Part shown: positions 1-29,624 of the stretch, piece by piece
Layout: every line of letters starts with the position of its first letter
Numbering within the stretch: the stretch's first letter is position 1
Origin: a virus
Taxonomy: Duplodnaviria; Caudoviricetes
IMG/VR virus record: IMGVR_UViG_3300016484_000774
Span: 1 to 29,624 of that record
DNA: 29,624 nt
Direction: 5' to 3' (one strand)
Notes under the pieces: model-generated
The model's database searches: none
What the model saw: the letters and a program-made list of their open reading frames with translations, nothing else
Told to the model about the DNA's origin: nothing
Made by a program: the position numbers and the translations under genes

Positions 1-684
1 AACGAGCTGACGAAGGAAGGCCGCGGCGACAAGCTGGCCGAAGACCTGCCGGTGTTCCCGGTGCGCCAGTGGCTGACGTACCTGGCCGACCTGCCGAAGC
101 AGCGCGTGCTCGAGGTGATGGAGCAGTGCACCGAGCGCCTCACCGCCAACTGCGTGGCCGGCCGCGAGGACGCCGGCGCCGAGCGGATGCTGGCGAACTA
201 CAGCGCCGTGCTCACGGCCTGGCACCTGGTGTGCGACTTCGCCGAGCTGGACCTCTCCACCGGCGGCTTCATCGGCGACCTCACGGCCGAGATGAACAGC
301 CACATCAAGGAGAGCGTGAACGAGCGCCAGCCCTGGGTGTGGATCGTGGAGAAGCTGCTGAGCGAGATCTCGCGCGGCACCTTCCGCTATCCGTTCGTCT
401 TCGACGAGACCGAGGACGACGAGCCCTTCCTGGCCGTGCGCACCTCGCACGTGATGGACCACATCAGCAGCGAGAACAGCCTGCGCGAATTCTGGGATGC
501 GCTGCCGGTGAAGAGCGACCGCGTGTTCAAGGGCCAGCTGAAGGCCGCTGGCGTGCTGGCCCTCGAAGACGTGGAACGGACCTGCCATGGCAAGCGCGTG
601 GCGCACATGGTGGCCCTCTCATTGCCCGCGCTGGAGCAGTACGGGCTTTATGCAACCCGGCCGGTGAGCAGCGAACCGGCCTGA
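1..684 (+). CDS. C-terminal part of a large phage replication protein (probable primase/primase-helicase), 5'-truncated by the window
   Basis: The frame is open from base 1 to TGA at 682-684 with typical high-GC codon usage. No catalytic motif lies in the visible part; the product is inferred from position ahead of the early accessory genes and recalled resemblance to toprim-domain phage proteins. Confidence 0.45.
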   Translation, partial: NELTKEGRGDKLAEDLPVFPVRQWLTYLADLPKQRVLEVMEQCTERLTANCVAGREDAGAERMLANYSAVLTAWHLVCDFAELDLSTGGFIGDLTAEMNSHIKESVNERQPWVWIVEKLLSEISRGTFRYPFVFDETEDDEPFLAVRTSHVMDHISSENSLREFWDALPVKSDRVFKGQLKAAGVLALEDVERTCHGKRVAHMVALSLPALEQYGLYATRPVSSEPA

Positions 685-704
685 CCTGACGACGAGGAAG
701 AGAC

Positions 705-1076
705 ATGGACCCGAAGACCGAAACGACGACGACCGAGCGCCCCAGCATCGCCCGCCTGGCCAGCCAGCTCATGAAGGAGGCCGAGGCCCAGGGCGTGGTG
801 GTGCGCCTCGAGCTGCGGCCGCGAGAGTCGGGCCGCTGGGGCATGGTGATGAACATCCAGCCCAAGGCCGATGCCGACGCCCGCGCCGCCGAAGCGATGC
901 TCGACAGCCAGCTGATCGACTGGCTGGAGGTGCAGTGCCGCATGGGCGTCGACCTGCGCGCCTGGTGCGCGCCCGGCCGCGGCGAGTTCCACCAGCTCAC
1001 GCAGGACGACGAGACCATCGGCGAAGGCGCCACCCTGCGCGCTGCCATCAAAGACGCCATGGGAGTGCGCACGTGA
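705..1076 (+). CDS. hypothetical phage protein (123 aa)
   Basis: GAGGAAG RBS precedes ATG 705; the stop overlaps the next start (GTGA). Confidence 0.75.
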   Translation: MDPKTETTTTERPSIARLASQLMKEAEAQGVVVRLELRPRESGRWGMVMNIQPKADADARAAEAMLDSQLIDWLEVQCRMGVDLRAWCAPGRGEFHQLTQDDETIGEGATLRAAIKDAMGVRT

Positions 1077-1471
1077 GGGCCCTCAGCATCCGCCAGCCCT
1101 GGGCGTGGCTCATCGTGCAGGGCCACAAGCCGGTGGAGAACCGGGAGTGGACGACGCACTACCGCGGCCCGCTGCTCATCCACGCCAGCGCCACGGTGGC
1201 CAAGCGCGACTACGAGCTGACGGCGGCCATGGTCGACGAGGAGTTCGGCATCACCGTGCCGAAGCTCGAGGTGATCGAGCGCGGCGGCGTGGTGGGCCTG
1301 GCCACGCTGGCCGACTGCGTGCAGGAGATGGACAACCCCTGGTTCACCGGCCCCTGCGGCTTCGTGCTGACCGGTGCCAAGCCCCTGCCCTTCCTGCCCT
1401 GGAAAGGTGGCCTGGGCTACTTCCACGTGCCCGCCGCTGCGCTGGGCCTGCCGGCCGAGGTGATGCCATGA
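1073..1471 (+). CDS. ASCH domain protein
   Basis: GTG start in a GTGA overlap. ALSIRQPWAWLIVQGHKPVENR...YRGPLLIHAS is the ASCH signature (GxKxxExR). Confidence 0.9.
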   Translation: MRALSIRQPWAWLIVQGHKPVENREWTTHYRGPLLIHASATVAKRDYELTAAMVDEEFGITVPKLEVIERGGVVGLATLADCVQEMDNPWFTGPCGFVLTGAKPLPFLPWKGGLGYFHVPAAALGLPAEVMP

Positions 1472-1926
1472 AGCCGCCGGTGACGATCGACCCGCCGGTG
1501 CCGTTCACCTTCGACGAGCGCCGCGGCACGGTGAAGCTGCTGCAGGACCTGCCCTTGGGCACCGTCCTCCGCATCAACTACGAGTTCAAGGGCCGCCGCA
1601 AGCGGCGCGCTGCAGCGCGAGCCGCGAACCTGCCGCGCCCGCCCATCCGCCTGGCCAGCCACCCGGTGGAGGCGGTGGAGCGCATCCAGATCGACGGCGC
1701 GCCCGCCGGCCTGCAGATGCTGCGCCAGGGCGTGAGCTGGGAAGAGACCGACCTCAGCCTGGCCGAGATGGCCGAGGACCTCAAGGCCAAGGCCGACAGC
1801 GCCCGCCAGTGCGCCCAGAAGGCCCGCGACTGCGGCGACATCGTGCGCTGGCGCCGCCTGAGCGACGTGGCGCGCTCGTACAGCGTGGCGCTGCTGCTCC
1901 TGGGCACCGTGCGATCGGTGAAGTGA
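1468..1926 (+). CDS. hypothetical phage protein
   Basis: ATGA overlap with the ASCH stop (MKPPVTIDPP...); coding-like codon usage. Confidence 0.7.
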   Translation: MKPPVTIDPPVPFTFDERRGTVKLLQDLPLGTVLRINYEFKGRRKRRAAARAANLPRPPIRLASHPVEAVERIQIDGAPAGLQMLRQGVSWEETDLSLAEMAEDLKAKADSARQCAQKARDCGDIVRWRRLSDVARSYSVALLLLGTVRSVK

Positions 1927-1927
1927 C

Positions 1928-2173
1928 ATGCAGCGCACGCAACACCCATCGAACAACCAGGTGCTCGGTGCACCGGCCGGCTGGGACCAGAGCGCCCTGC
2001 CCTGTGACGCGCTGCCCATCACCCGCACCACCGTGGACGGCGTGGACGTGATGTGCAGCTTCTGGCGGCCCGACCCCGCCGAGCTCGCCGCCCTGCAGGC
2101 CGGCGGCCTGGTGGTGCTGCAGGTGCTGGGCAAGGGCCATCCGCCGGTGGCGGTGGGCGTGGTGGCGGAATGA
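1928..2173 (+). CDS. hypothetical phage protein (81 aa)
   Basis: Tightly packed between neighbours, with an ATGA overlap at its end. Sequence includes GAPAGWD...CDALP...SFWRPDPAELAAL...HPPV. Confidence 0.8.
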   Translation: MQRTQHPSNNQVLGAPAGWDQSALPCDALPITRTTVDGVDVMCSFWRPDPAELAALQAGGLVVLQVLGKGHPPVAVGVVAE

Positions 2174-2352
2174 GCCACGCCGCCACCCACCTGCACCGCT
2201 GCGGCAAGTGCGGCGAGCTGTACAGCACCGCCCTCCCTGGCTGCCGCTGGTTCAACCGCAAGGCCAAGCCGCGCTACGTGCACCCGGGCTGCGAGCAGCC
2301 CGCCAAGGACTGGAAGCCGGCCGCGCCGGCCAACCCGAAAGACCCGCGATGA
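2170..2352 (+). CDS. small Cys/His protein, possible zinc finger (60 aa)
   Basis: ATGA overlaps at both ends; CGKCG...HPGC. Confidence 0.7.
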   Translation: MSHAATHLHRCGKCGELYSTALPGCRWFNRKAKPRYVHPGCEQPAKDWKPAAPANPKDPR

Positions 2353-4154
2353 AAACCATCACCAAGACCTTCTTCTGCCTCTTCGGCGCCATCGGTGGCG
2401 GCGCCCTGGGCTTCAAGGACTCCCGCGTCAGCGTGGCCGGCATGAACGGCCAGTGGGAGTGCCTGGGCAGCGTCGACGTTGACGCCGCCGCCAACCGCGA
2501 CTTCCACCGCCTGGTGGGCAGCCGCGCCACCACGATGGACCTGATGGACCGCGAGCAGTACCTCGCCTTCCACGGCCACCCGCCGCCCGCCGACTGGCGC
2601 GAGGCCACGCCGGCCGACATCTGCGCCGCGGCGCAGCACCGGCGGCCGAACGCCGTGTTCCTGAGCGCGCCCTGCAAGGGCTTCAGCGGCCTGCTCTCCC
2701 AGGCCAAGAGCCTGACCGCGAAGTACCAGGCGCTCAACCGCCTGACGCTGCGCGGCATCTGGCTCACGCTGGAGGCCTGGGCCGACGACCCGCCCGAGCT
2801 GCTGCTCTTCGAGAACGTGCCGCGCCTGGCCACCCGTGGCCGCGTGCTGCTCGACCAGATCAGCGCCATGCTCCGCGCCTACGGCTACGCCGTGGCCGAG
2901 ACCACGCACGACTGCGGCGAGCTGGGCGGCCTGGCGCAGAGCCGCAAGCGCTTCCTGCTGGTGGCACGCCACATCGCCAAGGTGCCCAACCTGCTGTACG
3001 AGCCGCGCCGCCAGCCGCTGCGCGCCGTCGGCGAGGTGCTGGGCCGGATGCCGCTGCCGGGCGACCTGGCCGCCGGCCCGATGCACCGCGTGCCCTCCCT
3101 GGCCTGGAAGACCTGGGTGCGCCTGGCGTTCGTGGAGGCCGGCAGCGACTGGCGCAGCCTGAACCGGCTGGCGGTGCAGGACGGGGCGCTGCGGGACTAC
3201 CTCATCGTGCCGACGATGTTCCGCGGCGGCCTGGGCGTGCGGCATTGGGACGAGGCCGCCGGCGCGGTGGCTGGTGAGACGCTGCCCCTGAACGGCGCCT
3301 TCAGCGTGGCCGACCCGCGCTTCGAGGCCTCCGCCCGCTGGCATGACGGCCAGGCCTACGGCGTGCGCCGCTGGGACGAGACCACCGGCACCGTGGCCGG
3401 CCAGCAGACGCCGGGCCAGGGCGCCTACTCGGTGGCCGACCCGCGCTGCCAGACGGTGAAGCACAACAACTGCTTCCGCGTGGTGCGCTGGGCCGGGCCG
3501 AGCGGCACCGTGACCGGCGGTGGCCACCCGAGCGCCGGCGGCCAGTGCGTGGCCGACCCGCGCCCGAGCGGCGAGCTCTTCGGGAAGTACGCCGTGACGG
3601 ACTGGGCCGACGCCGCCGGCACCGTGATCAGCGGCAGCACCACCGGCCAGGGCGCCTTTGCCGTGGCCGACCCTCGCAGCGGCATGGCCGCCGACCGCCA
3701 GGCCTACCTGACCGGCGGGCACTACGGCGTGGTGCCCTGGAGCCAGCCCAGCGGCGCGGTGAGCGCGGCCGCGTGCCATGACAACGGCCGCTGGAGCGTG
3801 GCCGACCCGCGCCTGCCCGAGGCCGGCGACCACCTGGTGGCCGTGATCCGCGCCGAGGACGGCACCTGGCACCGCCCCTTCACCACGCTGGAGCTCGCCG
3901 CCCTTCAGAGCCTCTTCGACCCCGAAGACCCGGAGGAGGCTGCCGCCTTCGGCCTGGACGGCACCAGCGACCAGGCCTGGCGCGAGCGCATCGGCAACGC
4001 GGTGCCCCGCAAGTCGGCGCGCTACATGGCCGACGAGTTCCTGCGCACCCTGCTGCTGGCCGACGCCGGCGAGACCTTCCAGCTGAGCGCAGCGCCGGTG
4101 TGGGTGCGGCCCGTGGCGGCGGCGCTGATGCTGGGCACGGGAGCGGTGGCATGA
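2349..4154 (+). CDS. DNA (cytosine-5)-methyltransferase, orphan, with repeat-expanded variable region
   Basis: Motif I-like LFGAIGG, catalytic motif IV SAPCKGFS, motif VI ENVPRL, motif VIII QSRKRF and motif X IGNAVP. ATG 2349 lies in an ATGA overlap. Confidence 0.93.
   Translation: MKTITKTFFCLFGAIGGGALGFKDSRVSVAGMNGQWECLGSVDVDAAANRDFHRLVGSRATTMDLMDREQYLAFHGHPPPADWREATPADICAAAQHRRPNAVFLSAPCKGFSGLLSQAKSLTAKYQALNRLTLRGIWLTLEAWADDPPELLLFENVPRLATRGRVLLDQISAMLRAYGYAVAETTHDCGELGGLAQSRKRFLLVARHIAKVPNLLYEPRRQPLRAVGEVLGRMPLPGDLAAGPMHRVPSLAWKTWVRLAFVEAGSDWRSLNRLAVQDGALRDYLIVPTMFRGGLGVRHWDEAAGAVAGETLPLNGAFSVADPRFEASARWHDGQAYGVRRWDETTGTVAGQQTPGQGAYSVADPRCQTVKHNNCFRVVRWAGPSGTVTGGGHPSAGGQCVADPRPSGELFGKYAVTDWADAAGTVISGSTTGQGAFAVADPRSGMAADRQAYLTGGHYGVVPWSQPSGAVSAAACHDNGRWSVADPRLPEAGDHLVAVIRAEDGTWHRPFTTLELAALQSLFDPEDPEEAAAFGLDGTSDQAWRERIGNAVPRKSARYMADEFLRTLLLADAGETFQLSAAPVWVRPVAAALMLGTGAVA
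3234..3812 (+). repeat. five degenerate 38-45 aa repeats inside the methyltransferase, each ending VADPR
   Basis: In-frame GTGGCCGACCC at 3306, 3432, 3549, 3663 and 3798. The unit is approximately V-x-x-W-x-x-x-x-G-(T/A)-V...VADPR. Confidence 0.9.
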
Positions 4155-4744
4155 AGGAACGCCCCATCATTTTCCGCGCCGACAGCGTGCGCGCCATCCT
4201 GGACGGCCGCAAGACGCAGACCCGCCGCCTGGTGAAGGGCGCGCCGCTCGAGTGGATCCAGGTACATGGCTTCGCGCCCGAGTTCGTGGCGCATCCGGAG
4301 AACGACAGCTGCCGCTACGGCAAGACCGGCGACCGCCTTTGGGTGCGCGAGCGCTTCCAGCGCATCGACGGCCAGACCCAGCCCTGGATCGAGACGGACT
4401 ACGAGGCCACCTACAAGCGCGGCGACCGCCTCGGCGACCTGCTGGGCGACAAGAAGCAGTGGCAGCCGGCGATGTTCATGCCGCGCCATGCCAGCCGCAT
4501 CCTGCTGACGATCACCGGCCTGCGGATCGAGCGGCTGCAGGAGATCAGCGAGGCCGACGCACGGGCCGAGGGCGCACCCTGCGTCGACGAGGTGAGCGGC
4601 CGCGAGGTGCTGTTCCCCGATCACGCGAAGTGCGGCACGTTCAAGCTCGGCTTCCAGTGCCTGTGGGAGAGCCATCACGGCCCCGACTCCTGGGCCGAGA
4701 GCCCTTATGTCTGGGTGATCAACTTCGAAAGGACCACGGCATGA
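4151..4744 (+). CDS. ASCH/PUA-like phage protein
   Basis: MKERPIIF...VRAILDGRKTQTRR, GDRLWVRE, MFMPRHASRILL...IERLQEISEADARAEG and W..SPYVWVINF match a common phage family. ATGA overlaps. Confidence 0.85.
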   Translation: MKERPIIFRADSVRAILDGRKTQTRRLVKGAPLEWIQVHGFAPEFVAHPENDSCRYGKTGDRLWVRERFQRIDGQTQPWIETDYEATYKRGDRLGDLLGDKKQWQPAMFMPRHASRILLTITGLRIERLQEISEADARAEGAPCVDEVSGREVLFPDHAKCGTFKLGFQCLWESHHGPDSWAESPYVWVINFERTTA

Positions 4745-5127
4745 GCCGCCGCCCCTACCCCAAGCGCGATCTGGCCGCGCTGATCCTGGCGGAGCTGCAC
4801 CAGCCGCGCACGATCGGCGAGCTGAAGATGCAGTTCCCCGAGGACGCCACCCGCATCGCCTACACCGTCTACAACGCCGTCAAGCGCGGCGAGCTGCGCA
4901 ACCTGCAGGAAGGTGGGCCGCGCGGCACCTCGGGCCTGTTCGTCCGCGCCGACGCACCGCCGGCGAAGCCCGCCGACACCAGCGAGGCAGCCGAAGTGCC
5001 CGACGACTTCGAGCGCCCGGTGGTGAAGCGCACCGTGCCCGCCACCGAGGCTGAGCCGCTGCCGCAGCTGGGCCCGCGCAGCGTGTTCGACCTGGCGCCT
5101 GCGCCCACCTTCGAGGAGGCAGCGTGA
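4741..5127 (+). CDS. hypothetical protein, possible winged-helix N-terminus
   Basis: ATGA overlap. ILAELHQPRTIGELK...IAYTVYNAVKRGEL has a wHTH-like pattern (inference). Confidence 0.65.
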   Translation: MSRRPYPKRDLAALILAELHQPRTIGELKMQFPEDATRIAYTVYNAVKRGELRNLQEGGPRGTSGLFVRADAPPAKPADTSEAAEVPDDFERPVVKRTVPATEAEPLPQLGPRSVFDLAPAPTFEEAA

Positions 5128-5309
5128 TGCGCAACACCCGAGACCACATCGTGCGAGCCGGCCGCGATGCACCGCTGAAGAAGGTGCTGGCCGCCTGCAA
5201 TGCCGACGCGGAGCGCATGCGCCGCGAGGCGCAGGCCAGAGCGAAGGCCGACCGGCCCGCGCCGGTGGCGGTGCCCAAGCAACCCGAGCAGGAGGAAGGC
5301 CATGTCTGA
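5127..5309 (+). CDS. hypothetical protein (60 aa)
   Basis: GAGGAGG RBS; TGATG overlap (alternative start GTG 5124). Confidence 0.65.
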   Translation: MRNTRDHIVRAGRDAPLKKVLAACNADAERMRREAQARAKADRPAPVAVPKQPEQEEGHV

Positions 5310-5973
5310 AGGCATCACCCTCACGCCACCCGTCACCACTGCCGATCACGAGCCGGCCGACAGCTACTTCATCAACGCCTTCGATGAGAAGGGCCACCGC
5401 CGCGGCTGGGCGCGCATCTTCGTCAAGCACGGCCAGCGCGCCCGGCACGATGGCGACCACGGCCCGGCCTTCTGGTGCTACGTCAGCGTGGTAAGCGATT
5501 TCGGTAACTTCGGCCACCTCTGGAGCCACTGTGGCTGTGAGCCGGTGCGCTTCCTTTCCGGGCTGTCGATGGACTACGCCATGGGCAAGCTGATGCACAG
5601 CGCCTCCGAAGACGTGACGGAGTACGACGGCGAAGCCACGGCCAGGCACATCCTGCGTGCCGTGATCGATGCGCGGCGCAAGCGCTACATCAGCCGCGAT
5701 GAGGCGCAGGACCTGGCCTGCGCGATCGAAGAGGAGCGCTACGCCATTGAGCACGGCCGCGATGAGATGGTGAACGCCTGTCTCCGAATCGCACGAGACC
5801 ATGACACCGCGCTCGAGCGGGCCAGCCTGGACGCTGACTTCGGCGAGCCCTGGACCTTTGCCCAGGATCGCATCAACCCCCAGGCGCGAGACTTCTGGAA
5901 GTTCATCTGGCCGCCGTTCATCCAGGCGATGAAGGCCCGCGAACTTGAGCGGGAGGTGTGCCATGGCGCATGA
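5302..5973 (+). CDS. hypothetical phage protein (223 aa)
   Basis: GGAGGAAGG RBS precedes ATG 5302; contains VSDFGNFGHLWSHCG...FL...MDYAMGKL. Confidence 0.8.
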   Translation: MSEGITLTPPVTTADHEPADSYFINAFDEKGHRRGWARIFVKHGQRARHDGDHGPAFWCYVSVVSDFGNFGHLWSHCGCEPVRFLSGLSMDYAMGKLMHSASEDVTEYDGEATARHILRAVIDARRKRYISRDEAQDLACAIEEERYAIEHGRDEMVNACLRIARDHDTALERASLDADFGEPWTFAQDRINPQARDFWKFIWPPFIQAMKARELEREVCHGA

Positions 5974-6217
5974 ACACCCCTTCGGCGTTACCGGCGCCCA
6001 AGCCCGCGCGATGGATGCGGTGTGCTCCACCGGCAGCCACAAGGCCGCAGCCAGGGCGCTGGGCATCACGCCCAAGACCGTGGAGGTGCACTGCGCGGCA
6101 GCCGGCGAGCGCATGCGCCTGCGCGGCGCCATCAGCCCCGAAACCGGAGCGCTCGGGAAATACCTCGCGTGGGATCGGCATCGCCGCAGCACTGCCAAGG
6201 AGACGGGCCATGGCTGA
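5963..6217 (+). CDS. LuxR/GerE-type helix-turn-helix protein
   Basis: GGAGGT RBS. VTGAQARAMDAVCSTGSHKAAARALGITPKTVEVH matches the LuxR C-terminal HTH pattern. Confidence 0.8.
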   Translation: MAHEHPFGVTGAQARAMDAVCSTGSHKAAARALGITPKTVEVHCAAAGERMRLRGAISPETGALGKYLAWDRHRRSTAKETGHG

Positions 6218-6434
6218 GACCATCACCCTTCAAGTCACCCCCATCGCCGAGCAGCTGCCCGACGCCGACACCGACGTGATCCTGTTCACCGCAGACCAGC
6301 CCGAAGGCTTCGTCGGCGCCTACATCGATCACGACGATGACAAGGGCCCGGTGTTCTGCGGCACGAACGGGGAGACCGTGGTGGGCGTTGTGGCTTGGAG
6401 CACGATGCCGCGGCGTGATGGCGACGGGATCTGA
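6210..6434 (+). CDS. small phage protein, DUF551-like (74 aa)
   Basis: AAGGAG RBS; pattern PIAEQLPD...VILF...VVAWSTMP. Confidence 0.7.
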   Translation: MAETITLQVTPIAEQLPDADTDVILFTADQPEGFVGAYIDHDDDKGPVFCGTNGETVVGVVAWSTMPRRDGDGI

Positions 6435-6485
6435 GCAATTGCAGTAGCCTGCGAGGCACGCTGGGCTTTGCGAAAGGAGGTGCGC

Positions 6486-6704
6486 GTGAAACGGTTTCTG
6501 GCCTTCAAGGGCGACGAGTGCTACCCGTGCCAAGGCATGGAAGACTTCGTTGGCGACTTCGACACGTTGGAATCTGCCGTCGATGCCTTGACGGTCACCC
6601 ACAAGACGCAGACAGCATGGCGTGCCGATTCAATGTGGGCCGTGGTTTGGGACAGCGAGTGCCGTAGCGACGCTTGGGATCACCGAGCGCTTCCCGAATC
6701 CTGA
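6486..6704 (+). CDS. small acidic hypothetical protein (72 aa)
   Basis: AAGGAGG RBS precedes GTG 6486; begins KRFLAFKGDECYPCQGMEDFVGDFDTLE; lower GC than neighbours. Confidence 0.8.
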   Translation: MKRFLAFKGDECYPCQGMEDFVGDFDTLESAVDALTVTHKTQTAWRADSMWAVVWDSECRSDAWDHRALPES

Positions 6705-6738
6705 TTCAAGCGCTCAGCTGCCGCGCCGCGGCTGAGCA

Positions 6739-7098
6739 CTACTTCTCCGGCGCCGAGCACCACACCGGCCACACGAAGCGGAAGGCGCTGCCTTCCTGGT
6801 GCTCGAAGATCACCTGGCCGTCGCCCACCGAGATGAACCGCGTGAAGCCGGCGTAGCCGCCCATGCGGTTCTTGCTGTTCACCTCGCCGCAGAGCGACAC
6901 CATCTCGCCGTCCTCGCTGATGCTGAGGAACTCGCCTCGGTAGCGGGCGCTCGGCGCATCCACCAGCGCCTCCGCCAGCTGCGCCTTCAGCACGCGCTTC
7001 ACCGCCGCTGCGTTGGGCTTCGCCGGCTTCTGGGCCTTCGACAGGCCGGGCACGGCCAGCAGTGCGGCAATGAGCAGGCAGGTGGTGGTGTGGTTCAT
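6739..7098 (-). CDS. exported protein (moron), 119 aa
   Basis: Signal-peptide-like N-terminus (CLLIAALLAVPGLSKA-Q); motif DAPSARY...CGEVNSKNRMGGYAG; opposite strand to the flanking phage genes. Confidence 0.8.
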   Translation of the reverse strand: MNHTTTCLLIAALLAVPGLSKAQKPAKPNAAAVKRVLKAQLAEALVDAPSARYRGEFLSISEDGEMVSLCGEVNSKNRMGGYAGFTRFISVGDGQVIFEHQEGSAFRFVWPVWCSAPEK

Positions 7099-7305
7099 CT
7101 CGCGTGTCTCCGTCGATCACCAAGAGGGCGGCATTCTGCCGGCGACCCTTATCCCCCTTAAGGGTGAGATGCCCGCCGGAAGCCACGCTGCCACCCACCT
7201 GCGTGGTGCACCAACCTAGGGGCCTGGGGGAGGATTTGCCTAACGCCACCATGCGACGGACAAAGGAGCGCAGGATGGCGATGGCTACAGCATCAAGGGA
7301 GTGAC

Positions 7306-7542
7306 ATGGACCGCGAACCACCGGACGCGCAGACGCCCGGCGAGTTGTTGGGAGACGTTGAAGCCAGCGTGGCTGGCGCACACACAGGCCTCGGTGGCGT
7401 GCTGGGCCTTCTGGCCGGCTGCCGGCCTGGGCACCGGCTGAGGGCGCGCGAGCTGCGCGCGCTGCTGCTGCCGGTGGCTGACCAGGTGGCGCAAGCCGCC
7501 CACGCGCTGCGCACCGCACGCCGCCGGCGCCTGCGCCGATGA
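7306..7542 (+). CDS. small helical hypothetical protein (78 aa)
   Basis: AAGGGGAG RBS precedes ATG 7306; fills the gap before the terminase genes. Confidence 0.55.
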   Translation: MDREPPDAQTPGELLGDVEASVAGAHTGLGGVLGLLAGCRPGHRLRARELRALLLPVADQVAQAAHALRTARRRRLRR

Positions 7543-7593
7543 CGCCGTGCAGTGCTGCCAATGGCCGGCAGCCCTGCGTAGCCTTCGGGCACG

Positions 7594-8562
7594 ATGCCGA
7601 AGGACTGGTCAGACGAACTGCGACAGGTCACCTTCCGGTGTGACGTGTGCCGTCACACCTGGAAGGGTGAGCCCGATCTGGTGGAGCCCGATCCGGAGCA
7701 GGCTCACCACCCGTTCAGGTACTTCGCCACTTGCACGCTGTGCGAGGCGAAGCACCAGCCCCAGGCCCCCTGGGAGCGGGCCCTCCTGAAGGCGCACCAG
7801 CACGCCACCGGCCCCCGCACCCCCGAAGGTGTGGCGGCCACGTCGGCCAACCTGGTGGGGCACCCCACGCCGGAGGAGGCGCTGCGCACGCGCTTCAATG
7901 GCATGAAGCACGGGCTCTCGGCCTCCGTTGCCACCTACTTCCCGGCCAAGCCCGGGAAGTACGCCTTCTGCCAGCAGTGCGACGTGGACCGCTACTGGTG
8001 CGCCGATCAGCCCTGCTGCGTGAAGCAGACGGAGCTGTTCATGCTGCACCACGCGGCCTTCGAGCAGCGCAACCCGGCGGTGTTGGCCAAGGTGCACGCC
8101 AACATGCACGCGGCCCTGGTGGCCAGCCTGCAGATGTGCCTGCAGGCGGTGCTGGCCGATGGCGTGGTGATCGCCACGCCGAAGGTGCAGATCCACGAGG
8201 GCCGCAGCGTCACGCTGAAGTACGTCGACCAGCACGGTGCAGAGCACGCGGTGATGGAGTACATGGCCAACCCTGCCTTCAAGCCCATCGCCGACCTGGT
8301 GACGCGCCTCGGCCTGAGCCTGGCCGACCTGGGCATGACGGTGAAGGCAGCCGCGGACGAGGAGAGCGAGCTGCGCGGCCGCCTGGCCGGCGCGGCGGTG
8401 GCCACCGAGGCGCTGCAGGACTTCAGCGCCCGCATGGCGGCCACGATGGAGAAGCTGCCGGGCATGCTGAAGGCCGCGCGCGAGGATGCCGAGAAGGACC
8501 CGGTGCTGCTCGAGCACCAAGCGGCGACCGGCGGTGGTGGTGGCGCTGGCGGTGGCGCATGA
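7594..8562 (+). CDS. terS: putative terminase small subunit, Cys-rich
   Basis: Coupled (ATGA) directly upstream of TerL. Contains a TGPRTPEG...RFNGMKHGL motif and two Cys clusters (CDVC..CTLC; CQQC..C..CC). Identity is inferred mostly from position. Confidence 0.65.
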   Translation: MPKDWSDELRQVTFRCDVCRHTWKGEPDLVEPDPEQAHHPFRYFATCTLCEAKHQPQAPWERALLKAHQHATGPRTPEGVAATSANLVGHPTPEEALRTRFNGMKHGLSASVATYFPAKPGKYAFCQQCDVDRYWCADQPCCVKQTELFMLHHAAFEQRNPAVLAKVHANMHAALVASLQMCLQAVLADGVVIATPKVQIHEGRSVTLKYVDQHGAEHAVMEYMANPAFKPIADLVTRLGLSLADLGMTVKAAADEESELRGRLAGAAVATEALQDFSARMAATMEKLPGMLKAAREDAEKDPVLLEHQAATGGGGGAGGGA

Positions 8563-10166
8563 GGCAGAGCGCCGCTGACCGCGCCAAGGCCGGCTCGGTG
8601 GCCGAGGCGGAGATCATGCGCTTCGCCCGGCCCGACCCTCGCACCGGCCTGCGGCCGCACGCGCTGTGGCACAAGCACGTGCACAACGTGGTGCTCGACC
8701 CGGTGCAGCTGCTCAAGATGCAGGAGATGGACACCCACCGCAACACGGTGGACTTCTCGTGCCGGCGCACCGGCAAGACCTCGGTGAAGGAGATGTACAA
8801 CCTGGAGCGCCTGGCGACCGAGGGCTACCAGGAGTGCGGCATCGTGGCGCCGCGGATGCAGCAGAGCCAGAACAACCTGGACTACATGCTGGAGGCCATC
8901 CGCCGCAGCCCGATGCTTTCTGCCTTCGTGGCCTACAAGCAGGGCCGCCCGCAGCTGAAGGACACGGGCTTCGAGTTCTCGAACCACTCCAAGGCGAGCG
9001 CCTACGGGATCATGAGTCAGATCGACGGTGACTCCATCACCATCGCCTCGCTCGAAGAGACCGACGACATGCCGCAGGACCGGCTCATGAGCCGCTTCCT
9101 CCCGATGCTGGGCGCGGCGCGGCGGCTGGGCGTGGATGCGGGCACGGCGAAGTTCAAACCGGAGATCCGCATCTGCGGCGTGTTCAAGGGCGCCGGCGTG
9201 CTGCAGCGCCTGCTCGACACCGGGGAGTACCACACGCTCACGACGGTGGACGTGCACCTGGGCCTGCACCTCGGCATCCTGGACCCGAGCTGGGCGCAGA
9301 GCATGCGCGTGCAGCTGCCGGCCGATGAGTACATCCGCCAGTTCCTGTGCCGCAACCTGCAGGCGCGCAACTGGGTCTGGGAAGAGCACATCCGCCGCTC
9401 GCTGGCCGTGGGCCTGGAAGCCGGCCTGCAGCGCGCGGGCCCGCTGCCGGGCGAGCGCTACAAGCGCCGCGGCCTGATCAGCTTCGGCTACGACCACACC
9501 GGCCACGGCGAGAACCCCGCGGCCTCGAAGAGCGCGCTGGTGGTGGCCGAGGTGCTGGGCAACTGGATCACCTTCCCGTTCGTGAAGAGCTGGGCGCCGG
9601 GCGTGAGTGACCAGACCATGCGCCGCGACCTGGTGGCGCTGTGGGACTACTTCCGCCCGGACTACGCCATCGGTGACGCCTACGGCGTGGGCATGCTGAC
9701 GGCCGTCAATGACGACCTGTTCTCCCAGGGCCTGACGCACATCAACCGCGAGCTGGTGGCCGATGGCCAGAGCACGGCCACGGCGTGGAACCAGTGGGCC
9801 TTCGCGCCGATGCGCTTCGAGGGCATGACGAAGCACGTGATGGCCAGCGCGGTGCGCGAGGCCTTCCACCACGGCCGCGCGGCCGCGCCCTACGTGGACA
9901 CCGGCTGGGACGGCGAAGACCCCGACTGGCTGGCCTGGGTGCGGCAGATGGGGAACATGAAGGCCGAGGCCACGCGGGCCAGCTACTCGAGCTTCAAGAT
10001 GGCCGATCACAAGATCGGTGATGACTACTTCGACGCCACCTGCGCCGCGGTGTACGCGCTGCTGACGCGCGGGCTGGAAGACGCGCCCGCGGTGGTGCAG
10101 GCCCGCAAGGTGACACGAGAGGCCCTGCTGGGCGGAGGCGGCGGCGCACTGGCGCTGCCGCACTGA
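8559..10166 (+). CDS. terL: terminase large subunit
   Basis: Walker A SCRRTGKT, Walker B-like IASLEETDD, and RNase H-like nuclease acidic motifs FGYDHTG, IGDAYG and GDDYFDA. True start is ATG 8559. Confidence 0.88.
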   Translation: MRQSAADRAKAGSVAEAEIMRFARPDPRTGLRPHALWHKHVHNVVLDPVQLLKMQEMDTHRNTVDFSCRRTGKTSVKEMYNLERLATEGYQECGIVAPRMQQSQNNLDYMLEAIRRSPMLSAFVAYKQGRPQLKDTGFEFSNHSKASAYGIMSQIDGDSITIASLEETDDMPQDRLMSRFLPMLGAARRLGVDAGTAKFKPEIRICGVFKGAGVLQRLLDTGEYHTLTTVDVHLGLHLGILDPSWAQSMRVQLPADEYIRQFLCRNLQARNWVWEEHIRRSLAVGLEAGLQRAGPLPGERYKRRGLISFGYDHTGHGENPAASKSALVVAEVLGNWITFPFVKSWAPGVSDQTMRRDLVALWDYFRPDYAIGDAYGVGMLTAVNDDLFSQGLTHINRELVADGQSTATAWNQWAFAPMRFEGMTKHVMASAVREAFHHGRAAAPYVDTGWDGEDPDWLAWVRQMGNMKAEATRASYSSFKMADHKIGDDYFDATCAAVYALLTRGLEDAPAVVQARKVTREALLGGGGGALALPH

Positions 10167-11584
10167 TGGAGATGGCGATGAGCTACTGGAAGAGCCTGGC
10201 CGCGGCGAGCGGCAACCTGGCGCGCGTGGCGCTGGCCCCGTTGTTCAGCCGCCCGGCGGGCGAGCTGGGCGCGCGCGTGCCGGCGGACGTGGCGATGCGC
10301 CGCTACTACCGGCAGTTCGCCACCACCACGGAGCTGCGCGAGAAGATCCTGCTGCTGCGCGAGATGGAGACGAAGGACGGCCGGGTGAAGCGCATCCACG
10401 GCCGCATCTGCCGGGACGCGGTGAACCGCGGCCTGGTGATGCAGTTCGGCGAGCAGGCCTCGAGCGAGACGCTGCGCCGCGAGTGGCTGGACTTCGAGCG
10501 CCGGCTGCACCTGAACCGCGAGCAGAAGCTGCGCAGCGACTGCCGCGCGCTGGTGGCCGAGGGCAACCTGCCGCTGCAGCTGGTGTTCGACGACGCCATG
10601 CGGGTGGTGGCGGCGGTGCGCATGCCGGCCGAGACCATCGTGCCGATCGTGGACGACTCGGGCCGCTTCAAGAACCCGGCCACCGCCTACGAGCAGCGCA
10701 ACGTGCTGACCGGCGAGGTGATGGCGACGTGGGCCGCCTACCAGCTACAGCTCGGCCGCTTCGACCCGCTGAGCTATGACGACCTGGGCGAGATGGGCCG
10801 CCCCTTCCTGGACGCCTGCGTGGACACCTGGCGCAAGCTGGTGATGACGGAGGAAGACATGGTGATCCGCCGGCGGCAGCGCGCACCGCTGCGGCTGAGC
10901 CATGTGCTCAAGGGCGCGACGACTGAAGAGCTGGAGACCTACCGGAAGCAGGTGGAGGGCGAGAAGTTCGAGATCTCGACCGACTTCTACTCGAACCGCG
11001 AGGGCTCGGTGAGCGCCGTGCAGGGCGATGCCAAGCTGGGCGAGATCGAAGACGTGGTGCACCTGCTGGACAGCTTCTTCGCCGGCACACCCACGCCCAA
11101 GGGCCTGTTCGGCTACGTCGACGGCCTGGCGCGTGACGTGCTCGAGGACCTGAAGCGCGACTACTACGACGAGGTGGACCACCTGCAGGACACCCAGGCC
11201 GATGAGTACGACGCGGCGTTCCGGATCCACCTGCTCTTCAAGGGCATCGTGGCCGGGCCCGAGGAGTTCACCTTGCGCTTCGCCGAGCGCCGCACCGAGA
11301 CGGCCAACCAGGTGGCCGACCTGGGCCTGAAGCTGCAGGCGCTGGGCCTGCCGCCGCCGCTGGTGTGGGCCGAGATGGGCTACGACCCGCGCGCCATCAA
11401 GGAGGCCGTGGAGGCCTGGCAGGCGGAAAACGACCCGTACCCCCTGCCCGCCCTGCCTGCCGGCCCCGGCGGTACCGGCGCGCCTACCAACCGCGTGGCC
11501 GTGACGCCGGGCAACGCGCCCAAGGGCGAGAGCGCCACCTCGATCAGCGTTGCAGGCACCAACCACGGCCGAGGGCGCGCCTGA
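10166..11584 (+). CDS. portal protein
   Basis: About 470 aa directly after TerL. LVAEGN, MGRPFL and FFAGTPTPKGLFG sit where portal motifs are expected. The start may be ATG 10178 (GGAG 6 nt upstream). Confidence 0.8.
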   Translation: MEMAMSYWKSLAAASGNLARVALAPLFSRPAGELGARVPADVAMRRYYRQFATTTELREKILLLREMETKDGRVKRIHGRICRDAVNRGLVMQFGEQASSETLRREWLDFERRLHLNREQKLRSDCRALVAEGNLPLQLVFDDAMRVVAAVRMPAETIVPIVDDSGRFKNPATAYEQRNVLTGEVMATWAAYQLQLGRFDPLSYDDLGEMGRPFLDACVDTWRKLVMTEEDMVIRRRQRAPLRLSHVLKGATTEELETYRKQVEGEKFEISTDFYSNREGSVSAVQGDAKLGEIEDVVHLLDSFFAGTPTPKGLFGYVDGLARDVLEDLKRDYYDEVDHLQDTQADEYDAAFRIHLLFKGIVAGPEEFTLRFAERRTETANQVADLGLKLQALGLPPPLVWAEMGYDPRAIKEAVEAWQAENDPYPLPALPAGPGGTGAPTNRVAVTPGNAPKGESATSISVAGTNHGRGRA

Positions 11585-12678
11585 TGGCTGACCAGGTGGC
11601 AGCGGCCATCCGCCGCGCCAGCCAGGCCGCGCGCAACCAGATGCGCGCGCTGGACGCCGAGGCGGCGGGCGAGCTGGAGCGCATCTACAGCGCCGCGGCC
11701 GAGCAGGTGCGCGGCGCGATCGCGCGCGCCGCCGGCGCCGGCCAGCGGGTGCAGGTGGCGCAGCTGCGCGAGCTGCTGGCCACGATCGAGGCGGTGCTGT
11801 CTGACCTGACCGTCGAGCGCGAAGCGCTGGTGGAGCAGGCCATGCGCCAGGCGGCCGAGCTGGGCGTGCGCCCGCTGACGACCGCCGGCATCGCCGCCAC
11901 CGGCCGCACCGTGGCGCCCGTGGTGGCCGATGGCGCGGCCCTGCAGGTGGTGGACGCGGCGGTGGCCTTCGTCCGCGCCTTCCGGGCGGAGGATGGCCTG
12001 GTGCTGAGCGACCGGCTGTGGCGCCTGGACCGTGGCGCCCGCGAGGCCGTGGGCCGCGCCGTGGAGCAGGCCGTGGTGCGCGGCTGGAGCGCCGACAAGG
12101 CGGCCGCCGAGCTGATCATGCGCGGCCAGCCCGTGCCGGCCGCCACCGCGGCCGCGCAGGCCGGCGCCGAGGTGGGCCAGGTGCTGCGCGCCGCCGACCT
12201 GCTGAAGGCCCCAGGCGGCCCGCAGGATGCCGCGCTGCGGGTGATGCGCACCGAGATCAACCGGGCCCACGGCGAGGCCTACGCCGCCGGCGCCGAGGGC
12301 GCGCCGGGCTTCGTCGGCTTCCGCTTCCTGCTGAGCCCCCGGCACCCCAAGCCCGACATCTGCGACCTGCTGGCCAGCCAGAACCTGCACGGCCTGGGCC
12401 AGGGCGTCTACCCGACCCGCAAGGCCACGCCGTGGCCGGCGCACCCCAACACGCTGAGCTTCATCGTGGCGGTGTTCGAGGACGAGGTGACGCCCGAAGA
12501 CCGCGCCGGCCAGGAGACGCCCAACGAGGCGCTGGCCCGCATGGCGCCCGAGCTGCGCGCCGGCGTGCTGGGCCCGACCAAGGCCACGTACTTCGACCAG
12601 GGCCTGCTGACGCGCGGAATGCTGCGCAGCCGGGTGCGTGACGTCCAGGCGCGGCTGACGCGGCAGGGGCGGATCTGA
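11584..12678 (+). CDS. head morphogenesis/minor capsid protein (Mu gpF / SPP1 gp7-like)
   Basis: RVMRTEINRAH, DICDLL and PAHPNT motifs; follows the portal via a TGATG overlap. Confidence 0.82.
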   Translation: MADQVAAAIRRASQAARNQMRALDAEAAGELERIYSAAAEQVRGAIARAAGAGQRVQVAQLRELLATIEAVLSDLTVEREALVEQAMRQAAELGVRPLTTAGIAATGRTVAPVVADGAALQVVDAAVAFVRAFRAEDGLVLSDRLWRLDRGAREAVGRAVEQAVVRGWSADKAAAELIMRGQPVPAATAAAQAGAEVGQVLRAADLLKAPGGPQDAALRVMRTEINRAHGEAYAAGAEGAPGFVGFRFLLSPRHPKPDICDLLASQNLHGLGQGVYPTRKATPWPAHPNTLSFIVAVFEDEVTPEDRAGQETPNEALARMAPELRAGVLGPTKATYFDQGLLTRGMLRSRVRDVQARLTRQGRI

Positions 12679-12687
12679 GCGCGGCGC

Positions 12688-12716
12688 TTGACAGGGCGAG
12701 CCATAACGACTACATT
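12688..12716 (+). promoter_or_regulatory. near-consensus sigma70 promoter
   Basis: TTGACA (12688-12693), 17-nt spacer, TACATT (12711-12716); intergenic and upstream of three small genes. Confidence 0.85.
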
Positions 12717-12785
12717 ACTGAACATGGGCAGCAGCAACGCAGCCCACCGACGCCCGGCGGCTCCGGGATCTCCGAGGAGATGCAC

Positions 12786-12977
12786 ATGGTCAGCTTCCAG
12801 TACCCCGAAGGCGCCGAGCAATTCGACGCCGCAGCCTTCCACCAGGACGGCACCCTCATCAAGACGGGCCACCGCGAAGAGTGCGAGCAAGCGGCGATCG
12901 ACGCCCGCGGCCTCTACTGCCTGTGGATCGACGGCCACCCGGTCATCAAGGTCGACTTCGAAAACCTCGACGAGTGA
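12786..12977 (+). CDS. small acidic protein (63 aa), candidate anti-defence protein
   Basis: GAGGAG RBS at 12774-12779; 13 D/E versus 4 K/R; first gene after the sigma70 promoter. Confidence 0.75.
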   Translation: MVSFQYPEGAEQFDAAAFHQDGTLIKTGHREECEQAAIDARGLYCLWIDGHPVIKVDFENLDE

Positions 12978-13225
12978 CCGGCAAGCACAACAACTGGCAC
13001 CGCGCCTGGTCGAGAGACCAGGCCGGCCACCTCGTGCACACCAGCGGCCTGCGCGTGCTGGTGCAGCCGGCGGACGATGGCGCCATTGACCTGGAGGCCG
13101 AGGAAGCCAGCCTCGCCATCTTCCAGGCCAAAGAAGGCTCACGCGGCGTGCCGCTGCACGATCTGGCGGCCCGCCTGCAGCGCCTGCTGCGCGAAGCCGC
13201 TGAGTGGCACCAACGGAACCCGTAG
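12974..13225 (+). CDS. small hypothetical protein (83 aa)
   Basis: GTGA overlap; begins MTGKHNNWHRAW...HTSGLRV. Confidence 0.75.
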   Translation: MTGKHNNWHRAWSRDQAGHLVHTSGLRVLVQPADDGAIDLEAEEASLAIFQAKEGSRGVPLHDLAARLQRLLREAAEWHQRNP

Positions 13226-13227
13226 CC

Positions 13228-13419
13228 ATGGCTCGCACGCAGTCCGCAGAGACCAGCCGCGGCGTGGACCTGATCCGCGCCAGGCTGGCCGCCGGCCAGC
13301 CGCCCGAGCTGCGCGCTACGGCCGCCCAGCTCGGCATCGAGGCCATGACGCTCAGCCGCGCCTGCAAGCGCGCCGGCCTGGTGCTGCCTCGCGGACGCCC
13401 TGCTCGCCAGTCGGCCTGA
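13228..13419 (+). CDS. small basic HTH protein (63 aa), Aca-like position
   Basis: LRATAAQLGIEAMTLSRACKRAG HTH pattern followed by a PRGRP motif; last gene of the operon. Confidence 0.78.
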   Translation: MARTQSAETSRGVDLIRARLAAGQPPELRATAAQLGIEAMTLSRACKRAGLVLPRGRPARQSA

Positions 13420-13442
13420 CGCTGCGCCCGTAGCAGGCCGCC

Positions 13443-13606
13443 CGCGCGCCGCCAGGCGCGCGTCGTCCATCTGCCTGGGGCGCGGTTCCCCGCGCCCCTC
13501 CCACTGCGCAGCAGCGGCGTCCGGGCCCTGCCTGCCCCTCCCCGCACCCCACCGACTGAAAGCGGGCCCGCCTCAGGGCTAACCCTAAAGAGGGGAGGCT
13601 GGCCCG
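13443..13606. repeat. three GC-rich inverted repeats
   Basis: CGCGCGCC-gcca-GGCGCGCG (13443-13462); GGGGCGCGG-ttcc-CCGCGCCCC (13477-13498); CGGGCCCGCCTC...GAGGCTGGCCCG (13563-13606, 11/12 match). Confidence 0.7.
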
Positions 13607-13647
13607 ATAGTTTTTCCCAAAAACCCGGCACAGGCAGCGCCCACAAC

Positions 13648-14011
13648 CCGTGGAACCGTGGATACCCCACGCCTAACTCATTGATTTACTAAGCGGCGCG
13701 GCCTGGAAATACGCAGTGGCTTTCCACGGGTCGGGTTTCTTTTTCCACGGGTCGGGTTTATTTCTCCACATCGGCGGTTTTCCAGCCCGCGCCGTCAATC
13801 ACTACATTTTTCTCTCATTTACCTAGGAGAGAGAGAGGAAAGAGCAGCGAAATCGAGCGAAACCGCCCTCCACGGGTTGAGAAGAATGTAAGCAACAGTA
13901 ACCACGGGTCCGCACTGCGTTCCACGGGTTTTCCGTGGACGACGAATCGCGCTAAGTCGCTGTCAGGGCGAGATATTTCCGGTTTGCGTTGCCATATCCA
14001 CGGATCCACGG
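13648..14011. repeat. putative replication origin: ten CCACGG iteron-like motifs bounded by 17-bp inverted repeats
   Basis: CCACGG/CCGTGG at 13648, 13656, 13724, 13745, 13870, 13902, 13922, 13933, 13998 and 14006. There is a 21-bp tandem unit TTTCCACGGGTCGGGTTT and an AT-rich/polypurine centre. The region is non-coding. Confidence 0.7.
13674..13686 (-). promoter_or_regulatory. IHF-binding consensus
   Basis: The reverse complement AATCAATGAGTTA is an exact match to WATCAANNNNTTR. Confidence 0.65.
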
Positions 14012-14016
14012 AGAAA

Positions 14017-15078
14017 ATGCCCCTACCCCCCTGCGATGGCGCCCTTCCTGACGTGACGACGACCCCCACCGACCAGGCCGACCGCGAGCTGATCGACGGC
14101 TACCTTGCCCACCTCGGCGCCGCCCGTGGGCGCCGGCCGCGCACGCTGGAGGCCTACCGCATGGCCCTCGAGCGGCTGCGCACCTACCTGCAGGGCAAGC
14201 CGCTGCAGCTGGCTGACCAGGCCGAGCTGGAGGGCTTCGCCGGCCTGTGGCTGCACAAGCAAGGCGTGGTGGCCCGCAGCCGCAAGCCCTACATCAGCGC
14301 CACGCGCGGCTTCTTCGCCTGGCTGCAGCGCACCGGCCGTGTGGCCGCCAACCCGGCGCTGCAGCTGCAGCACCCGAAGGCCGGCAGCCCGCTGCCGCGC
14401 GCCATGAGCCTGGCCAGCGCCGAGCGGCTGATGTGGGCGCCCGACCTGAACACGTTCGTGGGCCTGCGTGACGCGGCCATGCTCTCCCTGCTGATGTGCG
14501 GCCTGCGCGTCGGCGGCCTGGTGAGCCTCAACGAGGGCGACCTGCGCAATGAGGAGATCGACGGCAAGCCGCGGCTGGTGATCCGCGTCACCGAAAAAGG
14601 CGACAAGGAGCGCATGCTGCCTCTGCCGCGCGAGGCGGAGATGCTGCTGCGGATCTACCTCGATCACGAGGGCCTCAAGGGCGTGGACCGCACCATCCAG
14701 GATGCGCGTGGCCACGCCGACAAGGTGCTGTTCGTCAACGCGCGCAACACCCACGTGTCAGCCGCGGAGTACTGCGGCGAGGCGACCCGGATGCGCCGCT
14801 CGAGCGTGTGGAAGATGGTCCAGCGCTACGGCGAGCGGGCCCGAATCCCATCGTCCGAGCTGCACCCGCACGCCATGCGGCATCTGTTCGGCGTCGAGTT
14901 CGCCGAGGACGGCGTGGACACCATCACCCGCCAGAAGCTCATGGGTCACAGCGACCCGAAGTCGACCGAGATCTACAGCGCGATGAGCATGCGCCGCCTG
15001 GCCAAGGTGGTGGATGCCTCGGCACCGCTGGGCAAGATCAAGAGCCCGGTCTCCGAAGTCCTGCGCCGGCTGGGCTGA
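14017..15078 (+). CDS. tyrosine recombinase (XerC/D-like, no N-terminal arm-binding domain)
   Basis: Full catalytic set: CGLRV (R), TEKGDKER (K), HPHAMRH (HxxR), LMGHS (H), TEIY (Y). The start is ATG 14017 or GTG 14053. Confidence 0.93.
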   Translation: MPLPPCDGALPDVTTTPTDQADRELIDGYLAHLGAARGRRPRTLEAYRMALERLRTYLQGKPLQLADQAELEGFAGLWLHKQGVVARSRKPYISATRGFFAWLQRTGRVAANPALQLQHPKAGSPLPRAMSLASAERLMWAPDLNTFVGLRDAAMLSLLMCGLRVGGLVSLNEGDLRNEEIDGKPRLVIRVTEKGDKERMLPLPREAEMLLRIYLDHEGLKGVDRTIQDARGHADKVLFVNARNTHVSAAEYCGEATRMRRSSVWKMVQRYGERARIPSSELHPHAMRHLFGVEFAEDGVDTITRQKLMGHSDPKSTEIYSAMSMRRLAKVVDASAPLGKIKSPVSEVLRRLG

Positions 15079-15329
15079 TCCAGCGCGCTACGCCCCATGG
15101 CCACGCCCGCCCGTCCAGTATGCGCACACAACTCCTAGAGTGACACCATGCGAGACCGAGACACAGCTAGGAAACATCGGCAGCGTGGGGCGTTCCCGCG
15201 TGCCTTCCAAACCCTGTTACAACCCGGGCTAAATCGGATGGGTGACACAACCGCCCCTCCCCTGGCCACTGCGTGGAATGGTGAAGTGCGCAGTGCGGCG
15301 GGCCGGTGCTCCTGGGATGGAGGTGGCCT

Positions 15330-15905
15330 GTGAAGCGGGAAGTGCGCAGTGATGTGATCGACGACCGGACCCTGGACCTGTTCCCCGACGATCCCCGGCC
15401 CGTGGCACCGCCGCCGCCGGCCCCTGGCAAGGGGGTGGGGGCTCGGCAGGCGGCAGGCCGGCCTGGCCGGGGGGGAGGTGGGTACCTGAACGGACGCACC
15501 AGTCCAGAAGTTCAGGACGACCCTCGCCTGCGCGAGTTCGCCGAAATCGGCCTGTCGGCCACGTGGCTCCAGGTCGCCTCGCTGCTCGGCTACGACCAGT
15601 TCGTTGCGATGTGGCGCCTGCTCTCGCAGGACGAGTCGCTGCGCTCGATCCACAACCAGATCGTGGTGAAGCTCCGCCCCTTCGAGCGCTACGAGCGCTA
15701 CCAGCGCAATCGCTACATCGAAACCCTCGTCCTCTCGGGCTTCTCGTATCGCGAGGTGGACATGATCCTTCGCAAGAAGCTCGGCGAGCGCCTGAGCGAG
15801 CGCCAGGGCCGCCGCCTGGTCGCTCGCGCGAAGGCCAAGGTCCGGGCTGGCATCGCCGGCGAGCCCGCGCTCATGGATGACGACGAGCCCGCGCCTCACC
15901 GATAA
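15330..15905 (+). CDS. Mor/C-like transcription activator (probable late-gene activator)
   Basis: GGAGGT RBS precedes GTG 15330. The helical pair WLQVASLLGYDQFVAMWRLL is followed by QRNRYI...GFSYREV...LSERQGRRLV, resembling Mu Mor dimerisation plus HTH architecture. Confidence 0.65.
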   Translation: MKREVRSDVIDDRTLDLFPDDPRPVAPPPPAPGKGVGARQAAGRPGRGGGGYLNGRTSPEVQDDPRLREFAEIGLSATWLQVASLLGYDQFVAMWRLLSQDESLRSIHNQIVVKLRPFERYERYQRNRYIETLVLSGFSYREVDMILRKKLGERLSERQGRRLVARAKAKVRAGIAGEPALMDDDEPAPHR

Positions 15906-15937
15906 CCCCTCCCCGCCCCCGACAGAATGACGACGCG

Positions 15938-17551
15938 ATGAAGCGATGCGTGATCTACGCCCGCGTGAGCAGCGACGAGCAGGCCGAGCAGGGCCTCTCG
16001 GTGGACAGCCAGATCGAAGCGTGCAGGAGGAAGGCCGATGCCCTGGGCGCCGCTGTGCTGCAGGTCTACCGCGACGACGGCCGCTCAGGCCGCACCGACG
16101 CCCGCCCGGGCTTCCGCCAGGCGATCGACCATTGCAAGGCCACCTCGCCCGACTACCTGGTGGTGTGGAGCAGCTCGCGCTTCGCCCGCTCGGTGGTGGA
16201 CGCTGCTCGCTACAAGGACGCCCTGCAGGGCCTGCGCACCCGCGTGGTGTACGCCAGCCAGGACATCAACATCTGGACCGACGAAGGCTGGCTCACCGAC
16301 AGCATCCAGCAGATCTTCGATGAGCACACCAGCCGCACCATCGCGAAGGACACCAAGCGCAGCATGCTCAGCGCCGCGCGCTCGGGCTTCTTCATGGGTG
16401 GCCGCGTGCCCTACGGCTACCGGGCTGTGCCCGCGCCCGATGACCCTCGCCGGCGCCGCCTGCAGGTGGACGACGACGAAGCGGCCGTGGTGCGCGCCAT
16501 CTTCCGCCACAGCGCCCAGGGCATCGGCGCCTTCGCCATCGCCCAGCTGCTCAACGACCAGGGCTTCACCCTCAAGGGCCGGCCCTGGACCAAGAACGCA
16601 CTCCTGCACATGCTCAAGAGCGAGGTCTACATGGGACAGCTGATCTTCGGCCGCTTCGATCGCAAGCGCCGCACCGCCAGGCCGCGCGACGAGTGGGTGA
16701 CGGTGGACAGCCACCCGGCCATCGTGGAGCCCGGGCTCTTCGACCAGGTGCAGCGCGGCCTGGACAAGCGCACGCCGGTGGAGAGCCGCGCGCCCGGCAA
16801 CGCCGAGCACACCTTCGCCGGGATGATGCGGTGCGGCGCCTGCGGCGCGGCCCTGATGCTCACCAACGGCACCGGCCGCGGCGGCAAGGTCTACTACTAC
16901 TACGCCTGCCGTAGCGACTTGCAGGGCCAGCGCTGCGCCTTCAAGCGCCTGCCGGCAGGCAAGTTCGACGCCTGGATGCTCGGCGAGCTGCTCGACCGCG
17001 TGCTGACCGAAGACAACGTGCGCGGCGTGCTGGCCAAGCTCGACGGCGCCGCCACCGACTGGGTGAAGGACCGCGCCGCGCGCCGCAACAAGCTCGTGCT
17101 CGAGCTGCGCACCGTGGAAGGCCGGCGCTCGAAGCTCTACGAGGTGATCGAGCTGCAGGGCAAGGATGCGCCCGGCATCAGCGAAATCGGGCCGCGCCTG
17201 CGCGAGCTCAATGCCCAGATCGAGCGCCTCGAGGCCAGCCTGGTGGACATCGAAGACGAACAGCCCCCGCTGGCCGGTGGCTTCGACATCTCCCCGGCCG
17301 AGGCGGCGGAGGTGATGCGCGAGATGGTCCAGAAATGCGAAAGCCCGCAGGCTTTGCGGGCTTTCATCGGATCCATCGTTCAACAGATCACTGTCAGCGG
17401 CACCGAGGTGGTGGTTGAGTACCACCCCGAGTGCTTGATTCGCTGCGAAGGTGCCATGGTTCATAGCACCCGAAATTGGCTCCCCGTTCCTTCCACGCGA
17501 CGAACCACCGAGCGCCTGCGCCTGGCCCGCCCGTTCCTCCGCGCCGCCTGA
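15938..17551 (+). CDS. large serine recombinase/integrase
   Basis: YARVSS catalytic motif; SGRT..RPGF; SRFARS; GGRVPYGY recombinase domain; HPAIV; zinc ribbon CGACG...YYYYAC...C; C-terminal coiled coil. Confidence 0.95.
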   Translation: MKRCVIYARVSSDEQAEQGLSVDSQIEACRRKADALGAAVLQVYRDDGRSGRTDARPGFRQAIDHCKATSPDYLVVWSSSRFARSVVDAARYKDALQGLRTRVVYASQDINIWTDEGWLTDSIQQIFDEHTSRTIAKDTKRSMLSAARSGFFMGGRVPYGYRAVPAPDDPRRRRLQVDDDEAAVVRAIFRHSAQGIGAFAIAQLLNDQGFTLKGRPWTKNALLHMLKSEVYMGQLIFGRFDRKRRTARPRDEWVTVDSHPAIVEPGLFDQVQRGLDKRTPVESRAPGNAEHTFAGMMRCGACGAALMLTNGTGRGGKVYYYYACRSDLQGQRCAFKRLPAGKFDAWMLGELLDRVLTEDNVRGVLAKLDGAATDWVKDRAARRNKLVLELRTVEGRRSKLYEVIELQGKDAPGISEIGPRLRELNAQIERLEASLVDIEDEQPPLAGGFDISPAEAAEVMREMVQKCESPQALRAFIGSIVQQITVSGTEVVVEYHPECLIRCEGAMVHSTRNWLPVPSTRRTTERLRLARPFLRAA

Positions 17552-17639
17552 GCACCGGCCGCCCGTAGGGCTGCAAATGGCAGCCTGAAACGCTTTCACT
17601 CCCTGGCTAGCTGAGGCAGTACGCCTCGAGGAGCGAGTG

Positions 17640-19373
17640 ATGGCGAAAGTGTGGGTGGAGAACAAATCAAGCCAGGCGCAAGTCATTGGCGGCGAGCTGG
17701 TGGCGCCTGGTGAAGGCGCCTTCGTCGAGAACGGAGGCCCAGCCCCACGACGGCCGTCGTACTTCGTTCTTAGCGAGGGTCTGTCGCTGGCGTTGGCGGC
17801 TCAATTCAAGGTCACTCCTCCGACACGTGACAGCGACGGCATTGACATCGCCATCTCCATGTGTGTGGCTGCTGGTGGCGGCACGGTGGTGTATGAGCAG
17901 GCGCGCTACTCAGTCACGCGCAAGCACACGATGGCCTCTGGCGTGAGTCACGTTGGCGTGCCTTTGCGCATGACATTCGGAGCGTTGGACAACGTGCCGG
18001 ATTTCTGGACGATTCCGGCAAGCGGAGCGCCAGGCACCATTCTCGATGTGGCGGCAGGCGTGACGGCGTTCGCTTGGAATGAAGTCGATTTGGGCGTCGT
18101 GCAGTCTCCGCTCATGGCCTATGCGCTGACGCAGTGCCACCTGTACGGCCTGGCCTTCAATGGTGGCCAGCGTGCAATCAAGATCGGCGCGACAAATGCG
18201 ATGGGTTGCGAGGACGGCTCGATCGACATGATCTATGCCTACAACCAAACCTGCGACGACGGCGGCTATGCAATCGACATCCTGAACACCCAGTTTTTCA
18301 AGACCGGCCGCATTCGTGTCACCAACGACCAGGTGCAGGCTATTGGCGGCAACTACCGCTTCGGGTGCACGCTGCCGCAGGCTGTGCTTCTGACCGGTGA
18401 CTCGGACATTGATACGGTCTTCTCGCGCTGCACCAGTAGGACGCGAAAAGGCGTGGTGCTGGAGGCGTCCAACCCTCTCACCGCATTGCTGAACAACGTC
18501 AAGATCAACCGCACACATGCATCGCGGTATACGACCTCGACGCCCGATACGGTCAACGTCACGGCCACCAGCGGTAACGCCAACTTCGGCGTGCCCAACG
18601 CTACGGAGTTCCAGCTTTGCCAGATCGGCATGCCGCTGCGGTTCCAGTCCACTGCGCCAGCGGGCTTCGACGCCAACATCACGTACTTCGTTGTCGCACG
18701 AAGCACAGGTAGCCAGACGATCCAGCTTGCCGAGGCGGACTATGCAGCGGCACTTACGCCGACGGCCAGCGCCAGCTATGCCATGTACTGCGGAGGCTTC
18801 CCGACCTTCATCGCTCGTGGCGGCGAGACCGGCAGCGCGGTGAAGAACTGCGACTTCGGAGCACTGGCGCTGGAGGTCACAGGCAACATCGGCATGATGA
18901 TGCTCTCGAAGGTACGCAACTCCGTGGTGTTGATGGAGAACCCGTCAGCAAGCTTCACGGGGACCGGAATCATTGCGCGAGACGCTGAGACTGGCCTCAG
19001 CTACGGTGGCAGCGATCTCATCGGATTTGATGAGTCTGGGCTCATCGGCGGTCTGATGGGCGTCACGAACCTCGCCGCCGGTGACTATCAGCACACCGGC
19101 GGAAACATCACTCTGACGTCTGCGTGGAATGGCCGGCGCGTCCGCTACAGCGGCACCGCCGACATCACGATCACGATCCCGCGAAAGCTGCCTCCTGGCT
19201 TCGAGCTTGAGCTTGTGACGACTGGCGCGACTGGGATCGTCACGTTCTCTGCCGCCGCTGGCTTGGGTCTTTGGTCAAAAGCTGGCCTGCGCACCAATGG
19301 ACAGTACGCAAAGGTGAAGCTCTCCAAGATCTCGACCGTCGGCTACCACCTGAGCGGAGACACCCAGGTCTGA
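17640..19373 (+). CDS. virion spike/fibre-like protein with pectate-lyase-like beta-helix start (possible head fibre)
   Basis: GAGGAG RBS. DSDGIDIAISMCVAAGGGTVVYEQARY resembles a beta-helix cap. The protein is Gly/Thr/Asn-rich and ends TITIP...GF...GIVTF...GQYA...LSGD. GC is visibly lower than in flanking genes. Confidence 0.65.
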   Translation: MAKVWVENKSSQAQVIGGELVAPGEGAFVENGGPAPRRPSYFVLSEGLSLALAAQFKVTPPTRDSDGIDIAISMCVAAGGGTVVYEQARYSVTRKHTMASGVSHVGVPLRMTFGALDNVPDFWTIPASGAPGTILDVAAGVTAFAWNEVDLGVVQSPLMAYALTQCHLYGLAFNGGQRAIKIGATNAMGCEDGSIDMIYAYNQTCDDGGYAIDILNTQFFKTGRIRVTNDQVQAIGGNYRFGCTLPQAVLLTGDSDIDTVFSRCTSRTRKGVVLEASNPLTALLNNVKINRTHASRYTTSTPDTVNVTATSGNANFGVPNATEFQLCQIGMPLRFQSTAPAGFDANITYFVVARSTGSQTIQLAEADYAAALTPTASASYAMYCGGFPTFIARGGETGSAVKNCDFGALALEVTGNIGMMMLSKVRNSVVLMENPSASFTGTGIIARDAETGLSYGGSDLIGFDESGLIGGLMGVTNLAAGDYQHTGGNITLTSAWNGRRVRYSGTADITITIPRKLPPGFELELVTTGATGIVTFSAAAGLGLWSKAGLRTNGQYAKVKLSKISTVGYHLSGDTQV

Positions 19374-19430
19374 CACCTGCCCTCCCTGACGGTTTGAAAT
19401 GTCATGCCACCCACGCGCAAAGTGCGTGGC

Positions 19431-22085
19431 ATGAACAAGTTGTCTCCTCCTTGTCGTCAAGACCAGGGATTCGTGCCGCCCGGTGCTCAGCGTGCCGGGC
19501 GGCATATTTTTCTGTCGGGTGACGGCGGCGATGTTCCGCAGCGCGTGAGATTCCTCTCTCTGCCTGTGGCGCTGGCCGAAGGGGCGACGACTTCTTGGGT
19601 GACGGTGACCCGGACGGGCACTTTCACCGATCCTCGCTACGGCTCGTTCGACATCACGCCGGCCATGCTGGCGGAGATGGTGCGCAACTTCGATTCCCGC
19701 GTCCTGGGACAGGACGTGTTCATCGACGTGGCCCACAAGCCGAGCGACGGCGCTGCTGGCCGCGTCACGCGGCTGGCGGTGGAGAACGGGCGGCTGCGCG
19801 CCCTGGTGGAGTGGACGCCCTTCGGCGTCGACGCCATCAAGGGCCGCGGCTTCTCGTACCTCAGCGCGGAGTACCACGAGGCCTGGCGGGACAACGAAAA
19901 AGGTGATCCCCACGGCTGCGTGCTGCTCGGCGCTGGTCTCACCGTGCGACCCGTGATCAAGCACCTGGACAGGGTGCAGCTCAGCCGTGACGGCGGGGCC
20001 CAAGCGGACGACGACGAGGCCAAGTTGGCCATCCATCCCTCCTTGCCCAAACACCTGGAGCAACCGACCATGAATCCGCACCTGAAGGCCCTCCGTGAGA
20101 AGCTGCTGTCTCTCGGCCTCATCGAAACCCAGATCAAGCTGATCCTCGACGCCGCGCAGAAGGAGCTCGAAGCTGCCGGCAATGACGAGGCCAAGTGCCT
20201 CGCCATCAGCGCCACCTTCGAAGCCGCCGGCACCGCGCTGGTGACCCAGCTCAAGAGCCTGGCCGGTGGTGGCCAGCCCACCATCAACCTGCAGGTGGGC
20301 GGCGCCGGCCTGAGCACCGCCGACGTGAACCGCGAGGTGGCCCGCCTGCTGGCCGAGCGTGAAGCCGCCGCGGCGGCCGATGCCACCACGCTCGCCGCCA
20401 AGCGCAAGCTGCTGTCCGACACCGTGGCCGGCAGCAAGGCGCTGGCCGAGGAGCAGCGCACCGCCATCGTCGCCGAGCTGACGCCGCTGGTGACCAAGGA
20501 GCTGAGCGACGACCAGGTGAAGGCCATGGCCACCGTCTTCCTGGCCCAGGCCGAGAAGACCAGCGCCGCCGGCATGCTGGCCACGCTGGGCTATCGCCCG
20601 GCCTCGGGCTCGGTGCATCTGTCGGTGGACAGCACCAACCAGGTCAAGGCGCTGCAGGAGCACGTCGACAAGCGCCTGGGCATCTCCGGCGCCGCGGAGT
20701 CCGTCCGCTTCGAGCGCACCGGTGGCAAGCTGCTGGACGTGAACAAGGCCTTCGCCGAGAAGGCGCTGGCGCAGTTTGACGCCGAGAACGGCCACAAGCT
20801 GGCGCTCGAGCACAAGGCGCTGGCCGCGGGCGTGGGCGTGAGCAGCGACGTGGCCGTGCCCGCCATCTTCGAGCGCACGGTGCTGCGCGAGGCGCTCTAC
20901 CAGCTGGTGGGCCTGGCCTTCGTCGACAGTGGCACCGCCGCCATGGCGCCGGTGATCCAGGTGCCCTACTCGTACCGCGACACCACCGCCACCGGCGTGA
21001 GCGGCGTGCGCACCTACGAGAACCAGGCCATCAAGCGCGCCGGCATCATCCAGACCTTCGACGAGGCCCGGCCGATCCCGCAGAAGCTGTCCTTCCGTCT
21101 CTCCAACGAGATGAAGTACCTGCTGCAGGCCGCGCCGATCGACTTCGACGGCATGGCCGAGAACGCCCGCAACGTGATCCGCATCGTGGGTGAGGACACG
21201 GACCAGCTCATCCACAACGAGGTGCTGCGCTCGGCGGACGAGGCCGTCTCGGCGACGACCACCGACACGCTCACCGCCCAGGTGAACGGCACGAACCGCA
21301 TCTTCGTGCTGACGCAGTTCCCGGTGGTGCGTCCGCGCCAGTTCTTCGACCTCAAGGGCGCGCAGGTGGGCTCCACGCTGAACGCCATCACCGTCACGCT
21401 CAACAGCGTGGTGCGCTCGGAGTACGTGACGGGCGTCACCCTCGCCGCCGGCCTGTACTGGGTGATGGACTACAACCTGGGCGAGCTGCGCTTCGTGAAC
21501 GAGTCGGGCGTGCTGCAGACGCCGACCAACGCCTGGCCGCTCACGGTGCAGTACACCTACACCCAAAACGTCTCGAAGGTGAACCTGGACATCGGCGCCA
21601 ACCCCGACACGATCAACCTCGTGTACGACCGCGCGCTGAACCTCATCGGCGGCCGCAAGGTGGTGATCGAGAACGACCGCTACTACACCGCCAACCTGCT
21701 GCTGATGAGCGGCGCGGTGGACAACGCGCTCGGCCAGGCCACCACCTTCCAGGCCAACGCCTCGCGCCCGGGCACCGGCCTGAACGCCGATGGCTCGGTG
21801 GGCATCATCAAGGGCATGCCGGCGTACAACACCCGTGCGCCTGGCCTGAACATGGGTGACGCCCGCATCGTGGTGGGCGAGCGCGGCAACACGCGCTTCC
21901 GCATGCTCAAGCCGTTCGCGATGGTGGAGCCCGAGCAGGCGCGTGACGCCGCGGGCAACTTCATCGCCGCGACCGAGAGCTACGGCGAGCAGTACGTGGC
22001 CGTGCACACGCCCACGATGCGCAAGAACGCCAACACCTCGCTGGTGCTGTACAGCGCCACGGGCCGCGTGGCCCGCGCCAGCTGA
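19431..22085 (+). CDS. fused Mu-like prohead protease + scaffold + major capsid protein
   Basis: The N-terminus carries Mu gpI-type protease motifs (FIDVAH, GAAGRV, VEWTPFG, YLSAEY, LLGAGLTVRP). The middle is helical and Ala/Glu/Lys-rich. The C-terminal ~480 aa are capsid-like (VAVPAIFERTVL...). The start is ATG 19431 or 19404. Confidence 0.85.
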   Translation: MNKLSPPCRQDQGFVPPGAQRAGRHIFLSGDGGDVPQRVRFLSLPVALAEGATTSWVTVTRTGTFTDPRYGSFDITPAMLAEMVRNFDSRVLGQDVFIDVAHKPSDGAAGRVTRLAVENGRLRALVEWTPFGVDAIKGRGFSYLSAEYHEAWRDNEKGDPHGCVLLGAGLTVRPVIKHLDRVQLSRDGGAQADDDEAKLAIHPSLPKHLEQPTMNPHLKALREKLLSLGLIETQIKLILDAAQKELEAAGNDEAKCLAISATFEAAGTALVTQLKSLAGGGQPTINLQVGGAGLSTADVNREVARLLAEREAAAAADATTLAAKRKLLSDTVAGSKALAEEQRTAIVAELTPLVTKELSDDQVKAMATVFLAQAEKTSAAGMLATLGYRPASGSVHLSVDSTNQVKALQEHVDKRLGISGAAESVRFERTGGKLLDVNKAFAEKALAQFDAENGHKLALEHKALAAGVGVSSDVAVPAIFERTVLREALYQLVGLAFVDSGTAAMAPVIQVPYSYRDTTATGVSGVRTYENQAIKRAGIIQTFDEARPIPQKLSFRLSNEMKYLLQAAPIDFDGMAENARNVIRIVGEDTDQLIHNEVLRSADEAVSATTTDTLTAQVNGTNRIFVLTQFPVVRPRQFFDLKGAQVGSTLNAITVTLNSVVRSEYVTGVTLAAGLYWVMDYNLGELRFVNESGVLQTPTNAWPLTVQYTYTQNVSKVNLDIGANPDTINLVYDRALNLIGGRKVVIENDRYYTANLLLMSGAVDNALGQATTFQANASRPGTGLNADGSVGIIKGMPAYNTRAPGLNMGDARIVVGERGNTRFRMLKPFAMVEPEQARDAAGNFIAATESYGEQYVAVHTPTMRKNANTSLVLYSATGRVARAS

Positions 22086-22115
22086 CCGGGATTCTTGTAG
22101 CCCGCGAAGCAGACC

Positions 22116-22142
22116 CCCCGGAGGCCGTGAGCGCCTCCGGGG
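22116..22142 (+). terminator. post-capsid stem-loop (weak terminator or mRNA stabiliser)
   Basis: CCCCGGAGGC-cgtgagc-GCCTCCGGGG forms a 10-bp stem; only TT follows. Confidence 0.5.
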
Positions 22143-22168
22143 TTCGAGCACACCCCGAGGACCCACCC

Positions 22169-22567
22169 ATGGCCAAGCGCTACATCCACAACGACACCGA
22201 CCGCGTGATGTTCGTCGGCTCCATCCTCATCCACCCCGGCCAAGGCCGCGAGGTGGACGAGGAGTTCCTGCCGCCCGAGGCTCCGCCTGAGGCGGGCACC
22301 ACGAGCGAAGAGCCCCCCGCTGGCAAGACCGCCGAGGAGCTTGCCGCCGAGCAAGCCGCCGCCGAAGCCGCCCAGCGCATCGCCGAGCTGCAGGCCGAGG
22401 TGCTGGCCTCGCTGATGCCCAAACTGCCCGAGCTGGGCGACGACGACCTGGCCGCCCTGGCCGAGGCCGAGAGCGCCAGCGACACGCCGCGCAAGACGCT
22501 GATGGAGCGCATCGGCGAGCTGCAGCTCGAGCGCGCCCAGAAGCGCGCCGGCGGCGCCCCGACCTGA
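22169..22567 (+). CDS. small head-associated protein (132 aa)
   Basis: GAGGA RBS; lies immediately after the capsid gene. It has a beta-rich N-terminus, an acidic linker and a helical C-terminus (DDLAALAEAE...RKTLMERI). Confidence 0.75.
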   Translation: MAKRYIHNDTDRVMFVGSILIHPGQGREVDEEFLPPEAPPEAGTTSEEPPAGKTAEELAAEQAAAEAAQRIAELQAEVLASLMPKLPELGDDDLAALAEAESASDTPRKTLMERIGELQLERAQKRAGGAPT

Positions 22568-22592
22568 GCCCCCGGGCTGAGCAGGAGCACCC

Positions 22593-23207
22593 GTGGCCGG
22601 CAGCATGACGCGCCCCGACCTGGTGGCCGACCTGAAGCGCTCCCTGCATGACGCAGGGAGCGTGTTCAACGCCGCCGGTGATGCCGACTGGCTGCGCTTC
22701 CTCGCCATCGCCCTGGTGGCCATGCAGACGAAGCGCCCGCGCACGCTGCTGGGCACCGTCACCCTCATCGCCGAGCAGGACCGCTACACCATCGACGCGG
22801 CCGACTTCGCGACCTACAAGACCCACAGCTGGGGCGGCCGCCCGCCCAAGCCCTGGGCGCCGGAGTACCCCGGCGCGCTGCCGCGCGTGAGCGTGGCGCA
22901 GGAGGGCACCGCCAACGTGCTGGTGTTCGACCCCGCGCCCACCATGAAGCACATCAACGCCTACGGCAGCGTTTTCCGCTTCTGGTACTTCGGCACCCAC
23001 ACCGCCACCGACACCACCACCACGCTGGCGCCGGTGGACCGCCCGCTGCTGCTGCTGCGCGCCCAGGCCGAGGCCCTGCGCGAGCTGACCATGCGCAACA
23101 TCAACAAGCCGGTGAGCCTGCGTGATGGCCTCAGCGGCACGCCGCGCAACAGCACGCCCGCCGCCCTCTTCCAGGCCCTGCTGCAGGAGTGGGAGGCCGC
23201 GCGGTGA
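22593..23207 (+). CDS. putative head-tail adaptor
   Basis: AGGAG RBS with GTG start; size and position between head and tail genes. Confidence 0.65.
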   Translation: MAGSMTRPDLVADLKRSLHDAGSVFNAAGDADWLRFLAIALVAMQTKRPRTLLGTVTLIAEQDRYTIDAADFATYKTHSWGGRPPKPWAPEYPGALPRVSVAQEGTANVLVFDPAPTMKHINAYGSVFRFWYFGTHTATDTTTTLAPVDRPLLLLRAQAEALRELTMRNINKPVSLRDGLSGTPRNSTPAALFQALLQEWEAAR

Positions 23208-23773
23208 AGATCGAGCACAACGCCCACCAGGTGGGCCTGCGCTTCACCGCCGCGGGCCCGCAGATCCGCGCCGAGGTGGCCACCGAGCTGGGCCGCCTGG
23301 CCGCGCGGGTGGCGGCCGACATGCGCCGCGCCGCGCCCAAGCACCGCAGCACCCTGGCCAACAGCGTGCGGCATGACGAGCTCGGCGAGTTCGAGCACTT
23401 CGTGGGCCCGCACGTCGACTACGCCCTGTGGGTGGAGAAGGGCCGCAAGCCAGGCAAGGGCCTGCCCCGCTTCTTCGACCCGGCCGCCGCGTCCATCGTC
23501 GGCTGGCTCGAGGCGCGGGTGGAAGGCGCCCGCCTCAAGGCCAATGCGAAGTACCGCCGCGCCAGGCTGGGCAGCACGCGCCGCACCGCCGCCGAGCTGG
23601 AGCTGCGCGACCGCTACATGGCGCTCTCGCGCCACGTGAAGCTGCACGGCCTCAAGGCCGCGCCCTACGTCAAGCCCACGGCCGACGCCTGGCGCGGCCG
23701 CCTGGCCGATGGGCTGGCGCTGGCCATCCGCCGCGGCATCCGCCAGGCCGGCATCGGCAGGGGCACCGCATGA
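23204..23773 (+). CDS. HK97 gp10-like neck/tail-completion protein
   Basis: AAPKHRSTLANSV, VDYALWVEKG and GLKAAPYVKP motifs; GTGA overlap. Confidence 0.8.
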   Translation: MKIEHNAHQVGLRFTAAGPQIRAEVATELGRLAARVAADMRRAAPKHRSTLANSVRHDELGEFEHFVGPHVDYALWVEKGRKPGKGLPRFFDPAAASIVGWLEARVEGARLKANAKYRRARLGSTRRTAAELELRDRYMALSRHVKLHGLKAAPYVKPTADAWRGRLADGLALAIRRGIRQAGIGRGTA

Positions 23774-24207
23774 GCCGCAACGCCTTCATGGTGGCGGCCC
23801 AGGCCAGCCTGCAGGCGATGCACCCGCACCGCCTGGTCAAGCGCGGCCTGCAGGACCCTGCAAAGCTCGGTGATGCCGCGCTGCTGCAGGGCGTGTTCGC
23901 CCTCATCGCCGATGACACCAAGGGCTGGCCCGCCATCACCGGCCGCGAGGGCGAGTGGGGCACGCTTGCGTTCTCCGTCGTCGCCTACCTGCGCGTGCCT
24001 GAGGGCCCGGCCGACGACCCCGACTACAACGTGGCGCTGGCCGTCGAAGAAGCCGAGGCCGTGATGGAGGCCGAGCTGCTCGCCTGGTGCCAGGCCATCA
24101 AGCCCGAACCGCTGGACGCCGTGTACCCGCAAGAGTGCCAGTACAGCCGCGGCCTGGATGCGCCCGTGGGCTGGGTGGTGATGACGCTGGAGGCCCTGTA
24201 TGTCTAG
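23770..24207 (+). CDS. putative tail terminator protein
   Basis: 145 aa, acidic, ATGA overlap; lies after the gp10-like gene and before the tail tube. Confidence 0.6.
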   Translation: MSRNAFMVAAQASLQAMHPHRLVKRGLQDPAKLGDAALLQGVFALIADDTKGWPAITGREGEWGTLAFSVVAYLRVPEGPADDPDYNVALAVEEAEAVMEAELLAWCQAIKPEPLDAVYPQECQYSRGLDAPVGWVVMTLEALYV

Positions 24208-24571
24208 CTCCGCGAGCGCCCTGCCCAAGCTGCAGGCCGCGATCGACGAAACCAGCCTCTGGCTCGTGTTCGCCCTGGTGGGCGGCAGCGGCGCCAGCGT
24301 GCTCGCCCTCGGCCTGCTGCTGCGCTCGAACCAGGGCCTGAGCAAGCGCGTGGTGATGGGCACCCTGCTGCACAGCGCCGCCTGGGGCATGGCCGTGTTC
24401 CTGCTGAGCTACAGCAGCTTCCCCGGAAACCTGCCCTTCCTCCTGGGCCTGAGCATCACCAGCGGCATGGGCGCCGCGAGCTTCCTGGACCTGATGCTGA
24501 TGCTGGTGAAACAGCGCCTGGGCATCAGCGTCACCATCAACCCGCCACCGAAGGACGAGGCCGCACCATGA
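24200..24571 (+). CDS. putative holin (three hydrophobic segments)
   Basis: 123 aa with hydrophobic stretches LWLVFALVGGSGASVLALGLLL, TLLHSAAWGMAVFLL and FLLGLSITSGMGAASFL, and a charged C-terminus. Confidence 0.65.
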   Translation: MSSSASALPKLQAAIDETSLWLVFALVGGSGASVLALGLLLRSNQGLSKRVVMGTLLHSAAWGMAVFLLSYSSFPGNLPFLLGLSITSGMGAASFLDLMLMLVKQRLGISVTINPPPKDEAAP

Positions 24572-24732
24572 GCGAAGCCACCCCCACCACCCCGCTGCCG
24601 CAGCCCCGCAAAGGTGGCTGCTATGTGCGCCTGCCCGACGGCAGCCTGGTGCCCGAGAACGAAGCGCCCGCGGCCGAGCTGCCCGCGCTGCCCGCCGGCG
24701 ACCAGCCGGCCTCCCCCGCCACCCCGGAGTAA
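24568..24732 (+). CDS. 54-aa Pro-rich protein missed by the ORF track
   Basis: ATGA overlap with the holin. MSEATPTTPLPQPRKGGCYVRLPDGSLVPE... ends at TAA 24730-24732, 6 nt before the tube start. Confidence 0.75.
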   Translation: MSEATPTTPLPQPRKGGCYVRLPDGSLVPENEAPAAELPALPAGDQPASPATPE

Positions 24733-24738
24733 GCCGCC

Positions 24739-25665
24739 ATGAAGAACCTGAAGGTCCTGGAGTGGAAGCCCGAGACGACCTATGGCGTCGACTCGCTGCC
24801 CACCAACACCAACGACGTTCTGCTGGCGCAGGACGTCGACATCAACCCGCTCGAGCAAGAGACCGACGACTACGAGCCGGTCACCGACCACTTCGGCGCC
24901 TTCGAGAAGATCGTGGGCGGCTCGTGGTGCACCATCAGCTTCGTTGTGCTGGTCGGCGGCGGCGGCACGCCGGTGGGCACTGCTGGCAAGGCGCCCAACC
25001 ACGATGGCGTGCTGCGCGCCTGCGGCATGGCCCGCACCATCACCGCGGCCACCAGCATCGCCTACACCAACATCGACACCGGCGAAGAGAGCGCGACCTG
25101 CTACTACTTCCTCGATGGCGTGCGCCAGAAGATGGTGGGCATCCGCGGCAAGTGGACGCTGGAGTTCAACGCCATGAAGGCGCCGCGCCTGCGCTTCCAG
25201 GGCATGGGCCTGAACCAGCCCATGACGGACGCCCCGCTGCCCGTGCCGACGATCCCGGCCGTGCCGCGCCCGCTGGCGGTGAACAAGGCGAACACGCAGC
25301 TCTCGATCGGTGGCTACTCGGCGCGGCTGAGCTCGTTCAGCATCGACCAGGGCAACGATGTGAAGTACCGCAACCTCACCAACGTGGAAGACGTGGTGAT
25401 CCTGGACCGGAAGATGACTGGCCGCGTCTCCATCGAGCTGCCGCTGGTGGCCGAGAAGGACTTCCTGGGCGCCAACGGCATCGTCACGCTCGGCACGCCC
25501 GGCGCCATGACGGTGACGCACGGCAGCACCGCCGGCAACATCGTGACGGCCGCGCTGCCCAGCGTGCAGCTGGTGAAGCCCAAGCCCAAGGTGGAGAACG
25601 GCATCATCATGCTGGACTGCGAACTGCACATCGTGCGCAACCAGTTCACCCTCACCTACACCTGA
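24739..25665 (+). CDS. major tail tube protein
   Basis: KPETTYGVD N-terminal motif; beta-rich; 308 aa; directly upstream of the chaperones and tape measure. No sheath gene is present. Confidence 0.82.
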   Translation: MKNLKVLEWKPETTYGVDSLPTNTNDVLLAQDVDINPLEQETDDYEPVTDHFGAFEKIVGGSWCTISFVVLVGGGGTPVGTAGKAPNHDGVLRACGMARTITAATSIAYTNIDTGEESATCYYFLDGVRQKMVGIRGKWTLEFNAMKAPRLRFQGMGLNQPMTDAPLPVPTIPAVPRPLAVNKANTQLSIGGYSARLSSFSIDQGNDVKYRNLTNVEDVVILDRKMTGRVSIELPLVAEKDFLGANGIVTLGTPGAMTVTHGSTAGNIVTAALPSVQLVKPKPKVENGIIMLDCELHIVRNQFTLTYT

Positions 25666-25672
25666 GCGCACG

Positions 25673-26044
25673 ATGGATCAGACCACCACCCCTCTCTTCG
25701 TGCTGGGCGCCACGCCGCCGGATTTCTGGTGGCAGGTGCGCGTGCCGGTGCCGGGCGACAACGCCTACAGCCACGCCACCTTCGAAGCCCAGTTCCGCCC
25801 TGTCGACCAGACCGAGCTCGACCGCATGCAGGGCTTCGGCCTGGCCGAAGGCGAGCTGCCGCCGACCGATGAGCAGATTGCCCGCCGCGTGCTCGTGGGC
25901 TGGAAGCTGCAGGGCCCGGAAGGCCCCCTGCCCTTCACGCCCGAGAACCTGCAGCAGCTGCTCGCCGCGCCGATGGTGCGCACGGCCGTGGTGGCCACCT
26001 ACCTGGCATGCATGCGCGGAGTGGCCGCGCGAAAAAACGGCTAG
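25673..26044 (+). CDS. tail assembly chaperone (gpG-like)
   Basis: Contains VLVGW...LPFTPENLQQLL and ends RKNG across a slippery site. Confidence 0.85.
   Translation: MDQTTTPLFVLGATPPDFWWQVRVPVPGDNAYSHATFEAQFRPVDQTELDRMQGFGLAEGELPPTDEQIARRVLVGWKLQGPEGPLPFTPENLQQLLAAPMVRTAVVATYLACMRGVAARKNG
26032..26038 (+). other. programmed -1 ribosomal frameshift site A AAA AAC
   Basis: X XXY YYZ heptamer in the correct phase (CGA AAA AAC GGC TAG). The -1 frame stays open to 26427. Confidence 0.88.
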
Positions 26045-26427
26045 AGGCCGCGCGCCGCTGGGCCGCCCAGCAGCGCCGCGGCCCGGTGAAGGACGAGGCC
26101 GACACCGACCTGCAGGCCATGGGCCTATCGGCCGAGGCTGCCCGCGCCTGGCTGGCGCAGATGCGCGAGGACCTGGGCGACGAGGCGGGCGAGGCCGGCG
26201 ACACCGGCCCGCTCGTCATCTGGCCCGAGAACCGTGACGTGTGGCGCCTCTTCATGCGCCTGCAGACCCAGTGGACGCTGACGCCCAGCGGCCACCTCAT
26301 GGCCCTGCCCCACCCGGCGATCGAGAGCGCGCTGCGCATGATGAAGCTCTGGCGCCGCAGCGACGAGCTCTACGAGCAGCTCGCCGACATGGAACGCGCC
26401 GCGCTGGCGCCTGACCTCGAGGAGTAG
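26032..26427 (+). CDS. tail assembly chaperone frameshift extension (gpT-like, DUF1799-like)
   Basis: IWPENRDVWRLFMRLQTQW...LADMERAAL; in the -1 frame relative to the upstream chaperone. Confidence 0.82.
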   Translation, partial: KKRLEAARRWAAQQRRGPVKDEADTDLQAMGLSAEAARAWLAQMREDLGDEAGEAGDTGPLVIWPENRDVWRLFMRLQTQWTLTPSGHLMALPHPAIESALRMMKLWRRSDELYEQLADMERAALAPDLEE

Positions 26428-26432
26428 CAGCG

Positions 26433-28907
26433 ATGGCTGGCAACACCGAAGAACTCGGCATCCGGATGAGCGCCACGGGCGTGGTGGAAACCACCTCGGG
26501 CGTGAACCTCACCGGCAAGGCCGTGGAGAACCTGGGCCAGAAGCTCGACGAGGCCGGCAAGCAAGGCGCCAAGCTCGACGCCGGCGCCCGAACCGGCGCC
26601 GCCGGCGCCAAGGTGGCCGAAACCGCCGCGCGCGAACTGGCCGACCAGCTGGGCCGCACCATCCCGGTGACCGGCCAGCTGGGCGAGACCCTGCAGACCC
26701 TGGGCGGCGACGGCGCCGCGGCCGTGGCGCGCATGGCCACCGCCGGCGGCGCGCTCTCCGCCGTGATGGCGCCGCTGGCCGTGCTGGGCGCTGCGGTGGG
26801 CGTGGCGTGGATGCAGGGCCGCATCGAAGCCCAGCGCTACTTCCAGGCCCTGACCCTGACCGGCAACGCCGCTGGCGTGACGAGCGCCCAGATGGGCGAC
26901 ATGGCGCGCCGCATCGACGGCGTGGCCGGCACGCAGCGCCAGGCCTCCGAGGCGCTGGCGCAGATCGCGAGCACCGGCAAGGTGGCCGGCAGCACGATGG
27001 AGGCCGTGGGCCTCGCCGCCGTGCAGATGGAGCGCATCACCGGCCAGTCTGTGCAGAAGACGGTGGGCGAGTTCGCCGCGCTGGGCAATGACCCCGTGAA
27101 GGCCGTGCGCGCCCTCAACGAGAGCACCAACTTCCTGACGGTGGCGGTGTACGACCAGGTGAAGGCCCTGGCCGAGCAAGGCAACGAGACGGCGGCCGCC
27201 AGCGTGGCGCAGAAGGCCTACGCCGATGCGCTGCTGCCGCGCCTGCAGCAGATCGAGCAGAGCCAGGGCCTGGTGGAGCGCGGCTGGCGCGCCCTGAAGA
27301 GCGCTGCGAAGGAAGCCTGGGATGCCATGCTCGACGTGGGCCGCGCCACCACGCCCGAGGAGCGCCTGAACACGGCAAAGAAGGCCCTTGAGGACTTCGA
27401 CCGACAGGGCAATGAGCCGCGCCGCGGCACGCTGCGGAGCAGCGGCCAGCGCGAGGCCCTGCGCGCCCAGCTGCTTGGCAACGTCTCTGTCGCCGAAAGC
27501 GATGTGCGCGAACAGGCGCGCAATGCCGCCGCCAGCGCCACCCGCGCCCAAGTGGTGAAGGACTACGCCGCCGCCCAGGAGGCGAACCAGAAGTGGGCCG
27601 AAGCCGCCCTGACGAACACCGAGCGCATGGACAAGGCTCTGCAGGCCTACCGCAAGAACAACGAGGCCATCCTGCGCGGCGGTGGCTCATTGAATGACGC
27701 CCAGGTGGCGCGTGAAGAGGCCGCCATCCGCGCCAAGTTCGCCGACAAGGGCCGCACCGGTGGCGCCGCGGCGGTGGACCCGGCGAAAGCGATCGAGAAC
27801 CAGATTGCCAAGCGCCGCCAGCAGGCCGCCACCGAACTCTTCCTCGGCGAGCAGCTCTCCGAGGCCGACCGCTTTCGTGTGGAGACGCTGCGCCAGATCG
27901 ACGGCATCCAAGGCAAGATCGGCAAGACCCGCGCCGACGACCTGCGCCGCCAGACCACCGAAACCGCCGACCTCATGGCCAAGGAGCAGAGCCGGCGCGA
28001 ACTGGCCGAGGCCGATGAGGTGGTGCGCAAGCGCGAGCTGGCCACCCGCCAAGCCGCCGCGCAGCTGGCCGAGCGTGAGGCCTTGGGCCTTGAGCGCGAG
28101 GTGGAGGGCCTGCGGCAGAGCAACGAGGAAATCGGGCTCAACGCCGATGGCCTGGCGCTGCTGCACCAGCGCCGCATTGACGACGCCATCGCCCAGAAGC
28201 AACAGGAGCTGGCCCGCGTGCAGGGCCTGACCGGCTACGAGAGCGAGGCCCGCGCCATCGAACGCCAGATCTCCCTGCTGGGCGAGCTGCGCGGCGAGGC
28301 CGGCAAGCGGCAGAACAAGCAGCGAGATGAAGAGCTCCGCCGCGAGAACGACCAGCGCCGCAAAGGCATCAGCGATGCCCTGCTCGACGGCCTGCGCAAC
28401 GGCTTCGACGGTGGCCGCAAGCTGGCCGATGCCTTCCTGGACGACCTGGTGCAGCAGTTCGATAGGACCGTCCTGCGCCCGCACCTGGACATCATGGCCC
28501 AGGGCCTCATGTCGGCCGTGGATGGCCTGGTGGGCGCCATCGGCGGCGGCCTGAGCGGCGGTGCCAGCAGCCTGCTGAGCTTCTTCGGCTTCCACTCCGG
28601 TGGCGTGGGCCCCAACGAGAACAGCTTCGTTCGCGTGCCCAAGTTCCACACCGGCGTGGGCCCCGACGAGATGCACGCCGTGATCCAGAAGAGCGAGGGC
28701 GTCTTCACTCGCGGCCAGATGAAGGCCATGGCCTCGCTCGACGACGTGCAGAAGGCGCTGGGCAGTAGCCGCCCGAGCCTGAACTACTCGCCCACCATCA
28801 TGGTGCCCGAGCGCTCCGACCGCGCCACCATCCTCAGCGACGTGGGCCGCATGCTCAAGGCCAGCCACGCCGAGCTGCTGGAGAAGATGGAGCGCGGCAT
28901 GGTCTAG
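26433..28907 (+). CDS. tail tape measure protein (824 aa)
   Basis: GAGGAG RBS; Ala-rich helical protein with lambda-family-like ALTLTGNAAGVT...LGNDPVKA...NFLT and C-terminal FHSGG/FHTG motifs. Confidence 0.92.
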   Translation: MAGNTEELGIRMSATGVVETTSGVNLTGKAVENLGQKLDEAGKQGAKLDAGARTGAAGAKVAETAARELADQLGRTIPVTGQLGETLQTLGGDGAAAVARMATAGGALSAVMAPLAVLGAAVGVAWMQGRIEAQRYFQALTLTGNAAGVTSAQMGDMARRIDGVAGTQRQASEALAQIASTGKVAGSTMEAVGLAAVQMERITGQSVQKTVGEFAALGNDPVKAVRALNESTNFLTVAVYDQVKALAEQGNETAAASVAQKAYADALLPRLQQIEQSQGLVERGWRALKSAAKEAWDAMLDVGRATTPEERLNTAKKALEDFDRQGNEPRRGTLRSSGQREALRAQLLGNVSVAESDVREQARNAAASATRAQVVKDYAAAQEANQKWAEAALTNTERMDKALQAYRKNNEAILRGGGSLNDAQVAREEAAIRAKFADKGRTGGAAAVDPAKAIENQIAKRRQQAATELFLGEQLSEADRFRVETLRQIDGIQGKIGKTRADDLRRQTTETADLMAKEQSRRELAEADEVVRKRELATRQAAAQLAEREALGLEREVEGLRQSNEEIGLNADGLALLHQRRIDDAIAQKQQELARVQGLTGYESEARAIERQISLLGELRGEAGKRQNKQRDEELRRENDQRRKGISDALLDGLRNGFDGGRKLADAFLDDLVQQFDRTVLRPHLDIMAQGLMSAVDGLVGAIGGGLSGGASSLLSFFGFHSGGVGPNENSFVRVPKFHTGVGPDEMHAVIQKSEGVFTRGQMKAMASLDDVQKALGSSRPSLNYSPTIMVPERSDRATILSDVGRMLKASHAELLEKMERGMV

Positions 28908-28922
28908 CGCTACGATCGCGGC

Positions 28923-29126
28923 ATGAGCACGCCGGACACCTCCAGCCAAGCCAGCGCCGAGCGCATCGTGAGCAAGATGCTCGACACGATCGAGGCCGGC
29001 AGCGGCGACAAGAACTGGCGGGTGATCGTGGATCTGCTCGGCCCGGGCCAGTTCCTGGCGATGTGGCGTCAGTTGATGTCGTCGCCAGCCTCGGGTGACG
29101 ACTCCGAAAGGTCCTTGGCGGCCTGA
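28923..29126 (+). CDS. 67-aa truncated paralogue of the Mor-like activator
   Basis: WRVIVDLLGPGQFLAMWRQL aligns without gaps to WLQVASLLGYDQFVAMWRLL (11/20 identical). There is no HTH and no obvious RBS. Confidence 0.6.
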   Translation: MSTPDTSSQASAERIVSKMLDTIEAGSGDKNWRVIVDLLGPGQFLAMWRQLMSSPASGDDSERSLAA

Positions 29127-29287
29127 GTCGTTTTCTCGTCACTGCCGGCATGGAGGTTGTGCCCGCATGCTCGGCAAATCGCCGAGATGGTGGCGCCGGT
29201 ACCGGGTGCCTCGCGCAGCGTCACCTCCAGCGCATACATCCCGCAAGCCGGGCACGGCTTCACCGGCTGAGCCTTCACGATCTTCAT
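29069..29287 (-). CDS. small zinc-ribbon protein (72 aa)
   Basis: CPAC...CRAC; its start overlaps the stop of the upstream minus-strand gene by 4 bp. Confidence 0.55.
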   Translation of the reverse strand: MKIVKAQPVKPCPACGMYALEVTLREAPGTGATISAICRACGHNLHAGSDEKTTQAAKDLSESSPEAGDDIN

Positions 29288-29624
29288 GGTGCGATCACCA
29301 GATCGTCATCGCCCGCGCCGCCCACCACCACGCGCTTCATCAGCAGGCCGCCCTGATCATCGAAGCCGGCCGTCCAGCGCACGGAAAGCTCGATCAGGAA
29401 CGTGCCCTCGGCAACGCCCTTGAAGGCGAACTTGCCTTGCGCGTCGCAGCGCGTGGTGCGCTGCAGTTCCAGGAACGCCTGCGGGGTCGGGTCAACGCGC
29501 GCGGCGCCGATCTTGGCTCGCCCGACCTCGAGGTAGGACGACGAACCGTAGATCATGGTCATGTGACGCAACGCGTAAGCCGTGGCTGGGATCAGGCGCA
29601 CCGTCTCACCTGCGCACGTCACCA
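29284..29624 (-). CDS. probable exported protein/lipoprotein with a transthyretin/carboxypeptidase-regulatory-like beta-sandwich, 5'-truncated by the window
   Basis: TCAGETVRLIPATAY...TTRCDAQGKFAFKGVAEGTF...W...QGG pattern; the frame is open to the window edge. Confidence 0.7.
   Translation of the reverse strand, partial: VTCAGETVRLIPATAYALRHMTMIYGSSSYLEVGRAKIGAARVDPTPQAFLELQRTTRCDAQGKFAFKGVAEGTFLIELSVRWTAGFDDQGGLLMKRVVVGGAGDDDLVIAP

Follow-up and report, generated by a model that had tools for sequence, protein, structure and literature searches.

What is the small gene cluster that follows the head-morphogenesis gene in the caudoviral record IMGVR_UViG_3300016484_000774 (Duplodnaviria; Caudoviricetes), and what do its genes do there? 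The window, i.e. the whole stretch of 29,624 nucleotides that we analysed, carries at this place three short open reading frames, here called ORF1, ORF2 and ORF3, headed by a promoter and a leader. An earlier note on this DNA took them for a candidate anti-CRISPR or anti-defence operon in which ORF1 and ORF2 are both inhibitors and ORF3 is the sole repressor. The region is a real, inserted operon of the aca style, and an anti-CRISPR activity of the cassette is unsupported. What appears to be new, as judged from comparison of sequences, is a covarying leader that is absent from Rfam and tied to the unnamed ORF2 protein family.

The gene order of this temperate phage reads primase, DNA methylase, terminase, portal, head-morphogenesis gene, cassette, a non-coding stretch, tyrosine recombinase, serine recombinase and, further on, the genes for protease/capsid and tail. 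The gene directly 5' of the cassette is a head-morphogenesis gene, as had been stated (phrog_1657, E 1e-34), and it is ended by the three-gene cassette, as its stop codon lies in the insert. The latter spans 12676-13437 on the plus strand (about 755-761 bp); a contig from another study (run X2) is its empty form, with 12676 joined straight to 13438 in an otherwise nearly identical sequence, and no target-site duplication is seen at the 12676/13437 junctions. Run X1 spans the cassette with zero differences, and may itself be the source of the window. Of the 80 loci fetched by the head gene, nine have the tyrosine recombinase next, and in all nine of these relatives with the same gene order the slot lacks the three cassette genes. 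An operon with its own promoter, part of the reading in the earlier note, is supported, and the operon is an insert. More distant relatives bear varied small genes in the same slot, including an operon ending in a KorA/TrfB gene in locus L012. This operon (L012:6130-8105) comprises a short leader variant, cargo genes and the terminal KorA/TrfB gene with no ORF2, and its first cargo gene resembles cargo of L107.

In the Mu-like Pseudomonas phages JBD30 and D3112, the acr locus is an accessory operon placed after a head-morphogenesis gene, and in this respect the cassette is similar. The proposed analogy with Mu-like phages does not, however, extend to the rest of the genome: no transposase was found among the 37 window ORFs scanned (in a record that may be incomplete), recombinases of the tyrosine and serine types are present along with a primase, and the protease/capsid gene begins 6 kb after the cassette, with the tyrosine and then the serine recombinase in between. 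Three other features of this part of the window deserve mention. A GC-rich inverted repeat without a T run lies immediately outside the right end of the insert (13443-13462) and may end the transcript; a terminator scan gave no plus-strand site. The lower-GC non-coding stretch before the tyrosine recombinase (13620-14030) has many TCCAC(G/A)GG / CC(C/T)GTGGA sites, which occur in either orientation, and a purine/pyrimidine tract at its centre, a layout preserved in the nine same-order relatives; it is possibly a recombination, packaging or replication site. A 578-aa ORF in AT-richer DNA between the serine recombinase and the protease/capsid gene (17637-19373), with weak C-terminal PHROG matches, is likely further cargo.

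The cassette is compact, ORF1 (12786-12977) and ORF2 (12974-13225) overlapping by 4 nt and ORF2 and ORF3 (13228-13419) being separated by 2 nt, all on the plus strand. Searches of Pfam, PHROGs, NCBIfam and PADLOC gave no match to any of the three proteins at the chosen thresholds. The sigma-70-type promoter, TTGACA-N17-TACATT, is indeed present at 12688-12716 on the plus strand, with 10/12 consensus matches; it is one of two such sites in 3 kb, the mean for shuffled sequences being 0.1 sites. Its TACATT box tracks the ORF3 family, occurring in 12/19 ORF3 loci versus 0/32 ORF2 loci with other regulators. In nine of ten distinct ORF3-family promoters this box forms half of an inverted repeat with the pattern TAATGTnnGC-N16-GCnnACATTA (fixed 16-nt gap, 6-8/10 matches), and we infer that the repeat is the ORF3 operator. 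In the window this predicted operator would be halved, with the -10 arm present (12708-12717, plus strand) and the best match to the upstream arm reaching 4/10; with its upstream half absent, it is doubtful whether ORF3 represses its own promoter in this copy. Elsewhere in the window the hexamers TACATT/AATGTA occur only at 13803 and 13885, in the downstream non-coding stretch, where they probably reflect chance in AT-rich DNA and could represent ORF3 half-sites.

ORF3 is the terminal gene of the cassette and encodes a basic 63-aa protein (4 D/E, 11 K/R) with a C-terminal RGRP tail, belonging to a small unnamed family. The helix-turn-helix (HTH) assigned to it by the earlier note is likely, the Pfam matches themselves being weak (GntR at E=0.025; HTH_8 at E=0.009 for the closest homologue). 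At a threshold of E ≤0.001, a profile search added 21 proteins, of which roughly half are small relatives that fit closely, and in 19 metagenome loci a member of the family is the last gene behind differing small ORFs wherever upstream DNA is present. Homologues of ORF3 had been expected to stand behind variable small ORFs that include known Acrs; they do occupy this position, and share the promoter box and the inverted repeat, but no known Acr was recognised among the neighbouring genes scanned. Neither the Aca2/YdiL (PF08965) nor the KorA/TrfB (PF16509, Aca4-type) model matched ORF3, nor does the protein group with any of 24 downstream regulators of this kind.

Between the promoter and ORF1 lies the leader, previously described as two hairpins. 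Both are there, at 12725-12746 (hairpin 1, TGGGC..GCCCA) and 12753-12767 (hairpin 2, CCCGG..CCGGG), and a third hairpin, over the Shine-Dalgarno (SD) sequence GGAG (12768-12781), had been missed; all three are on the plus strand. Taken alone, the window leader folds no better than shuffled sequences (z -0.09), so the support for its structure comes from relatives. In 33 aligned leaders with a fixed position in the 5' UTR, 89% of cells pair (shuffles, 76%; slid controls, 31-51%) and 84 cells show two-sided compensatory change (shuffles, 31.8; slid controls, 15-28), the comparison with slid controls being biased toward structure because the structure was drawn from these same sequences. Hairpin 1, with 78% of cells paired and two-sided change in 6/7 pairs, sits at the inferred 5' end of the mRNA, and hairpins like it are also found at the head of ORF3-family operons that lack ORF2. 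The part linked to ORF2 is a core (12747-12767, plus strand) composed of an invariant CCGAC and hairpin 2 with its CGGNN loop; the helix is 95% paired, with two-sided change at three of its six pairs, in 9-15 of the 33 sequences. Hairpin 3 is 92% paired with little covariation. RNAalifold alone recovers hairpins 2 and 3 and not hairpin 1, and G-U pairs present in the leader stem point to RNA as the working form. The compensatory changes at a fixed 5'-UTR position argue for the leader being a structured cis-regulatory RNA. A search of Rfam with the window and 18 related loci returned zero matches at the gathering score.

The CCG before hairpin 2 may pair with the CGG of the hairpin loop, which would give an H-type pseudoknot. 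These positions are invariant (33/33, 33/33 and 32/33) and so leave no covariation to read; when CCG and CGG were left free in a scan, the loop read CGG in 15 of 16 leaders and AGG in one. The predicted probability that the SD sequence is unpaired is 0.22 in the window, and its median is 0.26 in 32 leaders versus 0.51 in eight ORF3-family leaders (p 0.005, a value that is optimistic because the sequences are related). Hairpin 2 has a predicted probability of 0.33 in the window, where it is not dominant, and exceeds 0.5 in 22 of the 32 leaders.

The distribution of the leader largely coincides with that of ORF2. The leader model R1 has a match upstream and on the same strand in 42/42 ORF2 loci (35 viral and 7 genomic, 28 of the 42 being in the training set of the model), in 0/19 ORF3 loci and in 0/7 ORF1 loci. 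The score is at least 44 bits in 40 of the 42; the weak matches are those in L101 (28 bits) and L109 (31 bits, 2.7 kb away), and the distinct untrained cases are L124 (71 bits), L130 (60), L113 (45) and the same L109 and L101. Among the 80 head-gene loci a significant match was found in one (L012). Scanning for the motif first gave 97 viral pattern matches, of which 20 stand in a leader context (assigned by us from promoter score and start codon), all 20 with ORF2, in one case as a fragment of 13 residues where the locus ends; the other 77 are without ORF2. Most of these matches are in contigs already found through ORF2, the new ones being 3/20 loci and the genome G142. A second scan, with CCG and CGG free, found leaders in 16 of 38 distinct contexts, again all 16 with ORF2. 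Finally, blind samples of 151 and 131 genomes contained matches above 44 bits in three genomes and one genome, respectively, each beside ORF2; two of these are sample centres, one is apparently the genome of the training locus L127, and G142 is new.

When the window and 40 loci were dereplicated at 90%, with L101 and L109 set aside, CCGAC-x-CC proved invariant in 32/32 loci, the ORF2 proteins of which share a median identity of 45%, and the stem varies in 17 ways. Variation at the changeable leader positions shows no correlation with the similarity among ORF2 proteins (Mantel r -0.05, p 0.71). The 38 cargo proteins encoded between leader and ORF2 fall into 34 families, and the 25 terminal regulators (24 hand-picked downstream proteins plus ORF3) into nine. 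Two co-occurrence patterns are nested in each other, with the promoter box and the terminal regulator outside, the leader core and ORF2 inside and the cargo in the middle; by sequence comparison, the window itself seems to combine a promoter of the ORF3 type with a leader of the ORF2 type. Additional leader copies head neighbouring operons in L105, L107, L127 and other loci. Tandem operons with near-identical copies of promoter and leader are seen in L107 (three, 1616-2911) and L105 (two, 3728-4598).

We give about an even chance to the following interpretation: the inserted operon combines a swappable cargo gene, ORF1, with two likely regulators, ORF3 acting on DNA and ORF2 acting on the leader RNA so as to shut off translation. 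The promoter would fire on phage entry, the weak SD hairpin would admit the first ribosomes, and ORF1, ORF2 and ORF3 would be made as a coupled burst. ORF2 would then bind the element formed by CCGAC and hairpin 2 and lock the SD hairpin, acting likewise on sister operons with the same leader, and ORF3 would bind its operator at the promoter, each regulator thus carrying its own site. Since the leader travels with ORF2 in dozens of other mobile elements while the other genes change, ORF2 is likely a new RNA-binding brake on translation, and not the anti-CRISPR protein first suspected. Counting against this interpretation are the near-neutral charge of ORF2 and its failure to match a known RNA-binding fold, the low predicted probability of hairpin 2 in the window, the lack of correlation between leader variation and ORF2 similarity, and the cases, given below, of a leader without ORF2 or of ORF2 relatives without a leader. 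The more far-reaching proposition that ORF2 represents a new small RNA-binding family of unrecognised fold, which reads a pseudoknot-capable leader and makes up a portable translational switch independent of the Aca-like DNA regulator, is tentative, and we hold it to be somewhat short of an even bet.

The same pattern might come from linkage only, an explanation that we consider rather unlikely. Leader and ORF2 would then be conserved recombination flanks for cargo swapping; the leader would serve expression or stability in a general way, being recognised by the ribosome or by some factor of the host, and ORF2 would be widely useful cargo, for instance a defence inhibitor. The two do bracket a variable slot, 186-1179 nt apart, in which the cargo with names includes LPD29, RadC-like JAB and DUF932 proteins. 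Moreover, each may occur without the other: L012 and L282 contain operons that begin with a shorter leader, which keeps the core and lacks the SD hairpin, and in their genomes (that of L012 rated complete) no ORF2 match was found, and five distant ORF2 relatives (three chromosomal, two plasmid) are without a leader. However, the promoter and the terminal regulator, just outside the proposed flanks, change freely; the core is invariant even where the identity between ORF2 proteins falls to about 20-45%; operons of the ORF3 family manage without this core; and no full-length leader was found in a record without ORF2, either in the motif scans or in the blind genome samples. As to the distant relatives themselves, those on plasmids (L359:2483-2722 and L360:2477-2719) have an NH(P/S)NR start and a small gene after them, the same start being found also in some HTH proteins (P0084, P0087, L037 and L060), and those in L289, L290 and L357 are lone genes among housekeeping-like genes, possibly domesticated.

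ORF2 is an 83-aa protein with a GTG start, from an unnamed family (MTGKHxNW...) with 59 homologues; the named loci are in betaproteobacteria, e.g. Pelomonas, Caldimonas, Polaromonas and Hydrogenophaga. Its predicted structure (pLDDT 88) has three or four strands followed by two helices and gave no significant fold match, known RNA-binding folds included. In most loci ORF2 overlaps or abuts a small DNA-binding gene: among 22 distinct downstream genes, 13 have an HTH/RHH-type Pfam match (E ≤0.05; six above the cut-off), two encode IS1595 transposases, one a DUF4160 protein, and six are without a useful match. The IS1595-family transposase genes (L102:811-1335 and L112:1499-2422) stand directly after ORF2, in the position of the regulator.

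ORF1, also 63 aa long, is the only clear cargo gene of the cassette, and its acidic composition (13 D/E, 4 K/R) was reported correctly, as were the lengths of all three proteins. Its model (pLDDT 81) suggests an alpha/beta protein and has no significant match in PDB, and no family match was obtained either. Of its 13 homologues (68-82% identity; seven viral loci), one is immediately followed by a gene of the Aca2/YdiL family (60.4 bits against a Pfam cut-off of 23.8). Two others, which represent one cassette, have a promoter on one side and a small HTH-like gene on the other, and the remaining four are without an adjoining regulator. From this context ORF1 is likely a defence inhibitor.

The original view, which sees an anti-CRISPR or anti-restriction protein in each of ORF1 and ORF2 and the only repressor in ORF3, draws on the general architecture, which fits acr-aca operons as presented in the available part of Shehreen et al. 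2022 (PMC9410906), and on the regulators, as ORF2 homologues precede XRE-type and KorA/TrfB-type genes (the Aca4 domain in the same source) and ORF1, besides being acidic, has the mentioned homologue before an Aca2/YdiL gene. We regard this view as improbable. No known Acr family was recognised in ORF1-3 with Pfam, PHROGs, NCBIfam, PADLOC and PDB, as far as these libraries cover Acr families, in line with the earlier note, or among the neighbours of homologues (58 and 60 proteins scanned). ORF2 is not acidic, having 11 D/E and 10 K/R and hence a near-neutral charge, and only six of the 38 cargo proteins are net acidic. Contrary to the role of a variable inhibitor, ORF2 stays the same from one of these operons to the next and is coupled to the leader. 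As for the supposed sole repressor, its predicted operator has only one of its halves in the window.

Even less probable is an addiction or exclusion module with ORF2 as a toxin restrained by the downstream regulator (a HigBA-like order) or by the leader RNA (as in type III systems, the antitoxins of which are pseudoknotted RNAs): the adjoining DNA-binding genes and the possible pseudoknot of the leader would suit it, but the downstream partners come from nine families, none of them a fixed antitoxin, and are in some loci a transposase, DUF4160 or an unrelated gene, no known toxin domain, family or fold was matched, and neither tandem RNA repeats nor a terminator were found between leader and genes.

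Autogenous translational operators are known from the leaders of T4 gene 32 and ribosomal protein S15. As in those cases, one of the operon's own products would recognise a folded leader, possibly with a pseudoknot, close to the ribosome-binding site; unlike there, the pseudoknot is putative, the regulated genes are swappable cargo, and no similarity in sequence or fold was found. With acr-aca operons (Aca1-Aca14; PMC9410906 and PMC13551039, as far as accessible) the cassette and its relatives share an own promoter, variable small genes, a terminal small DNA-binding gene, an inverted repeat in the core promoter (in the ORF3 family), co-regulated operons nearby and LPD29 among the cargo. They differ in that no known acr is present here or in the related loci examined, in that ORF3 fits no Aca family tested (Aca2/YdiL, KorA/TrfB), and in the second conserved gene, ORF2, paired with a 5' UTR. 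The accessible text of Shehreen et al. gives an inverted-repeat rule for aca operons and lists KORA for Aca4, and that of Feussner et al. 2026 (PMC13551039) describes RNA motifs tied to single Aca families, control of multiple operons and LPD29 cargo in aca4 operons.

The closest parallels for the leader are the Aca2 RNA motif and the Aca1 5'-UTR hairpin described in the same text: they, too, are covarying 5'-UTR hairpins directly after the start site with predicted control of translation, and hairpin 1 has the position and size of the Aca1 motif. Aca2 represses translation through 5'-UTR hairpins (as summarised in PMC13551039), which is a precedent for the preferred interpretation. There a single HTH protein reads both DNA and RNA, whereas the RNA core described here spans nine regulator families and follows a separate non-HTH protein; no such protein paired with a leader is described in the accessible portion of PMC13551039, from the published clusters of which our leader, as judged by the text, is probably distinct. 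Leader-type motifs need not be switches, as according to that portion Aca1 binds its hairpin without translational silencing and no binding was obtained for the Aca10 and Aca12 motifs. Six supplement files of PMC10690425 gave no match, and no description of ORF2 or the leader was found in the literature searched.

If the preferred interpretation is true, a separate protein-RNA pair nested in exchangeable promoter-regulator pairs would constitute a new layer of control, in contrast to known aca operons, which use one protein for control at the level of DNA and, in Aca2, RNA. It would also be a small RNA-protein switch that lends itself to simple tests. For screening purposes, ORF2 should not be treated as an Acr candidate by default, and the genes between leader and ORF2 form a new pool for guilt-by-association searches. 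Should leader and ORF2 truly be a portable switch, they would provide a new marker for anti-defence genes, with at least 34 cargo families standing behind it.
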